Assembly (NCBI GenBank): GCA_040757675.1
Contig: JBFLWI010000002.1
Span: 55,217-119,216, forward strand
Reading direction: 5' to 3'
Origin: Thermoproteota archaeon
GTDB lineage: Archaea; Thermoproteota; Nitrososphaeria; Nitrososphaerales; Nitrosopumilaceae
DNA: 64,000 nt
Shown here: piece after piece, positions 1-64,000 of the stretch
Layout: every line of letters starts with the position of its first letter
How positions within the stretch are numbered: position 1 is the first letter of the stretch
Translations under genes and position numbers: made by a program
Notes under the pieces: model-generated
Told to the model about the DNA's origin: nothing
What the model saw: the letters and a program-made list of their open reading frames with translations, nothing else
Databases searched by the model: none

Positions 1-1
1 C

Positions 2-2449
2 AAGTGGCACGACGACATGAGCTGGTATCCGTTTGGCAGAGACGTGGCAGCAACATCCCAAGTCATGCTGCACATAACTGCGGCAGTCACTTATTCGGCA
101 TTTGGCGGTGGCTCTGACCTGTACGGATTTACCATCATACTGCCGGTTGTTTTTGGCTCACTTACAGCGATTGTAGTTTTTGCACTGGTCCGAGTCATCG
201 GCGGCACTACCGCCGGATTGTTTGCGTCCATGCTTTACTCAATATCGCTTCCAATAATTACGAGGGGTACACTTGGATGGTTCAAATCAGAACCACTAGG
301 ACTGTTTTACGGTATTCTTGCAGCGTATCTGTTTTTGAGCGGAATCAAATCATCATCGCACAAAATCGCTTTTGCCAAATTAATTGGTGCAGGAATATTC
401 CTCGGCTTTGCATTTTCTGCATGGGGCGGAACCGACTTTCTTGTTCTACCTCTAGGGCTATTCATGCTATCGCTTCCCTTTGTAAGAAAAGATACCAGCT
501 TCCTTAGGTGGGCAATACCCGTGTTTGTCCTAGGCCTTGCAATATCTTTGGCGCCAATGGAAAGACCAGGCCTTGGGTTTTTCACAAAGGCAAGCGGCTT
601 TATGATAATAGGGCCAACCATCTTCATTGTGGTCTCTTCTTTTATTCAAAGCCGCAGCTCAGAGGAAAAAAGAAAGAGAAACACCGCTCTGTTCTTGATT
701 GCCGTAATTGCAGCAGGCATCGGAATACTGAGCGCAAACGTGTTTGGCCTTCCAAGCTTCAGATATCTGAACGCAATAAACCCGTTTTTGACTACTGTTG
801 ACCCACTAGTAGACTCGGTTGCAGAGCATGCTACAACCAACATCTTCCAGTCATTTCTGTTTCACTCTGTATTCATGATATTTGCCGCCATAGGTGTGTG
901 GCTCATCTTCAAGAATCTTAACGAGTCAAATGACAAGCGGGACGCACAGATCTTTGCTTTGATATTCGGATTACTTGGCGTCTATATCAGCTCGGCATTC
1001 ATACGACTGGAGTTATTCTCTTCTCTTTCCCTTGTAATACTTGGTTCCGTGGGCCTTGCAATGATTACAAAGCACATCTTCAGACAAGACAGACAGGAAA
1101 ACAAGAAGATAATCAGAGCGCATCCAAGGACTCTGAAAATCTCGTATTCTGTCATAATTGCAATTTTGCTCATCATCCCATTGATGGTGCCTGTGAGCGC
1201 CAACTGGATAAATGGCAGCAAAGCACCGCCTACCATCCTAAATGGAGGAAGCAACTACAACATAGCTACTACTGACTGGCTTGACGCAATGCAGTGGCTC
1301 AAAGAAAACACTCCTGAAGATGCAGTGGTCGCTTCATGGTGGGATTACGGATACTGGATCACCACCCTTGGTGAGCGACGCTCAATCGCAGATAATGCAA
1401 CGCTGATTGACTGGAGAATCAAACAGATGGCCCAAGTATTTCTGAGCACACCTGATGAAGCTTGGCAGATATTGCAAGAAATGGACGCAGATTATGTTCT
1501 GGTTTATGTCGCCGCTCAGAGAATAAACAGCGAAGATCCAGCATTGTATATGGTTCAAGGAGGAGGGGACGAAAGCAAAAAGCAATGGTTTATGAGAATC
1601 GCTGGCGCTCCAGTGGAAAGATACCTGTACGATGACGGCATCAGCCCGACTCCGGAATTTTGGGCTGAGACAACACTAGGAAAGATGATCCCATTTACTA
1701 CTTATGCCTATGTCGACTTGGTAAACCAAAAGCAAGCAAATACGTATGTTTCCGGATTTACACCGGTCTACATAGACGACATCAAATTTCCAAAAGATGG
1801 AAACGGTCCCTTCAGGCTTGCATACATGTCTTCTGGATTTCTGCGAAGTGACTCTGGACCAATAAATGGCGTCTTAATTTATGAAATAAACAAAAATTAC
1901 AAACAACAAGATTCGACGACAGAGCAACCAGAAAAAGACATCCAAAGCGATGTCAGGGCCCAAAACGCACCAATAGCTACAATCTCGACCAAATTCGGTG
2001 ACATTGTAATAGCACTAAAGCCAGAAATTGCTCCAAAAACAGTTGAAAACTTTGTCAAACTTGCAAACAACAACTTTTACGATGGCACTCTATTCCACAG
2101 AATCGAGCCAGGATTCGTCATTCAAGGGGGAGATCCAAACACCATCGATGGTCCTCCAGGAACATGGGGAACAGGCGGCCCAGGCTACAGCATTGACGCC
2201 GAAATAAGCGATCTCAAACATACAAAGTACATCGTGTCTATGGCGCGCGGCCAAAACATCAACAGCGCAGGGTCGCAGTTCTTCATAATGCTTGGCGATG
2301 CGCCATGGCTTGATGGCCAGTATACGATATTTGGCGAGGTAATTGAAGGAAAAGACGTAGTGGACAAGATTGGTAGTCTTCAGACAGATCTAACGGCGCG
2401 CCCCCTGGATCTTGAAAGCGCACGAATCAACAGTATAAGAATATCTTAG
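2..2449 (+). CDS. aglB: Oligosaccharyltransferase AglB/STT3 (5'-truncated by window) fused to a C-terminal cyclophilin-type PPIase
   Basis: Frame is open from position 2 (KWHDDMSWYPFGR); many TM segments, SVAEH, WWDYG and DNAT motifs; the last ~160 aa carry cyclophilin motifs FHRIEPGFVIQGGDP, SMAR, AGSQFFI, WLDGQYTIFG. Confidence 0.93.
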   Translation, partial: KWHDDMSWYPFGRDVAATSQVMLHITAAVTYSAFGGGSDLYGFTIILPVVFGSLTAIVVFALVRVIGGTTAGLFASMLYSISLPIITRGTLGWFKSEPLGLFYGILAAYLFLSGIKSSSHKIAFAKLIGAGIFLGFAFSAWGGTDFLVLPLGLFMLSLPFVRKDTSFLRWAIPVFVLGLAISLAPMERPGLGFFTKASGFMIIGPTIFIVVSSFIQSRSSEEKRKRNTALFLIAVIAAGIGILSANVFGLPSFRYLNAINPFLTTVDPLVDSVAEHATTNIFQSFLFHSVFMIFAAIGVWLIFKNLNESNDKRDAQIFALIFGLLGVYISSAFIRLELFSSLSLVILGSVGLAMITKHIFRQDRQENKKIIRAHPRTLKISYSVIIAILLIIPLMVPVSANWINGSKAPPTILNGGSNYNIATTDWLDAMQWLKENTPEDAVVASWWDYGYWITTLGERRSIADNATLIDWRIKQMAQVFLSTPDEAWQILQEMDADYVLVYVAAQRINSEDPALYMVQGGGDESKKQWFMRIAGAPVERYLYDDGISPTPEFWAETTLGKMIPFTTYAYVDLVNQKQANTYVSGFTPVYIDDIKFPKDGNGPFRLAYMSSGFLRSDSGPINGVLIYEINKNYKQQDSTTEQPEKDIQSDVRAQNAPIATISTKFGDIVIALKPEIAPKTVENFVKLANNNFYDGTLFHRIEPGFVIQGGDPNTIDGPPGTWGTGGPGYSIDAEISDLKHTKYIVSMARGQNINSAGSQFFIMLGDAPWLDGQYTIFGEVIEGKDVVDKIGSLQTDLTARPLDLESARINSIRIS

Positions 2450-2607
2450 CTTTCTTTGAATTTGTCCATTATGCGGTAACGCGCGTACCTGTCATCTGGT
2501 GAAAACTTGGCTGGGTGTGCAGTTACCGTCTTGGAATTGCATTGTGGGCACTGCTCTTTGAGTGTGTATTTTTTGCAGTCTGGGCATTTACGAAGCTGGA
2601 ACTTCAA
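2446..2607 (-). CDS. nop10: H/ACA RNP protein Nop10 (53 aa, TTG start, not in ORF track)
   Basis: Manual translation MKFQLRKCPDCKKYTLKEQCPQCNSKTVTAHPAKFSPDDRYARYRIMDKFKES: Zn ribbon plus HPAKFSPDD motif; lies directly downstream of aIF2-alpha as in the conserved archaeal gene order. Confidence 0.9.
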   Translation of the reverse strand: MKFQLRKCPDCKKYTLKEQCPQCNSKTVTAHPAKFSPDDRYARYRIMDKFKES

Positions 2608-2609
2608 GG

Positions 2610-3410
2610 TTATCCCTCGCGTGTCTTTTTAGATTCTTCTCTTGCAAAACTAAATGTGCCGTTGTTCTTTTCTATGATCTTTTGAATTTTATCAAGTATA
2701 GGCTTGAGCATCCTTTCTGCGGTCTTAAAGTCAGGCCCCTTGACGCTTATTCTGTATTTTGGGGCACCTATGTAAGTCACAGAAATATTGGAGTCTTGGT
2801 TCCCAATCGAATCCAAAATCGCGCTCTTTATTACCTCTACTCCGTTTGACTGGTTGCAGGTAAGCTCACAGATTCCACGTATCTCAACGGACGGTGGCTT
2901 TATCTTGGAGCTTGCTTCTTCGATTGCAGAAAGTATCTTTTTTGAGAGCTTCAACTCGTCAAGTATGCCTATGCCTTTTGCAGACACATCCAAAAATGCG
3001 TCATAAATGAAATCGTATTTTGAAAATATTGCGTCTTCGAGCTTTTCTAGCTCTTTGTCTGAGAGGCCTGCAGATTCTTTGACTGCTTGCAGTAGCGTCC
3101 TACCTTTTTCAATCCGCTTTACCTCAAGAAGCTTCTTTTTTTGTTGATCCTTTGAGACTTGTTTTAGAGAAAGATCTATTTCGGATCTGTTTGGGTTGAC
3201 TTTTTTTACAAGTAGGACCTTTTTTTCACCCTCTTTGACAAATTTGCTTACGGAACGAACCCAGCCTGGAGCTATCTCGGATACATGTAAAAATCCTTGC
3301 ATGTTGTTGTATTCATCAAGTGTTACGTACGCGCCGTGATCAGTAAGCTTTGTGACTGTAGCAAGTACGATCTCGCCGATCTCGGGAAGCTCTTGAGACT
3401 CAGTAGCCAT
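2610..3410 (-). CDS. eif2a: Translation initiation factor aIF2 subunit alpha
   Basis: S1 domain (ELPEIGEIVLATV, GFLHVSEIAPGWV) and C-terminal YIGAPKYRI; ATG is the reverse complement of cat 3408-3410, so it is on the minus strand despite the track label. Confidence 0.95.
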   Translation of the reverse strand: MATESQELPEIGEIVLATVTKLTDHGAYVTLDEYNNMQGFLHVSEIAPGWVRSVSKFVKEGEKKVLLVKKVNPNRSEIDLSLKQVSKDQQKKKLLEVKRIEKGRTLLQAVKESAGLSDKELEKLEDAIFSKYDFIYDAFLDVSAKGIGILDELKLSKKILSAIEEASSKIKPPSVEIRGICELTCNQSNGVEVIKSAILDSIGNQDSNISVTYIGAPKYRISVKGPDFKTAERMLKPILDKIQKIIEKNNGTFSFAREESKKTREG

Positions 3411-3457
3411 TGGAGCTTTGACTTGGTGTACATAATTTAATGTTGTTGACCAAATCT

Positions 3458-3994
3458 TCAAAAATCAATGCCTTTTTTTGCTCGTATGCCGCGCTGAAAT
3501 GGATGTTTTATCTCCTTCATCTCAGTCACCAAGTCTGCGGCATCGACGATCTCTTGTCTTACATGATTCCCAGTCAAAACCAGACTCACATCATCTGGCT
3601 TTGATTTTATAAGATCTAGGACTTGGTGTATGTCAACTAATCCAAGATCTACTGCATAATTTATCTCGTCCAAAATCACTATATCGTATTTTCCTGAAAG
3701 GATCTTTTCTTTGCTTATCTGAATCGCCTCTTGTGCTATTTTTTGGTGTATTTCTTTTGGCGTCTTGTCATCAAGTATTCCTACAAAGCCCTTTCCGACG
3801 GCGGTCAGCTCAAACTCGGGCTCAAGCCTTTTTGACGAACTCATCTCACCATAATGCCAAGATCCTTTGATGAATTGGATCATGCATATTTTGTAATTGT
3901 GACCAATTGCTCTCAAGGCCATGCCAAGAGCTGCAGTTGTTTTGCCCTTTCCTTTACCTGTATAGACAATTACGAGGCCTCCTTCGTTTTGCAT
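3458..3994 (-). CDS. cobO: Cob(I)alamin/corrinoid adenosyltransferase (CobO/BtuR)
   Basis: VYTGKGKGKTTAALG P-loop, ILDEINYA, LTG, KHPF...GIDF; start is cat 3992-3994, so minus strand (track label wrong). Confidence 0.95.
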   Translation of the reverse strand: MQNEGGLVIVYTGKGKGKTTAALGMALRAIGHNYKICMIQFIKGSWHYGEMSSSKRLEPEFELTAVGKGFVGILDDKTPKEIHQKIAQEAIQISKEKILSGKYDIVILDEINYAVDLGLVDIHQVLDLIKSKPDDVSLVLTGNHVRQEIVDAADLVTEMKEIKHPFQRGIRAKKGIDF

Positions 3995-4060
3995 GCTGAA
4001 AAATCATTACGCACCACTAAAAAGATTCGTATAGTTCCTGTCTCAAAGATAGGTTGAAAA

Positions 4061-5416
4061 TTGAAAATACCAAGAATCGTAGTTGCTGGTGCCACAAGTG
4101 GTGTAGGAAAGACATCCATTACCTGCTCTATCATAGCTGCCATGAAAAACAAAGGATACTCCGTGCAACCATTCAAGGTAGGCCCAGATTACATCGATCC
4201 TACATACCTATCTGCGATATCTGGAAACCATGCAAGAAATCTTGATTCTTGGATCATGGGAGAAAGTGCAGTGCTCTCTAGTTTTGTAAAGAATTCTACT
4301 TCGGAGATCTCTGTCATAGAAGGCGTGATGGGTTTTTACGACGGATTTTCGGGCAGCACAAATCTTTCTAGTACGCATCACATTGCTACCATACTTGAAG
4401 CCCCAGTCATTCTAATTCTGGATGCAAGCAGGACTGCTCGTTCTATTGCTGCAACGGCTCTTGGGTTTACAAAATTCCACAAAAATTCTAGAATTGTGGG
4501 TCTGATTCTCAACAAAATCGGAAGTAAAAAACATGAACAGATGTGCAGAGCTGCACTGGAACCGCTCAAACTTCCAATTCTTGGCTGTGTCCCAAAAAAT
4601 ACAGAAATTTCACTAGAGTCGCGGCACTTGGGACTAATACCTGTAATGGAACAAGAAAAGGTTGGACAAAAAATAAGAAAGATCGCAAAGAGTATCTCTT
4701 CACATCTTGACATAGACAAAATAGTATCAATTGCGCAGCGGGCACCGCCACTTTTTCGAACAATCAAAGAAACCAACCAAAAATCCAAAGTCACTATAGG
4801 CGTGGCATTAGACAAGTCCTTCAACTTTTATTATTATGACAACTTTGATGCGCTACGACGGAACGGGGCCAAAATAGAGTTTTTCAGCCCAATTTCTGAC
4901 TCTTCTCCACCAGAATGTTCGGGACTCTATATCGGCGGTGGGTTTCCGGAGGTTCTAGGACTGCCCCTTGCAAAGAATCATGCCATGAAAAAGTCAATCA
5001 AAAAGCTTGCAGAAGAGCAAATGCCAATCTATGGAGAATGTGGCGGTCTCATGTATCTGACAAAATCGATCAAATATACAGACAAAAAATACTCGATGGT
5101 GGGCCTCTTTGATGCGCAAACAAGTATGGAAAAAAAGATGATACTCAACTATACGAAAGCAAACGTAATCAATGACTGCATTGTTGCCAAAAGCTCCACA
5201 AAAATATTCGGCCACGAGTTCCATTACTCCGAGCTCAACTCGGTTCCAAAAGACTCAAAATTTGCTTACAATGTCTCGCTGGGTGTCGGAATTAAAAACA
5301 AAAAGGATGGCTTGATGGAATACAACACGCTAGCATCATACATGCATCTTTACTTTGATCGCAGTCTGCACGCAAGGAACTTTGTAAGTAACTGCCTTTC
5401 ATACCTAAGGCGGTGA
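4061..5416 (+). CDS. cbiA: Cobyrinate a,c-diamide synthase
   Basis: SGVGKT, FKVGPDYIDP, IEGVMG, LESRHLGL, GECGGLMYL, GHEFHYS, SYMHLYF motifs; TTG start. Confidence 0.95.
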   Translation: MKIPRIVVAGATSGVGKTSITCSIIAAMKNKGYSVQPFKVGPDYIDPTYLSAISGNHARNLDSWIMGESAVLSSFVKNSTSEISVIEGVMGFYDGFSGSTNLSSTHHIATILEAPVILILDASRTARSIAATALGFTKFHKNSRIVGLILNKIGSKKHEQMCRAALEPLKLPILGCVPKNTEISLESRHLGLIPVMEQEKVGQKIRKIAKSISSHLDIDKIVSIAQRAPPLFRTIKETNQKSKVTIGVALDKSFNFYYYDNFDALRRNGAKIEFFSPISDSSPPECSGLYIGGGFPEVLGLPLAKNHAMKKSIKKLAEEQMPIYGECGGLMYLTKSIKYTDKKYSMVGLFDAQTSMEKKMILNYTKANVINDCIVAKSSTKIFGHEFHYSELNSVPKDSKFAYNVSLGVGIKNKKDGLMEYNTLASYMHLYFDRSLHARNFVSNCLSYLRR

Positions 5417-6040
5417 GTCCCTCAATATCTTAAAGAGGGCATTTATTATGGCGGCAGCACACGGAGTGCCCCCCTTTCGGCCTTTGTTGGTAATATATGG
5501 CACATCTACACGCAACAACTCCTCTTTTGATTCGGCGGCCCCAACAAACCCTACAGGTATTCCCACAACCAGATTTGGTTTGGTCAGGCCCTCTCTTACC
5601 ATCTGAATCACCTCCAAAAGAGCAGTAGGAGCATTACCGATTACAACTACGCCTCCATTCATCTCCTTTGCTCTAATCCGCATTGCAGTCTGAGCTTTCG
5701 TCTTGTCCAGTCTTAGTGCTTCACGTACTACATCTGGGTTTGAGATATCGCAGATTACCTCGGTTTTAAAGTCGGCAAGGTTTTGCTTGTTTAGGAGGCC
5801 AGCAATCCCGTTTACGTCAGTTATTATGTTTCTGCCGGCCTTTAGTGCTTTAAGACCTGAATCTACTGCGTCTTTGTGAAATATGAGTCCATTTTGCCGC
5901 GCAAAGTCAAAATCGGCAGTGGAATGGATGACACGTCTTACTATCTGCCATTGGTGGCCAGTGTAGGGGTGAGGGCCGATCTCCTTTTCAATAATCTCCA
6001 TGCTTTGGTCTTCAATTGACTGGCCCTTCCTAGTTTGCAT
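5405..6040 (-). CDS. cbiC: Precorrin-8X/cobalt-precorrin-8 methylmutase
   Basis: RRVIHSTAD, IGNAPTAL, GIPVGFVGAAESKE, GRKGG motifs. Confidence 0.95.
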   Translation of the reverse strand: MQTRKGQSIEDQSMEIIEKEIGPHPYTGHQWQIVRRVIHSTADFDFARQNGLIFHKDAVDSGLKALKAGRNIITDVNGIAGLLNKQNLADFKTEVICDISNPDVVREALRLDKTKAQTAMRIRAKEMNGGVVVIGNAPTALLEVIQMVREGLTKPNLVVGIPVGFVGAAESKEELLRVDVPYITNKGRKGGTPCAAAIINALFKILRDSPP

Positions 6041-6782
6041 TCTCTACCTCTTTTGCTCTTTGTAAGATAAATTCGATCATTCTTTCATCGGTGCCAATGT
6101 GCTCCGTTATTAGAATTTTTTTTATGTGCGATTTTTCAATTGCTGGATTGAGATCCGTATAGATGTCTCTTTTTACATGAGCCCCTTCATGCAGAAAGTA
6201 AAACACCACAACTAGCAGTTCCGGTTTGTTTTCATCGCATTTTTGAATCCCTTGTTGGATGGTGGGCTCCTCGATTTCAAGAAAGCAATAATCAGCGCTG
6301 CGGTATTGTTGCGCCAGCCTGTCTATGACATATTTTATTGAAATGCGTGCATTAGGATCCTTGCTTCCATGTCCTATGACAAGGACATCAATTTTGTCCT
6401 TTGGCATCGACATCTTGTTTTTTTCTAGGACTGCTTGGATCTTCGATTCCACAATGTCCACCATTGTTTGGTGCATACTCATCGGTTTTGTAACTACAAA
6501 CTTGATGTCCGTTTTAGCTTGGAACTTGATTGCTTCATTTACTGCTGCTTTGACTTTCTTGCCTGGATACAAAAAATATGGCACGATTGTAAGGGCACTG
6601 ATGTCTTTTTTGAGGCAGTTTGTAACACCTTCCTCTATGAAAGGCGGAAGGACCTCCAAGAAACAATAATCTGCAAATGCATAGCTGCCTCGCTCCTTTA
6701 CCTTACTACAAATTAAATTCAGCTCGTCTCTTACCTCTTTTTCCCTGCTGCCCCTGTCGATAAGTAGTAAACCACGTTTCAT
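6030..6782 (-). CDS. cbiX: Sirohydrochlorin cobaltochelatase (two CbiX domains)
   Basis: DRGSR/GHGSKD, FLEV.PP/FLEI.EP, PYFLYPG/YFLHEGAHV.DI repeated CbiX motifs; located in the cbi cluster. Confidence 0.88.
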   Translation of the reverse strand: MKRGLLLIDRGSREKEVRDELNLICSKVKERGSYAFADYCFLEVLPPFIEEGVTNCLKKDISALTIVPYFLYPGKKVKAAVNEAIKFQAKTDIKFVVTKPMSMHQTMVDIVESKIQAVLEKNKMSMPKDKIDVLVIGHGSKDPNARISIKYVIDRLAQQYRSADYCFLEIEEPTIQQGIQKCDENKPELLVVVFYFLHEGAHVKRDIYTDLNPAIEKSHIKKILITEHIGTDERMIEFILQRAKEVENAN

Positions 6783-7834
6783 TTTTCTATTCTTGCTATG
6801 GCTACGGTAAGGTCTGGTGGAAATTTCTGTTTTTCAACTATTAGCTTTCCATGAGAGCTCTTGATTGCGGCCGCTTCAGATACACTTGGTGTTCCTTCGA
6901 AAGCCTGCACCATGTCGGAAGGGTTTGGAATGCTGATCTTGGCAAGCTCCTCTCTTTGAAAATATTCTATGTCTAGTCCCATCTCTCTTGCAGCATCGAC
7001 CAGTCCAGGTACGTCCTGCGGTTTTTTGAGTGAGGCAAACCTTGCTAATGATTTTGGACTAAGCTTGTATGTAGAAAGACAAAACAGCACTGACTCGATT
7101 ATCTTTTCTTTAGTCGTATCTGCGTGAAGGCCTATTCCTGCAACAAGAGTCTTGGGCCTGTAAACGACGGAATTTTTTGTTAGATCCTCATCTAATATCT
7201 TGTCTGAAATCATCAAGTATGCCTTCGAATCAGAGCGCCTTAGTTCCTCAAGTGTCTCGTATATGGTCACGTTCTTTGGCAGCTCTCCTTTCCACCAATT
7301 CTTCTCACCAGAATCTTGATACACTCCGATTTTTTCTTCATTTACCATCATTGCGCTTATTCTAGTTACATTAGAGTCATCATCTATTTCCCAGCCAAAT
7401 TCTCTGCCAACCAAGTCAACTGGAATGGTCTTGTTTACATCTGCCGCAGTTGTGATGACGGCAGTTGCTCCAAGATTTTTGGCAATCTCTTCGGTCAACT
7501 CGTTTGCACCACCTAGATGACCAGAAAGAGCAGATATGACAAAGCCTGCCTTGTCATCGATCACAATTATCGCAGGATCTGTCTTTTTGTCTTTGAGATG
7601 AGGCGCAATCAGCCTAATTACGGCACCAAGAGAAAACAGGCATACAATACCGTCATAATTTCTGAAAAGTTCCGCAATCTTGAGTGCAGTTTGTTCCTCG
7701 TACCATATCGCGTCTGCTGATTCTGCCTGAAATTTTGATGGTGCATAGATCTGCCATCTTGGGAAAATCTGTTTTATGGAAGCTGCAATTTTTATTCCAT
7801 TTTTTGTAATTGCCAGAATTGCAACCTTTTCCAT
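6779..7834 (-). CDS. cbiG: Cobalamin biosynthesis protein CbiG
   Basis: GAVIRLIAP, DK.TDPA, LSGHLGGAN, VITTAAD, SVSEAAA; start taken at MEKVAILAIT (cat 7832-7834). Confidence 0.92.
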   Translation of the reverse strand: MEKVAILAITKNGIKIAASIKQIFPRWQIYAPSKFQAESADAIWYEEQTALKIAELFRNYDGIVCLFSLGAVIRLIAPHLKDKKTDPAIIVIDDKAGFVISALSGHLGGANELTEEIAKNLGATAVITTAADVNKTIPVDLVGREFGWEIDDDSNVTRISAMMVNEEKIGVYQDSGEKNWWKGELPKNVTIYETLEELRRSDSKAYLMISDKILDEDLTKNSVVYRPKTLVAGIGLHADTTKEKIIESVLFCLSTYKLSPKSLARFASLKKPQDVPGLVDAAREMGLDIEYFQREELAKISIPNPSDMVQAFEGTPSVSEAAAIKSSHGKLIVEKQKFPPDLTVAIARIEK

Positions 7835-7865
7835 GCTCTCAAAATTCCAACTGAAATAAAATATC

Positions 7866-8954
7866 TTACTGGGGACATCGACCAAGTATGGAGCCGTCAA
7901 AGTCAAACAAAATCACCTCGATCTCCACTTTATTGTCTGAGTGTGCTCGCATCTGCTTGTAAACTTGAGTACAAATCTCAGAAAAAAACCCCTTAACGTT
8001 ACCTTTTGCGACGATCTCTTGTGCATGTCTTGCAGTATTCGCACTCTTTATCTGCTTGATGACTTCATCCGGTGCACCACAATTCAACGCAGTTTTTGCC
8101 AAAAACTCCATGTCTACTTTTGAGCCCTTGACATGGGTCTGCTTGACACCCATCGCAATCTTGGTAAGCTTGCCAATGAATCCTGCAACGTATGCTTTTT
8201 TGATACCTTTTTTTGCGCATTGCTCTATAGTGTAGCCTGCAAAGTCTCCCATCTGGACAAAACAGTGTTCAGGCAAATTGATGTATTTTTTTGCAAACTC
8301 TTCACTTCTTCCACCCGTGGTCAAAACTACAGTGTCGTCTTTCATGGCAAGTGTCACGTCTATGCTTTGCCTAATGGCGGCCGCAAACGATGCAGTTGAA
8401 TATGGTATGACTATGCCAGTTGTACCAAGGATCGAAATGCCGCCTACAATGCCAAGTCTAGGGTTATCAGTTTTTGATGCGATCTCTTCCCCCTTTGGCA
8501 CGGAAATTGTTACTTTGATTCCATTCTTTTTGAGAATTTCATTACCAACCAAAGCCAGATTCTCAATTATCATCTTTTTTGGTGTGGGATTTATCGCGGC
8601 CGAGCCGATTTCAAGGCCAAGGCCTGGTTTTGTCACTCTTCCCACACCTTGTCCGCCGTCGATCTCTATGTGGTTTGCGTTATCTGTGAGCTGCAGCTCG
8701 ACTACTATCTCCGCGCCATGAGTCACATCGGGGTCGTCACCGCCATCTTTGATGACAGAACACTTTGCAGTGGTGGAATCAAAGCTGCAACTTGATATGT
8801 TGATTGTAAGCTTTTTTTCTTTTGGTAACAACACTTCGACAGTATCTACTTTTTTTTGAGATATGATTGCAGCAAGTGCTGCTTTTGCTGCTGCAGCCGC
8901 ACATGTGCCGGTAGTAAAGCCGGTACGTAGCTTTCCTTGTGATCTTTCACTCAC
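7866..8954 (-). CDS. cbiD: Cobalt-precorrin-5B C1-methyltransferase
   Basis: LRTGFTTGTCAAAAAKAA, KDGGDDPDVTHG, NPRLGIVGGISILGTTG; GTG start. Confidence 0.95.
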   Translation of the reverse strand: MSERSQGKLRTGFTTGTCAAAAAKAALAAIISQKKVDTVEVLLPKEKKLTINISSCSFDSTTAKCSVIKDGGDDPDVTHGAEIVVELQLTDNANHIEIDGGQGVGRVTKPGLGLEIGSAAINPTPKKMIIENLALVGNEILKKNGIKVTISVPKGEEIASKTDNPRLGIVGGISILGTTGIVIPYSTASFAAAIRQSIDVTLAMKDDTVVLTTGGRSEEFAKKYINLPEHCFVQMGDFAGYTIEQCAKKGIKKAYVAGFIGKLTKIAMGVKQTHVKGSKVDMEFLAKTALNCGAPDEVIKQIKSANTARHAQEIVAKGNVKGFFSEICTQVYKQMRAHSDNKVEIEVILFDFDGSILGRCPQ

Positions 8955-9005
8955 AGCATATGATAATTTGTTTACGTAATAACTTTTACAGAAAAATTGG
9001 AAAAC

Positions 9006-9443
9006 TCATTTCAGAATTTCAGAAATAATTATCCATATCGCGATTGCGCCGAGGCCACCATACAGCAAGAGGTGCGTCATTCTGTGGGAAACTGGTTTTT
9101 CGTCAGCTTGAGCTTGGTTTGCATTTGCTCCAAAATTACGCCTAAATTCTTTATAATATGCGTGGTAGCCAAACTCGACCTCCTCATTGGTATTTTTATC
9201 ATAATATTTCCAAAATTCTGCCTGTGCGGTTTCTACATCTTTGTGTCTTGCATTTTCCTTTTTTTGCTCCTGTTTGAGTATCTGGTATGCCTCGGTTATT
9301 TCCCTGAATTTTTTGTCCGTGTTTTCGTCTTTATTCTTGTCGGGATGATACCTTAGCGACAGTTTTCTATACGCTTGTTTTACTTCCTTAAATGATGCAT
9401 TCTTTTGCAATCCTAAAATCTCGTAGCATTGCGTTGCATTCAA
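9006..9443 (-). CDS. Small J-domain protein with C-terminal transmembrane helix
   Basis: YEILGL...YRKLSLRYHPDKN J-domain; hydrophobic C-terminus LLLYGGLGAIAIWIIISEIL. Confidence 0.85.
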   Translation of the reverse strand: MNATQCYEILGLQKNASFKEVKQAYRKLSLRYHPDKNKDENTDKKFREITEAYQILKQEQKKENARHKDVETAQAEFWKYYDKNTNEEVEFGYHAYYKEFRRNFGANANQAQADEKPVSHRMTHLLLYGGLGAIAIWIIISEILK

Positions 9444-9497
9444 TGAACCAATTTACCGTCTTGAACATTTAAAATTATATTCAATATTCCTAAATGA

Positions 9498-10355
9498 GTG
9501 AGCGAACCCAAATTACGAATCGCAATAGCTGGGGCAAATGGATTTGTGGGAACAAACCTTCGTAGATTCCTCTCAAAAAACAAAATCCACGTCATCAGCC
9601 TGACTAGAAAAAAACAAAAGAACTTTCGGTTTGAAAAAAACCTAGTCTTCTCCGATCTCGCAAGCAAAACTTTGATTGCAAGACTTAGGGGGTGTGATGC
9701 ACTGATTCATCTCATAGGAACAGGAATGCAAACCATGGATGCGGATTATGAGTCAGTCAACGTGGAGCAAACTAGAAAACTCGTTGATTTGTGCAAGAAA
9801 TCAAAAATCAAAAAACTTGTCTATCTAAGCGGCCTTGGAGTACACAAAGCTACTACCTTTGGATATTTTATCTCAAAGCTGAAGGCAGAAAAGATGATTA
9901 TTGAATCCAAACTTGATTACACCATTCTGAGGGCCTCGTACATTGTTGGCAAAGACGATCCACTCACAAGAAACCTTCGAAACCAAATCAAAAAAGGAAC
10001 GGTTGTCATACCGGGTTCTGGTTCATATAGATTGCAACCAATCTCAGTTGACGACGTCTCAAAAGTGATTCTCTTGTGTGTTACAAATAAGAAACTCTCA
10101 AAGAAGATAGTCGATCTAGTGGGTCCAAAGACGATAAGTTTTGAGAGCTATGTGAGAAACTTTGTCAGAAAAAGAGCCAAAATCAAAAAAATGTCTATAG
10201 AAAAGGCGTACCATGACGCCCTTACCAAGCCAAAAACCGCAGTCTACGGCCTAGACGACCTAAACATCCTGCTTGGAGATTTTACCGCCAATCACACAAA
10301 GTTAGAAAAACTCTGTGGCTTTAAGTTGCAGCCTATAGACCTGCTGCCCTTTTGA
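9498..10355 (+). CDS. NAD(P)-dependent epimerase/dehydratase (atypical SDR, NDUFA9-like)
   Basis: IAGANGFVG Rossmann motif, [15 protein letters not shown] (YxxxK), LQPISVDDV. Confidence 0.8.
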
Positions 10356-11490
10356 GTATGTCTGCCTTGTCGGTCTTTTCCCAAGGGAACTGAACATCTG
10401 TTCGGCCAAAGTGGCCGTACGCTGCAGTATCCTTGTAGATGGGCCTTTTGAGACCAAGCTGAGATATTATCGCAGCAGGCCTCATGTCAAAATGCTTTCT
10501 TACTAGATTCTCAATGTCTTCTTCTGAAATCTTACTTGTGCCAAAAGTGTTCACCATTAACGAAACTGGTTCTGCTACCCCTATGGCATATGCAACTTGG
10601 ACTTCGCATTTATCTGCCAAGCCAGCTGCAACTATGTTCTTTGCAATGTACCTGCACATGTAGCAAGCAGACCTGTCCACCTTTGAAGGATCCTTTCCGG
10701 AAAATGCTCCTCCACCATGCCTTCCGGCTCCACCGTACGTGTCTACTATGATCTTCCTTCCAGTCAGGCCGGAATCTCCCGGTGGGCCACCTATGACGAA
10801 TCGCCCAGTCGGGTTTACATGAACTTTGATCTTATCGTGCCACCACTTGTCGCATACCGGTCTGATGACCTTATCTACTATCTGCTGCTTTATTTCGGAA
10901 TTGCTAACTTCAGGTGAGTGTTGAGTGGATATGACTACGGTCTCTATTCTCTTTGGCTTGCCGTCTTCATATTCTACAGAAACTTGTGACTTGCCGTCTG
11001 GGCGAACCCAGGGGAGCTCCTTGTTTTTTCTAACTTCGGCCAATCTTCTTGTCAGCTTGTGTGCGATAAGAATTGGAAGCGGCATGAGCTCGTCGGTTTC
11101 ATTGACGGCGTAACCAAACATGAGGCCTTGATCTCCTGCACCCTGATCCTTGTTATCTGTGGCCGTGACTCCTTGTGAGATATCTGGGCTTTGCGCATGC
11201 AAGGACACAAGCACGCTACACGTGTCTGCATCAAAACCATATTCTGGCTTGTCGTAGCCGATCTCTCTTATGGTGTCCCTGACTACTTGTTGAATGTCGA
11301 ATTTTGCCTTTGTAGTCACCTCGCCTGCTACGATTACGACGCCGGTGGTAGTCATGGTCTCTACAGCAACACGTGAATCGGGATCCTGCCTTAGGAATTC
11401 GTCAAGTAGGGCATCTGAGATCTTGTCACAAATCTTGTCTGGGTGGCCTTCTGTTACAGATTCTGAAGTAAAAAGAAAACTTCGTGCCAT
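10333..11490 (-). CDS. metK: S-adenosylmethionine synthetase, bacterial/eukaryotic type
   Basis: [50 protein letters not shown]. Confidence 0.97.
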
Positions 11491-11502
11491 TAGAATCGTT
11501 GC

Positions 11503-11745
11503 CTACAAATCGTTTTCTAGTTTGATAAATAATACGTTGTTTCCTCTAACTATGACTCTACCATAGTTTGCAATAATTTTGCCTTCGTGTAGCTCTTCGG
11601 CATCGGTCATAATGAGGTTCATGTAGGAATCCACGTTGTCCATTTTGCCTTTATACTCGATTTCATTTTTCAGTCTTACAGTGACTTTCTTTTTCGTATT
11701 CTTTTGTAGTGTTGTTAATGGTTTTTTGGCGCTTACTTGTGACAA
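11503..11745 (-). CDS. Sm/LSm family RNA-binding protein (SmAP)
   Basis: VTVRLKN...KGKMDNVDSYMNLIM (Sm1) and YGRVIVRGNNVLFI (Sm2). Confidence 0.92.
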   Translation of the reverse strand: MSQVSAKKPLTTLQKNTKKKVTVRLKNEIEYKGKMDNVDSYMNLIMTDAEELHEGKIIANYGRVIVRGNNVLFIKLENDL

Positions 11746-11853
11746 TGGTCGTTCTCTTGTGTTGCTAGCTTTGTAACCTGAATAAAAGCCTTGCCTATTT
11801 CTTAACGTAAAGACAAGATTTGTTTATTTTTCTAATTTTTTTATGGAATTATA

Positions 11854-12516
11854 GTGATGATTAGGACAGGACTAAAAAAATTGGATGATATATTGGGTGG
11901 CGGCCTAAAGAATGGCACGATCATTGATATCTTCGGCCCAAGCGGTTCTGGAAAGACACAACTCACACTTCAAATCGCTGCCAACACATTATCTGAAGGT
12001 GGAAGCATACTATACCAAGATACTACAGGAAGTTTTCGACCAGAAAGGCTTGTTGAGATTCTTAAATCAAAAGGACTCGATTCAACTCTCCTTGATAACA
12101 TGACTGTGGGTAGAATAACCAACACGGCAGAGCAAATAAACAGCCTCTCAAAGATCGAATCTAACTTTTCACTCATCATAATTGATAACATCACAGATCT
12201 GTTCTCATTTGAATATTCAAAAGACGATCAGGTGCTAGAAAAAACCACTAAATTTGCAAAATACATGAGACAATTATCACAAATAGCACGCGAAAAAAAA
12301 ATTCCAATACTAATTGTAAACATGGTTCGCAAAATAGACGACAACGAGCAAGAAAACTTGGATTCTATAATCTCGCTTTACACGCACATAAAAATCAGGA
12401 TGACAAAAAACTCAACAAAATACCAAGGCCAAGTCTTCATCGATCCGGCAAAAAAGAATCAGTTTTCTTACACGATCACAAAAGAAGGGGTAACAGAAGT
12501 GACTGAAGCTATTTAA
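11854..12516 (+). CDS. RadB-like RecA/RadA-family ATPase
   Basis: LDDILGGGL, Walker A GPSGSGKT, DTTGSFRPERL, IIIDNI Walker B; lacks the RadA N-terminal domain. Confidence 0.85.
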   Translation: MMIRTGLKKLDDILGGGLKNGTIIDIFGPSGSGKTQLTLQIAANTLSEGGSILYQDTTGSFRPERLVEILKSKGLDSTLLDNMTVGRITNTAEQINSLSKIESNFSLIIIDNITDLFSFEYSKDDQVLEKTTKFAKYMRQLSQIAREKKIPILIVNMVRKIDDNEQENLDSIISLYTHIKIRMTKNSTKYQGQVFIDPAKKNQFSYTITKEGVTEVTEAI

Positions 12517-12539
12517 CCATGGCAGCAGTCTAACTAGTT

Positions 12540-12659
12540 ATGGCAGGCATTTTTGATTCCATTCCAGCTATTTCCGTAATCTTGTTTGTGATCGGAATCA
12601 TTGGTATAATGGTCTATGAGCGCGCAAAGTCAAGAAAAGATACACAACAAACAACTTGA
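12540..12659 (+). CDS. Putative 39-aa single-pass membrane microprotein
   Basis: MAGIFDSIPAISVILFVIGIIGIMVYERAKSRKDTQQTT: hydrophobic helix followed by basic residues; overlaps the lhr start by 44 nt. Confidence 0.35.
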   Translation: MAGIFDSIPAISVILFVIGIIGIMVYERAKSRKDTQQTT

Positions 12660-15363
12660 TACAGTTTTAACCAAATTCTACTCGCTTGGTTTTACACAAC
12701 TAACAGAAATTCAAAAAAAAGCGATTCCCACTATAGTTCAAAAAAAAGACTGTCTGATTATAGCACCAACCGGATCAGGAAAGACAGAATGTTCCGTAAT
12801 ACCGGTCTTTTCATTTGTTGCAACTACAAAAAAGCCTGGCAAAATAAAAGCACTATACATTACACCACTGAGGGCTCTGAATCGTGATGTCTTCAAACGC
12901 ATCATCAAATACGCTGAATCGGAAAACCTCACAATAGAGATCCGACACGGAGACACCTCTCAATCAGCCAGAAAAAGAATCACGGCACTGCCTCCGGACA
13001 TTCTAATTACAACGCCAGAAACACTGGTGATTCTGCTGACTCAGCAAAAAATGCTTGAGGCTCTCTCTGAGCTGGAATGGGTCATAGTCGACGAAGTACA
13101 CGACCTGCTTTCCAATGAACGGGGCTCTCAGCTTTCTGTAAGCATCGAGCGATTGCAGCTCAACACAAAAAACCCGATAACTAGGATAGGACTTTCAGCC
13201 ACAGTAGGGAATCCAGATGATGCTGCAAAATTCCTTGTTGGAACAAAAAGAAAATACCAAGTCATACGTGACAACACCATTCGAAAATACGACGTAGAAG
13301 TCAGGCACGTAAACGGAACCATTCATGATGTAGCAGACGTAATAATTGACTGCCTTGTGAAATTGAAGTTGGACTCCCCAGTCCTGCTTTTCACAAATAC
13401 AAGGGGTGAGGCAGAGTTTCTGGCGTCCATATTGAGGGAAAAATCGCCAATTACAGTTGAGCTGCATCACGGCTCGCTCTCACAACAAGTGCGCGAGGAA
13501 ACAGAGGAAAACCTCAAGGCTGGAAGATCGAGGTTGGTTGTATGCACCTCGTCGCTTGAGCTTGGTCTTGACATCGGCTCAGTTGAACTCGTCATGCATT
13601 ATGGTTCACCACGCCAGGTCTCAAAATTCATGCAGAGAATAGGCAGAAGCAAGCACAACAAGCATTCTTCTGCAAAAGGCATTATAATCACAAATAGTGT
13701 AGACGACGAACTTGAGACAAAAGCAATCATGGAGAGAATTCAGGAAGGTTCGATAGAAGACCAAACCACACACACTGGATCACTAGATGTGCTGGCACAC
13801 CATCTGGTGGGACTCTCAATGCAGCTTGGCATCATACCAGTAAGCACCGCGCTTGAGATCTTTAGGAACTCGTATCTATTTAGAAACTTGACACTTGATG
13901 AGCTTAGCGGTGTACTTGAGCTGTTGGACTCTAACTATCTGATAACATTTGACAAAGAAAAAATGGTCTTCAAAAAGACTGCAAAATGTTACAGGTACTA
14001 CTTTGAAAACCTCTCTACAATACCAGACATTTTGAAATTCAAGGTATTTGACATCATAACAAAAAAGACAATCGGAAGCCTAGATCAGAGATTTGTTGGT
14101 GACTTTGGCGAGCCAGGAAACATCTTTGTTCTGAGGGGCTCACAATGGAAAATAGTAAACGTAGATGAATCTTCCTTGAAGGTAAATGTGGAACCTGTGC
14201 GCGCAGGCGGCATCACCGTGCCATATTGGGAGGGAGAAAACATACCTGTGGATCACAGAACTGCATCCAAAGTCGGCAAATTCAGAACAAAGATACGAAG
14301 CGGTCTTCTCACCCTACCTGATAATGTGATCACACAACTGAACCTGCCAGTCATACCGGACGATAGAACCATGGTAGTAGAATCGGTACGCGGGCAAGGC
14401 ATGATCGTAATTCATTCCTGTTTTGGAACAAAAATCAACGCAACTTTGGCAACGGTGCTATCCTCCATGCTTTCTTCAAAGACGGGATTCCAAGTGGACG
14501 CAAGGTCTGACGCATACAGAATTGCATTGTCCTCAAGGGGCCGTATACTCGAAGACCACGTAAGGCAGATACTTGCGGACACATATGATTTGGATCAATT
14601 GGTGACTGCTTCACTTGGTGGAACGCACAACGTAAGCTGGCGCACATGGAATGTTGCAAAGAAATTCGGAGTCGTCGGAAGAGGCGCAGTGTATGAGAAA
14701 AAATCCGCAAGATTTCTCTTTGAGCGGTATTCTGGCACACCACTAGTCAGGGAGGCCATGAGGGAGCTGTTCCACGACAAATACGATCTTGAAAATTCTG
14801 CCAAGGTGCTCCAAGACATATCTTCTAACAAAATTCAGATCCACTGGCTTGAGGAAAACAAATTCTCAAAGCTTGCAGAACCAATTTTGGATCACACCAC
14901 AAAATATTATTCGTCTCCCGCAAATATCGACAAAGGAATACTCGATCTAGTGAAAAGCCGTCTCTTTAAAACCAGCCACAGGCTGATCTGCGCAAGATGC
15001 GGCAAATGGGAAAAAGTGGTTCAAACAAGCGAGATAGAGAAAATGCCAAGCTGCCCTAAATGCAAGGCACACCAGATTGCAACCACCTTCTACTCTGATT
15101 ATGAGCTGACAAAAATCATACAAAAAAAAGTGGCCGGAAAGAAGATCTCAGCAGAAGAAAACCACAAATTTACACGTGCATGGAAGTCGGCCTCACTTTT
15201 GGCAAACTTTGGCAAGACTGCACTCATTGTTCTTTCTGGCTATGGAATAGGCGTAGATACTGCTTCGAGGATCCTTCGAAATATGGTTGACGAAGAGACC
15301 CTGTATAGGCAGATCTACGAGGCAGAAAGGCAGTATGTGACCACACGGGGATTTTGGGACTAG
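12616..15363 (+). CDS. lhr: Lhr-like SF2 helicase with C-terminal Zn finger
   Basis: APTGSGKT, TPLRALNRD, ITTPETL, VDEVH, LSAT, HHGSLS, TSSLELGLDIG, QRIGRS; CARC...CPKC near the C-terminus. Confidence 0.93.
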   Translation: MSAQSQEKIHNKQLDTVLTKFYSLGFTQLTEIQKKAIPTIVQKKDCLIIAPTGSGKTECSVIPVFSFVATTKKPGKIKALYITPLRALNRDVFKRIIKYAESENLTIEIRHGDTSQSARKRITALPPDILITTPETLVILLTQQKMLEALSELEWVIVDEVHDLLSNERGSQLSVSIERLQLNTKNPITRIGLSATVGNPDDAAKFLVGTKRKYQVIRDNTIRKYDVEVRHVNGTIHDVADVIIDCLVKLKLDSPVLLFTNTRGEAEFLASILREKSPITVELHHGSLSQQVREETEENLKAGRSRLVVCTSSLELGLDIGSVELVMHYGSPRQVSKFMQRIGRSKHNKHSSAKGIIITNSVDDELETKAIMERIQEGSIEDQTTHTGSLDVLAHHLVGLSMQLGIIPVSTALEIFRNSYLFRNLTLDELSGVLELLDSNYLITFDKEKMVFKKTAKCYRYYFENLSTIPDILKFKVFDIITKKTIGSLDQRFVGDFGEPGNIFVLRGSQWKIVNVDESSLKVNVEPVRAGGITVPYWEGENIPVDHRTASKVGKFRTKIRSGLLTLPDNVITQLNLPVIPDDRTMVVESVRGQGMIVIHSCFGTKINATLATVLSSMLSSKTGFQVDARSDAYRIALSSRGRILEDHVRQILADTYDLDQLVTASLGGTHNVSWRTWNVAKKFGVVGRGAVYEKKSARFLFERYSGTPLVREAMRELFHDKYDLENSAKVLQDISSNKIQIHWLEENKFSKLAEPILDHTTKYYSSPANIDKGILDLVKSRLFKTSHRLICARCGKWEKVVQTSEIEKMPSCPKCKAHQIATTFYSDYELTKIIQKKVAGKKISAEENHKFTRAWKSASLLANFGKTALIVLSGYGIGVDTASRILRNMVDEETLYRQIYEAERQYVTTRGFWD

Positions 15364-16757
15364 TTCTTCTTTCGTATGGTGGAATACGGCGTCAAAAACA
15401 GCTCGGTTCTTCCCTCAAGGCCTTGCCTTGCTACTACGCCGCTTACTGAAATGATTTCTCCAATTGAGCACTCGTCAAGCTGTCTTGCTTGATTCCTCCA
15501 CCCTTTGAGCCAAATCTGCGCCGTATCGTCTTCTACAAACATTTCAGAAAGTGAAACAGTCTCGCCTGTCTTTGTCTGTATGTTTTTTCTCTCCGGCGCT
15601 TTTAGGATGATAGCTTCAATGCAGTAATAGTTGTTGTCTGGTTTTATGTTTGCAATTTTTGTTCTAAGGTCTGCCAACACCGGTAGATCCTCGTCATCTA
15701 TTTTTCTAACAAAAGAATCGGCATCAATTGTGATGCTGTTTCCGTACAACTTTGATGGCATGCATTCTATAACATCGCCTTGGCCAAACGAGCTTGTGGC
15801 ATCTGCGGTATCTACAATGTTGTAAATCTGTTTTTCTTTGTTGACTCCTAGAAGCATCCTCTGCCCGTTTTCATTTTTTGTGCTGGATAGCACTCTGATT
15901 ATGACTGGTTCTACCTCCTTTTTTGCTTGAATCTCAAGAATGGTTGATTCGTTTCCGTGAATCTCAAGTTCCTGCTGGTTCATCTTTGTTTTCACACCGA
16001 CGAGTCGCGCTTTGGTTCCTGCAGGTATCATTTTTGGAATTTCTGAATCGTTTTTGTTCCACAGAACAACTCGCACGGATCTACCATCGCTGCCTTTGAG
16101 TCTGAACCGCAACGCAGTGCCGGGCGCGCCACGAAAGTTTGTAAACTCTGAAAAGTTAATGCCGCCGTCTATGATGCCTGAAACCACAATGTTGTTTTGA
16201 CCCTCTTTGATTTCTGATACGTCTTTTGTAAGAGAATCAATGGAAGGAATGTCGCTTTCTGTGCTTGCACGCTCGATTGTGGAGCCTGAGCCTATGTTGA
16301 TTGTGAGCTGACCGTTGAGGTCGGACTTGACGTAAGCTTTGATTATCTTGATGAGATCGCCTGGACTCAGATTTGTAATCTCAGGTAGATTCGCTTTCTC
16401 ATCCCAGAGCTTTACTGTGGCAGATGAATCATTATCATACACTGTCATGTTTCGCAAGAAAAACTGTGAGCCGTCCTTTCTTGAGAATTGTTTTTTTGGG
16501 GAGACGTTGAGGACTCTGGTCTGTAAGGTGACCTCTTTTGCGCCCGCATACAGATCCTTTATGCCGACCTCGCTTTTTGGCGGCTCTGAAATAGTTATGC
16601 CAAGATCAGACGCAACAAGAAATAATGCGCCCTGGTCTGTAAGGTAGCCGGCACCTATCTTTTCTTTCTTTTGGGCGATCAGCTTTTCTATGTCTTCTTT
16701 TGTGAGCTCCGGTTTTTGTTCAAGGAGTTTTGATAAAAGGGAATCAAATTCACTCAA
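15360..16757 (-). CDS. rpa: Replication protein A / multi-OB-fold ssDNA-binding protein
   Basis: Repeated OB signatures (FSRKDGS..., DNDSSATVKLWD, GRSVRVVLWN, EDDTAQIWLKGW); TTG start. Confidence 0.88.
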   Translation of the reverse strand: MSEFDSLLSKLLEQKPELTKEDIEKLIAQKKEKIGAGYLTDQGALFLVASDLGITISEPPKSEVGIKDLYAGAKEVTLQTRVLNVSPKKQFSRKDGSQFFLRNMTVYDNDSSATVKLWDEKANLPEITNLSPGDLIKIIKAYVKSDLNGQLTINIGSGSTIERASTESDIPSIDSLTKDVSEIKEGQNNIVVSGIIDGGINFSEFTNFRGAPGTALRFRLKGSDGRSVRVVLWNKNDSEIPKMIPAGTKARLVGVKTKMNQQELEIHGNESTILEIQAKKEVEPVIIRVLSSTKNENGQRMLLGVNKEKQIYNIVDTADATSSFGQGDVIECMPSKLYGNSITIDADSFVRKIDDEDLPVLADLRTKIANIKPDNNYYCIEAIILKAPERKNIQTKTGETVSLSEMFVEDDTAQIWLKGWRNQARQLDECSIGEIISVSGVVARQGLEGRTELFLTPYSTIRKKN

Positions 16758-16803
16758 GTTAGATTTTGATAAACAGGTGTACTAATAAAAATTTGTCATC
16801 ACC

Positions 16804-16983
16804 GGTTCTGCTAATTTGTCGAGATCTGATGCAAATGATAAATAGTTTTATTCATAAAAGGAGACTGATCACGTGTACGCAGTAAAATCAATCAGGCAGC
16901 CTTTCACACCAAACCCAGAATTTATCAGCATGATGGTCGCAGGATCTGTATGAGCAGGTCTCGATAAGTTGAACCGCAGAACC
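16804..16983. mobile_element. 180-bp inverted-repeat element (MITE-like or structured RNA) flanked by 8-bp direct repeats
   Basis: GGTTCTGC 16804-16811 / GCAGAACC 16976-16983 and AATTTGTCGAGATCTG 16813-16828 / CAGGTCTCGATAAGTT 16955-16970 are inverted repeats; flanks TCATCACC 16796-16803 and TCATCGCC 16984-16991 match at 7 of 8 positions. Confidence 0.6.
16873..16953 (+). CDS. Putative 26-aa peptide inside the inverted-repeat element
   Basis: GTG start, MYAVKSIRQPFTPNPEFISMMVAGSV, TGA; AAGGAG at 16858-16863, 9 nt upstream. Confidence 0.35.
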   Translation: MYAVKSIRQPFTPNPEFISMMVAGSV

Positions 16984-17000
16984 TCATCGCCTAAATTAGA

Positions 17001-17960
17001 GTGAAATTCAGACAAGCTGTGTCGAGTATAGTGGCTAGATCGCTTACCAAATCATACGGCGATCTGGTTGCAGTGGATGGAATAGACTTGGATGTAAAAG
17101 AAGGACATGTCTTTGGATTCTTGGGTCCAAATGGGGCAGGCAAATCGACTACGATAAAGCTTCTCACCACACTTATTCCACCAACAAGCGGCACGATGGA
17201 AATTCTTGGGATCAACGCGATCAAACATCCACTTGAAGTACGGAAGCGAATAGGTGTCGTTATACAGCAACCAAGTTACGAGCCAAACCTCTCGGTTGAA
17301 AAATCACTTGAAAAGTACGGCATGATGTGGAATATTGACAAAAAGACAAGAAAAGAACGAGCAGAAGAACTTATCAAGATCTTTGGTTTGCAAGAAATTA
17401 GAAAGCGCAAAAACGAGGACCTTTCAATAGGGCAGAGGAGGCGAGTCCAAGTAGCTCGTGAATTCATGCATGAAATGGAACTGTTGTTTTTAGACGAGCC
17501 TACCGTGGGGCTTGATCCGAGCGCACGCAGGGGGTTACTCGACTTTTTAAAAGGCAAGGCAAAGACCGGCCTTACCATATTTTATACCACGCACGTTCTT
17601 ACCGAGGCAGAATACCTGTGCGATCAAATTGCAGTGATCAACAAAGGCAAAATCCTGGCAGTGGACACACCGGAGCAGCTAAAAAACACATTTGGGCAAG
17701 AAAAAACGATCAAGATCCACCTTCTGTATAGACATGAAGGTTTAGCTCAACTACTTTCTGGCATATCCGACTGTACTGTCGATTTTAACACTGGAACCGA
17801 CATACTGATTCAGTCAAGAAATTCCGAACTAGTACTCTCAAAAATCTTGCAAATCCTCATTGAAAACAACATCGCAATTGAGGATTTGGTTGCCATGCCT
17901 ACTACACTCGAAGAAATATTTCTCAAAATGGTCAAGGATACAAATGCACCCCACAATTAG
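17001..17960 (+). CDS. ABC-2 type exporter ATP-binding subunit (DrrA/NodI-like)
   Basis: GPNGAGKST, LSIGQRRR signature, LFLDEPTVGLD, TTH; C-terminal DUF4162-like tail; the start could be a few codons downstream. Confidence 0.92.
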   Translation: MKFRQAVSSIVARSLTKSYGDLVAVDGIDLDVKEGHVFGFLGPNGAGKSTTIKLLTTLIPPTSGTMEILGINAIKHPLEVRKRIGVVIQQPSYEPNLSVEKSLEKYGMMWNIDKKTRKERAEELIKIFGLQEIRKRKNEDLSIGQRRRVQVAREFMHEMELLFLDEPTVGLDPSARRGLLDFLKGKAKTGLTIFYTTHVLTEAEYLCDQIAVINKGKILAVDTPEQLKNTFGQEKTIKIHLLYRHEGLAQLLSGISDCTVDFNTGTDILIQSRNSELVLSKILQILIENNIAIEDLVAMPTTLEEIFLKMVKDTNAPHN

Positions 17961-18705
17961 ACTGGTAAACAGGAATCTGACGATATCGCTCAATCCGGGC
18001 TTTCTTGTCTGGCAGGTGATATTTCCAATCGTCTACATATTTGTCGCAGGGTTTGCGTATACTGCACTGATAAAGTCGGTTCCATTTGGGAACACCGCAC
18101 TTGATTATCCGGCATTTATTGCATCTGGCATGATTGGGTTTAACATAATGAACAGCACACTTGTCTCTGGCATCATAATCTGGAATGACAGAAGACATGG
18201 AATGTTTGAGCAAATACTTGTTGGACCATTTACAAGAACCAATTACATACTTAGCAACGTATACACAATCGCAATAGTCGGCCTCATCAGTGCCGCAATA
18301 ATTACTGCTATTGGTTATCCGTTGTTCTTCAAATCCGTACAGTTCAACTTGTTTACCATACCGTTCATGGTGTTTGCGTCCATTGTGGGATCCATACTGT
18401 TTGGCTCTATCGCATCGATAATCTCAACGAGGATCAGATCAAGCGAAGGCTTCAACGTAATAATTAACACCGTCTTTTTGTTTTTTGCATTCGTAAGCAC
18501 GGCGTTTTATCCGGCAGAGGGTGCACCGGAACCGCTCGCAACTGGATTCTATCTAAATCCACTCACCTACCTTGTCGATATAATCAGGGCGGGAATCTTT
18601 GGCACCTTCAATGAGTTTGTGATGCTTGAAATGCTGGTGCTTGTAAGTATAGCCACTGTTTTGTTTGTGCTTGCAATAAAGCTCTTAACAAAATTAGATT
18701 TGTAA
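17944..18705 (+). CDS. ABC-2 type exporter permease
   Basis: Six TM segments, DRRHGMFEQILVGP, NPLTYLVDIIR; start taken at ATG 17944 (MHPTIRL), overlapping the ATPase stop. Confidence 0.9.
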   Translation: MHPTIRLVNRNLTISLNPGFLVWQVIFPIVYIFVAGFAYTALIKSVPFGNTALDYPAFIASGMIGFNIMNSTLVSGIIIWNDRRHGMFEQILVGPFTRTNYILSNVYTIAIVGLISAAIITAIGYPLFFKSVQFNLFTIPFMVFASIVGSILFGSIASIISTRIRSSEGFNVIINTVFLFFAFVSTAFYPAEGAPEPLATGFYLNPLTYLVDIIRAGIFGTFNEFVMLEMLVLVSIATVLFVLAIKLLTKLDL

Positions 18706-18706
18706 G

Positions 18707-18779
18707 TAGCCCGGCCCAGATTCGAACTGGGGTCAAGGGCTCCAAAGGCCCCTATGCTTGACCGCTACACTACCGGGCT
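18707..18779 (-). tRNA. tRNA-Gln(UUG)
   Basis: Reverse complement AGCCCGG...GGGGC-CTTTGGA-GCCCT...GTTCGAATC...CCGGGCT-A; A1-U72 pair typical of archaeal tRNA-Gln. Confidence 0.97.
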
Positions 18780-18819
18780 TCCTGTTACCCACCTTCAAAA
18801 ACTCCTATTATTGAATTTT

Positions 18820-19845
18820 CTATGCGGCTCTAATGACTTGGATCAGCTTGTCGTAAGGATCTTCCATTGATGATAAGAGACTTTTTGCTCTTTTTTGCAG
18901 AGTTTTGTTGTCTGCGTGTAGCATCTTGTTTATGGTTGAAACAATCCTGTTCGGATTCGATTGCAAGACTACTAGTTTTTCTCTGACAAGATAGTCCTGT
19001 ACCAAGTTGGGCACCGCATCATACGAGATCGTTGGGATTCCAAGCAAAGCCGCCTCGGCAGTCATGGTGCCCCCAGAGCCAATGAATACATCTGTGTCAC
19101 TAAGCAACGTGCTGCCCACCACCACTTTATCTAAAATCCTTAACTTCTTGCCAAAATCGTGCTTTAGCTTCAAGATCTGCGCTCCGTACCGCGGAAGGAC
19201 TACCACATTTTCATTGGGAAAGCCTGAAACGATTTTTTGTATGATTTTCTTTGTATGATTTTTTTGTTGTACGTAAGCTGCCTGCGATTCTTCAATCCTG
19301 ATTAGAATGTTCTTTTTTTTGTGTTCTTTGGAAGATTTCATATTATGTTTTGCAGATTTGACAATCAAGGCCGCATCGATTGCCCTGTATGTTACGATGT
19401 CGTTTGCAGCAATGCCGTATCTTGTGAATTCCTTCTTTGGTATGATCCAGGGTATCAACAGTTTTTGTACTAATGGCAACGTAAGGCGCATCACTGCTTC
19501 GGCGTGTGGCGAATCAGAAAAAGTCACGTGCCGGACTCCAAGTCCAAAGGCGACCCGTGCAGCCTCAGGAGAAGAAAAGCTGACTGCAACATCTGGATTA
19601 AATTTCTGAATCAGTTTTGCAAGACCTGTCATTCTGTCCAAACTTGCATCAAGTTTGCCTTTTTTGGTCTGTCCTCCATGCTTGCCTACTATGTGAAGCT
19701 TCATCTTGCGAAGTCTTGCAAGCTGTTTTACTTCTCTATAATCTCTTGATGTGCAAAGCATAGTGTTGTTTTTTTGTAATCGTTTGATCATCGGCTCAAA
19801 AAACAAGACTTGTTTTGGTGTCAGTATGTCAATCCAGATCCGCAA
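18820..19845 (-). CDS. DUF354 family protein (GT-B fold/epimerase-like)
   Basis: MRIWIDILTPKQVLFF, VGKHGG, SFSSPEAARVAFGLG, IGSGGTMTAEAALLG.PTIS. Confidence 0.85.
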   Translation of the reverse strand: MRIWIDILTPKQVLFFEPMIKRLQKNNTMLCTSRDYREVKQLARLRKMKLHIVGKHGGQTKKGKLDASLDRMTGLAKLIQKFNPDVAVSFSSPEAARVAFGLGVRHVTFSDSPHAEAVMRLTLPLVQKLLIPWIIPKKEFTRYGIAANDIVTYRAIDAALIVKSAKHNMKSSKEHKKKNILIRIEESQAAYVQQKNHTKKIIQKIVSGFPNENVVVLPRYGAQILKLKHDFGKKLRILDKVVVGSTLLSDTDVFIGSGGTMTAEAALLGIPTISYDAVPNLVQDYLVREKLVVLQSNPNRIVSTINKMLHADNKTLQKRAKSLLSSMEDPYDKLIQVIRAA

Positions 19846-19910
19846 GATAGGTGCTGTGTGATGAGAGATGCAATAAGTTTTTCTTAGTCCTTATACCTAG
19901 CACCAATGAA

Positions 19911-21050
19911 TTGGCATCTGATAGAGTTGTCGTGTATGGTTTGAGCACCGAGGGCTACTCACTTGCATGCCAAATGGCAATAAATGGAGCAAATGTCTTC
20001 ATCATTGACGAATCATCCCAGTCTGCAATATCACTCAAACCAGAGATAGCAAAAACATACCCAAACGTCTCTTCACTAAAAGAAGACGAACCGCTTCTGG
20101 CAATGGAACCAATAGATGTTGCAATATCAAAAGCGCAGTACCTCTTTTTTGCACCAAGAATAAGAAAGACAGGACAAGAAACAAAGACCGAGGTCCACTC
20201 TAAATTCAAGGATGCAACGTCGTCGCTCAAAAAAGGCAGCTCAGTCATCTACATGCTTCCTACTGGAATCGGTGGGAACAGCGAGAATGTCTCACTTTTG
20301 GAACACGTCACGGGACTTGAAGCAGGAAAATCGATCTTCTACTTTTATTATCCTCTTGGAGGAGGAAACCACCCTCCTAAGGTAGTTGGGTCGTATAACA
20401 ACAAACACGACCAAAATCTGGCTACACTACTGGGCCACAAAAAAGAGATCTCTTTTGTAGGGGTGTCGTCTGCAGAACATTTTCATGCAATAAACGTGCT
20501 TTCAAGATTCTCTACGTTATGCAGCGTCCTTGAAGTATGCAAATTCGCGCAGGACGAAAACACAAAGATGGATCTAAGCTCAAACGACTTTCAAAACATA
20601 TTCTTAGACGACATGGTAAGCGGCCTGTATGACTTGCGTTCACTTGGCACTTCCTTTGAAGGAGCCAACACGCTGATGTACCTGATTAATGGAAGCCTAA
20701 AAGGCATAGACGGCTACATAAAAAGACTGATTGACGAAATAAGAGCGACGTTAAAGAAAAACGACTTGAAGGCAAGCAGAACAAAGATTGCACTTTCCTG
20801 GTCGCTTGATCAACACGAGATGCGCGGAGACAAAATAGAGATGTTGCAAAACCTCATCACAAAACTTCGAGACTACATAGGTGATGTGGAGGCATTCAAT
20901 GACCCAAACATGGATCTGTTCCATAACGACAAAACGACGATTCTGGTCATATGCTCAAAGACCGATTACGATAATCTCAAAAAGAAACACGACAACGACC
21001 TCATAATAATAAAAGGAAACCCACTGTGTGAAATCACACATAAAGATTAA
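19911..21050 (+). CDS. Degenerate NDP-sugar dehydrogenase-like protein
   Basis: N-terminal VVVYGLSTEG resembles a Rossmann GLGxxG motif and the C-terminal part resembles the UDP-binding domain; no GGxC catalytic motif; start taken at TTG 19911. Confidence 0.6.
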   Translation: MASDRVVVYGLSTEGYSLACQMAINGANVFIIDESSQSAISLKPEIAKTYPNVSSLKEDEPLLAMEPIDVAISKAQYLFFAPRIRKTGQETKTEVHSKFKDATSSLKKGSSVIYMLPTGIGGNSENVSLLEHVTGLEAGKSIFYFYYPLGGGNHPPKVVGSYNNKHDQNLATLLGHKKEISFVGVSSAEHFHAINVLSRFSTLCSVLEVCKFAQDENTKMDLSSNDFQNIFLDDMVSGLYDLRSLGTSFEGANTLMYLINGSLKGIDGYIKRLIDEIRATLKKNDLKASRTKIALSWSLDQHEMRGDKIEMLQNLITKLRDYIGDVEAFNDPNMDLFHNDKTTILVICSKTDYDNLKKKHDNDLIIIKGNPLCEITHKD

Positions 21051-21077
21051 AACTGGAACACAAAAAAATTATTTGTC

Positions 21078-21602
21078 TTGTCTGAGCAAAACGAAACTGC
21101 AGAATCAAAAGAAATACAGATAAGCGAGGAGGCCGCACCACAAAACGAAAAACTCATTGAAGAGCTAAAACAAAATCTGGCATCATGTGAGGACAAGCTA
21201 AAACGCTCGCTTGCTGATTTTATCAACCTCGAGCGAAAGACAAAGACCGACATTGAAAACGGTGTGACTGAAAAAATAGACAAATTCATGTTGAAGTTTC
21301 TAACAATTTACGATGATCTGACAAGGGCCGCCCAGGTGCTCAAAAAGGAAAACCCAAACGCTGCAGGCCTCGATTCCATCCTAAAAAATATCGATGCTCT
21401 CTTGGCAGAGTATGGCATCACGCCAATTGAGGCACTAGGGGAGATATTTGATCCAAATCTACATGAGGCAGTATCGATAGTAGAGGATGAGGGCCTCGAC
21501 GACAACACTATTACAAAAGAAATAAGGAAAGGATATATTTCTCATAAAAGGACGCTTAGACCGACACTAGTCGAAATATCAAAAAAACCACAATCAAAAT
21601 AA
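21078..21602 (+). CDS. grpE: Nucleotide exchange factor GrpE
   Basis: RSLADFIN, GEIFDPNLHEAV, RKGY...RPTLVEI; upstream of dnaK. Confidence 0.95.
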   Translation: MSEQNETAESKEIQISEEAAPQNEKLIEELKQNLASCEDKLKRSLADFINLERKTKTDIENGVTEKIDKFMLKFLTIYDDLTRAAQVLKKENPNAAGLDSILKNIDALLAEYGITPIEALGEIFDPNLHEAVSIVEDEGLDDNTITKEIRKGYISHKRTLRPTLVEISKKPQSK

Positions 21603-21616
21603 TCTAAGGTGAAAAA

Positions 21617-23446
21617 ATGGCAAAAATAATAGGAATTGATCTGGGAACAAGCAACTCCGCAGCAGCGGTAATGATGGGAGGCAAGCCTGTGCTGATCCCA
21701 GCAGCGGAAGGCACCTCGATCGGCGGAAAGGCATTCCCATCTGTAGTCGCATTTACAAAGGACGGCCAGCTTTTAGTTGGAGAACCGGCGCGAAGACAGG
21801 CAGTCACCAACCCCGACAATACCATAATTGCTGCAAAAAGAAAGATGGGAAGCGACCACGTCTTCAAGGTGCAAGGAAAAGAATACAAACCGCAACAAAT
21901 CTCGGCTTTCATTTTACAGAAGATCAAAAAAGATGCAGAAGCATTTCTTGGCGAAAAAGTAGAAAAGGCAGTTATCACCGTTCCTGCCTACTTTGACGAC
22001 AACCAAAGGCAAGCAACAAAAGATGCAGGTACTATTGCAGGACTCGATGTAGTCAGAATAATTAATGAACCAACGGCTGCATCACTTGCGTTCGGCTTGG
22101 ACAAAGCAGGCCAAGACATGAAGATACTCGTCTTTGACCTTGGTGGAGGTACACTGGATGTCACCATCATGGAAATGGGAGGAGGTGTCTTTGAAGTGCT
22201 CAGCACATCAGGTGACACGCAACTTGGTGGAACCGACATGGACAAGGTACTCATAGATTACATCGTCAACGAATTCCGCAAGACCACAGGAATAGACCTC
22301 ACAAAAGACAGCACTGCGATGACCAGAATAAGAGAAGCAGCAGAAAAAGCAAAGATAGAGCTTTCGACGGTGATGGAGACTGACATTAACTTACCATTCA
22401 TCTCGTATGACCCTTCAGCTGGACCAAAAAACTTAGAACTCAAACTAACTAGGGCCAAATTCGAGGATCTAATTAGGCCGATAGTCGAAAGATGCCGTAC
22501 CTCAATTGATAACGCATTACGCGATGCAAAACTCACTCCATCCGACATCTCAAAAATAGTGCTGGTTGGAGGACCGACCAGAATTCCATTTGTGAAAAAG
22601 TTCGTAGGTGATGTCATAGGCAAGAACCCAGAATCCGGCGTAGACCCAATGGAAGCAGTAGCTATGGGTGCAGCAATTCAGGCCGGAATTATTGCAGGTG
22701 ATGTGACAAGCGACATTGTATTACTTGATGTAACGCCACTGACTCTGGGAGTGGAAACACTAGGAGGCCTAAGGGAGCCATTAATTGAAAGAAACACCAC
22801 AATTCCAACCTCAAAGACAAAGATCTTTACAACTGCAGCAGACAACCAGACTGCAGTTACCATCCATGTGGTACAGGGCGAGAGGCCCATGGCAGCAGAC
22901 AACGTCTCACTTGGCAGCTTCAATCTCACCGGACTTCCTCCAGCCCCAAGGGGAATCCCACAAATTGAAGTCAAATTTGACATTGACGCAAACGGCATCC
23001 TGAACGTGACTGCAAAAGACCTTGGCACTAAAAAAGAGGCAAAAATAACGATCCAGGCAGGCTCCAAGCTATCAAAAGATGAGATCGAGAAACTAAAGCA
23101 AGACGCAGAAAAATTCGCAGAAGAAGACAAAAAGAAAAAAGAGGCAGTCGACATTCGAAACGAAGCTGAAAGCTTTGTGTATACCACAGAAAAACTACTC
23201 ACACAAGACCTCAAAGACAAGCTGACTCAGGAGCAAGGTGTCAAGATTGCCGAAGCAGTAAAGGAGCTAAAAGAGGTTCTAGACAAAGGACCAGATCAAA
23301 TCAAGCCAAAGCTTGATGCACTAAAAACATTGGTAAACCAGATAACAACGGAGCTCTACAAAAATGTCAGTCCGCCGCCAACCCAGGAACAACAAAGTTC
23401 CACAGGATCAGAACAAAACACCCAGAATCAGGGCGCAACAAGCTAA
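21617..23446 (+). CDS. dnaK: Chaperone DnaK (Hsp70)
   Basis: [56 protein letters not shown]; AAGGTGA ribosome site upstream. Confidence 0.98.
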
Positions 23447-23477
23447 TTTACCCACTGCCCTGCTAGAAGAATAGGAA

Positions 23478-24563
23478 ATGTCAGCAAAAAGAGACTATTA
23501 TGAAGTATTGGGAGTATCAAAATCTGATTCTGCCGACACCATAAAATCACAATACAGAAAACTTGCACTCAAATTTCATCCAGACAGAAACAAGTCTCCT
23601 GAGGCAGCAGAGCACTTTAAGGAGATATCTGAGGCCTATGCAGTCCTCTCGGATCCAGAAAAACGCAAGCTTTACGACCAATACGGCCACGCAGGACTGG
23701 AAGGCAGGTATTCCACCGAAGACATCTTCCAAGGTGCAAGAGGGAACTTTGATGACATATTCTCTAACTTTGGTTTTGGTGGATTTGATTCCATTTTTGA
23801 GTCGCTGTTTGGAAGAGGAGGCTTTGGCGGATTTGCAAGACAGAGAGGAGCCGACATTTTGTATGAAACCAGTGTAACACTTGAAGACGTTTTTAGAGGA
23901 AAAAGACTTGATATCGAAGTAAAGAAAAACGTGGACTGTGGAGACTGCAACGGTTCTGGCTGCGCTCCCGGTACAAAGCAGGAGACATGTCCTGGCTGCA
24001 GAGGCCAAGGCCAAGTACGCATTACAAGAAACATGGGCTTTTCTACCTTTGTCACAGTGCAGCCGTGCACAAAATGCCACGGTGAAGGAAAGTTCATACC
24101 AAAACCATGCTCGACATGTAAGGGAACAGGCAAGACAAAGGGGACAAAAAAACTCTCATTTGACATACCGCCTGGAATTGATAACGGAGACTATGTGATA
24201 AGCGGGGAAGGAGAATCAATACCACATGGCTCAAGCGGTGATCTGATTGTTAGAATTCGCGTCAAGCCGCACCCATTATTTAAGCGGGACGGCGCAGACA
24301 TCTTTTATGACGCAAAGATCTCAATTGCTGATGCAGCCTTGGGCGCAACAATCGAAGTACCTACTCTGGAAAAAACAGAAAAGATCAAAGTCGAAGAAGG
24401 CACACAGCCAAACGCAATAGTGAAGCTTAAAGGAAAAGGCCTGCCTTATTCTAACGCTCGCGGCCGTGGGGATCAGTATGTAAGACTTGTCGTCGAAGTT
24501 CCAACCAAGCTGAGCAAACAGCAAAAAGAACTATTACAGAAACTGCGTCAGACCATGGAATAA
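23478..24563 (+). CDS. dnaJ: Chaperone DnaJ (class A)
   Basis: J-domain HPD, G/F-rich region, four CxxCxGxG repeats, C-terminal domain. Confidence 0.97.
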   Translation: MSAKRDYYEVLGVSKSDSADTIKSQYRKLALKFHPDRNKSPEAAEHFKEISEAYAVLSDPEKRKLYDQYGHAGLEGRYSTEDIFQGARGNFDDIFSNFGFGGFDSIFESLFGRGGFGGFARQRGADILYETSVTLEDVFRGKRLDIEVKKNVDCGDCNGSGCAPGTKQETCPGCRGQGQVRITRNMGFSTFVTVQPCTKCHGEGKFIPKPCSTCKGTGKTKGTKKLSFDIPPGIDNGDYVISGEGESIPHGSSGDLIVRIRVKPHPLFKRDGADIFYDAKISIADAALGATIEVPTLEKTEKIKVEEGTQPNAIVKLKGKGLPYSNARGRGDQYVRLVVEVPTKLSKQQKELLQKLRQTME

Positions 24564-24725
24564 CTACTTGGTCACCTTGCGTATGTCTAATTCGTGTCCA
24601 TTTCTGTAGTGCGCTGCGTGGGTGGACTTTATCAATTCTGCAATCTTGGCATCAGAAAAATATCTTACATTGTAGCGGCCCAGCGTTTTTTTGCAGTTAT
24701 TGCAGTAGACTTCTTTAAATTCCAA
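24564..24725 (-). CDS. 53-aa putative Zn-binding microprotein (not in ORF track)
   Basis: TTG start; MEFKEVYCNNCKKTLGRYNVRYFSDAKIAELIKSTHAAHYRNGHELDIRKVTK with CxxC and HxxHxxxxH; fills the gap between dnaJ and tRNA-Leu. Confidence 0.7.
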   Translation of the reverse strand: MEFKEVYCNNCKKTLGRYNVRYFSDAKIAELIKSTHAAHYRNGHELDIRKVTK

Positions 24726-24785
24726 GTGATATCTTTACAGAACTAATTAATAAAGCACTTATTTTGGCACCTGAAACCCTTGTTT

Positions 24786-24870
24786 GCGGGAGTCGCCAAG
24801 CCCGGTCAACGGCGTAAGGTTCAGGTCCTTATCTCCTAGGAGTTCGTGGGTTCAAATCCCACCTCCCGCA
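24786..24870 (+). tRNA. tRNA-Leu(CAG)
   Basis: GCGGGAG/CTCCCGC-A acceptor, TAAGG-TTCAGGT-CCTTA anticodon arm, long variable arm, GTGGG-TTCAAAT-CCCAC T arm. Confidence 0.97.
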
Positions 24871-24883
24871 TTAACCTGTAAAT

Positions 24884-24897
24884 GATTTTTAAAAATC
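24884..24897. repeat. Perfect 14-bp palindrome GATTTTTAAAAATC
   Basis: Directly visible between tRNA-Leu and the 84-aa gene; function unknown. Confidence 0.5.
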
Positions 24898-24945
24898 GAG
24901 TCTACTATAGAATCCTTTAAACCATAGTTAGTTATACTATTCATA

Positions 24946-25200
24946 ATGGGAAAAATCGTTAAAGTCGGTGGAAGAGGTACATCAAGAAGAGAAACCGAAG
25001 CTGACGAGATGAAGTGGTCTGGCGAAAAATTCCGAGAATACCAAAAACAGATGAAGGAAAAAGCCAAAGACGAATACGTAGTTTCAGGACGTGGCACTCG
25101 CAAAAGAAAACTTGGGGATACCCCGGAAACCACTAGGCCTTCAACAAAAGGTCGTTATGTTTCAGTGGGCAGAGGAACAGGAAAAAGGAAATTAGAGTAA
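24946..25200 (+). CDS. 84-aa basic hypothetical protein with three GRGT repeats
   Basis: KVGGRGTSRR, VVSGRGTRKRK, VSVGRGTGKRK; rich in K/R/G/E. Confidence 0.8.
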   Translation: MGKIVKVGGRGTSRRETEADEMKWSGEKFREYQKQMKEKAKDEYVVSGRGTRKRKLGDTPETTRPSTKGRYVSVGRGTGKRKLE

Positions 25201-25219
25201 AACTAATTTTCTGAAGTCT

Positions 25220-27103
25220 TTATTTTTCCAATATTTTTGTAATCCGTGACTCCAAAAGTTTGTTGAGTTTTTCTCCGGATACCTTGCCGCGAAAGGACTT
25301 CATAGCGAGTCCCATCAAAAGTCCCGTTGAATGGAGCCCCTGCTTTTTGATCGCTTCAATGTTCTGATTCACTATGTTGTCTAGGAACTCCTCGAGTTCT
25401 TTGTCATCTACTGCGGTCTTGGCAAACTCGTCTGGTGAGCTTATCTTGCCTGCCATGATTCCTTCAAAGATCATCTCGACTGACTCTTTTGTTATCTTGC
25501 CTTCTCCTAAAAGCTCAAAGACTCTTGCAATATGTTCTTGTTTCAACTTGGCAGCATCGAGTCCCTGCCTTTGAAGATTCGTAATTGTCGAACACAATGA
25601 AGATGCTACAAAGTTAGGACTGACGTGGCTTTTGGCACATATTGATTCGAACAAATCCAAGTAATCAGAATCAAAAATCTGCTCTGCAAGTTGTGTATTG
25701 AGGCCGTATTTTTTTTGCAGCTCTGAGATGATCTGATCCCAGGGTTTTGGAATGTTGTCTTTTGCAGCTTGGAGCTCTTCATTGGTAACTAGAATTGGAG
25801 GTATGTCAGTTTCTGGGTACATTCTTGCAGAGCCTGGCCTTGGACGCAAAAACACCGTCTCGCCAGACGGTGTTGCCATACGGGTTTCTGCGGGCACTCC
25901 ATTTTTTGCATTCTTTATCCTGTTGATGAGTGCGTCAAGGGCAAACTCGATTTTGTCCTTTGGTCCTGCGACTAGCAAAAAGCCGTCATCTTTTTGTAGC
26001 TTAAGTGTTTGTCGTAGCCTCTCCACCTCCTCCCTTTCTATGCCGTAGTTTGGCAGCTCGTCGGAGTGAAAGATACCACCGATGCCAAAAAACCTCACAT
26101 GCTGGCCAAGCTCCTTGCCAAGTCTTATTCCCTCATATGGTTCGTACCCAAACATGCCTGAAAATCCTCGCACTGGGAGAGCAAAAATGACAGAGCCTCC
26201 TTTGAGTGATTTTTGAATTATCTTTGAGTTTGAATTTGCAAAAAATGCAGTCACATCTAGGCTGTCTTTTTTTGAGAGCATGTCTAGGTCGATTTTTTGC
26301 AGTCTTTCTGCTATCAACTGCAGGCCGTGCTGTCTTCTTGCCTCGTACGTGATGACTTTTTCCAGCTGGTCAAGCTGCTGTACGCCTTTTACTTCTACTA
26401 TGCCACCACCGGAAATTGAAATATTTACGTCCTGCCTGATGGAGCCGATCCCCCTTGTTACCCGCCGAGTTACTCGTAGCATCCTTCCAAGGCCAAGTGC
26501 TATTTTTTTTATTTCTTCGGCAGAGGCGCTTATCGGTTCAAGAGCTATCTCAACTAATGGTACGCCAAGTCTGTCCAGCGAGTACTCTCTGGAATCATCT
26601 GTGTCTTTGAGAAGCTTTGCTGCATCTTCTTCAAGGCAAACTGATTGTACTCCCACTTTTTTGCCGTCAACTTGTAGGTAGCCACCCTGAGCTACTAACA
26701 TTGTTCTCTGAAATCCTGACGTGTTGGAACCATCGATGACTATTTTTCTCATCACATAGCTTTCATTGAAGATATTGGAATGGAGGGCGGACGCAATTAT
26801 CAGTGCTGTCTGTTTTGCATCACCATCAAGTCCATGTGGTGGTTCATCATCGTATTCCACAAGGCAGCTGCTTTGTGGGTTTGCGTTATAGTAGATGGTC
26901 TTTGATTTTGAGGATTCAAAGAGGGCGGCAGGATCATAGCTGCCAAGCTCACTTTTTGCTAATCTCAGCTTGCGGGAGAATCTTATGGTATAATTGTCTG
27001 ATTCGATTGGCTTGCATCCACAGAACAGCTTCTTATTTGTCGCAAGCTGCTGGTGTATCTCAAGGCCTACCTTGAGGCCTATCTTGTCTAGTGGAGGCTC
27101 CAT
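25220..27103 (-). CDS. gatE: Glutamyl-tRNA(Gln) amidotransferase subunit E
   Basis: VGLEIHQQL, MRKIVIDGSNTSGFQRT, LEEDAA, LDRLGVPLVEI, RQDVNISI, ARMYPETD. Confidence 0.96.
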   Translation of the reverse strand: MEPPLDKIGLKVGLEIHQQLATNKKLFCGCKPIESDNYTIRFSRKLRLAKSELGSYDPAALFESSKSKTIYYNANPQSSCLVEYDDEPPHGLDGDAKQTALIIASALHSNIFNESYVMRKIVIDGSNTSGFQRTMLVAQGGYLQVDGKKVGVQSVCLEEDAAKLLKDTDDSREYSLDRLGVPLVEIALEPISASAEEIKKIALGLGRMLRVTRRVTRGIGSIRQDVNISISGGGIVEVKGVQQLDQLEKVITYEARRQHGLQLIAERLQKIDLDMLSKKDSLDVTAFFANSNSKIIQKSLKGGSVIFALPVRGFSGMFGYEPYEGIRLGKELGQHVRFFGIGGIFHSDELPNYGIEREEVERLRQTLKLQKDDGFLLVAGPKDKIEFALDALINRIKNAKNGVPAETRMATPSGETVFLRPRPGSARMYPETDIPPILVTNEELQAAKDNIPKPWDQIISELQKKYGLNTQLAEQIFDSDYLDLFESICAKSHVSPNFVASSLCSTITNLQRQGLDAAKLKQEHIARVFELLGEGKITKESVEMIFEGIMAGKISSPDEFAKTAVDDKELEEFLDNIVNQNIEAIKKQGLHSTGLLMGLAMKSFRGKVSGEKLNKLLESRITKILEK

Positions 27104-27132
27104 GATTTCTCCTAAACATGATCACCTTAAAG

Positions 27133-28410
27133 TCATTGCGTGAGCTCGGATGCTATATTTTTGAGCATTATCTCCTTGATGTCATTATGGTTCGAGAGGG
27201 CCCACATGGCCTTTACCAACGCAGTCTCAGGGATCATATCTGATAGTGGTACAATTCCAAGTTGCATGAGGTCACGACCGCTTTCGTAGACTGCCATGTT
27301 GACACGGCCATCAAGGCACTGCGAGGTCATACCAACAAAGACACCTTTTTGCTTTGCTTTCTTTACCACATCGTACATTGTTCTCCCAATGTGTCCTAGG
27401 CCTGTGCCTTCAAAGATTATTGCCTTGTAACCGTGATTTAGTAAATCTTCGATAAGATTTGGGTCGTAGCCTGGGTAGTATTTGACTAGGGCCGCCTTGG
27501 TGTCAACGTCTATTTTTGGGTCATACCGTTCTTGCGTAAAGTAAGGTTCATGGAAATTTTGTGTTATCTTGTCCTCATAGACGACAAAGGCTGGTTTTGC
27601 GCCTACTGTCTCAAAGGCATTTCTTTTACTGGTATGGTTTTTTCTGACACGAGTGCCTAGGTGACACGCAACATCGTTATCGCTTTCAGAATTGTGCATT
27701 GCGACAAAGACGCCGTTTGTTTTAGATCTTACAATGAATCTTGCAGCGTAAATCAGATTTATTGCAGCATCAGAGGAGGGCCTATCAGAAGACCTCTGTG
27801 AGCCAACAAGAACTATGGGCTTTGGGAATCCAGCAAGTGCAAACGAAAGGTACGCTGCAGTATATTGCATTGTGTCTGTTCCATGCGCAACAAGGATGCC
27901 AGCATAATCTGATTTTGCAAGTGAATCAAGCTTTTGTGCAATCTTGAGCCAGTGATCCGGTGTGAGATTCTCAGAGTATTCAGAAAACAAGACTTCGGCA
28001 TCAATGTTTGCTACTTCAGCAAGCTCTGGTACAGATGCATTTAGCTCTTGGGCAGAAAGTGCCGGTGTCACACTGCCTGTTCTGTAATCTACCCGGCTTG
28101 CAATCGTGCCACCAGTTGACAAAAGCAAAATCTTTGGCAGGTCTTGGTTGACTACCACCATAGAAGCCTCTTTAGTGGATTTGGTGGATGAAAGATACTG
28201 GACTTTTTTTATTTTGTCTATTTCGAGTCCCACATTGTAGCCACTTTTGAGCTTGACTGCTATGTGTTTGTCGTCGCTGTGCTCGTATCTTGGCATTATT
28301 GTTCCTGTCTGATCAGAATCGGTCGTTATCTGTATGGTGTCGCCAACTTTGAGATTGTACTGTTTGAGAAATTCAAGGGCCTTGCCATGGTATCCTCTGT
28401 ACTCTGACAT
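27133..28410 (-). CDS. gatD: Glutamyl-tRNA(Gln) amidotransferase subunit D
   Basis: STGGTIASRVDY, HGTDTM, GSQRSSDRPSSD, GTGLGH; adjacent to gatE. Confidence 0.96.
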   Translation of the reverse strand: MSEYRGYHGKALEFLKQYNLKVGDTIQITTDSDQTGTIMPRYEHSDDKHIAVKLKSGYNVGLEIDKIKKVQYLSSTKSTKEASMVVVNQDLPKILLLSTGGTIASRVDYRTGSVTPALSAQELNASVPELAEVANIDAEVLFSEYSENLTPDHWLKIAQKLDSLAKSDYAGILVAHGTDTMQYTAAYLSFALAGFPKPIVLVGSQRSSDRPSSDAAINLIYAARFIVRSKTNGVFVAMHNSESDNDVACHLGTRVRKNHTSKRNAFETVGAKPAFVVYEDKITQNFHEPYFTQERYDPKIDVDTKAALVKYYPGYDPNLIEDLLNHGYKAIIFEGTGLGHIGRTMYDVVKKAKQKGVFVGMTSQCLDGRVNMAVYESGRDLMQLGIVPLSDMIPETALVKAMWALSNHNDIKEIMLKNIASELTQ

Positions 28411-28444
28411 ATAGAGAAAAAACTGGTCTGCTGCTGTTTTAAGA

Positions 28445-30649
28445 TTATCGATAGTACGGAACTGCTATCTTTTGGCCGATCTTGAGGTCTTTTTGTGTCT
28501 TTACTTTCTTAACTGCTTCCTCAAAGTGCTTCATCGTGACCTTAGCTGTGTTTGTCGCCTTTTCTAGCTCCTCTTTTGTCGGGTGCTTGTCAAGACACTC
28601 ATGAATGACTAGTGAGACTGCGGTGTTTGGAATTGCTGCCACATCCGCTCCACTCATTCCGTCTGTAATGTCTGCGATCTTGTCCAAGTTAACATAGTCA
28701 AGATCGTTTTTGTCGGTAACTATTGGGATACTCTTTGATGATATCTCTAGAATCTGTCTTCTGCTATCTTTGTCTGGCATTGGGATCTGAATGATTTTGT
28801 CGAACCTGCCAGGTCGTAGCAACGCTGGGTCAATCATGTCTGCTCTATTTGTCGCCGCAAGGACAATTACTCCATGAAGGTTTTCCATACCATCGAGTTC
28901 GGTTAGGAGCTGGCTGACTACGCGTTCGGTCACTGCAGTCTCAGCTCCGGCGCCTCTTATCGGAGCAATAGAATCAATCTCATCAAAGAAGATCACACAT
29001 GGCGATGCCTGTCTTGCGCGTCTGAAGATCTCACGTATTCCTCTTTCTGATTCACCGACCCATTTTGAGAGAAGCTCGGGACCTCTCACTGAGACAAAGT
29101 TTGCCTCACTTTCAGTAGCCACTGCTTTTGCAAGTAGGGTCTTTCCGACGCCGCTTGGACCGTGAAGCAAAATACCACGCGGCATCTTGTGTCCCAGCTT
29201 GTCGTATAGTGCAGGATATTTCATTGGCCACTCCACTGCCTCTTGGAGCTGTTGCTTTACTTCCTTTAGGCCTCCGATGTCGTCCCACTTTACATCTGGG
29301 TTTTCGATGAAGACCTCACGCATTCCAGACGGTGTGACTTCAATTAGCGCTCTTTGGAAATCATCATTATTTACGATGAGCTTGTCCAGTGTCTCTGGCG
29401 GAATCTTCTCATCTTCTAGGTTCAATTCTGGCAATAATCTTCGAAGGCACTTCATTGCCGCTTCTTTGCACAAGTATTCTAAATCTGCGCCAACATATCC
29501 GTGACTCACAGATGCAATCTTGTCCAAATCGACATAGTTGGGGTCGTTTTCTTCGGTAACCAGTGGCATGTTGCGTGTGTGTATATTGAGTATGTCTTTT
29601 CGGCCCTTCTTGTCTGGCACTTTGATCTCAATTTCTCTGTCGAATCTGCCAGGTCTTCTCAAGGCGGGATCGATTGCATTTGGTCTGTTTGTTGCCGCAA
29701 TGACTATTACCTTGCCCCTTGCCTCTAGGCCATCCATCAAAGATAACATCTGAGATACGACGCGTCGTTCCACCTCGCCTGTTACTTCTTCTCTTTTTGG
29801 TGCAATGGAGTCTATTTCATCTACGAAGATAATGGACGGAGCCTTCTCTCTTGCCTCTTTGAAGATCTCCCTTAGTCTTGCCTCGCTTTCACCGTAAAAC
29901 TTGGACATGATCTCAGGCCCTGAGATGCTGATAAAGTGGGCGTTGCTTTCATTTGCAACTGCTTTTGCAAGGAGGGTCTTGCCGGTACCTGGTGGACCAT
30001 ACAACAACACGCCCTTTGGAGCCTCTACACCAAGTTTTTCAAAGATCTCAGGGTGTCTAAGTGGGAGCTCGATCATCTCCCTTACTTTTTTAATCTCATC
30101 TGTTAATCCACCAATGTCTTCGTATGTGACTTGGGGTACACCCCTCAGAGTCTCTCCCTTTTCTGCAATGTGGAATACTGTTTTTTGAGTAACAAGAACT
30201 GCATCAGCTGCGGGTGTAACACCAATTACTTGAAATGTGAGTCTCCCTCCAAAATATGGAACCATTACGTTGTCGCCTTTGATGAGCGGCACACTTTCCA
30301 GTGCATCTGCAAGATATCTCTCATCGATTGGTGGTATTGCCTCAAGTGGTGCGACTACTATCTTTTCTGCTGCAACCGCCTTGATCTTTCTTACATTTAT
30401 GGTGTCGCCAATTGCGATACCTGCATTGTTTCTCCCAAGGCCGTCGATTCGTATTATTCCCTTTCCTTCGTCTGATGGATACAACGGAAGACACTTGGCA
30501 ACGGTTCTGCGCTTTCCTTTGATCTCGATGACATCGCCTGTTGACGCGTTGAGAGTGTCCATAGAATCGTAATCAATTCGAGCTACGCCACGTCCAACAT
30601 CTCTTGTATATGCCTCAAGTACCTTAAGTGAGAGGGAGTTTTGGCTCAT
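28445..30649 (-). CDS. cdc48: Cdc48/VCP-like AAA+ ATPase
   Basis: N-domain plus two AAA modules ([34 protein letters not shown]); C-terminal YYR fits an HbYX proteasome-docking motif. Confidence 0.96.
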
Positions 30650-30754
30650 AACAATACCTTCTCAGCGTATTTTTTATATCTTTGTCGTAATTGATCCACA
30701 CAACTTCTCTTACAATACAAAGCTTAAAATCACAAGCTAAGGACATCACCAAAA

Positions 30755-31486
30755 ATGGGTAAGCGACCATTAGTGAGAAGACGTGGCCGTGGAGGCATGC
30801 AGTTTAGGGCAGCCTTTACTGGCAAGTTAGCACCAGCCAAATACCCATACTTTGATCTGTCCGAAGAACACACAGGCACGGTAATCGATCTGGTTCATGA
30901 AAGAGGCAGAGACGCGCCGCTGGCACGAGTCAGATTCGAGGACGGATCTGTATCTCTGGTTCCTGCAGTCTTGGGGACAAAAATCGGCTCTACGATCAAG
31001 TTCGGCCTAAACGCAGATATCTCAAATGGAAACGTAATCAGCATTCAAAACATTCCCGACGGCACTATAGTCTGCAACGTTGAAAAACACTTTGGAGACG
31101 GAGGAAGCATTGCAAAATCTGCAGGCGGATCTGCCACGGTATTTTCACACAGTGCTGATGGTGTCACAATTAAGCTTCCTTCAGGCGCATTTACCACGCT
31201 GAATCCAAAAAACCGGGCAATGGTTGGAGTTTTGGCAGGCGGCGGAACATCGGAGAGGCCGTTTCTTAATGCAGGAAACAAGTGGCGAAGGTACCGATCA
31301 AAGGGCCACAAGTATCCAATAGTTAGAGGTGTAGCTCAAGCAGCATATGTGCATCCGCACGGTGGTGGAAGACACCAACACATGGGAGGAAGCGGAACCG
31401 TATCAAGAAACGCACCGCCTGGAGCCAAAGTTGGAAGCATCGCTGCAAGAAAAACCGGCCGCGCCAGACTCAAAGAAAGAGTATAG
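30755..31486 (+). CDS. rpl2: 50S ribosomal protein uL2
   Basis: MGKRPLVRRRGRG, YPIVRGVA, HPHGGG, APPGAKVGSIAARKTG. Confidence 0.97.
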   Translation: MGKRPLVRRRGRGGMQFRAAFTGKLAPAKYPYFDLSEEHTGTVIDLVHERGRDAPLARVRFEDGSVSLVPAVLGTKIGSTIKFGLNADISNGNVISIQNIPDGTIVCNVEKHFGDGGSIAKSAGGSATVFSHSADGVTIKLPSGAFTTLNPKNRAMVGVLAGGGTSERPFLNAGNKWRRYRSKGHKYPIVRGVAQAAYVHPHGGGRHQHMGGSGTVSRNAPPGAKVGSIAARKTGRARLKERV

Positions 31487-31499
31487 TTTTCTAAACCAT

Positions 31500-31515
31500 T
31501 CTGAAAATTTTCAGA
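31500..31515. repeat. Perfect 16-bp palindrome TCTGAAAATTTTCAGA
   Basis: Directly visible 14 nt after the rpl2 stop; possible operator or terminator hairpin. Confidence 0.5.
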
Positions 31516-31565
31516 TCAAAAGTCCATAACAAAATTGATTAATGCCAAAGCAAGACTGTTTTTAA

Positions 31566-31844
31566 ATGGGAAAACAGCGTGTACATCTTTTCATAAGTGG
31601 TAAGGTACAAGGAGTTTTTTTTCGCCAAGCTATGAAGGTGGCCGCAAAGAAGAACCATGTTACAGGTTGGGTTAAGAACCTAAAGGACGGCCGCGTAGAG
31701 GCCGTAATTGAGGGTGAGGATCTCAATGTAAGCAATGTGGTGGAATGGTGTCATGCTGGACCTGCAAATGCGCGCGTCGAGGACGTTGTGATAAAAAACG
31801 AAAAATTCAAAGACGAATTTACCAAGTTTGATGTTTTGTACTAG
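31566..31844 (+). CDS. acyP: Acylphosphatase
   Basis: SGKVQGVFFR, GWVKNLKDGRVE, CHAGPANARV. Confidence 0.95.
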   Translation: MGKQRVHLFISGKVQGVFFRQAMKVAAKKNHVTGWVKNLKDGRVEAVIEGEDLNVSNVVEWCHAGPANARVEDVVIKNEKFKDEFTKFDVLY

Positions 31845-32161
31845 CGAATCGTGTTGTATGCTTCCAGAATCAATCTTTTTGTTTCATCTAGGTTGTCGTC
31901 TGGTTTGACCAAAAATATAGTAAATGGTTCTTTTCGGCTTTTCTGAATTTTGACGATAATTTTATCTTGATCCGGCTCCAAGTCTGCAAACCATCTAAAT
32001 GAAAGCGATTTTCCAAAAACAATCCTGTGTGCACGAACATCTTCTACCACATTTGCTCCAAGAGAGACGCAACACTGTCTCAGCGAATCAAAGGCAGCAA
32101 AGAGATGGGGCGGAATCTGCCTTTTGAATTCCTCGTACGTTCTTTTTTGACCTACAAACAT
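31841..32161 (-). CDS. Hypothetical protein (~106 aa)
   Basis: The true start is probably ATG 32161 or GTG 32170; the upstream part of the tracked ORF is SRP RNA. Confidence 0.65.
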   Translation of the reverse strand: MFVGQKRTYEEFKRQIPPHLFAAFDSLRQCCVSLGANVVEDVRAHRIVFGKSLSFRWFADLEPDQDKIIVKIQKSRKEPFTIFLVKPDDNLDETKRLILEAYNTIR

Positions 32162-32201
32162 GTCATCCACTAGTTTTGAGCGCCAACCAAATATTTTAAG
32201 T

Positions 32202-32517
32202 GGTAGTAGCTCTGCTGGTTCCAGTCCAGACAGATAACCCCATCTCAAGGCGCACAAGATCCGCCACGTTGACGAAGTAGCGTGGGTACTTTGCCTTAGG
32301 ATTGCTCCCTCCCGGACCTCATCCATTTCGGCAATTCGACCTTGAGCGTTATCCCTTCGGACAATCTCAGACCTGTATCCACCCGCTTCGGCGTGATTTC
32401 ATTTCAGTACACCAAGCGGGAATTATCCATCTGGAGATTTATCCAGCAGTTACTGACCTCTGCATAGAGCCGGTTTCAGAGTAGGGCACGGCTAGCGCCC
32501 CGATCCTACCTACTACC
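32202..32517 (-). ncRNA. ffs: Signal recognition particle (7S) RNA
   Basis: Terminal helix GGTAGTAG...CTACTACC enclosing ~316 nt; helix-8 motif AGGTCC-GGGA-GGGAGCA (reverse complement of ~32303-32319); GC-rich Alu-like 5' end GGGGCGCTAGCCGTGCCC. Confidence 0.85.
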
Positions 32518-32549
32518 GAGTATTTTTACCACTTGATGATATATTTGGA

Positions 32550-33482
32550 TTAGGTTTGTCGGTTCTGTTGCATCAACGGTTTGTCCTTAAGCGAGACGAT
32601 CATTTTGCACACAGAGCAGATCTCACCTGTGCATTCCGAGCCGCAATTAGAGCAGGCGAGTTTTTGTTTGTAGTTTGATTCCTTCATAATTTGAGAGATC
32701 TTCAAAATGGAACGATACATGCTGTTTTTGATTCCACTGTGGCTGTTCTCCAAATTATTCAAAAATTCTCGGATCTCAGTTCGTATGCCCTCATTCATAT
32801 GGGGACATGGCTCGGTTTGAAACGGCAGGTTGTTTGTGAACGCGTAAAAGACTATCTCGGACTCGTAAATTTCGCAAAATGGCTTTATTTTGCGAAGCGA
32901 GTTCTCGGAAGTGTCAGGATCCATCCAACCTATTTTGTTTGTGTCGCCAGAAAGTGTGTTAATTACAAAAGTCTGCAGAACATCATCTAGGTTGTGTCCA
33001 GTCGCGATCACATCTGCGCCAATTTCTTTTGCTGCATGATCAATTGCCCTTCGTCGGAAGGTGCCGCAAATAGAGCAAGATGAAAGCTTGTCATCTCTTA
33101 ACAAAAGGGACTCATCAAGCGTGAGATCAAACAGTTCCTTGTAGCTGTATGTACTGTACTCGACTCCAAGATCTGCACAGAATTTCTTTACAATACCAAG
33201 CGCTTCTTCGCGATACCCTTGGATTCCCTCGTCGATTGTTACTGCGTGCAACCTGAAATTGTGGTTTTTTGACATTTTTGATAACACATGAAGCAGGGCA
33301 AGTGAGTCCTTGCCTCCAGATACTGCGACACAGACGAGCTGGCCGTTTTGCATCATGTTGTATTTTGAGATGGTCTTTGCTGTCTTTCTTAGTATGGAAT
33401 TTGAAAAACACTCAGAGCATAGATTTTCGCCAGAATACTTTCTTGCATAGACTGCGGTGTTTTGGCATCTGTCACATTTCAT
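32550..33482 (-). CDS. ncsA: tRNA 2-thiolation protein (TIGR00269, NcsA/Ctu1/TtuA family)
   Basis: Terminal Zn fingers, PP-loop SGGKDS, CSICG.FRR, TGHNLDD, CPH. Confidence 0.88.
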   Translation of the reverse strand: MKCDRCQNTAVYARKYSGENLCSECFSNSILRKTAKTISKYNMMQNGQLVCVAVSGGKDSLALLHVLSKMSKNHNFRLHAVTIDEGIQGYREEALGIVKKFCADLGVEYSTYSYKELFDLTLDESLLLRDDKLSSCSICGTFRRRAIDHAAKEIGADVIATGHNLDDVLQTFVINTLSGDTNKIGWMDPDTSENSLRKIKPFCEIYESEIVFYAFTNNLPFQTEPCPHMNEGIRTEIREFLNNLENSHSGIKNSMYRSILKISQIMKESNYKQKLACSNCGSECTGEICSVCKMIVSLKDKPLMQQNRQT

Positions 33483-33520
33483 GGTAGCGATCCTAGTTGC
33501 CCAAATTTAATTGGTCTGCC

Positions 33521-34750
33521 TCAAATGGTGAACCAGCCGGACTTCATGTATGATAATACAATGTTTAGGCCAAAGAGGCTGAAGGTAAAGGCGTAGATTG
33601 CCCACATGGTTCTGTTCACTGTAATGTCTGAGAGTTTTTTGTCAATTATGCTATGGATGAATTTGCCGCCATCGAGGATCGGAAGCGGAAGCATATTGAT
33701 TATCCCGATGAAAAATGAGATCATCCACAGCCACAGCAAAAACATGGACAGCTCAGGACTTTTCCACTCGATAAAGTTGTAGATTGGCTTGTAGGTGCCC
33801 GAGTTGTCTCGAATTATGCCAATGAGTCCCTTTGTAGGATCGTCAGGAGAAGGCATGATCTGTACTTGGTACTGGAACTGTTGGCCCTCTCTGAGCAAAG
33901 TAACAGTGGCCGTGTCGCCTGGTGCAAGCTTTACTCTGGCAAAATCAATAGGTGTCACTATGGGGATGTCATTAATCGAGGTGATGATATCTCCTGCTTG
34001 CAGGCCTGCCTTCTGTGCACCACTATCTTCCATTACAGAAATTATTGTGACGCCTTGCGGTATCTCGTAGAATGCACTCCGAATAGGCTCCGGTACTATG
34101 ATTGCAAAAAACGGATTTGTAAGCAAGAATGCCCCAAGGACCAGTGCAAAAATTACGTTTGATGTTGCACCTGCACCGATTACTCGAAGCTTTGAGATCT
34201 TTTTTGCTTTGTTGAATTCTTCATCATCGGGTTCAACAAAGCCTGCAAACATTGCGATGAATATGGCAAAGCCGCCAGTCTTGATTCTAATTTTTTCAAG
34301 TGTTGCAACTATGCCGTGCGCCCCCTCATGAATGACAAGAACAATTGGAATGGAGAGAAGAAAATACAGAATTGCCGAAGACGACGTTAATGTAACGCCA
34401 GGTATGAGGACTGTGAGCTCTGCAAACTCTGCTGGCCTGTCAAAGTACTTGGTAATATTGTCAATTAGAAACCAAAACCCAAAACCCATCATGATGAATC
34501 CTGCGACCACACTCACATCTGCAAAGACGCGTATGCCGCGTCTTGTTCTACCCAACATTCTAGTCAGTGCAGCCTGGACCTGTGCGTTCTTGTATGTGAG
34601 GCTGTATGGTTTTATCTCAAAGCCGTGCTTTTCTAGCTTGAGTGCCTTTGTTACTCCGAGTATGATCCCCCAAGCTATTAACACGTAGATTATAGCGTTT
34701 TGTGACAAAAAATCCAAAGCCAAATTAATTACACTTTGTATTACTGTCAT
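33521..34750 (-). CDS. Site-2 protease (M50) with PDZ domain
   Basis: HEGAH, GAGATSN, PDZ (SGAQKAGLQAGDIITSIND), NMLPLPILDGG. Confidence 0.92.
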   Translation of the reverse strand: MTVIQSVINLALDFLSQNAIIYVLIAWGIILGVTKALKLEKHGFEIKPYSLTYKNAQVQAALTRMLGRTRRGIRVFADVSVVAGFIMMGFGFWFLIDNITKYFDRPAEFAELTVLIPGVTLTSSSAILYFLLSIPIVLVIHEGAHGIVATLEKIRIKTGGFAIFIAMFAGFVEPDDEEFNKAKKISKLRVIGAGATSNVIFALVLGAFLLTNPFFAIIVPEPIRSAFYEIPQGVTIISVMEDSGAQKAGLQAGDIITSINDIPIVTPIDFARVKLAPGDTATVTLLREGQQFQYQVQIMPSPDDPTKGLIGIIRDNSGTYKPIYNFIEWKSPELSMFLLWLWMISFFIGIINMLPLPILDGGKFIHSIIDKKLSDITVNRTMWAIYAFTFSLFGLNIVLSYMKSGWFTI

Positions 34751-34801
34751 TTATAAAAATCAAGCGTGTAATTTTTACTTGAATAGAAGACTATCACGTT
34801 T

Positions 34802-34999
34802 CTACTCGTAAATCAGGAACGCGTTCAAAGTGCTTTTTATCCTGTTTTTTGCGCCGTATGCACCACGAAAATACTCTGCTACATTAACCGAAGTGGTGTG
34901 GATCAACTCTCCATTTTTTTCCAACTCTTTCATCTTTGCCAGTGCGTCCGCATCATGACGTTCTAACGCGATAAGAAAGTTAGTATCAGCGCAAACCAA
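34802..34999 (-). pseudogene. vapC: Truncated VapC PIN-domain toxin (65 aa)
   Basis: CADTNFLI and TSVNVAEY N-terminal PIN motifs; stops at half the usual length and the next gene starts ~50 bp later. Confidence 0.8.
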
Positions 35000-35015
35000 T
35001 CTAGAGATCGACCTT

Positions 35016-35253
35016 TTACAGTTTCAGATTTTTGCACAGCTCCTTACTTGCTTTTTCTACACTGTCTGCAAGATCGGGATTTGGCCCTCTTTCTTTTAGA
35101 TAAGCTAGTATGGCAGATGGATTACCCTTCCCAAACTTTCGTAATATTAAATCTGAGAAAGATTCCATCTAACTTTTGAGCTTTGAGTATTCTGTATGCT
35201 TCATCACTCAATGAGATCGTCGTGGTACCTATGTACGATAAATACATGTACAT
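35016..35253 (-). pseudogene. Frameshifted VapB-like (DUF217-type) antitoxin
   Basis: TTISLSDEAYRILKAQKLDG continues in another frame as ESFSDLILRK...PDLADSVEKASKELCKNLKL (frameshift near 35163-35166); the probable original start is now ATA (35230-35232). Confidence 0.8.
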
Positions 35254-35257
35254 GCAT
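35242..35257. promoter_or_regulatory. Near-perfect palindrome ATACATGTACATGCAT, putative TA autoregulatory operator
   Basis: Perfect 10-bp core CATGTACATG between a TATA-like CTTAAATG (minus strand) and the antitoxin start. Confidence 0.4.
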
Positions 35258-35304
35258 TTAAGGTTGACCAAAAAGAACAAACATCGCTAATCCAAGATAA
35301 CACT

Positions 35305-35616
35305 ATGAAACCAGCAGTGATTGTATCGACTTATCCGGACAGAAAATCAATCTCAAAAATTGCAACCAAATTAGTAAAAGACAAGGTTGCAGCCTGTGTC
35401 AACATAACAAAAATCTCATCGATTTATGCTTGGCAAGGAAAAATTGAAAACACAAACGAGTTTCTTGCGTTTTTTAAAACAACGCAGAAAAACAAACACA
35501 AGCTAAAATCCGTCATAAAAAACACGCACCCATACAAGGTGCCGGAAATAGCAGAACTTGATGTAAAAGACATCAATAAACCATACCTGCAGTGGCTCGT
35601 AGACTCGACAGGCTAG
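35305..35616 (+). CDS. cutA: Divalent-cation tolerance protein CutA
   Basis: LVKDKVAACVN, SIYAWQGKIE, HPYKVPEI, YLQW. Confidence 0.94.
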   Translation: MKPAVIVSTYPDRKSISKIATKLVKDKVAACVNITKISSIYAWQGKIENTNEFLAFFKTTQKNKHKLKSVIKNTHPYKVPEIAELDVKDINKPYLQWLVDSTG

Positions 35617-36665
35617 GACTCTACTGGAAACCTAAGGAGTGAGACCATGCCGCCAAGGCCGGATACCTGCAAGCCAATGTCTGTGCTGGAATCAAGTGCG
35701 TAAATATGGGCTCCCTTTGATTCGGCCTCATTGAGAAATTCTATTACTTCGTCTTCGTTGTGTGTCTGGATCACTTTTTCTGAGAAGATAAGCGATTCTA
35801 CTGCACCAAACTGGTTTGCTTTTTTTGTCTCCTCAAAACCCATTGTGAATTTTCTGCTTTTGGTATTTGCTTTTATCATGACTTCTTCTAGAATTGAGGC
35901 CACCTTTGCAAGCTTGCTTTGGCCAAGTATCTGTTGCATGGATTTGGATCTTATGAAAGAATAGATGCCGTCCTCGCCACCGGAATCAATTCCATCGACA
36001 ACTTGAATTTTGTATTTTTTTGCAATTGGCAATTTTTGCAGGAAATTGCTAAACTGTCTCTTTGTCTCGCCGGGCCCAAATATTATGATGGAGTCGTTTT
36101 CTTGTAGCGTTATGTCCAATGCTTTTGCGACGCTTTCAAAAAACGTCTGTATGTTGAAGCTCGTCTTGTACTGCTTGCCACTTGAGCCAGAATACATGTT
36201 TTGCAAAAGCTGGAGGTGCGTTCCCTTCAATCTGCCAATGCCGCAATCGCCTTTGTCTATTGCGACAAGAACAAAACCAAAACTCTCATCTTTGTTTTTT
36301 GTCAGCTTTAACTCGACTGGCTGCCATTTTTTCTTTATGACGTTAAAGGAATCTCCGATATTTACCAAAAGGGAGTGATGCAGTCCTTTTGAGACTGCTT
36401 CGTTACTTGATTCCAGTATGGTGCCATGTATTCTGAGCTTATCAAAGACTGCATCAAGTGATATCTTTTCTACTTCGAGCATTATTCGAATCTTTATGCG
36501 CTCGCCCCTGTCGGGCCTTGCAAAATCCTTTTCCTGTTTGATTACACGTGTGGTGTCAGAAACTATCTTGTCGCCTTTTTTTATTATTCTTCGAAGTATC
36601 AACAGGTCGTCTGGCTCTTCTACTAAAAAAGAAACTGTCGAGTCGTCGATAATTTTTGTAATCAT
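35613..36665 (-). CDS. pelA: Pelota/Dom34 ribosome rescue factor
   Basis: EEPDDL..L, LRIHGTI, GLHHSL, eRF1-like domains ending LGGMVSLLRF. Confidence 0.92.
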   Translation of the reverse strand: MITKIIDDSTVSFLVEEPDDLLILRRIIKKGDKIVSDTTRVIKQEKDFARPDRGERIKIRIMLEVEKISLDAVFDKLRIHGTILESSNEAVSKGLHHSLLVNIGDSFNVIKKKWQPVELKLTKNKDESFGFVLVAIDKGDCGIGRLKGTHLQLLQNMYSGSSGKQYKTSFNIQTFFESVAKALDITLQENDSIIIFGPGETKRQFSNFLQKLPIAKKYKIQVVDGIDSGGEDGIYSFIRSKSMQQILGQSKLAKVASILEEVMIKANTKSRKFTMGFEETKKANQFGAVESLIFSEKVIQTHNEDEVIEFLNEAESKGAHIYALDSSTDIGLQVSGLGGMVSLLRFPVES

Positions 36666-36692
36666 TTGATTAAGATAGCTTTGAAGAAAATA

Positions 36693-37100
36693 TTAAACAG
36701 TGTTGGTGTTTTCGAGATTCTTTTTCTTTAGATAGCTGTCGACCCACTCTGGAGTTATGACTCCGCCTTCTGCCAAGTTGACAAGCGAATTTGGTGATGC
36801 TTCGCCTGTCACCTTTCCGCCCTTTCTCCTTATTTGTCTCCACTTTAGTGTGGTGTTTCCGCTCTTTGAGTTGTAGATTATGCCCAAGACGTCGCGTGCG
36901 TTGACAAAGGTAATGTCTCGGATCTTCTTTAGGGTGACCTTGTCTGCTGCCTCTACGTATATTGAGCCCAGTGACTCTTCACGCTCTGGAAAGACCTCGG
37001 GGTCTTCGACGTAGCCGCGTGGAATGTATGAGCTGCACGTGCTTGCAATCACGAATCTTCTAAAACTTTCGAGTGATGCTGGTACGTCTATTGCCACCAT
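36693..37100 (-). CDS. Hypothetical protein (135 aa)
   Basis: Clean ORF with normal composition between pelota and the sRNA; no motif recognised. Confidence 0.75.
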   Translation of the reverse strand: MVAIDVPASLESFRRFVIASTCSSYIPRGYVEDPEVFPEREESLGSIYVEAADKVTLKKIRDITFVNARDVLGIIYNSKSGNTTLKWRQIRRKGGKVTGEASPNSLVNLAEGGVITPEWVDSYLKKKNLENTNTV

Positions 37101-37136
37101 TTCTTTTATGGGGTTTTTCTGACAATATCAAGCTTC

Positions 37137-37144
37137 TTTTAAAA
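37137..37144 (+). promoter_or_regulatory. TATA box TTTTAAAA upstream of the candidate C/D sRNA
   Basis: About 26 nt upstream of the sRNA 5' stem; palindromic, so it could also serve the divergent gene. Confidence 0.45.
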
Positions 37145-37169
37145 ATCCCCCTTGCCAATTATGATGCAG

Positions 37170-37227
37170 AGGCGTTGATGAGATTATCCCTTTGATCTTG
37201 ATGATGAAGATCTTGAGTTCTGAGCCT
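37170..37227 (+). ncRNA. Candidate box C/D guide sRNA
   Basis: AGGC stem - C TTGATGA (37175-81) - guide GATTATCCCT - D' TTGA (37192-95) - C' ATGATGA (37201-07) - guide AGATCTTGAGTT - D CTGA (37220-23) - GCCT stem. Confidence 0.75.
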
Positions 37228-37263
37228 TGAATATTTATGGGATGATGTGACTTTTCAAAATAC

Positions 37264-37683
37264 ATGAAGTCCCTGACAGAATATCTTACCTTTAACACCA
37301 AAACCAAGATCGCTTTTGTAAACATCACACCCCAGGTACGCCAACTAATTAAAAAAAGTGGAGTAAAAGATGGCCTATGTCTTGTAAACGCAATGCACAT
37401 TACTGCAAGTGTCTTCATAAATGATAACGAGTCTGGTTTGCACAAGGATTTTGCAAAATGGCTTGAGAAGCTTGCACCACACGAACCGATAAGCCAGTAC
37501 CAACACAATGACACAGGAGAAGACAACGCAGATGCACACCTAAAAAGACAGATAATGGGACGAGAGGTAGTAGTAGCAATAACTGACGGCGATCTTGATT
37601 TTGGGCCTTGGGAGCAGATTTTTTACGGGGAATTCGACGGCATGAGACCAAAAAGAGTTCTAGTCAAAATAATTGGCGAGTAA
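37264..37683 (+). CDS. yjbQ: YjbQ/UPF0047 family protein
   Basis: [39 protein letters not shown]. Confidence 0.92.
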
Positions 37684-37848
37684 CTAACCAAAGTCTGCGT
37701 CGCGTTTTTGGCTCTGTGACTCATTTTTTCTTGCTGCCAATCTAAAGTCGTCCTGATGGTTTTGTGGCCCGTGGCTGCACTTGACACAACCCACCTTGAA
37801 GCCGTTTTCGTCTTTGACATATGTCTGACAACCACAAAAACAAGCCAT
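37684..37848 (-). CDS. 54-aa Cys/His-rich microprotein (not in ORF track)
   Basis: MACFCGCQTYVKDENGFKVGCVKCSHGPQNHQDDFRLAARKNESQSQKRDADFG; fits exactly between dtxR and the convergent yjbQ stop. Confidence 0.7.
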   Translation of the reverse strand: MACFCGCQTYVKDENGFKVGCVKCSHGPQNHQDDFRLAARKNESQSQKRDADFG

Positions 37849-37878
37849 AACTGAAAAGATTCGCGGTATGATATAACT

Positions 37879-38325
37879 CTAATTAGTACAACATGCACCG
37901 CGCGGGATGTCGTGGCCGTGGGGGCACTTTCTTGGATGCTTGAGCATCGTGCACAACGCATCGGTAAACTGCTGGTTCATGTGGTGTTCTATTCCGCAGA
38001 CCATCTCCTCGTCTATCTCTACTTTGAGGGCCGAGTCCATCAATACCTCTAAAAGCCTGCTGTTGCGCATCATACTTGCGCCTACTTTTTCACCGCTTTC
38101 GGTGAGCGCGACTCCAGCTTTGTTATAGTTGACAAGGTTTTGCTCGTTTAACTTCTTTAGCATCTGCACTACGCTTGGCTGCCTCACATTGAGCATCTTT
38201 GCGATGGTGGATATTTTGACTGGCTCGCTTTTTTCCTTGATGTGCCAAATTGCTTTTAGATACATCTCTACGTGCTCTGCCTCGGCCGTTCCAACAAAAA
38301 GCACTTCGTCGTTTATCGAATCCAT
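37879..38325 (-). CDS. DtxR/MntR-family metal-dependent transcriptional regulator
   Basis: EMYLKAIW, wHTH PSVVQMLKKL, RLLE, CGIEH, CPHGHDIP. Confidence 0.9.
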   Translation of the reverse strand: MDSINDEVLFVGTAEAEHVEMYLKAIWHIKEKSEPVKISTIAKMLNVRQPSVVQMLKKLNEQNLVNYNKAGVALTESGEKVGASMMRNSRLLEVLMDSALKVEIDEEMVCGIEHHMNQQFTDALCTMLKHPRKCPHGHDIPRGACCTN

Positions 38326-39092
38326 TACCCTACACCCTTTGCATCTTTGAGCAAATATTCAAAGTATTCCCTTGCAAAGACTGCAAGGCCTGCATGATCT
38401 GCCCAGATTGCGACTGCTTCGCCTTCGACCGACTCGTTGATTGGGCCCAAAAGTATGACTACGTATCTTTTGTCCGATATGATGCCGCCCCCAAAGAGGC
38501 CTTTTTTAACTTTGACTGTGGCAACACGAGTCAGGCTCTTTAGCGCCTCTTTTTCCATTTGATCGGACATCAGAATTGTGATGTTGACGCCCCTGTCGTG
38601 GAGCTGGCGCAGCTTTGGCAGCGCCTGCTTTATGAGCGCCTCATTTGCCTTTGGAAGTGCGATTAAAACCTCGTTTCTGCAAGTCTCAACTATTTCAAGA
38701 ATCTTTGATGCGATATTCATTATTCCAGAAAGAACCCATATGTCCGGCCTCTCGCTTACGCCGCTTTTCTCATAAAGCGGCACAAGCTCACGCAGCACGA
38801 TATTTTCGTTTTCTTTGAAATCGGACTCCATCTTTTGCTTTGTAACTTCTAGTGCGGTAGCAGGTGATTTTGCAAAATACTTTGTAGGACGGGAATCATC
38901 TGAGCCGATCCAGCCTTTTTCTTCCAGGGAGCCTAGCACCTCGTAGATCTTTGAGTACGGCACGCCTGATTTCTGGCTCAGATCGGATGCTGTGAGCTCG
39001 CCACCCTTGAGCAGAGACGAATAGGTTCTGATTTCATAACTTGTGAGGCCTATTTTTTCTAGGGACTTGCGCGTGTTATCCGATATACTCAT
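38325..39092 (-). CDS. trmB: TrmB-family transcriptional regulator
   Basis: LEKIGLT.YE, LTASDLSQKSGVPYSKIYEVL.SLEEKGW, PTKYFA; C-terminal effector domain. Confidence 0.9.
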   Translation of the reverse strand: MSISDNTRKSLEKIGLTSYEIRTYSSLLKGGELTASDLSQKSGVPYSKIYEVLGSLEEKGWIGSDDSRPTKYFAKSPATALEVTKQKMESDFKENENIVLRELVPLYEKSGVSERPDIWVLSGIMNIASKILEIVETCRNEVLIALPKANEALIKQALPKLRQLHDRGVNITILMSDQMEKEALKSLTRVATVKVKKGLFGGGIISDKRYVVILLGPINESVEGEAVAIWADHAGLAVFAREYFEYLLKDAKGVG

Positions 39093-39120
39093 CGATCTAA
39101 TCGGAGTTTTTTGGTATTTA

Positions 39121-39166
39121 AATCACTAAGGCGTGAATCTCCTAAATCACACGGGGTTGGGTGTGA
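39121..39166. promoter_or_regulatory. Two TCAC...GTGA inverted repeats upstream of the tes TATA box
   Basis: AATCAC-N6-GTGAAT (39121-39138) and TCACAC-N8-GTGTGA (39147-39166), followed by TTATATAG (39173-39180). Confidence 0.4.
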
Positions 39167-39211
39167 AATACGTTATATAGCATATTGGAAGAGTGCATTT
39201 TGATAAGGTAA

Positions 39212-40876
39212 ATGTCGCTAATTCAGCTTTCCAGACACTCTACAAAGACTCTAGGAAAGAAATCCACCATTAGATTCACTCAGAGCATATGCCCAGACTG
39301 CAACATGATTCTGGACGCAGAGGTCTTTGAGCGCGACGGACGCGTCTTTATGAGCAAGACCTGTCCTACGCACGGTGAGTGCGAAGAGCTGTACTTTGGT
39401 TCTTATGAGATGTACAAAAAGTTCAGCACCTACTGGGCTGACGGAAAAGGCGCACACGCACCAAACGTAATGATTGAGAAATGTTCTTGTCCAAACAACT
39501 GTGGCCTGTGCTCAAACCACCTATCGCACAGCGGCCTTGCAAACATGATAGTTACAAACAGATGTGACCTGACATGCTGGTACTGCTTCTTTTATGTAAA
39601 GAAAGGCCTTGAAGGCGCATACATGTACGAACCAGAATTAGACCAGGTTCGTGCAATGATGAAGACGCTCAAGGCAGAGCGACCAATTCCTGGCAACTCT
39701 ATTCAGATTACAGGCGGTGAGCCGATGCTGCGAGACGACATCACCGAGGTCATCAAGATAATGAAAGAAGAAGGCGTCGACCACGTCCAGATGAACACAA
39801 ATGGAATAAGACACGCAATGGACCCAGAGGCAGCCCGCGAGGTAAGACTTGCCGGATGCAACAACCTGTATCTCAGCTTCGATGGTGTCACGGCCAGAAC
39901 AAACCCAAAGAACCACTGGGAGATCCCATACGCACTTGATTCCTGCAGAAAGACAGGAACCACAGTAGTTTTCGTTCCAACAGTTATCAAATCAATTAAC
40001 GATCACGAATTAGGCGGAATTATCAGATATGCCCAAAAGAACATGGATGTAGTCCATGCGGTAAACTTCCAGCCGGTATCACTCACAGGAAGAATGGGCA
40101 AAGCAGAGCGTGAAAAATACAGAATCACAATTCCAGACTGCATTCAAAGAATCGAAGAGCAGACACAGGGTGAAGTCACAGTGGACGACTGGTTCCCAGT
40201 TCCAAGCTGCATGCCTCTGACAAACGTAATTGAGGCATTCTCAAGCAAGCCAAAATACGAGCTGTCAATCCACTTTGCGTGCGGAGCAGGCACATATGTC
40301 TTTGAGGACGCAGAGACAAAGAAATTCGTGCCGCTGCCAAGATTTGCAGACATTCAAGGAATGCTAGAATTATTTGAGGACAAAGCAGAGGAGATTCGCT
40401 CAGGCAAAAACAAGTACTTTACCATGCTGGAAGTGGTAAGAAAGTTATCCAGCTTTATTGATAAAAAGAAGCAGCCAGCCGGACTTGACTTAGCAAAGAT
40501 GTTTGGCAACATACTCATGAAGAGATCCTTTGATGCGGTAGGCTCTTGGCATGTCAAGGGCTTGTTCTTGGGCATGATGCACTTCCAAGACAAATACAAC
40601 GAAGACCTAGAAAGGCTGCAGAGATGTGACATCCATTATTTGACACCTGATCTCAGAGTAATTCCATTCTGTGCATTCAATGTAATTCCTGAATGGTACC
40701 GCGACAGAATCCAAAAGAAATACTCTATTTCTGTTGAGGAATGGGAAAAGCGCGAAGGCGTCAAACTGGAAGACGGCTTGTACCGTGGTTTGATGAGGAG
40801 AGGAGCAGGCGACGAGCTTGCAGCAGGCTGTGCAAAAAGCCAGATGTTCCATCAGGCTTCACAGGCTTTGATATAA
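39212..40876 (+). CDS. tes: Radical SAM tetraether lipid synthase (Tes/GDGT-MAS, MJ0619 family)
   Basis: N-terminal CPDC...CPTH site, CPNNCGLCSNH, radical SAM CDLTCWYC, and C-terminal RCDIHY...IPFCAFN of the MJ0619 family. Confidence 0.85.
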   Translation: MSLIQLSRHSTKTLGKKSTIRFTQSICPDCNMILDAEVFERDGRVFMSKTCPTHGECEELYFGSYEMYKKFSTYWADGKGAHAPNVMIEKCSCPNNCGLCSNHLSHSGLANMIVTNRCDLTCWYCFFYVKKGLEGAYMYEPELDQVRAMMKTLKAERPIPGNSIQITGGEPMLRDDITEVIKIMKEEGVDHVQMNTNGIRHAMDPEAAREVRLAGCNNLYLSFDGVTARTNPKNHWEIPYALDSCRKTGTTVVFVPTVIKSINDHELGGIIRYAQKNMDVVHAVNFQPVSLTGRMGKAEREKYRITIPDCIQRIEEQTQGEVTVDDWFPVPSCMPLTNVIEAFSSKPKYELSIHFACGAGTYVFEDAETKKFVPLPRFADIQGMLELFEDKAEEIRSGKNKYFTMLEVVRKLSSFIDKKKQPAGLDLAKMFGNILMKRSFDAVGSWHVKGLFLGMMHFQDKYNEDLERLQRCDIHYLTPDLRVIPFCAFNVIPEWYRDRIQKKYSISVEEWEKREGVKLEDGLYRGLMRRGAGDELAAGCAKSQMFHQASQALI

Positions 40877-40889
40877 AAATCAAAAACAT

Positions 40890-41123
40890 TTACCTGAATC
40901 TTTGGCTTGATATTCTAAAATTATTACGAAACTCTTCACTTGTAGTCTCGATGCTGTCTGCTAAATCTGGTGAATAAAGCTCATCCATCAGTTCCAATAA
41001 TCTGTGCGCATTGTTCTTTTGGGTTAATCTGAGTATTACATCACTGAATGTTTCATTTTTTCTTTTTTTGGATTTGAGCGCTTTGTATGCTTGCTCATGT
41101 ATTTTCAATACTCTATCTGGCAT
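40890..41123 (-). CDS. Orphan VapB-like (DUF217-type) antitoxin
   Basis: LKIHEQAYKALKSKKRKNETFSDVILRL...PDLADSIETTSEE; homologous to the frameshifted copy at 35 kb; no adjacent PIN gene. Confidence 0.8.
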   Translation of the reverse strand: MPDRVLKIHEQAYKALKSKKRKNETFSDVILRLTQKNNAHRLLELMDELYSPDLADSIETTSEEFRNNFRISSQRFR

Positions 41124-41220
41124 TTACATCGTATCTAAGCATCTATTAAATTCAAGAATTTGTTGTCTATCAGAAAAGTTCATCGGAGGCCTTTTAAAAG
41201 CAAAAATCAGCTTCTGACCA

Positions 41221-42159
41221 TTGAAGATTCTTTTCATCTCTCCAAGATATGAGGGAGGAATAGGCGGGCATGCATTCAGAGTAGCAGAAAAACTCAGAGA
41301 GCATGGTTTTGATGTAAAACTAATGCACGTGCCACATGTACCAATTAAAAATCTCAAAAATCCAAGCTTTGCTGTACTCGGAATAACGAAAGCATTGTTT
41401 GATAGAGAAAGATACGATGTCGTACATGCATGGAACATACCGTCTGCGTTTGTCATGAAATATGTCAAAGCAAAGAAAAAGATTCTCTCAGTTCATGGTG
41501 TGTATTCGGAACAGGTTGGTGCTTTACACTCAAAAACAACAAGTACAGCAGTCAACCTTGGTGAATCTAAAGTACTCTCATGGGCAGACAAACTTACCAC
41601 CGATTCCAAACTAGTCAAACAAGTCTACAAGGAAAAATACGATCTTGATTTCATCTATCTTGCAGCACCACTGGATACAAGCAAATTCAATGACATTCCA
41701 GAAGTACCAAAAAAAGAAAATCAAGTTGCATATGTAGGAAGGGACAGCTATGAGAAAGGCACTGACATACTACGTAGCATAGAATCACAGATCAAAGGCA
41801 AAGTGGTATATTGCACAAATGTACCGTGGAAAGAAGCAATGATTACGCTAAAAGAATCAACGCTTCTTGCAGTACCATCAAGAATGGAAAGCCTCCCACA
41901 GGTAATCAAAGAAGCATTTTATCTTAAAACACCAGTGGTGGCCACAAGTGTTGGCGGAATTCCGGAAATCATTACACATGCTGAAAATGGAATTTTGATA
42001 CCTCCAAATGAGCCGCAAAAACTAGCTGATACGATAAATGATGTGCTTGCAAACAAGACATTAAGAGAAAAACTGACTGTAAATGCACATGAATACATCA
42101 TCAAAAATTTCAGCTGGGACGTACTTTTGCCAAAATACCTTGAGCTCTACGAAAAATGA
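41221..42159 (+). CDS. Glycosyltransferase family 4
   Basis: GGIGGH, PSRMESLPQVIKEA, VATSVGGIPEII. Confidence 0.9.
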   Translation: MKILFISPRYEGGIGGHAFRVAEKLREHGFDVKLMHVPHVPIKNLKNPSFAVLGITKALFDRERYDVVHAWNIPSAFVMKYVKAKKKILSVHGVYSEQVGALHSKTTSTAVNLGESKVLSWADKLTTDSKLVKQVYKEKYDLDFIYLAAPLDTSKFNDIPEVPKKENQVAYVGRDSYEKGTDILRSIESQIKGKVVYCTNVPWKEAMITLKESTLLAVPSRMESLPQVIKEAFYLKTPVVATSVGGIPEIITHAENGILIPPNEPQKLADTINDVLANKTLREKLTVNAHEYIIKNFSWDVLLPKYLELYEK

Positions 42160-42213
42160 TTCATGCTTTGATTATTAGTTTTTATTAAACGAAAAAACTG
42201 CAAGAATAATATC

Positions 42214-43260
42214 ATGAAGCCAACGCTTTTGTCATATTTAGTATGCCCTGTCTGCAGGACAGATTTTACAATCAAGAATGTGAAAAAATCAGGTGAAGAG
42301 ATCAAGGAAGGGATTCTTATATGTTCCAACAAACACAAGTTTTCAGTTACAAATGGCATTCCTAGGTTTGTAGTAGATACAACAAAAAACTTTGTAAGAA
42401 CAGAAGAAGCATTTTCAGCAAAATGGAGATACCATCATGAAAATCATCACGCAAAAGACTGGATTGAGTTTCAGACAAAGTGGTTTTTGGAAAGATATGA
42501 ATGGAAAACTCTGGACAGATTTAATGACTTTCTGAATACAAAGACAAGAATTCTTGATGCAGGCACAGGAATTGGAAACAGTGCAAAGCTTCTTTCTGCA
42601 AATTCTGATTCGCAGGTATTTGCACTTGATGCAAGTCAAAGCATCGAATTTGCATACAAAAAATATGGTAAACTACCAAACGTGCATTTTTTGCAAGCCG
42701 ATCTCAGACAACTCCCTTTTAGAAGAGAATTCTTTGATTTCATTTACTCGGATCAGGTTCTACACCACACAAAAAACACTGGAACATCATTCAAATATTT
42801 GACAAAATTTCTCACAAGGGAGGGGCACATTTCCATTTATGTGTACAAGAAGAAGGCCCCCATTCGAGAATACGTAGATGATTTTGTCAGAAAGATAACA
42901 ACCAACATGACGGTAAATGAATGCCTAGAATTCTCAAAGGACATGACTTATCTTGGCAGAGCCCTCTCTGAAGTAAAAAAGAAAATTACCATTCCAAGGG
43001 ATATTCCGATTCTTGGTGTCAAGGCAGGAACCTACGATGTGCAACGTTTTGTCTATTGGCATTTTCTAAAATGCTTTTGGGATGAATCTGGCAACTTTGA
43101 GAGAAGTGTGGGGGTGAATTTTGATTGGTACTATCCAAAATTTGCTTATAGGCACACACCAACTGAAGTAAGAAAATGGTTCAAGGACGCAAAAATCAAA
43201 ATTCTTACTTTCAAAGAAATAGAAAGCGGTATAAGTGTGACTGGGAAAAAATCCAATTAG
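42214..43260 (+). CDS. Class I SAM methyltransferase with N-terminal Trm112-like Zn domain
   Basis: LVCPVC...EGILICSNKHKFSVTNGIPRFV, then ILDAGTGIG, ADLRQLPF, SDQVLHHT. Confidence 0.85.
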   Translation: MKPTLLSYLVCPVCRTDFTIKNVKKSGEEIKEGILICSNKHKFSVTNGIPRFVVDTTKNFVRTEEAFSAKWRYHHENHHAKDWIEFQTKWFLERYEWKTLDRFNDFLNTKTRILDAGTGIGNSAKLLSANSDSQVFALDASQSIEFAYKKYGKLPNVHFLQADLRQLPFRREFFDFIYSDQVLHHTKNTGTSFKYLTKFLTREGHISIYVYKKKAPIREYVDDFVRKITTNMTVNECLEFSKDMTYLGRALSEVKKKITIPRDIPILGVKAGTYDVQRFVYWHFLKCFWDESGNFERSVGVNFDWYYPKFAYRHTPTEVRKWFKDAKIKILTFKEIESGISVTGKKSN

Positions 43261-44312
43261 AAGCCATACTCTTTGACAGTCTGCAAAAACTTTTTCGTTA
43301 TTACATCCCAGCTGAAATTCTCTGTCACAAATTTTCTACCTTGCCTGCCCATCTCGGCCGCTTTTTTGCTGTCACCAAGAAGAATCTCTAATTTATCAGC
43401 GAGATCCTTTGGATTGCCTTTTTCAACCAAATAGCCTGTCTGGCCGTCCCGCATCAACTCAGGTATTCCGCCCACTTTTGTCGCAACTATAGGTTTTTCC
43501 ATTAGTTGTGCCTCAAGCAAGGTGAGTGGCGACATGTCTATGCCACTGATGAGAGCATAGATGTCTATCTCACTTAGGTACTCTCTGATTTTGTCTGGAT
43601 AGGCCATCGCTCCAAGCCAGACAAAATTCTCATATTTTTTTAAAGTAGCTAATACATAATCACGGTACGGACCATCACCCACCCAATAAAATGTAACATG
43701 GGGAAATTTCTTGAATACTTTTTCAAGCGTTAACATCTCCTTTGCCTTTTCAAAAATAACTGCGCCTTGAAGTAAGCCTATACAGGGATGATTTAGCTTC
43801 ATACCTTCAACGTGATACCAATTTGATGGTGTTATTCCCTGATACATTGTCGCAATGTTTTTTTGCGGATATTTTTCCCGTACGGTATTTTCTAGGTGTT
43901 TACATATTGGCAAAATAATCTCAGAATTTTGAAAGCATTTTTCCGCCATTGATATCCATTTATTAAGAACGAATCTTTTTGGTGGTGATTTGTAAAGTGT
44001 TTGTTTTGCCATCTCGATTTCCCTCCAAAAATCACCTCTGAGATGTACAAATAATGGGATCTTTTCCTCAATTGCAGCAATTCCAAAATGTCTCTGTCTG
44101 TCTACTAGTATTGCATCTGGCTTGAATTCTTTTACTAAATTTTTGAACTTGGAGCGAGTTTGAAACCAGCTATGAATCCTTCTACTGGGAAAACCATCAC
44201 AAACTTCTGCATCAAAAACCACTTTGCACTCATGACCAAAGCTATTGAGCATGTTGGCAAATTCGGTCAGATGAAATAGCTTGGAGCTCGACCCCCCAAT
44301 CAATAATCGCAT
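43257..44312 (-). CDS. Glycosyltransferase family 4
   Basis: SGIDMSPLTLLEA, VATKVGGIPEL; paralogue of 52985-54082. Confidence 0.88.
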   Translation of the reverse strand: MRLLIGGSSSKLFHLTEFANMLNSFGHECKVVFDAEVCDGFPSRRIHSWFQTRSKFKNLVKEFKPDAILVDRQRHFGIAAIEEKIPLFVHLRGDFWREIEMAKQTLYKSPPKRFVLNKWISMAEKCFQNSEIILPICKHLENTVREKYPQKNIATMYQGITPSNWYHVEGMKLNHPCIGLLQGAVIFEKAKEMLTLEKVFKKFPHVTFYWVGDGPYRDYVLATLKKYENFVWLGAMAYPDKIREYLSEIDIYALISGIDMSPLTLLEAQLMEKPIVATKVGGIPELMRDGQTGYLVEKGNPKDLADKLEILLGDSKKAAEMGRQGRKFVTENFSWDVITKKFLQTVKEYGF

Positions 44313-44356
44313 ATCAACACAGTTTATGAGTATTGTTTGGCATAAAACGTGATCTA

Positions 44357-45286
44357 TTAATTCGTTATAGAATCTAGGTTAGTTTTAGCAGATATGGTAT
44401 CATACAACCACTGTCTAATCTCGGTTTTTGGTTCCCAACCAAGCACCTTTTTTGCAAGTGAGATATCTGCACGGGTTGTTTGAACATCTCCAGGCATTGG
44501 TGGGCCGTGAATTGGTTTTAAGTTTAAACCGAATGCGGATATTATAAGATTTGCAAGCTCTAGTACAGAAATAGTCGAGTTTGTCCCTATGTTGAAAAAT
44601 CCACAACTTACATCACTTTTCATGGCCAAGATATTTGCATTAACTACATCTCCAACATAGACAAAATCTCTTGTTTGACTTCCATCACCGTTTACGATCG
44701 GGGGTTCATTGTTGCGTACTCTTTTTAGAAACTTCTTGATTACTCCTGCGTATTGCTCTGATTGTCTTTCTCCAAATACGTTAAAGTATCTTAATCCAAT
44801 TACACGAACTCCTTCTTTAGAGTATTTTATTGCTAAATTCTCATCATCGAGTTTAGTTTGTGCATATGGATTTATCGGATTTTTTGGATCATCTTCGTGT
44901 ATTGGGATTCTAATGGGATTCCCATATACACTTGATGAACTTGCGTAAACTACTTTTATACCAAATTCTTTTGCAAGCTTTAGGATGTTTTCAGTTCCTT
45001 TGACATTTACAGTATGATATTCAGCTGGTTTTACAAAAGACTCTTGTACTGATGCCAACGCTGCTTGATGGAATACACCATCTTTATTTTTGAATAAATT
45101 TCTTAGCAAATCAAAATCATTGATACTACCTTGAATTAACTCGATTTTATCGATAACTGAGTGTATGTTTTCTTTTTTGCCAGTAACAAAATTGTCAAGT
45201 ATTGTAACTGTATCGCCATTTGCAACTAAAGTTTCAACAATATGACTGCCGATAAAGCCGACTCCACCTGTTACAAGAAATTCCAT
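44357..45286 (-). CDS. NAD-dependent sugar epimerase/dehydratase (GalE/WbpP-like)
   Basis: TGGVGFIGSH, HQAA, ASSSSVYG, YAQTK, RYFNVFG, RDFVYV; start at ATG 45286. Confidence 0.92.
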   Translation of the reverse strand: MEFLVTGGVGFIGSHIVETLVANGDTVTILDNFVTGKKENIHSVIDKIELIQGSINDFDLLRNLFKNKDGVFHQAALASVQESFVKPAEYHTVNVKGTENILKLAKEFGIKVVYASSSSVYGNPIRIPIHEDDPKNPINPYAQTKLDDENLAIKYSKEGVRVIGLRYFNVFGERQSEQYAGVIKKFLKRVRNNEPPIVNGDGSQTRDFVYVGDVVNANILAMKSDVSCGFFNIGTNSTISVLELANLIISAFGLNLKPIHGPPMPGDVQTTRADISLAKKVLGWEPKTEIRQWLYDTISAKTNLDSITN

Positions 45287-45424
45287 ATCATTGAACAATT
45301 TCGGACGGTAATTAAATGAATGCTAAAACTTGTTAATTAATCACACAAAATTTAGTTTGTATACTGGTAACAAGGCTACATCTTTGCTTAAGTTAATATC
45401 TATTATCAAGGTGAGAAACACAAG

Positions 45425-46183
45425 ATGCTCGGTAAGATTCAATCAGCTATAAAATATCTGCAAGTATTCGCAACCCCGGCAGATATTGTCAAATTTCGAC
45501 AAATTTATAGAAATAAAATTAAAGATAAAACTGAACTAATACAAATACGAGTAAAAGAAGCTAAATTTCCCCTTTACTGTAGACCAAATACTACAGATGC
45601 TCAAGTTTTGTGGGATACTTTCTTTAGGAAATATCATCTTCCACCAACCCCTCTGAATAACAATCCGTTTATAATGGATTTGGGCGCAAACGTTGGTTAT
45701 ACTATTGCACATTTTGCATTTTTGTATCCAAGATCCAAAATTTACGGAGTAGAAATGAATTATGATAATTTTTTAGTTGCGCAAAAAAATACAGAACGTT
45801 TTGGGGATCAAGTTACTTTGATAAACTGTGCAGTATGGCACGAAAATGGAATCGTTTCTTATGGAGGTGATGCTTCATGGGGATTCAGTATAACTAAGCA
45901 AAATTCAAGCGATAACATTTTACATTCTCCTGCAAAGACTATTGATGCCATCATCGATGAATACGGCATATCAAAAATAGACTACTTGAAACTAGATATA
46001 GAAGGAGCAGAAAAATTTGTTCTTAAGAGATCAGGAAAATGGATGGAACGCACCAAATCTATGAAAATAGAGATACACCCACCAGCAGATTTTGAAGAAA
46101 GTAAAAAAATTCTTGAAGATGAAGGTTTTAAATGTGAAAAAGACACTTCTTCAACATTACCTTGTATTATCGCCATCCGCTAA
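45425..46183 (+). CDS. FkbM-family methyltransferase
   Basis: DLGANVG, LKLDIEGAE. Confidence 0.88.
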   Translation: MLGKIQSAIKYLQVFATPADIVKFRQIYRNKIKDKTELIQIRVKEAKFPLYCRPNTTDAQVLWDTFFRKYHLPPTPLNNNPFIMDLGANVGYTIAHFAFLYPRSKIYGVEMNYDNFLVAQKNTERFGDQVTLINCAVWHENGIVSYGGDASWGFSITKQNSSDNILHSPAKTIDAIIDEYGISKIDYLKLDIEGAEKFVLKRSGKWMERTKSMKIEIHPPADFEESKKILEDEGFKCEKDTSSTLPCIIAIR

Positions 46184-46242
46184 GGTTTGAAACATAAATT
46201 GTCATTAAAATAATAAACAGTAAATTCGATTCAAAAACAAAA

Positions 46243-47232
46243 ATGACTAAAAAAATTAAGGTTGCGTTTATCTACAAAGCATCAAATCCCTACATGTCGG
46301 GAAATGCTTGGGCAACAACATACTATCACTTTTTCATGGATGCATTGAAACGACATCCAGAACTTGAAATGTCATACTTTCCAGCAGAAAACAGCTTTGA
46401 TGTATCAAAATTGAAGAATAACTATGATATCATATTGTTGTGGGAAAACCATCCATGGGGAACACCAGACGAACTTGTTGGAATGCGTGATCTCAACATT
46501 CCAGTAATATGTAGAATAAATGATGCTCATGATGCTCAAGCAAAAGGTAAAATTCAGTATCATGAAAAATACAAAATAGATCATTATTTTGGTTATCTGC
46601 CTAAGAGTTTTTTCTACAAGTATTATCCAAAAAATTTCAAGTATAAAGTAATATTTTATGGTGTAGAACCCTCATTATATGAAAATGTTACGCCTTTCTC
46701 ACAGAGAATAAGAAACAAGATTTTGTGTTCTGGGGCTGCAGCAAGCACCAAATTACGCACCAGATTATTTGAACGACTTATTCGAGCCAGAGGTGAAATG
46801 AGTATGTATAAACATTATAAGCTAAGAACGATGTGCATAAAACTGCCTTACGTTGATTACACTACCACACTACAACACGAATACATTAACGACAAATATC
46901 CATTATTGCTTATGAGGTATGCTGGCTCTATAGCCTCGCACTCATTGTATCCTGTGATCAAATATTGGGAAAATACCGCAGCGGGATGTCTTACTTTTAT
47001 GGAAGTAACAGAAAAAAACGGAGCTGATATTCTTGGCTTCAAAGATGGAGAAAATGCAATCTTCATCAATGAGAAGAATTACAAGAAAAAATTAGAAGAG
47101 TTTCTAAATGATTCTGATAATCCAAAATGGGAAGAAATTGCAAATGCAGGAAGGGAATACACCATGAACAATTTAACAAATGATACGGCGGCAGAATCTT
47201 TAGTAACACTAATGAAAGAATTTTTGCGTTAA
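46243..47232 (+). CDS. Glycosyltransferase (CgeB/GT1_2-like)
   Basis: C-terminal KYWENTAAGCL, FKDGENAI, IANAGREY pattern; located in the glycan island. Confidence 0.65.
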   Translation: MTKKIKVAFIYKASNPYMSGNAWATTYYHFFMDALKRHPELEMSYFPAENSFDVSKLKNNYDIILLWENHPWGTPDELVGMRDLNIPVICRINDAHDAQAKGKIQYHEKYKIDHYFGYLPKSFFYKYYPKNFKYKVIFYGVEPSLYENVTPFSQRIRNKILCSGAAASTKLRTRLFERLIRARGEMSMYKHYKLRTMCIKLPYVDYTTTLQHEYINDKYPLLLMRYAGSIASHSLYPVIKYWENTAAGCLTFMEVTEKNGADILGFKDGENAIFINEKNYKKKLEEFLNDSDNPKWEEIANAGREYTMNNLTNDTAAESLVTLMKEFLR

Positions 47233-47315
47233 ATCGCGGTTCATTTTTTACAAAAAACGGTTAATCATCATCTAATGCAGCTAAATTCTAATACCGACAG
47301 AAATATTGTTTTATT

Positions 47316-48107
47316 GTGATGAACACATCCAAAATTAAAAATCTGGCGTTTAAAACTACAATCCGGTTAATTGGTAATAGGGGACTTTCGCGAAGCTTCT
47401 TAGGTCGAATTGTAAAAGAATACGCTGTACAAAATTGTAGGATAAATGAAATAACAATTAACGGTTATCGAATGATTTTGGATAAAGATGATGTTATGCA
47501 GATTTCACTGTTTCCTTACGAACCCATGGAGACTGAGATAATAAAAAAATATGTGCACGAACGGGATATAACAGTTGATGTAGGCGCTAATATAGGGTAC
47601 TACACCCTGCTTATGGCAAAATTAAAGGCTGTTGTGCACTCATTTGAACCAGAACCACATAACTTTGCACTATTAAAAAAAAATGTTGAGCTTAACCATT
47701 TTACAAATGTAATGTTACATAACAAAGCAGTATCGAACATCAATGGAAAAGCAAAATTCGTACTTGCTGATTATGGAACAGGACAACATAAACTTGGCAA
47801 TTCTAAGTTTGGTACTAAGACCATAGATGTTACAGTCACTACCATAGACTTAGAAGACATAGATTTTGCAAAAATCGATGTTGAAGGTGCAGAACTTCTT
47901 GTATTACAAGGAATGAAAACATTACCCAAAAAAATGATACTTGAATTTAATACGGAAAATCTCAAAGAACATGGAACAACACCTACAGAATTTTTTAATT
48001 TTGTGAAAAATTATTCTATAAAACAGATCACAAAGGATGGTTTAATAGAACCAAATTATGAAAAATTACTCGCCGATAAAATGGCAACAAATTTGTTTTT
48101 GTATTAA
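47316..48107 (+). CDS. FkbM-family methyltransferase
   Basis: DVGANIGYYT, SFEPEP, KIDVEGAE. Confidence 0.9.
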   Translation: MMNTSKIKNLAFKTTIRLIGNRGLSRSFLGRIVKEYAVQNCRINEITINGYRMILDKDDVMQISLFPYEPMETEIIKKYVHERDITVDVGANIGYYTLLMAKLKAVVHSFEPEPHNFALLKKNVELNHFTNVMLHNKAVSNINGKAKFVLADYGTGQHKLGNSKFGTKTIDVTVTTIDLEDIDFAKIDVEGAELLVLQGMKTLPKKMILEFNTENLKEHGTTPTEFFNFVKNYSIKQITKDGLIEPNYEKLLADKMATNLFLY

Positions 48108-49418
48108 TTATTGTCCTATTCCAAGTGCATAGTAATCAGCGTCTAGATTCTTTTTTGTTAGTACTCGTCTACTGTCTATGATTATTGGTTTTTTCATAAA
48201 TTTCAAGTTGTTATTGTTAATACTGGTATATTGTTTCCAAGCTGTCATTAATATGGCACAATAACTTCCTTTGAGAGCATCATTTAGGGAGTGGGCATAG
48301 CGGATCTTTTGGCCAAAAATAGTTCTTGTATTTTCAATTGCTTTCGGGTCGTGAACAATAATATCGGTTTTGTTTTTCAATAAAAGTTCAATCAGCTTTA
48401 TCGAGACCGAATCTCTTATATCATCAGTGTCAGGTTTGAACGCCAGTCCAAGTATAGTCACTCTTTTCCCTTTAAGTGAGCCTAGTTTTTTCTTGATAAC
48501 TGATATCATCCCTTCAAGCTGTTCATTATTGATTAATTCTACAGCATTAAGAAGAGGAGATTTAACACCAGTTTGTAACGAAAAATTGATTATTGCTTTA
48601 ACATCCTTTGGCAAGCAAGATCCACCATATCCAGGGCCGGCATTTAAGAAAAGTGGGCCTATGCGTGGGTCTAATCCAATTGTCTTTGCAACATCATCTA
48701 CATTTGCACCAGGTACAGCTTCACAGATTTTTGCTATTTGGTTAATGAAACTGATTTTAGTTGCCAAAAAGGAATTATTTGCATACTTGATCATTTCAGC
48801 GGTTTGATGATTTGTTCTAACAATTGGAACATTTTTATGAAAAGATAAATAGAATTTTTCCACTTTTTGTGCATACCTGTCATCAAAACTACCTATGACA
48901 ACAACATGTGGATTGATGGTATCATGTATTGCGTTTGTTTCTCTCAAGAATTCTGGGTTTGTTACAAGACCAAAATCTCTGCCTACCTTCTTTTTCGATT
49001 TTTTTTCTAAAATAGGTAAAACTACTTTGATAGTGGTTTCTGGTAATACAGTACTTTTTACAACAATAGTTGGCTTGTTAGTTGTTTTCGCAAGAAGCTT
49101 CCCCATCTTCTCTGATACCGATTTTATCATGGTCAAATCTATACTACCATTTTTTTGCTGTGGGGTTCCTACTGTAATAAAAATTAGTTCACATTCATTT
49201 ACGACGGGAGAAATATCTGTTGTTACGTACAATCCACCCTTCAGTGCTTCCTTTAATGTCTCAGTTAATTTTGGTTCGTAAAAAGGTGTTTTACCATTCT
49301 TTATCATAGAAATTTTTTTAGCATCTGTATCTGCCCCAATGACAGAGTATCCTTTTGAACCAAGCACAGACGCAAAAGAAAGTCCTACAAAACCTAAACC
49401 AATAATTCCAATTTTCAT
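48108..49418 (-). CDS. ugd: UDP-glucose/GDP-mannose 6-dehydrogenase
   Basis: GLGFVG, VGTP, KSTV.P.TT, NPEFLRE, KYANNSFLA.KIS, GYGGSCLPKD, GLAFKPDTDDIR. Confidence 0.92.
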   Translation of the reverse strand: MKIGIIGLGFVGLSFASVLGSKGYSVIGADTDAKKISMIKNGKTPFYEPKLTETLKEALKGGLYVTTDISPVVNECELIFITVGTPQQKNGSIDLTMIKSVSEKMGKLLAKTTNKPTIVVKSTVLPETTIKVVLPILEKKSKKKVGRDFGLVTNPEFLRETNAIHDTINPHVVVIGSFDDRYAQKVEKFYLSFHKNVPIVRTNHQTAEMIKYANNSFLATKISFINQIAKICEAVPGANVDDVAKTIGLDPRIGPLFLNAGPGYGGSCLPKDVKAIINFSLQTGVKSPLLNAVELINNEQLEGMISVIKKKLGSLKGKRVTILGLAFKPDTDDIRDSVSIKLIELLLKNKTDIIVHDPKAIENTRTIFGQKIRYAHSLNDALKGSYCAILMTAWKQYTSINNNNLKFMKKPIIIDSRRVLTKKNLDADYYALGIGQ

Positions 49419-49449
49419 ATTTCTTGACCTTCCAGTTTTCTGTTAAAAA

Positions 49450-50289
49450 TCATGTGATCTTATACGACAAGTCTAAGGCTTCTTTGTAAGATTCTACAGT
49501 TCCTACATCTAATTCTGTCTCATTCCTATTGAGGCTTATTGCTACGACTTTATGATTTTTCTCTATTAATCTTTGAATTGCATCAGTCAACTGGTATTCA
49601 TTTCCTTTTCCAGGTTTTATTTCTCTTAAACATTCAAAAATTATGGGTTTAAAAAAGTATAATGGCAATAGGCCCAAATTTGATTTTGGTCTTGTAGGTT
49701 TCTCTTCAACTTCTATTACATCATACAACCCGTTAGAGAGAAGTTTTACTTTTGGTACACCATACCTTTTAGCATCTTTAATTTTTTTGCATAAAAGAAC
49801 TGCACTTATCGACGGATCTGATTTTGCAATCTCAATCAGTCTTATAATCGGATGTTTAGTTCTACTAACAATTACAACATCGCCAGCATGAACTATGAAG
49901 TTATCTTTTCCGACGTAACGCTCTGCTCTCAAAACCGCATCACCAAAACCGCGTGGTTTGTTTTGGTTTACCCAAATTAGATGGGAATTTTCCAGCTTTT
50001 CATAAAAATCGGAAATTAGTGATTTATATTTATTTGATAATTCTTGCAAATATGTTTCATGTGGTGTAAAATGATCTTCTATAGATCTTTTTTCTCTACC
50101 AACCACAAAACAGTAATCACGTAAACCAATCGAATATAACTGTTCAAAAATAAATTGTAATAACGGGATAACGATCCTGTCTTTATTGTAGCCACGTGCA
50201 AATATTGGCATCATTTCTTTTGGGAGCTCTTTCGTAATTGGTAGAAGTCTAGTGCCTTTCCCAGCTGCAGTTATTACTGATTTTATCAT
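49450..50289 (-). CDS. Sugar-1-phosphate nucleotidyltransferase (GalU-like)
   Basis: AAGKGTRLLP.TK..PKEM.P, GFGDAV, EEKP, EYQLTDAI, DVGT. Confidence 0.9.
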   Translation of the reverse strand: MIKSVITAAGKGTRLLPITKELPKEMMPIFARGYNKDRIVIPLLQFIFEQLYSIGLRDYCFVVGREKRSIEDHFTPHETYLQELSNKYKSLISDFYEKLENSHLIWVNQNKPRGFGDAVLRAERYVGKDNFIVHAGDVVIVSRTKHPIIRLIEIAKSDPSISAVLLCKKIKDAKRYGVPKVKLLSNGLYDVIEVEEKPTRPKSNLGLLPLYFFKPIIFECLREIKPGKGNEYQLTDAIQRLIEKNHKVVAISLNRNETELDVGTVESYKEALDLSYKIT

Positions 50290-50394
50290 AAAACAACTGA
50301 GTTTTCCTTACTGTGTTTTTAAGTTTTGACACAATTTTTGATAAACTTAATAATTGTTTGATGGTAGAGGCAATGAAATTTACAAAAAAAGGTA

Positions 50395-51789
50395 ATGAAA
50401 TTGAGCTTTGACGAAAATCCACTACAAATAATGTCAAAAAATCTCGTAGAAATAACAAAATTGCTGAAAGCAGGTAAAATCAAAGTTTGCATAGTGGGTA
50501 TTGGAAGAATTGGACTGCCTACAGCACTGTCATTTGCAAATTCAGGTCTGCCTACTATAGGCGTTGATATTAACACAAATTTAGTCAATATGATAAATTC
50601 CGGCGAATTTCCATTAAAGGATGAGCCAGGGTATGCAGAAATATTTAACAATGTTACAAAAAATAAAAAATTTTTTGCTACCACAAAACTCGAAGAAGTA
50701 GCATCAAAAGCAGATGTGATCCTATTATCACTTCCAACTCCAATGGATGATAACAAAAATCCAAATTATGATGCCATTGAATCTGTTGGGAAGAAACTTA
50801 GCGAGCTAGTTTCATCAGGTACGCTAATAATAGTTGAAAGTACGGTTGAACCAGGATTCATAGAAAACACGTTTTTAAAGATCCTACAAAGTCAAAACAA
50901 AATTCTTGGAAAAGATTTTGGTCTTGGTGTATGTCCAGAGACAGCTAATCCAGGTGAGATTTTGAAAGATTTTAAACATTTACCAAGACTTGTAGGAGCA
51001 TTAGATGAAAAAACAACTGATATAATTTTCGAGATTTACAAACATGTCTTCCCAGTTGAATTAGTAAAAATGCCAGATTGTAAGACTGCTAACGCAGTAA
51101 AACTTACAACAAATGTATTTCGGTACATCAACATAGCTTTTGTAAATGAGCTTGCAATTTTATGCGAAAAACTTGGAATCGACGTACTCAAAGTTCTCGA
51201 AGCTGCCGATCTGAAATATAACTTTCAGATTCACTATCCGGGACCAGGAGTTGGCGGGCCATGTTTGCCAGTTAATTCGACTCAAATACTACATTCAGCA
51301 AAACTTGTTGGCAATAACTTGCTGAAAATGGTTTCATTAAGTCAAGAAATTAATGAAGGAATGGCATCACATGTAATCGATCTTACATCAGACGGCTTGA
51401 AACAAAGTGGGAAATCGCTTGCAGGTAGTGATATCACAATTCTTGGAGTGTCATACAAACCTGATGTCAAAGATATACAAATAACTCCAGCAGAACCGAT
51501 CATCAAGAAACTCCAACAAAAAAAGGCACAAATAAAAATCTACGATCCATACTTCAAGTCAACAAATGTCTTTGGTATACAAACCGAAGATAGCTTCATC
51601 AATGCCATAAGTGGTGCTGATGCTGTCATTTTGGTAACAGCCCACAAAGAGTTTCGTGATTTGGAACCATCCATTTTTGTTTCAAAAATGAGGATACCTG
51701 TGGTAATTGATACACGTGGTGTAATCGATATGCACTCGGCAAGAAAAGCGGGGATCATATACAAAGGAATAGGTCGCGGTGGAAACTAA
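50395..51789 (+). CDS. Nucleotide-sugar dehydrogenase (WecC/WbpA-like)
   Basis: GIGRIG, LPTP, ESTVEPG, CPE, KLTTNVFRYINIAF.NE, GPGVGGPCLP, GVSYKPDV.D. Confidence 0.9.
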   Translation: MKLSFDENPLQIMSKNLVEITKLLKAGKIKVCIVGIGRIGLPTALSFANSGLPTIGVDINTNLVNMINSGEFPLKDEPGYAEIFNNVTKNKKFFATTKLEEVASKADVILLSLPTPMDDNKNPNYDAIESVGKKLSELVSSGTLIIVESTVEPGFIENTFLKILQSQNKILGKDFGLGVCPETANPGEILKDFKHLPRLVGALDEKTTDIIFEIYKHVFPVELVKMPDCKTANAVKLTTNVFRYINIAFVNELAILCEKLGIDVLKVLEAADLKYNFQIHYPGPGVGGPCLPVNSTQILHSAKLVGNNLLKMVSLSQEINEGMASHVIDLTSDGLKQSGKSLAGSDITILGVSYKPDVKDIQITPAEPIIKKLQQKKAQIKIYDPYFKSTNVFGIQTEDSFINAISGADAVILVTAHKEFRDLEPSIFVSKMRIPVVIDTRGVIDMHSARKAGIIYKGIGRGGN

Positions 51790-52993
51790 CGTCAAATTAA
51801 ATGCGAAGTCAATAATAGACATTCTGACACTCAGATACGATTCTACACAAAAGCCACTTTTACCCAAATTGTCAAGTGATGATTTCCTACCCACCAACTA
51901 TAATCCCTCAATTGAATATATTCAAAAAACATTAGAGGATCAAATTAAAAACAAAATCAAATCCGATGAGGACAAAGTCGCTGTTGCACTAAGTGGTGGT
52001 GTAGATTCAACATTAGTTCTTAGTGCGTTACGAAATGCAATTCCAAACCAAGTCGAAGCAATATCGATAAAATTTGCAGATAGTGTGGATGAAACTCCTG
52101 CTGCTTCAAAAATTGCTAACGAACTACAAGTCAATCATAATGTCGTCTTTGTGGAAAATTATCTGGCCGAACTTCCAAAAGCTATCAGTATCATAGGATT
52201 GCCATTTTGGGATCTTCATTGGTATTATGTAACAAAAAAGGCAAAAACACTTTCAAAATATCTTGTTTCTGGTGATGGCGGTGATGAGCTTTTTGGCGGT
52301 TATACCTTTAGATACAAAAAATTTCTTAGTCTTGTAACTAGCGACTCGAATCCACTAGATAAAATTAAGGCATATCTGCAATGCCATGAGCGAGACCGTG
52401 TACCAAACCAAGACGAATTGTTCGGAAAAAAAGTCAATTTTTCATGGGATTTAATCTATAAACAATTATTGCAATATTTTGACAATAATTTACCATTGTT
52501 AGAACAAGTATTCCTTGCAGATTATAATGGAAAGCTTCTTTACAATTTCTTACCAGTTAATACATCTCTGCATAATCACTTTGGTGTAGTCGCTGTAGCA
52601 CCAATCTTGTCCAAAGAAATGATCCAGTATGCAACACACATACCAAGTTCATTCAAATATGATCTAGCAACAGATACTGGAAAACTATTACTACGAAAAC
52701 TACTAACGAAGTACAAAACAGATAATCTCGTATCGACTGAAAAATTGGGCTTTAATGTCAACACTCTTAATCTTTGGAAAAACTTTGGTCAAAAAATATG
52801 CAAGAAATATCTTTCAAATGCTAGAGTGGTTCAAGATGGTTGGATAAATCAATCCTGGATTGATTCTTACATTGATAAGAGAGATGATCTTGAGATAAGG
52901 TACGTAAACAAGCTCATGGGTTTGCTTGGATTTGAAATTTGGTACAGGCTATTTTTCACAAAAGAAATGAGTCCAGATACGATACTAAACTGA
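51779..52993 (+). CDS. Asparagine-synthase-like amidotransferase, synthetase domain only
   Basis: PP-loop LSGGVDS, SGDGGDELFGGY, KLGF; no N-terminal Cys-initiated glutaminase domain. Confidence 0.85.
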   Translation: METNVKLNAKSIIDILTLRYDSTQKPLLPKLSSDDFLPTNYNPSIEYIQKTLEDQIKNKIKSDEDKVAVALSGGVDSTLVLSALRNAIPNQVEAISIKFADSVDETPAASKIANELQVNHNVVFVENYLAELPKAISIIGLPFWDLHWYYVTKKAKTLSKYLVSGDGGDELFGGYTFRYKKFLSLVTSDSNPLDKIKAYLQCHERDRVPNQDELFGKKVNFSWDLIYKQLLQYFDNNLPLLEQVFLADYNGKLLYNFLPVNTSLHNHFGVVAVAPILSKEMIQYATHIPSSFKYDLATDTGKLLLRKLLTKYKTDNLVSTEKLGFNVNTLNLWKNFGQKICKKYLSNARVVQDGWINQSWIDSYIDKRDDLEIRYVNKLMGLLGFEIWYRLFFTKEMSPDTILN

Positions 52994-54082
52994 TTTTTCT
53001 TTTTTAATATACTTGGATGCAACATCAACGAAACGTTTTGCTACAATTTCCCAGTTATAGTGTTCTATTATGAATTGACGTCCAGATTTTCCCATCTCAG
53101 CTGCAAGTTTTTTATCTTGCAATAAAATCTGCAATTTCTCTATCCAACCTTGATAATCACCTTCTGGTATAAGAAAGCCGGTTTTTTTGTCTATTACAAC
53201 TTCCGGTATTCCTCCTATTTTTGTGGCCACAACTGGTCGTTCCATAAGTTGCGCTTCTCTTGATGACAGGGGGGTGGTATCCATTCCAGTTGGTAATGCA
53301 TAAACATCAATTGCAGAAAGATACTCCCTCACTTGATCAGGATAAGCAAGTGATCCAAGCCAATGAAAATTCTCGTGTTTTCCTAAAACAGGCAAAATCC
53401 TATCTTTGTACTGGCCATCCCCGGCCCAATAAAATGTGACATCTGGCATTTGTTCAATCACCTTGTCAAGAGTTAACATCTCCTTTGTTTTTCCCCACCA
53501 ATTAGCGTCTTGCAACATGCCGACACAAGGATGTTTTAGATCCATTGGTTTGACTGGATACCAATGCAAAGCATTAATTCCTTCCAAAAAATGGTATGTT
53601 TTGGCATGAGGGTGGTGTTTTTTTATTACCTCATCAAGATAATCAGCGGTCATAAAAATCCCCGCGCATTCTCTAAAAACCTTTTGCGCGATTCTGTGTC
53701 GCAGCCACAACACCGTCCTCATGATGGGATCTTTGTAAATAGTTTGTTTTGCCATCTCTATTTCCATCCAGTAATTACCACGTAAATAGACAAAAAGAGG
53801 GATCTTTGCTTTAATTGCTTGAAGACCGAAATGAGCTTGTCTGTCTACAAAAATTACATCTGGTTTAAACTCTTTAATTAATTTCTTGAATTTTCTATTG
53901 TATGGAAACCAATCTCGTATGTTTTTACTAGGAAAACCTGTAGCATAATCTGTTTCATTGACTAACTTGTATTCTACACCGAACTTTGTTAATGCTTCAC
54001 CAAATTCTTTCAAATGAAAGTATTTTCCTATTCTCCCTTTGGCAGTTCCTCCACCTGCACCTGATGCTATTAACACTCTCAC
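52985..54082 (-). CDS. Glycosyltransferase family 4
   Basis: MDTTPLSSREA, VATKIGGIPEV; paralogue of 43257-44312. Confidence 0.88.
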   Translation of the reverse strand: MRVLIASGAGGGTAKGRIGKYFHLKEFGEALTKFGVEYKLVNETDYATGFPSKNIRDWFPYNRKFKKLIKEFKPDVIFVDRQAHFGLQAIKAKIPLFVYLRGNYWMEIEMAKQTIYKDPIMRTVLWLRHRIAQKVFRECAGIFMTADYLDEVIKKHHPHAKTYHFLEGINALHWYPVKPMDLKHPCVGMLQDANWWGKTKEMLTLDKVIEQMPDVTFYWAGDGQYKDRILPVLGKHENFHWLGSLAYPDQVREYLSAIDVYALPTGMDTTPLSSREAQLMERPVVATKIGGIPEVVIDKKTGFLIPEGDYQGWIEKLQILLQDKKLAAEMGKSGRQFIIEHYNWEIVAKRFVDVASKYIKKEKSV

Positions 54083-54191
54083 AAACTATGACTATTTTGG
54101 TGACTAATTTATACTGTAATAGATCAAACTACGTCTTGTGAAAATTTGTGTAGTGATGTTGATATATTTGGATAATTTATCACCTAATTAG

Positions 54192-54683
54192 TTGAAGAAA
54201 AATCTTGCATTTAGAGCGTGGTATTATTTTAGAATGGGTTGGTCTAATTATCTTACATTCTTGTTTTCGGCAGTAAATACACTTACAGTCACATATTATT
54301 TAGCAGTAGAGAAAGTTCCAGCTTTAGAAACAATATTTCCATCATTCACTTACTATGTGGTTATAGTTACAACAATAGCTATTCCTATTTTAGTGGGTAT
54401 AGGCTATTTACATTTTAAGAAAAGCAATGCTTTCAAGGCAGAGGCCGATATCACATATGAATCAAATCCACACCTTAAAAGAATATTACAAAATACAGAA
54501 TCGGTTTTACCACTCTACCTTAAAATGAGTGAAATTATGATTAATCTCTCTAAGAATGAAAAGATATCACCCAACGAGTTGGATGAAATTACAAAATTAC
54601 AAAAACAATTGAAATCACATATTGAAAAAAGATTAGCAGGAACTTACGAATCAAACGTGTACGGATCAGAACGTAATGAATAA
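54192..54683 (+). CDS. Hypothetical membrane protein
   Basis: Two hydrophobic segments and a coiled-coil tail; overlaps the start of the next gene. Confidence 0.75.
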   Translation: MKKNLAFRAWYYFRMGWSNYLTFLFSAVNTLTVTYYLAVEKVPALETIFPSFTYYVVIVTTIAIPILVGIGYLHFKKSNAFKAEADITYESNPHLKRILQNTESVLPLYLKMSEIMINLSKNEKISPNELDEITKLQKQLKSHIEKRLAGTYESNVYGSERNE

Positions 54684-56574
54684 AACAAAAGACATTGTGG
54701 TTGGATTAGGCGAAATAGGTGCCCCTATACTAAAACTTCTTTCACAAAGTCGTACTGTTGTAGGTTATGACATTAAAAAAGAGATGATGGATGAAAAAAA
54801 ATTCCTAGCCACTTATTCTCTTGAAACAGATTTTTTACATATTTGCATACCGTTTACAAAAAGATTTGTAACAAACGTATTGGCATTGACCAAACAGTTC
54901 AAACCTAAAGGTATAGTTATACATAGCACTATAGAGCCAAACACTACTAAAAAATTACAAGACAAACTCTCAATTCCAGTCATTTATAGCGCTACAAGGG
55001 GAGTCCATAGAAGGATGCTTTACGATTTGAAAAGATACACGAAATTTTACGCCATAGAAAACAATGCTCCTAATTCACAATGGGCTATTGCAACATTTGA
55101 AAAAACAATGGCAAAGTGTGGCGTTAAAACAAAACGTATGTCAAACCCGCTTACTCTTGAGCTGGCAAAAATAATCTGTGATACATCATATTATGGGTGG
55201 CTTATATCGTACGCTCAGATAAGCAATATGATTGCGATGAAAAATAATGTGAGTTATGATGAGATGTGGTCATTTGCAGATGAAATTCACAAGTTTCTTG
55301 GAAATAGACCAAAAATGTATCCCGGTGTAATTGGGGGGCACTGTCTTAGTGGCAATGAAATAATCTTCATCAAGACACAGATGGGTATGAGGCCAATCAC
55401 GATAAAAGAATACGTTGATTCCGATCTATCAAACGATGTTTTATCATATGATCTTAAACAAAAACAACCGATATTCGACAAAGTAACATTGCGATGGAAA
55501 CGAGAATTCTCAGGAACTATGGTTACACTTATTTCAAGAACTAATCGTTCCATAACCTCTACAGATGAACACATAATGATATGTTCAGATAATTTAACTG
55601 AAAAACTTGCGAAAGATGTATCTGTGAATGAATATGTACCGTTTTTAGCTGATCTTCCTAAAATTTCTATCAAAAACAACTATGAATTTAAAACCAATAA
55701 TTGGCAATTTAAGTACAACAGGCCACCTTCAATAAAATTGACTCCAGAGTTTTGTAGATTGTTAGGTTACTATGTTGCAGAAGGTTCTGTGAGCAATTAT
55801 GGAAAAGGTTATCAATTACGATTTTCATTCAACAAAAACGAATCTAATTACATACAAGATGTATGCAATATTTTGAGAAAATTGGGATTGAATTATTTCA
55901 AATACACACAAAACAACGTTACGCATATAACAATAAAATCGACGCCCTTTTCTTTGTTTATATCTGACACTTTGGGCTGTGGTAGATTTTCAAATCAAAA
56001 ATGTGTGCCAGATTTTATTTATTTTGTGTCAAGAGAACACAAAGAAGAATTTATCTCAGGTTATCTAAGAGGTGACGGTTCATTTATGGAGAATATTGGT
56101 ATGGTTAGTTCGGCTACATCCTCAAGAATATTATCGGCCGGATTTGATATTCTCCTTTTATCAATGGGTTACGTGATGACAAACATACAAACCACCACAA
56201 GCGCAAGTGTCATAGACGGAAGAATGATTAGAGGAGGACAACTTTACATGCTGGTATCTAAAAAACAGGATCAATACAATTCCTTAGCTAAAGTTAGTGG
56301 TTTTGACACCGTCAATATTAGAACACATTCAAAAAACCTTTGGCATATAATAAATGACAACCTTTTCATGATAAAGACCACAAAAACAATTCACGAGGAA
56401 TGTGAGCAAGAAGTATACTCAATTGACACAAAAAATCATCTTTTTGTATCAACTAATGGTCGTCTAATCCATAATTGCGTAATTCCAAATTTGGATCTTG
56501 TCAATAATGAGACTCTCAATTTCATCAAAACTTTCAACAATAAATACATGAAAATAATAAAAAAACCAAAATAA
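54676..56574 (+). CDS. Short NDP-sugar dehydrogenase-family protein interrupted by an intein (spliced product 254 aa)
   Basis: GLGEIG Rossmann motif, HSTIEP, ELAK, MYPGVIGGH|intein|CVIPN. Confidence 0.88.
   Translation: MNKTKDIVVGLGEIGAPILKLLSQSRTVVGYDIKKEMMDEKKFLATYSLETDFLHICIPFTKRFVTNVLALTKQFKPKGIVIHSTIEPNTTKKLQDKLSIPVIYSATRGVHRRMLYDLKRYTKFYAIENNAPNSQWAIATFEKTMAKCGVKTKRMSNPLTLELAKIICDTSYYGWLISYAQISNMIAMKNNVSYDEMWSFADEIHKFLGNRPKMYPGVIGGHCLSGNEIIFIKTQMGMRPITIKEYVDSDLSNDVLSYDLKQKQPIFDKVTLRWKREFSGTMVTLISRTNRSITSTDEHIMICSDNLTEKLAKDVSVNEYVPFLADLPKISIKNNYEFKTNNWQFKYNRPPSIKLTPEFCRLLGYYVAEGSVSNYGKGYQLRFSFNKNESNYIQDVCNILRKLGLNYFKYTQNNVTHITIKSTPFSLFISDTLGCGRFSNQKCVPDFIYFVSREHKEEFISGYLRGDGSFMENIGMVSSATSSRILSAGFDILLLSMGYVMTNIQTTTSASVIDGRMIRGGQLYMLVSKKQDQYNSLAKVSGFDTVNIRTHSKNLWHIINDNLFMIKTTKTIHEECEQEVYSIDTKNHLFVSTNGRLIHNCVIPNLDLVNNETLNFIKTFNNKYMKIIKKPK
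55342..56475 (+). mobile_element. 378-aa intein with LAGLIDADG homing endonuclease
   Basis: Starts CLSGNEII (block A), TSTDEH (block B TxxH), LLGYYVAEG and ISGYLRGDG (endonuclease motifs), VYSIDT..HLFV..GRLIHN followed by Cys+1. Confidence 0.93.
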
Positions 56575-56576
56575 GA

Positions 56577-58127
56577 CTATCTTTGAATTATTGAATCAAA
56601 TTTGTCATAATCAATTTTGAAAATTTTTACTTGATAGTTGTAACCATGCTCTTTTGAATCAAATATTTTGATTAAATATGGATAATTTTCTTCTTGATAG
56701 AATACGTCATTTAAAAATGGTTTTCTATTTTGTTTAGTATTTAGATTATCAACAATCAAATACGAAAGACCATCCTTTCTACCATTCATTATTCCCTCCT
56801 CAACCGTTTGACCGTCAAGCGCAATTATTTTTGGCTCAAAATCAATTGCGCTTGTTAATAACGGCATTTTTACATCGTGGAAGGTGGCAGTATGTACGTA
56901 TGTTGATTCTGGACTGAATTCGTTTATGCCACCTTTAAGGGTTTGTATAATTAATGAAAGTTGAACTGCCTCTCTTTCATGCGAATAATCGGTTTTTTTA
57001 AATTCCAGATAAGCTAATGAGGATGAGACTATAAAGACTAGCATTAAAATCAAAATAAACTTGGTCAAACTAGTTTTTGAAAGAAATTTCTCTATGGTAT
57101 ACAGCGAAATTACTGAAGCAATAGGTAAAACCACTAGTACATATCTAGGTTCTTGAATTCCTCTACCATATGCATAAAATCCAGGAATTAGCATAAATAT
57201 TGCAATAAAGATCAATGAATTAATTTCGTATCCACGTTTCTTGAAAAAGATGTATAACCCATAAGGAATAAAAATAAAAAATAAAGGAAAGAGAACCACA
57301 CTCACATATTTTATCAAACCAAAAATGCCATCTTGAAATACAAACTTTGTATCGCTCTCTTTTAAGAAACTTCCTTCAGTGACTGCTACTCTGGCTCCCC
57401 CAAAAACATGGCTAAGAAGACCATCTTGCCCAGTAGCTTCTATCCTAAGATATGCTACCGGCAAAAGCGTTATGGTAAATATTCCAAGTACCATCAAATA
57501 GCGTAACACAATCTTCGATTCAGCCTTAAACCTAACGATGAATAAGATTGAGAAGGGTATCAAAAGCAATAATCCTTCATATCTTACAAGTGATGATAAT
57601 GCTAAAATGAAAAATGATGTGTAAATCCAAATTTTCTTTTTGCTTAAAAAAAGAAAAACTGCAGTAGTTGTCAAAAATATATAGAATGGATCAGTTGTTC
57701 CACCAAGAGAATTTTGTACAATTCGTGGTGTGAGAACAACCAAAAGGGCACCAAGAAACGCAAGATTCTGATTAAAAAATTTTTTACACAGTAAGTAAGT
57801 CGGTATCGCTGTTAATACAGAAAAAATTACTGTTAATACTCTTTGTAGAGTAACATAATCTAAAAAATTCTCAAATCTAAAAATAGAAAAAAATATTGAA
57901 AGAAACAACGGCCAACCATTATTAGGCATTGTATATTTCGTCGGTAATTGACCTGACACCATTGTATCCATTGCATATAGAAAATAACTAAAGGCATCAA
58001 GTGTGATTGGTATGTCATACGGAAAATAGTAGAACCTAACAAGCAAACCTGTCGTAATTACACTAATAAGTAAAAACACATCCTTTTTTGTCAATCTTAA
58101 ACCGATCTTAACATTATTCTCAATCAT
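56577..58127 (-). CDS. PMT/ArnT-like (GT-C) integral membrane glycosyltransferase
   Basis: DAFSY loop after the first TM, many TM helices, TDP, RYEG, PRY motifs. Confidence 0.75.
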   Translation of the reverse strand: MIENNVKIGLRLTKKDVFLLISVITTGLLVRFYYFPYDIPITLDAFSYFLYAMDTMVSGQLPTKYTMPNNGWPLFLSIFFSIFRFENFLDYVTLQRVLTVIFSVLTAIPTYLLCKKFFNQNLAFLGALLVVLTPRIVQNSLGGTTDPFYIFLTTTAVFLFLSKKKIWIYTSFFILALSSLVRYEGLLLLIPFSILFIVRFKAESKIVLRYLMVLGIFTITLLPVAYLRIEATGQDGLLSHVFGGARVAVTEGSFLKESDTKFVFQDGIFGLIKYVSVVLFPLFFIFIPYGLYIFFKKRGYEINSLIFIAIFMLIPGFYAYGRGIQEPRYVLVVLPIASVISLYTIEKFLSKTSLTKFILILMLVFIVSSSLAYLEFKKTDYSHEREAVQLSLIIQTLKGGINEFSPESTYVHTATFHDVKMPLLTSAIDFEPKIIALDGQTVEEGIMNGRKDGLSYLIVDNLNTKQNRKPFLNDVFYQEENYPYLIKIFDSKEHGYNYQVKIFKIDYDKFDSIIQR

Positions 58128-58156
58128 ATGTTCACATTCCTATACTAACAGTCAAA

Positions 58157-59341
58157 TTACAACTCATTTATGATGGAAGTTGATTTACCAGAATTCATTT
58201 TGTTGTTCATTATAATATAGTAGATACAATTTGCGGTGGTAGATAAGACAAAAGCCAAAGATATTCCAATAATGCCTATCATAGGGCCTAGGACAACAAC
58301 CCCAGCTATATTCACCGATAATGAAATGATCGTACCAATCAGTACTATTCTATTTTTTTCCATGCCCAGAAACTTGGAACCTAACATAAGGCCAATTGTA
58401 GCAGGAATGGGATGAAAACTCAATATCAATATAGCATGAATAGCTAAAATGTAATTTGGAAAGAAAAATGATATTATAATTGGCGCTAAAACTGCGGCAA
58501 TGACTGAAATAATCGTTGAAATAACCACAGTAACTTTTTTTACAGTTATGGTGGATTTGCCACTTGCATCAGTAGGTACGGTATATTTGTAAATTACATT
58601 TGGAAATATCATTAATATAGCAACTATCTGTAATGCAAAAGAATAGTTTCCAAGCAACTCTAATCCTAAAATGGGAGCAATAATCAGCTTGTCTACTTGA
58701 CCTCTGGCAATGCCTGAAAATGTGTATGCAAAATTAGTTAGAAAAAAATTTAATCTTTCTCTAATTAACACAAAATTAACTTTTGAATCTCGTAAACCAT
58801 AACATATTTGATATAAGTAAGGTGCAAACGAAAGTGCTAAACCATAAAAAACACCCTCCTTTCCAAATATAAAATATAGTGAAAATGCAAAAATAACTAG
58901 AAGGATTTTTTGCAGAATGAAAAATTTAGAATATAGCTTAAATTGTTTGTTGCCAAAAATTTCTGCAATAGCCAAATTACTGATAATGAATGCTAGTGTT
59001 AGAATTATCAACTCGATTTTATTATACATAAAGTACAATACTAAAGAAGCAATTGTACTTGCTATTAGAGTAATTACATATAGTGTTGATTGAATTTTTA
59101 CTTGTTTAGGAAGATAGACCTTTAAGGTATTTTCAGAGCCTAATAGAGATATTGATGCTGTAATAGATGCGATCGCTATGTAGTAATGTATGAACCCATA
59201 ATCTTGTGGGATCATAATGGATGCCAGATAAAGCCAAAATACTGCAGCGATTGCACTTCCAGCAAGATCTGCAATTCCAATGGCAGAGATATTTTTGACA
59301 GTTCCCAGATTGCTTTTTACAATGTTCCAAAATCTGTTCAT
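58157..59341 (-). CDS. Oligosaccharide flippase (Wzx/MOP family)
   Basis: About 12 TM segments, DYG, DKLII...LGNYSFA. Confidence 0.85.
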   Translation of the reverse strand: MNRFWNIVKSNLGTVKNISAIGIADLAGSAIAAVFWLYLASIMIPQDYGFIHYYIAIASITASISLLGSENTLKVYLPKQVKIQSTLYVITLIASTIASLVLYFMYNKIELIILTLAFIISNLAIAEIFGNKQFKLYSKFFILQKILLVIFAFSLYFIFGKEGVFYGLALSFAPYLYQICYGLRDSKVNFVLIRERLNFFLTNFAYTFSGIARGQVDKLIIAPILGLELLGNYSFALQIVAILMIFPNVIYKYTVPTDASGKSTITVKKVTVVISTIISVIAAVLAPIIISFFFPNYILAIHAILILSFHPIPATIGLMLGSKFLGMEKNRIVLIGTIISLSVNIAGVVVLGPMIGIIGISLAFVLSTTANCIYYIIMNNKMNSGKSTSIINEL

Positions 59342-59345
59342 AAAA

Positions 59346-60230
59346 TCAATGATGTTGTTCTCTTACAAGATTTACCATGGAATAGAGTATTATTGCTGTT
59401 ACAGTAAGTATAGCGCCTATCAATATTGTACCAACAGCTATGAGTGTTAGGTTCGTAATCAAATCATGAGAAATAGCGTATTCCTGTATTGCCCATACTG
59501 TGAAGATTAAACCTATTGTTAAGAAGATAATTCCAGGGATACCATAAAATTTCAAAGGACGTTCAATTGATGTGAATTTAACAATACTCATAAAGACCGA
59601 AGCGCCATGTGATACGGGATTATGCGTAGATGAATCTTTATCGTAAAGTATTGTTATTGGGACTTCAACAATACTAAAACCATGTTTACTTGCTTTAATC
59701 AAGATCTCAGTTGACGCACCCATCCCATATTCTGAAGGAGTTATGGCATCTAGAACTTTTCTACTATATGCTCTAAAGCCACTTTGAGCATCTGAAATCT
59801 TCTTCCCAGTAGACAGATTAGATAATTTTGTTAACGCTTTGATCCCAATTTTTCTATATGGGGGAACATAACTCTCTCCCTCTTCATTAAACCTTGATCC
59901 TATGACAATATCTGCTTGATTCTTTAATATTGGTTCTATTACGGCTGTTATGTCTTCTACTCTATGTTGACCATCTGCATCAAATGTAACTAGAACATCT
60001 GCACCAATTTCGCGTGCTTTCAAAAAAATACTTCTAACACCAGCACCATAACCCAAGTTCTTTGGATGATTAATAACAATCGCACCAAGCTTTTCTGCAA
60101 TCTCCGCCGTCATATCAGAAGAACCATCATTGCAAACTATGATGTTTTTTGTAATCTTCTTTAACTTCAAAATTAATGGTCCTATGTGTTTTTCTTCATT
60201 ATATGCTGGTATTCCTACAAAGATTTCCAT
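59346..60230 (-). CDS. Glycosyltransferase family 2 (DPM1-like) with two C-terminal TM helices
   Basis: IPAYNEE, NDGSSD, NLGYG, DADGQH, IGSR, DAQSGFRAY. Confidence 0.9.
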   Translation of the reverse strand: MEIFVGIPAYNEEKHIGPLILKLKKITKNIIVCNDGSSDMTAEIAEKLGAIVINHPKNLGYGAGVRSIFLKAREIGADVLVTFDADGQHRVEDITAVIEPILKNQADIVIGSRFNEEGESYVPPYRKIGIKALTKLSNLSTGKKISDAQSGFRAYSRKVLDAITPSEYGMGASTEILIKASKHGFSIVEVPITILYDKDSSTHNPVSHGASVFMSIVKFTSIERPLKFYGIPGIIFLTIGLIFTVWAIQEYAISHDLITNLTLIAVGTILIGAILTVTAIILYSMVNLVREQHH

Positions 60231-60313
60231 TTTCTGACCTTTTACTCATTAATCATATTAGAATTGTGTATAAAACGTACTATTCAAAAAAATTGAGCAC
60301 ACCAAACATAAAC

Positions 60314-61465
60314 CTACTGTAGAATACAATCTATTACTTTAGTCTGCAGGGATTTTGAAATTTGAGAATACAACGGCAACGAGATTATCTCTTTATAAAC
60401 CATTTTTGAAACTGCCAGTTTATCGTATATTTTCGCCCTCTTTTTAATGACTGTGAATTGATGCAGCGGCTTGTAATGAACTGATGTTCTTATGCCATTT
60501 TTGAGCAACCTTTCAAACAATTTGTCACGATTCAGATGACGTCTTGATTTTATTTTTAATATATACAGATGGCATGAGTCCTCTGCAGATACTTTGGGTG
60601 TAATTATCCAGTCATGACCTTGGAATTTTTTATTATAAAATTCGCATGCTTTCATTCGTCGCAAATTAAAACTATTAATTCTTTTTAACTGACTTAGACC
60701 CAAGGCAGCTCTTATCTCATCAAGCCTATAATTGTATCCAGCTTCTAATACATCATATTCCCATGGCCTACCGCCAGTATACCTTTGTGCTAATGATTTT
60801 GTAATGCCATGGTTTCTTGCAGTCTGAACATAATCTGCAACTTTTTTTGAATTTGTTGTGATCATACCACCTTCAATAGTGGTGATATTTTTGGTAGGAT
60901 AGAAACTGAAACAACCTGCATCACCAAATGTGCCTACATGTTTTCCAGCAAATCTAGTTCCTATGGCATGAGCACAATCCTCTATTACAACCAAATTGTT
61001 TTTCTTTGCTATGTGATTTATTTCACGCATATTACATGCCTTTCCGGCAAAATGCACAGGAAGAATTGCCTTCGTCTTTGATGTCAAACTTTTTTCAATT
61101 GATTTTGGTGATATGTTGAGATCATCATAGTTAATGTCTGCAAGTACAGGGGTTGCACCAGCTAATATCACAGAACTTGCGGTGGCGACAAAGGTCATGT
61201 CTGGTATTATTACCTCGTCACCCTTTCCTATTCCCAATGCTCGGAGGGATAGATGTAGAGCGGATGTGGCGTTAGAAACTCCCACGGCATGTGAAGAACC
61301 TACAAATGTGGCAAAACTCTTTTCAAATTTTCTTAGAATAGGTCCATCTGTGAGAAGTGGCATTTTTAATGCATCAAGTACGTTTTTTCGATCTTCATTA
61401 GTTATCTCTGGGGCAAAAAAGGGAACCTTTATCAATTTGTCGTTAAATGCGTCTTTGATTTTCAC
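60314..61465 (-). CDS. DegT/DnrJ/EryC1/StrS sugar aminotransferase
   Basis: SNATSAL, TFVATA, PVHFAG, EDCAHA, SFYPTKNITTIEGG, GYNYRL. Confidence 0.92.
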   Translation of the reverse strand: MKIKDAFNDKLIKVPFFAPEITNEDRKNVLDALKMPLLTDGPILRKFEKSFATFVGSSHAVGVSNATSALHLSLRALGIGKGDEVIIPDMTFVATASSVILAGATPVLADINYDDLNISPKSIEKSLTSKTKAILPVHFAGKACNMREINHIAKKNNLVVIEDCAHAIGTRFAGKHVGTFGDAGCFSFYPTKNITTIEGGMITTNSKKVADYVQTARNHGITKSLAQRYTGGRPWEYDVLEAGYNYRLDEIRAALGLSQLKRINSFNLRRMKACEFYNKKFQGHDWIITPKVSAEDSCHLYILKIKSRRHLNRDKLFERLLKNGIRTSVHYKPLHQFTVIKKRAKIYDKLAVSKMVYKEIISLPLYSQISKSLQTKVIDCILQ

Positions 61466-61491
61466 TTAGGAAGATTTCATAATTCTATAAT

Positions 61492-62673
61492 TTATCTATT
61501 GAGTATTTCTTTGTAGAGCTCTAATGTCTTTTCTGCCATTTTGTTTGAGTTACATGTGTTCTTAACAAGTTTGTGTCCTGCTTCTCCGTATCTAGTTCGG
61601 AGGTCATTATCATGCAATAGTTTCAAAATTGCGTCGCCTAATTCTTTTTGATTCTCCGGTTCTACTAGTATTGCATTTTCACCATTTGTAACGGTGTGGG
61701 GAATTCCATGCGCAACAGTGCTTATGATCGGTTTTTTAAAGGCAAACCCCTCCAAAGGAGTAAGTGGAGAAAGCTCCCATCTCGATGGCAACACTAGGAA
61801 TTCGCATTCTTGATAAGCTGATATCACATCAATACGGGGAGGCCGTTTGATCACATAAACCGTATCGTTGATCATTAATTCTTCAATCATGGAAATCATT
61901 TTTTTCTCAAAACCAAAGTCCACTCCCATTATAACCAATTTGGTGTGTTGCTTTCTTACCGCATCATTAATCAATGCCCATGCCTTGAGTAATGTATCTA
62001 CACCCTTCACTGTACTGAATCTACCAACAAACAAGACAAACCTATCTGAAATTCCATATTTTTTTCTAAAATCTACAGAATCAGAATACAACTCATCCAA
62101 ACTTATGCCGTTTCTAATGACAACAATCTTAGACTCATCGCAAAACTCCAAAAAGATTTTCTTTTCATATTCGTTTGCTACAGAAATTTTTGTCGCTTGA
62201 TTTATCACAAATTTTATCATCGGGTTTTGTAATTTGTAGGATATTTTTTTGATCAAACTTCCTTGAAGATCAGGATGTGTTGTAAGGCCTCCCTGATCTG
62301 ATATGACAAGAGGAATGCCAAGTTTTTTTGAAACTCGTGCAGCTATGAATGATTGGAAGCTTCTAACCCCAATAGCATGTATTATATCGGGCTTGTCTCT
62401 CTGTAGCTGAACAGACATACCTGGATTTACATAAAATAACTGGAATGAAAACCAAACATGAGTGCGATTGATCTTAAATCCTTGAACAGTTTCTAACCGT
62501 GGTAGATTTTTATTAAAAGTTTTTGCGTTATTTGCAAAGTCAAGATCTGTCGTGTATATTGTAACGTCGTGCCCAGATTTTGAAATTTCACGCGCTATAT
62601 CCACACATAGAAACAAAATTCCACCAAATTGAGTGGCTGGAAGGGATGCAGGGCACACTAATGCAACTTTCAT
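61492..62673 (-). CDS. Glycosyltransferase family 4
   Basis: FGG, FVGRFS..KG, PSRWELSPLTPLEG; start taken at MKVALV. Confidence 0.88.
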   Translation of the reverse strand: MKVALVCPASLPATQFGGILFLCVDIAREISKSGHDVTIYTTDLDFANNAKTFNKNLPRLETVQGFKINRTHVWFSFQLFYVNPGMSVQLQRDKPDIIHAIGVRSFQSFIAARVSKKLGIPLVISDQGGLTTHPDLQGSLIKKISYKLQNPMIKFVINQATKISVANEYEKKIFLEFCDESKIVVIRNGISLDELYSDSVDFRKKYGISDRFVLFVGRFSTVKGVDTLLKAWALINDAVRKQHTKLVIMGVDFGFEKKMISMIEELMINDTVYVIKRPPRIDVISAYQECEFLVLPSRWELSPLTPLEGFAFKKPIISTVAHGIPHTVTNGENAILVEPENQKELGDAILKLLHDNDLRTRYGEAGHKLVKNTCNSNKMAEKTLELYKEILNR

Positions 62674-62732
62674 TATTTTATCTGTCCCTTGGTTTGACCA
62701 ATATTTTCCAAGCAATGTGATTTAGTTTTGGC

Positions 62733-63506
62733 TCATTTTTTTGCATAAAGCATTCCAAGATTCTTTGTTGTTGAATTGTCGATTATTTGAAAATTCAAAG
62801 ATAACAACCTTTTTTTTAAGATATAAAGTGGTTCGTAGTTATTTTTTAAAATATGGTACTCCATGCAAATTTTTTGAATTTTCTGCAAATAATCGTCCGG
62901 TGTAGACTGAAAAATCTCATATTCGGAACCTTCACAGTCCAACTTAAGTAAATTACAAACCTTGATTTGATTTGTATCAATGATATGGTTCAAAGTTATT
63001 GCATTCACTTCAACATATTCTCCCCCAATCCCATAAACACTATGCGCAGCTTGATCAACACTATTTAGATAAATTTTAACAGCTTTGTCTTTGCCAGAAA
63101 CTGCATTATTGAAACAACTTACATTAGTTAATTTATTGAGATGGATGTTTTCCACAAGTAAATCAAAATTATCTTTTATTGGTTCGAAACAAAAAATTTT
63201 TCCAGTTTTACAGTACTGCGCAGCATAGAGCGCAAATAATCCAACATGTGCACCTATGTCTATTATTATGTCGTCATCTTTAATCTCAAAGCCCGGTTTA
63301 AGATATTCATGTAAGATCCAGACATTGATGAATGCCATCAAATCTGTCGATGCCGCCCTCAGACTAATTTTGATACCATTTCTGGTTTCTAAAACAACAA
63401 CGCCTTTCGCAAGATGGAAATACAAAACCACAAACATATGCCAGTTCTTGATAATCTTAGTGACTCTACAAAGAATCCGAATCTTGGTACCTAAACTTGC
63501 GCCCAA
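62733..63506 (-). CDS. FkbM-family methyltransferase
   Basis: DIGAHVG, FEP, LKLDCEGSEY. Confidence 0.9.
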   Translation of the reverse strand: MGASLGTKIRILCRVTKIIKNWHMFVVLYFHLAKGVVVLETRNGIKISLRAASTDLMAFINVWILHEYLKPGFEIKDDDIIIDIGAHVGLFALYAAQYCKTGKIFCFEPIKDNFDLLVENIHLNKLTNVSCFNNAVSGKDKAVKIYLNSVDQAAHSVYGIGGEYVEVNAITLNHIIDTNQIKVCNLLKLDCEGSEYEIFQSTPDDYLQKIQKICMEYHILKNNYEPLYILKKRLLSLNFQIIDNSTTKNLGMLYAKK

Positions 63507-63584
63507 CTATGCGTTTTATTCTCAATTTCATTAAATAGATAACGTAGTATGAATTTTTAACTAACTGTTAGATTGTTTACATTT

Positions 63585-64000
63585 ATGAAAATTATGATAA
63601 CTGGTGGCGCTGGTTTTGTGGGAAGTCATCTTTGCGACGCATTGGTTAAGGATAATCACAAGATAATCGTGCTTACAAGGACCAGCACGAAATTAGACAA
63701 CATAACACATTTACTAAACAAGATAACTGTGGAAAAAATAGACATAACAGAATTTAGCAAACTTGGAAAATGCATTGAAAAACACAAACCTGACGCCATA
63801 ATCCATCTGGCAGGACAAACTTCACACTCCAAATCATTTGAAGATCCTATGTATGATATTGACGCAAATACAAAATCTACCCTCTTTATTTTAGAAAAAA
63901 TCAGATCATTAGGCCTAAAATGCCGATTTGTGCTAGGAAGCACGTTTATTGTTATAGGCAAACCAAAAAAACTACCTGTCGATGAAGATACACCTTGCAA
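63585..64000 (+). CDS. NAD-dependent sugar epimerase/dehydratase (3'-truncated by window, not in ORF track)
   Basis: MKIMITGGAGFVGSHLCDAL...PDAIIHLAG; frame is open to the window end. Confidence 0.9.
   Translation, partial: MKIMITGGAGFVGSHLCDALVKDNHKIIVLTRTSTKLDNITHLLNKITVEKIDITEFSKLGKCIEKHKPDAIIHLAGQTSHSKSFEDPMYDIDANTKSTLFILEKIRSLGLKCRFVLGSTFIVIGKPKKLPVDEDTPC

Follow-up and report, generated by a model that had tools for sequence, protein, structure and literature searches.

The window, the whole 64,000-nucleotide stretch of Nitrosopumilaceae DNA analysed here, contains the gene rpa (15360-16757, minus strand), whose product has OB-fold/RPA domains, and, divergent from it, an ABC exporter operon. 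The spacer between the two holds a 180-bp insertion, window 16804-16983, flanked by an 8-bp duplication, TCATCACC / TCATCGCC. The features of the spacer are as follows (TSD, target duplication; TIR, terminal inverted repeat).

16783-16794, minus strand: candidate rpa TATA-like box (TAATAAAAATTT on the plus strand), conserved in relatives and intact
16796-16803, no strand: left TSD copy, TCATCACC, the ancestral sequence, present as a single copy at sister empty sites
16804-16828, plus strand: left TIR, GGTTCTGCTAATTTGTCGAGATCTG, 23/25 identical to the TIR GGTTCTGCTAACTTGTCGAGACCTG of the elements L089, L098 and L104
16838-16845, plus strand: candidate TATA-like box of the tnpB promoter (ATAAATAG), about 31 nt before a GTG start
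16873-16953, plus strand: 26-codon remnant ORF, of which codons 1-21 (16873-16935) correspond to the TnpB N-terminus MYAVKSIRQPFTPNPEFISMM
16929-16939, plus strand: putative internal deletion junction AGCATGATGG, joining tnpB codon ~21 to the sequence after ...GGAAGCAAGTTGG
16936-16965, plus strand: right-end terminal hairpin remnant of the parent element (probable 3' stem of a guide-RNA scaffold), from its fold
16955-16983, minus strand: right TIR of 29 nt, reading GGTTCTGC, GGTTC, AACTTATCGAGACCTG on the complement, with 24/25 consensus positions kept
16984-16991, no strand: right TSD copy, TCATCGCC, with one A-to-G change, from the window read and empty-site comparison
16992-16999, plus strand: candidate ABC-exporter TATA-like box TAAATTAG, intact, 27 nt before the conserved start 17019

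At the empty sites of relatives, the target 8-mer lies between two conserved AT-rich boxes arranged back to back: TAATAAAAATTT, about 30 nt from the rpa start on the minus strand, and TAAATTAG, conserved in all empty-site relatives, both of them putative promoter boxes. Because the duplicated 8-mer lies between them and each box keeps its upstream neighbour sequence, both native core promoters survive. A mechanical list of ORFs starts the ABC ATPase at GTG 17001 (window 17001-17021); we place the real start at 17019, since relatives have an ATG there (in G008 and G025, at the position of the window GTG 17019) and divergent sequence before it. The ABC mRNA is probably leaderless, as this start follows the TATA-like box by 27 nt. 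Other mobile sequences lie at the same locus in two further genomes. In genome G009 (L016, contig C52, 1-714), a different internally deleted tnpB element, retaining TnpB residues 12-61 and 284-398 and ending in GGGTTTTGTGTAACTGACGGG, lies no more than about 3 bp from the insertion site of the window element and shares its orientation; the right junction of the G009 insertion is on another contig, C9, upstream of the ABC gene. In genome G031 (L024, contig C90, 2100-2429), an IS200/IS605 remnant (Y1_Tnp, 25.5 bits) lies upstream of the ABC gene, with a TnpB-like start (TYKFRLYPD...) on the other strand at the contig end.

We found that the rpa and ABC flanks (query region 16200-17600) are adjacent in nearly all of 41 same-genus genomes, and that the spacer is present without the 180-bp element in seven of them, with flank identities of 89-96% in G002, G020, G008 and G025 and of 78-82% in G035, G064 and G005. 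In G002, the flank identities are 96% and 94%, with a 6-base overlap of the two matches at the position of the element. The three empty sites nearest to the window variant (G020, G002 and G064) carry a single TCATCACC or TTATCACC. Specifically, the direct read is ...AAAAATTTGTCATCACCTAAATTACAGTG in G020, with the single 8-mer in the context ...TTTGTCATCACCTAAATT..., and ...TTTGTTATACC-type TTATCACCTAAATTAGAGTG at the same position in G002, where the 8-mer has the form TTATCACC; the order in the window is ...TTTG, TCATCACC, the 180 bp, TCATCGCC and TAAATTAGAGTG. Since the sisters without the 180 bp keep one 8-mer, the 180 bp is an insertion that duplicated TCATCACC. Judging from the empty sites, the right copy of the duplication is the one that changed, from A to G, after the insertion. 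A sequence search of 60 further genomes from the genus and order did not detect the element. Direct repeats resembling a target duplication had been pointed out in a sequence-only reading of the locus, which named an empty site with a single 8-mer as a check; the repeats are borne out, and such empty sites exist in the sister genomes.

The ends of the element form a perfect 8-nt inverted pair, GGTTCTGC (16804-16811) and GCAGAACC (16976-16983), followed by 16813-16828 against 16955-16970, with 13/16 Watson-Crick pairs and three G-T positions, so that direct alignment agrees with the 8-bp perfect plus 16-bp inverted repeat, with three G-U-compatible positions, of that earlier reading. A single T on the left (16812) is matched against GAACC on the right (16971-16975), which offsets the arms. 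Both differences of the left end from the IS6-transposase TIR GGTTCTGCTAACTTGTCGAGACCTG are C-to-T, and in the right end GGTTC (the GAACC at 16971-16975) replaces one consensus T, with a net gain of 4 nt. The end motif GGTTCTGC... has the GG tip at both ends and a cTGTt-like motif, as in the description of IS6 (PMC7986276). In the 64-kb window, the 20-nt family end GGTTCTGCTAAYTTRTCGAG is found once, as against 0.03 times expected from shuffles; this excess, together with the presence of the same end on transposase-bearing elements and the empty sister sites, indicates that the inverted ends are not due to chance.

A metagenome scan with GGTTCTGCTAAYTTRTCGAG gave 28 loci, in 11 of which the end adjoins a gene for a transposase of about 370 aa; none of the loci carries tnpB. 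The transposase matches Pfam DDE_Tnp_IS240 (52.7 bits, cut-off 27) and NCBIfam transpos_IS6 (125.6 bits, cut-off 125). It carries a zinc-binding region at the N-terminus and has 2734 relatives at E <= 1e-20, some of them labelled by NCBI as 'IS6 family transposase [Nitrosopumilus ureiphilus]'. Complete elements with such ends include the following.

L089: 100-4089, 3990 bp; 30-bp perfect ends; TSD AAATTTTA, perfect; cargo an EcoRI-like methylase and a GmrSD/HNH gene
L098: 64-3852, 3789 bp; same end type as L089; no TSD; a restriction-modification fusion
L086: 1292-2120, 829 bp; same end type as L089; TSD TAATTTCA, perfect; transposase-less, with an HNH-like ORF
L104 (N. ureiphilus CP026995.1): 2361 bp; 27-bp ends; TSD ACACAATG, perfect; IS6 transposase

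Thus, on alignment, the ends of the 180-bp element are those of IS6-transposase elements, and their match at 23/25 and 24/25 positions upholds an IS6 derivation, one of two origins proposed in the sequence-only reading. The fusion in L098 is a 768-aa methylase-specificity protein, and L089, L098 and L086 all carry defence-like cargo inside a single end pair. A second end subtype, GGTTCTGTCGGGTTATCAAGACCTG, is common to the transposase element L105/L108 and to L067, a 565-bp tnpB deletion derivative.

The interior of the 180-bp element is, by its alignments, the left end of a tnpB unit with its predicted promoter and first 21 codons, fused to the final ~45-50 nt of an element of that kind. In the own genome, the interior has two partial matches, 84% over 104 nt (contig C45) and 74% over 111 nt (contig C27), and the similarity of the three own-genome copies starts at GGTTCTG and takes in the block AAATGAYAAATARTTT, the start codon and about 20 codons. 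C45 encodes an intact TnpB of 417 aa (Cas12f1-like_TNB, 8e-23; OrfB_IS605, weakly; NCBIfam guided_TnpB, 146.5 bits), whose MFAIKSIKQPLTPNPELVSMM aligns with the remnant ORF, whereas C27 holds a 103-aa tnpB stump; a copy on C21 is 75% identical with one in-frame TAG, and C83 holds tnpB fragments. The remnant ORF is the sole ORF of the 180-bp element; past codon 21 it consists of right-end sequence out of context, and the 26-aa peptide has no Pfam match of its own. The geometry of archaeal promoters points to ATAAATAG as the TATA box of tnpB. To the right of the junction, 16925-16991 aligned locally with the L063 3' end at 80% identity over 41 nt, and the conserved ...GGAAGCAAGTTGG stands at the 3' end of full-length elements. 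The junction AGCATGATGG resembles the conserved ...AGCAAGTTGG before the right end of full-length copies, suggesting that the deletion took place between short similar sequences, the likely microhomology being AGCAtGaTGG / AGCAaGtTGG.

Relatives of the C45 TnpB are present in Nitrosotenuis, Nitrosotalea, Nitrosopumilus and Nitrososphaera assemblies, a distribution that assigns the window to Nitrosopumilaceae and probably to Nitrosotenuis. The full-length elements are 1.3-1.4 kb, with tnpB only and IS6-type ends. For example, the C21 element, which is found with identical flanks as L057, is 1294 bp long; its 25-bp inverted repeat is GGTTCTGCTAACTTGTCGAGGGATG, with 24/25 positions matching. Five full-length elements (1275-1442 bp) have an 8-bp duplication just outside the inverted ends, perfect in four.

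L058: TSD ATTTAAAC, perfect
L064: TSD GACGTGAA, perfect
L065: TSD AAGAATAA, perfect
L066: TSD AACTATAG, perfect
L061: TSD TATAGATC / TATGGATC, 7/8

Around C21/L057, C45, L056 and L062, no clear TSD was found. From these ends and duplications we infer an IS6-type mode of transposition for the tnpB-only units of the C45 TnpB clade. Neither tblastn over about 60 loci nor two neighbourhood look-ups revealed tnpB and transposase in one element, so that mobilisation in trans is deduced from the shared ends and TSDs. In the literature searched, no paper connects tnpB with IS6 for Nitrosopumilaceae.

A conserved fold, which overlaps the 3' end of tnpB and includes some compensatory pairs, is common to the last 240 nt of ten full-length elements. 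Each of them also has a terminal hairpin, formed between the 6 nt that follow a conserved GCAA and the 6 nt that precede the final AGAACC, the latter being positions 7-12 of the element end. On an alignment of right ends cut by a fixed GCAA / AGAACC rule (L056, L057, L058, L061-L064, L066 and, from the own genome, C45, L041 1519-1573), 80% of the hairpin cells were paired, as against 68% in shuffles (0/500 reaching 80%); four of the six pairs showed changes on both sides, and the covariation score was 0.474, compared with at most 0.133 for slid partners. This right-end stem is probably guide RNA, and its covariation suggests that the guide-RNA scaffold may end in a stem built from the IS6-type end.

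In addition, T followed by G or A stands directly 5' of the left TSD in 6/6 tnpB elements, namely that of the window (16793-16795), L058, L061, L064, L065 and L066 (TTG, GTA, CTA, TTG, TTA and CTA), and in 1/3 elements without tnpB; the chance expectation at the base composition of the window is about 0.15 per element. The count is small and confirmatory in kind. The motif is one-sided, with no mirror motif to the right of the duplication. The rpa-ABC spacer contains different family members in two species, both oriented alike, in keeping with some site preference, and it looks like an insertion hot spot. We tentatively consider, as a possibility that we hold to be doubtful, an integrated partnership in which tnpB and its guide RNA are adapted to the IS6-type ends. 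The guide would come from the duplicated 8-mer and the right flank, the T-R sequence would be the recognition motif of the nuclease, and TnpB, by cutting empty alleles, would drive homing or retention. The accepted role of TnpB is to restore an excised transposon. IS6 elements copy themselves, by replicative (cointegrate) transposition, and leave no empty donor site, so that this role is not obviously applicable here and a homing role would differ from excision-site repair. If the partnership exists, TnpB could drive the retention or homing of transposase-less IS6-type elements.

Taken as a whole, the 180 bp at 16804-16983 are very probably a non-autonomous, internally deleted and decayed IS6-type transposon of a Nitrosopumilaceae lineage with a tnpB passenger. 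An IS6-family DDE transposase supplied in trans would have bound the inverted ends, of about 25 bp, of a tnpB-only (or already shortened) element and joined them to target DNA in the spacer that separates the divergent promoters of rpa and the ABC exporter. The cut there would have been staggered by 8 bp, and its repair would have duplicated TCATCACC. About 1.1 kb of tnpB would have been lost between AGCAtGaTGG and AGCAaGtTGG, before or after the insertion, and later point changes would have given two C-to-T changes in the left end, the replacement of T by GGTTC in the right end and the A-to-G change in the right duplication. The IS6-type transposase gene is present in same-ended elements elsewhere, and its action in trans on the 180-bp element is presumed. 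No match to DDE_Tnp_IS240 (PF13610) was found in the own assembly, which is 99.7% complete but, as a 115-contig draft, may leave repeated IS copies unassembled. The sole match to a Y1 (IS200-type) transposase in the assembly (C79:67-354, L049) has an in-frame TAG, so the own genome seems to have no intact enzyme that could mobilise tnpB elements of one kind or the other. The lack of an IS6 transposase in the assembly, the damaged ends and the single copy lead us to regard this copy as an immobile relic, most likely without a function of its own.

The element was proposed in the sequence-only reading to be a non-autonomous IS6-derived MITE, or else a long RNA hairpin kept by selection on the RNA. 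The former is right as to the IS6 ends, the 8-bp TSD and the empty sites, and the element resembles MITEs in its small size, inverted ends, TSD and lack of a transposase gene. However, multiple copies with variable 8-bp flanks, another check named in that reading, were not seen: the own genome has one copy, the 60 relatives have none, and the same interior was present at 0/28 of the metagenome loci. There is thus no amplified family of near-identical short copies, and the multicopy MITE label fails.

That the element is a long RNA hairpin or 5' leader kept to regulate the ABC exporter operon, with the 26-codon ORF as a leader peptide, we regard as very improbable. The 180-bp region does fold better than shuffles on the plus strand (z = -3.06, as against 0.08 on the minus strand), all three arm mismatches are G-U compatible on that strand, and the element lies directly upstream of the operon in the same orientation. 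However, the inverted ends plus three transitions are sufficient to explain the fold; a count of 3/3 G-U-compatible mismatches is a one-in-eight outcome for transitions, and two of the three are C-to-T changes away from the family consensus. Mismatch types were counted in seven end pairs; outside the window, 4 were G-U compatible on the plus strand, 5 on the minus strand and 7 were transversions; the family thus shows no strand bias, and RNA-level selection on the arms was rejected. Moreover, the orthologous spacer lacks the element in every examined same-genus genome with the same gene pair, and a transcript from the predicted promoter would lack one arm, since this promoter is internal to the element and downstream of the left arm. 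An Rfam scan of the window region and two full-length elements revealed nothing beyond a chance RybB match (E = 0.66) in the rpa coding sequence; a structured cis-regulatory RNA was therefore rejected on its absence from orthologous spacers, the unbiased mismatches and the lack of an Rfam match, and a leader peptide or small protein on the alignment of the 26-aa ORF, a truncated TnpB N-terminus, and its lack of a Pfam match. The same mismatch pattern, orthologous absence and Rfam result tell against the long RNA hairpin of the earlier reading, whose suggestion of a domesticated regulatory element finds nothing in the analysis to support it; the promoter- and RBS-like sequence that it described is indeed present, but its identity as the 5' end of tnpB had been missed.

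A second alternative, which we consider unlikely, is that the relic is neutral as a transposon and has been co-opted as an extra outward promoter, the tnpB TATA box driving read-through into the ABC genes. The tnpB promoter block is well conserved in the relic and, as predicted, faces the ABC operon, to which it could add read-through transcription; a different tnpB element occupies the same spacer in the same orientation in G009, and IS6 elements are known to change the expression of neighbouring genes (PMC7986276). However, the operon retains its native TATA box and start and so needs no further promoter, the ends and TSD decay as neutral DNA would, and the element occurs in one species only. 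Still less credible, and to be set aside almost entirely, is the reading as an IS200/IS605-family PATE (palindrome-associated element) that Y1 TnpA would move via single-stranded DNA. Its attraction is that the interior derives from tnpB, the hallmark passenger of IS200/IS605, that one Y1_Tnp fragment exists in the own genome, and that core deletions making short tnpB relics are documented in haloarchaea (PMC3119063). IS200/IS605 elements, however, are without terminal inverted repeats or target duplication (PMC13565253), whereas both inverted ends and an 8-bp TSD are present in the 180-bp element, though it carries tnpB sequence, and in five full-length relatives; the ends of the 180-bp element match those of IS6-transposase elements. 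The IS200/IS605 family is further marked by subterminal hairpins and by insertion on the 3' side of a fixed target of 4-5 nt.

As a decayed IS6-type transposon, the element can be compared with several known systems. The IS6 family is marked by 8-bp direct repeats, GG tips and a cTGTt motif, and its review lists only two MITEs and one passenger-carrying member and assigns long transposase forms mainly to Clostridia (PMC7986276). IS6/IS26, IS257 and IS6100 share with the 180-bp element the GG and TCTG(T/C) ends and the 8-bp TSD, the transposase of its autonomous relatives matches DDE_Tnp_IS240 / transpos_IS6, and short transposase-less derivatives exist in both. In contrast, the autonomous relatives here are archaeal, with a transposase of about 370 aa and an N-terminal zinc-finger region; the relatives carry cargo (restriction-modification, HNH, tnpB) inside a single end pair; the ends are about 25-30 bp rather than 14-20 bp; and, unlike the IS6/IS26 MITEs, the 180-bp copy is single and damaged. 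tnpB is usually carried by IS200/IS605 and IS607 elements, which lack both inverted ends and duplications (PMC13565253). The IS1341-type IS200/IS605 elements and the Haloquadratum PATEs resemble the elements here in the tnpB-only unit of about 1.3 kb and, for the PATEs, in an internal deletion between short repeats that leaves termini only (PMC3119063), but have subterminal palindromes and no inverted ends or target duplication. The text of Altae-Tran et al. 2023 reports TnpB within the ends of DDE transposons (DDE-1 to DDE-6), where, as here, tnpB lies within symmetrical inverted ends, near the right end, and solo tnpB units have the same ends as transposase-bearing elements (PMC10691335). 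The partners named in that text are IS630, ISL2 and IS1031, whereas here the presumed partner is IS6, which the text, supplementary tables aside, does not mention, although an IS6-linked branch may be among those it covers (PMC10691335).

The 180-bp element is thus very probably an ordinary transposon relic, and its annotation as regulatory RNA, leader peptide or small gene should be avoided. For ammonia-oxidising archaea, the analysis points to tnpB-only units inside IS6-family ends, with 8-bp duplications, the ends being common to cargo transposons with restriction-modification and HNH genes. The covariation between the right-end stem and the transposon end, together with the one-sided T-R motif, would make a role of TnpB in a copy-in transposon directly testable.

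What the first reader, a model, noticed from the sequence alone, without database searches (positions are those of the whole stretch)
37170..37227. Stand-alone box C/D guide sRNA with its own TATA box
Seen: canonical C-guide-D'-C'-guide-D layout in 58 nt with a 4-bp terminal stem and TTTTAAAA ~26 nt upstream. Established: archaeal C/D RNAs direct 2'-O-methylation at the base paired with the fifth guide nucleotide upstream of D/D'. Predicted target strings are AGGGAUAAUC and AACUCAAGAUCU. The first resembles conserved rRNA GGGAUAA segments (inference, not verified). The second could be an orphan guide.
Basis: partly seen in the sequence, partly recalled or inferred. Interest (0 to 1): 0.55.

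Follow-up and report, generated by a model that had tools for sequence, protein, structure and literature searches.

The report
tRNA-Leu wobble methylation guide RNA
This is a real small guide RNA of an ammonia-oxidising archaeon, with no curated Rfam family, that almost certainly directs sugar methylation of the wobble base of tRNA-Leu(CAA), like the studied Pyrococcus guide sR47; its second arm has no settled target.

Summary
The box C/D RNA at 37170-37227 is real. It is one of only three such layouts in this Ca. Nitrosotenuis-type genome (none in four random controls). Its boxes, terminal stem (compensatory changes) and upstream TATA-like box are conserved in 30 genus genomes. The D guide makes 10 Watson-Crick pairs with the anticodon loop of tRNA-Leu(CAA), and the N+5 rule lands on wobble C34. 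It is invariant in the genus and traceable across Thermoproteota. Relatives suggest the intron-bearing precursor is a substrate. The arm tied to rRNA GGGAUAA (D') pairs with only 8 bases of 23S. That is below the usual 9-pair criterion, is reached by 29% of shuffles, and drops to 6-7 pairs in most relatives. D' keeps an invariant 5-base core but its target is unresolved. In other lineages it matches a different 23S site or a pre-tRNA-Leu(UAA) intron. The scan has already reported the same Cm34 guide on other DNA (Asgard, Micrarchaeota). Expression and methylation were not shown here. Verdict: a new member of a known kind (sR47-like), of modest interest.

The parts
37137..37144 (+). TATA-like box TTTTAAAA, putative promoter of the sRNA
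   Evidence: TAAAA at -28..-32 from the stem in 30/30 genus genomes, and it stays with the sRNA when the upstream sequence is replaced. Not shown experimentally.
37170..37173 (+). 5' arm of the terminal stem (AGGC)
   Evidence: (compensatory changes)
37175..37181 (+). Box C (UUGAUGA)
37182..37191 (+). D' guide, 10 nt; core AUCCC (positions 2-6 from D') invariant in 30 genus genomes; N+5 base is U37187; target unresolved
37192..37195 (+). Box D' (UUGA)
37196..37200 (+). K-loop spacer, variable in length and sequence
37201..37207 (+). Box C' (AUGAUGA)
   Evidence: UGA invariant
37208..37219 (+). D guide, 12 nt, antisense to tRNA-Leu(CAA) positions 30/31-40 (or 30/31-37 plus the first three intron bases); N+5 base G37215 pairs with C34
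37220..37223 (+). Box D (CUGA)
37224..37227 (+). 3' arm of the terminal stem (GCCU)
37234..37238 (+). Second TATA-like motif TTTAT, 30 nt before the ATG of the downstream UPF0047/YjbQ gene; suggests that gene has its own promoter
   Evidence: motif at -27..-30 in 16 of 17 genus loci parsed; for the gene family

Best explanation
An independently transcribed RNA of about 58-62 nt folds a K-turn (C/D) and a K-loop (C'/D'), binds L7Ae, Nop5 and fibrillarin, and uses its D guide to pair with the anticodon loop of tRNA-Leu(CAA), so that fibrillarin 2'-O-methylates the wobble C34 (Cm34). The intron-containing precursor is probably a substrate, because the guide pairs across the 37/38 junction with the intron's first three bases; here the spliced tRNA pairs equally well. 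The D' arm is most likely a degenerate or helper arm that does not direct a reliable methylation in this lineage. Shown here: layout, conservation, complementarity, presence of the three RNP protein genes. Inferred: transcription, RNP assembly, methylation, precursor preference.
For: The D guide pairs 10 WC + 1 GU with the single tRNA-Leu(CAA) gene (G000:C98:860-960, minus) and N+5 falls on C34. No rRNA site gives more than 8 WC. Only 35/3000 shuffled guides reach 10 WC in the 8.5 kb rRNA+tRNA pool. The guide is identical in 30/30 genus genomes while D' and the spacers vary. Its 15-mer with box D occurs once in 53/57 family genomes. A covariance model finds matches in 61/64 further order genomes, and the 30 best all keep the guide core. 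The core plus box D is in 121/301 phylum genomes against 6 for the reversed pattern. Guide position 2 is U where tRNA position 31 is A (10 phylum genomes and all order genomes seen) and C in two genomes with G31. In G492, G447 and G527 the mature tRNA mismatches guide position 10 while the intron start AUC matches. The intron starts AUC in 29/29 genus tRNA-Leu(CAA) genes listed. Fibrillarin, Nop5 and L7Ae-family genes are present. P. abyssi sR47 methylates C34 of tRNA-Leu(CAA) through its D guide in vitro (PMC3413156, PMC5558902). In Pyrobaculum about 80% of tRNA-targeting sRNAs have one guide without a target (PMC6009581).
Against: No transcript or modification data. G527 has guide C against tRNA C31, so the position-2 covariation holds in 2 of 3 cases. 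In G093 the intron starts ACC, so only the mature tRNA pairs fully, which argues against strict precursor dependence. The invariance of the D' core in the family means D' is not simply neutral. P. furiosus Cm34 on tRNA-Leu(CAA) is listed as predicted, and PMC7668247 does not state that it was detected on this tRNA.
Confidence: 0.87

Rival explanations
1. Dual guide: besides Cm34, the D' arm methylates 23S rRNA at the A of AGGGAUAAC in the peptidyl-transferase centre (about E. coli A2448; numbering from my own knowledge).
For: 8 contiguous WC pairs in this genome with a WC pair at N+5. The invariant positions 2-6 are all paired by this site, with 6-8 bp in six of seven other family genomes. The family-wide G-to-U change in the D' core removes a mismatch that other families have at this site. 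Eukaryotic snoR38 uses a similar guide core.
Against: Below the 9-bp criterion (PMC6009581), and 29% of shuffles do as well. Guide positions 8-10 pair with this site in only 8 of 33 cells over 11 distinct genus guides, and position 7 is a mismatch in 10/30 genomes.
Confidence: 0.2
2. The D' arm is a tRNA-binding arm. In this genus it pairs with the D-loop of tRNA-Arg isoacceptors (G18-G24, N+5 on A20), or helps dock precursors such as pre-tRNA-Leu(UAA), whose anticodon pairs with the D guide with a G-U at position 34.
For: Distal guide positions 8-10 fit GUG, the tRNA-Arg 22-24 triplet, best of all 64 triplets (27/33 cells; post hoc, kin not independent). Across 12 phylum/order genomes, guide positions 6-7 match their own tRNA-Ile(GAU) D-loop better than permuted partners (p 0.008). 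In G028 the D' guide is 11/11 complementary to the start of the D-arm intron of its own pre-tRNA-Leu(UAA), and 8 bp in G057. The D guide pairs over all 12 positions with this genome's pre-tRNA-Leu(UAA), and no separate Leu(UAA) guide was found.
Against: In this genus the Leu(UAA) D-arm intron offers only 4-5 bp and the Met intron motif fits the ancestral, not the present, D' core. The invariant C at position 2 is unpaired with tRNA-Arg. Exact intron-motif patterns were not found in 10 other genomes. A WC pair at N+5 is described as essential (PMC6009581), which argues against Um34 through G-U.
Confidence: 0.22
3. Both arms act on SRP RNA, whose helix 6 region in this window pairs with D' (8 bp) and D (about 10 bp with G-U) side by side.
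For: Adjacent matches are visible in the SRP RNA at 32204-32515.
Against: The SRP segment varies freely in 27 relatives while the D guide does not, and the match is lost even within the genus.
Confidence: 0.02
4. Chance arrangement of UGA-rich motifs in an intergenic promoter region, or a 5' leader element of yjbQ.
For: It folds no better than shuffles (z 0.27), which is expected for C/D RNAs without L7Ae. It lies 36 nt before yjbQ.
Against: Conserved far beyond yjbQ synteny: yjbQ is adjacent in 0/45 loci from other families and 0/29 phylum loci. Stem covariation, and a separate TATA-like motif for yjbQ.
Confidence: 0.01

Closest known systems
Pyrococcus abyssi box C/D sRNA sR47 (PMC3413156, PMC5558902; Nolivos 2005 and Clouet-d'Orval 2001 as cited there)
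   Same: The D guide directs Cm34 of tRNA-Leu(CAA). The sR47 substrate oligo in PMC3413156 holds the same ACUCAAGAUC stretch. Same 12-nt D guide length and four-box layout.
   Different: Mesophilic to moderately thermophilic ammonia oxidiser; here the target tRNA has a 37/38 intron, whereas sR47 was shown on an in vitro transcript. I could not obtain the sR47 sequence, so common descent versus convergence is untested.
Pyrobaculum position-34 guides sR26, sR27, sR45, sR46 (PMC6009581)
   Same: One guide targets a single tRNA at the wobble position, and the other guide often has no target.
   Different: Different tRNAs (Trp, Gln, Val, Thr); none listed there for Leu(CAA).
Haloferax sR-tMet and the pre-tRNA-Trp intron guide sR50 (sR50 in PMC7994747; sR-tMet from memory)
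   Same: Wobble C34 methylation linked to an intron-containing precursor.
   Different: This RNA is a free-standing gene, not an intron, and has an ordinary K-loop.
Rfam RF00095 snoPyro_CD
   Same: Generic archaeal C/D layout; best Rfam match, 31 bits, E 9.8e-5.
   Different: Below the 45-bit gathering score here and in the relatives tested; no Rfam family specific to this guide was hit.

Membership tests
Archaeal box C/D sRNA | C, D', C', D boxes in order with two spacers of about 10-12 nt, 50-65 nt long | tested here: met
Archaeal box C/D sRNA | Terminal stem and K-turn/K-loop-compatible pairing, conserved in homologues | tested here: met
   (95% paired, 32 two-sided changes); GA of D' and UGA of C' kept
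Archaeal box C/D sRNA | Host encodes fibrillarin, Nop5 and L7Ae | tested here: met
Archaeal box C/D sRNA | Expressed as a discrete RNA and bound by L7Ae | not testable with these tools
   no holder on record as RNA; only contigs were available
sR47-type guide for Cm34 of tRNA-Leu(CAA) | At least 9 contiguous WC pairs of the D guide with tRNA-Leu(CAA), WC pair at N+5 on C34 | tested here: met
   10 WC + 1 GU, N+5 = C34; criterion from PMC6009581
sR47-type guide for Cm34 of tRNA-Leu(CAA) | Guide conserved or covarying with the target in relatives | tested here: met
   invariant in 30 genus genomes; position 2 follows tRNA position 31 in 2 of 3 changed cases
sR47-type guide for Cm34 of tRNA-Leu(CAA) | Sequence homology to Pyrococcus sR47 outside the D guide (orthology) | not tested
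   sR47 sequence not obtained (one search failed); no Thermococcales title among the 65 pattern hits, whose pattern required the TACK-type D' core
sR47-type guide for Cm34 of tRNA-Leu(CAA) | Cm34 formed in vivo or in vitro | not testable with these tools
   needs LC-MS, RiboMeth-seq or reconstitution
rRNA-targeting C/D guide (D' arm) | At least 9 contiguous WC pairs to rRNA with WC at N+5, conserved in homologues | tested here: not met
   8 bp at best here, 6-8 in the genus
Rfam RF00095 snoPyro_CD | Score at or above gathering threshold (45 bits) | tested here: not met
   31.1 bits

The most novel reading that the evidence does not exclude
This is an ancient guide, kept across Thermoproteota and Asgard archaea, with a fixed Cm34 arm and a second arm that has switched partner by lineage. 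It matches a 23S site with covariation in several Thermoproteota families and a pre-tRNA-Leu(UAA) intron in some Nitrososphaerales. In Nitrosopumilaceae a new 5-6-base core acts as a docking arm rather than a methylation guide, possibly letting one RNA serve both UUR-reading leucine tRNAs despite a G-U pair at the target base.
Probability: 0.2. Interest if true: 0.62.

Novelty: new member of a known kind. Interest (0 to 1): 0.32.

Why it matters
Ammonia-oxidising archaea seem to keep very few C/D guides (three strict layouts in this genome), and my two full-text searches found no paper on their C/D sRNAs. That one of the few survivors targets the wobble base of tRNA-Leu(CAA), and is kept across most of the order and much of the phylum, points to strong selection on Cm34 outside hyperthermophiles. 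UUG is 18% of leucine codons in long ORFs here. It gives a precise, cheap prediction for tRNA modification mapping, and a family that Rfam 15 misses at gathering threshold. The mechanism itself is known from sR47.

Tried and rejected
Rfam at gathering: no hit at the locus. SRP RNA as target: coincidental, not conserved. D' as a mimic of the tRNA-Leu 3' anticodon strand: rejected, since family f7 and f19 keep AUCC in the tRNA while D' has AGCC. One 23S column for D' across all lineages: none found. The exact 10/10 genomic match to D' at C16:9167 lies inside an 801-codon open frame and has no further support. A separate Leu(UAA) guide: not found with the pattern used. Exact D' complements shortly before a tRNA T-arm: none in 10 genomes. 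Expression: no RNA holder listed; one run of guessed type has contigs over the flanking genes and none over 37090-37357, which is no evidence either way. The sigma-70 promoter scan is not suited to archaea. PMC92551 is not held, and no supplements are held for PMC6009581. Literature searches for Nitrosopumilus or Nitrososphaera C/D sRNAs and for Gm19 gave nothing. Two regex-based site extractions failed and were redone by alignment.

Full report
Observation. It lies between a divergent 135-aa ORF without Pfam match and a UPF0047/YjbQ gene. The closest named relatives of the neighbouring pelota protein are mostly labelled Ca. Nitrosotenuis. Rfam has no hit at gathering level; the best sub-threshold hit is the generic Pyrococcus C/D model. 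A strict scan of the 1.56 Mb genome finds three such layouts and none in four Markov controls. Fibrillarin, Nop5 and L7Ae-family genes are present.

Conservation. Thirty genus genomes carry the element with identical C, D' and D boxes and an identical D guide, while the D' guide, loop and flanks vary. The D-guide/box-D 15-mer occurs once in 53 of 57 family genomes. A covariance model built from 41 homologues finds matches in 61 of 64 further genomes at E<=0.05. The weakest are unchecked, but the 30 best all keep the guide core. The terminal stem shows 32 two-sided changes and 95% pairing, far above slid controls. At phylum level the guide core plus box D is in 121 of 301 genomes against 6 for the reversed pattern; one inspected hit (G311) was not a C/D layout. 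A pattern joining the ancestral D' core to the D guide gave 65 hits in the GTDB collection, all with archaeal titles, including Bathyarchaeia, Methanomethylicia, Nezhaarchaeales, Thermoproteales and two Heimdallarchaeota.

Stand-alone gene. TAAAA lies at -28 to -32 from the stem in 30 of 30 genus genomes, and it stays with the RNA where the upstream sequence has been replaced. The downstream yjbQ gene has its own TATA-like motif at -27 to -30 in 16 of 17 loci parsed, and is absent from the loci of other families. A separate transcription unit is therefore likely but not shown. No RNA data were available.

The D guide. It pairs with the genome's tRNA-Leu(CAA) gene on contig C98 over 10 Watson-Crick pairs plus one G-U, and the fifth base before box D (G37215) meets C34. 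This meets the nine-pair criterion of PMC6009581, and 1.2% of shuffled guides do as well against all rRNA and tRNA. No rRNA site competes. Guide position 2 is U where tRNA position 31 is A, and C in two genomes with G31; a third genome with guide C has C31, so the covariation holds in 2 of 3 cases. The tRNA has a 14-nt intron at 37/38 that begins AUC, the same three bases as positions 38-40, so precursor and mature tRNA pair equally here. The intron start is AUC in all 29 genus genes listed, while the middle of the intron varies. In three distant genomes only the precursor pairs fully, and in one (G093) only the mature tRNA does. I read this as the precursor being a usual but not obligatory substrate (inference). 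The same guide pairs over all 12 positions with pre-tRNA-Leu(UAA), but with G-U at the target base. A Watson-Crick pair there is described as essential (PMC6009581), so I do not claim Um34, although no separate guide for it was found.

The D' guide. Twenty-nine percent of shuffles reach 8. In the genus only positions 2-6 are invariant; position 7 mismatches 23S in 10 of 30 genomes, and positions 8-10 pair with it in 8 of 33 cells. Those distal positions fit best the tRNA-Arg D-stem triplet GUG (27 of 33, first of 64 triplets; post hoc, kin not independent). Other 5-6 bp fits exist, such as the T-arm of tRNAs with A54. Outside the family the arm reads CUCURGCCC or similar. In five genomes from four families outside the order it pairs over 9-11 contiguous bases (8-9 from position 3 onward) with one homologous 23S site just before GAACUCGGCAAAU, with guide position 7 following the rRNA base; Nitrososphaerales have changed that site and lost the match. 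The same arm also fits tRNA-Ile(GAU) D-loops, with own-versus-permuted p 0.008 over 12 genomes. Following a lead from earlier scan reports on Asgard homologues, I found that in G028 the arm is 11/11 complementary to the start of the D-arm intron of its own pre-tRNA-Leu(UAA), and 8 bp in G057. In this genus the same intron offers only 4-5 pairs, and exact intron patterns were not found in 10 other genomes. So the D' arm is under selection but its partner here is unresolved. My odds are about 55% degenerate or structural, 22% tRNA or precursor binding, and 20% 23S methylation.

Rejected. Both guides pair side by side with the SRP RNA in this window, but the segment is not conserved in 27 relatives. 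The other dead ends are listed under Tried and rejected.

Comparison and verdict. It works like Pyrococcus abyssi sR47, which methylates C34 of tRNA-Leu(CAA) through its D guide in vitro (PMC3413156, PMC5558902); such position-34 guides are reviewed in PMC7994747. It meets the sequence-testable features of an archaeal C/D sRNA and of a Cm34-Leu(CAA) guide. It fails the rRNA-guide criterion for D' and the Rfam gathering score; orthology to sR47 is untested. The scan has reported the same kind of guide in at least 13 notes on other genomes, which I treat as leads, not support. I found no paper describing it in ammonia-oxidising archaea. New member of a known kind; interest 0.32.

Noticed in passing
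G000:C78:3076 (minus) and G000:C7:4307 (plus): The two other strict C/D layouts in the genome. The D guide of the C78 RNA makes 10 contiguous WC pairs with 23S rRNA (C10 position 1459); the C7 D' guide pairs 9 bases with 16S position 452.
   Followed up: partly
window 32204-32515 (minus): Archaeal SRP RNA, about 5 kb from the sRNA; also nearby in several family genomes.
   Followed up: yes
G000:C1:216920-217024: ARAGORN calls this tRNA-Leu(CAA), but the sequence reads as tRNA-Gln(CUG) with non-canonical introns; the true Leu(CAA) is on C98.
   Followed up: partly
G000:C12:about 7545-7665 (minus): tRNA-Leu(UAA) with two introns (D-arm and 37/38), missed by ARAGORN; structure conserved in 18 genus genomes listed.
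   Followed up: yes
G000:C42:4162-4310: Called Ser by ARAGORN, but looks like pre-tRNA-Trp with two introns, the second holding degenerate C/D-like boxes.
   Followed up: no
L417 (G028:C151:1660-1940): The D-arm intron of pre-tRNA-Leu(UAA) is only about 13 nt, and the 11-nt stretch at its start is exactly complementary to that genome's D' guide.
   Followed up: partly
L267, L268, L269, L271, L272 (23S rRNA): A 23S site before GAACUCGGCAAAU covaries with the D' guide in four Thermoproteota families outside the order, a probable rRNA target of this sRNA family there.
   Followed up: partly
L181, L182, L277, L288 and others (23S rRNA): The peptidyl-transferase segment reads GGGGUAAC instead of GGGAUAAC in several Nitrososphaerales families, and GGGAGUAAC in some other Thermoproteota.
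   Followed up: no
L114 (G054:C14, around 47334-47450): The homologue in G054 has about 50 extra bases between its D' and C' boxes, apparently with a second partial C' box.
   Followed up: no
window 36693-37100 (minus): 135-aa ORF with no Pfam match that stays next to the sRNA in 26/28 genus, 14/15 family and 28/45 other order loci.
   Followed up: partly
G000:C4:31430, C8:15698, C14:about 19440, C106:1140: Several tRNAs (Arg isoacceptors, a CAU tRNA) carry A at T-loop position 54 instead of U.
   Followed up: no
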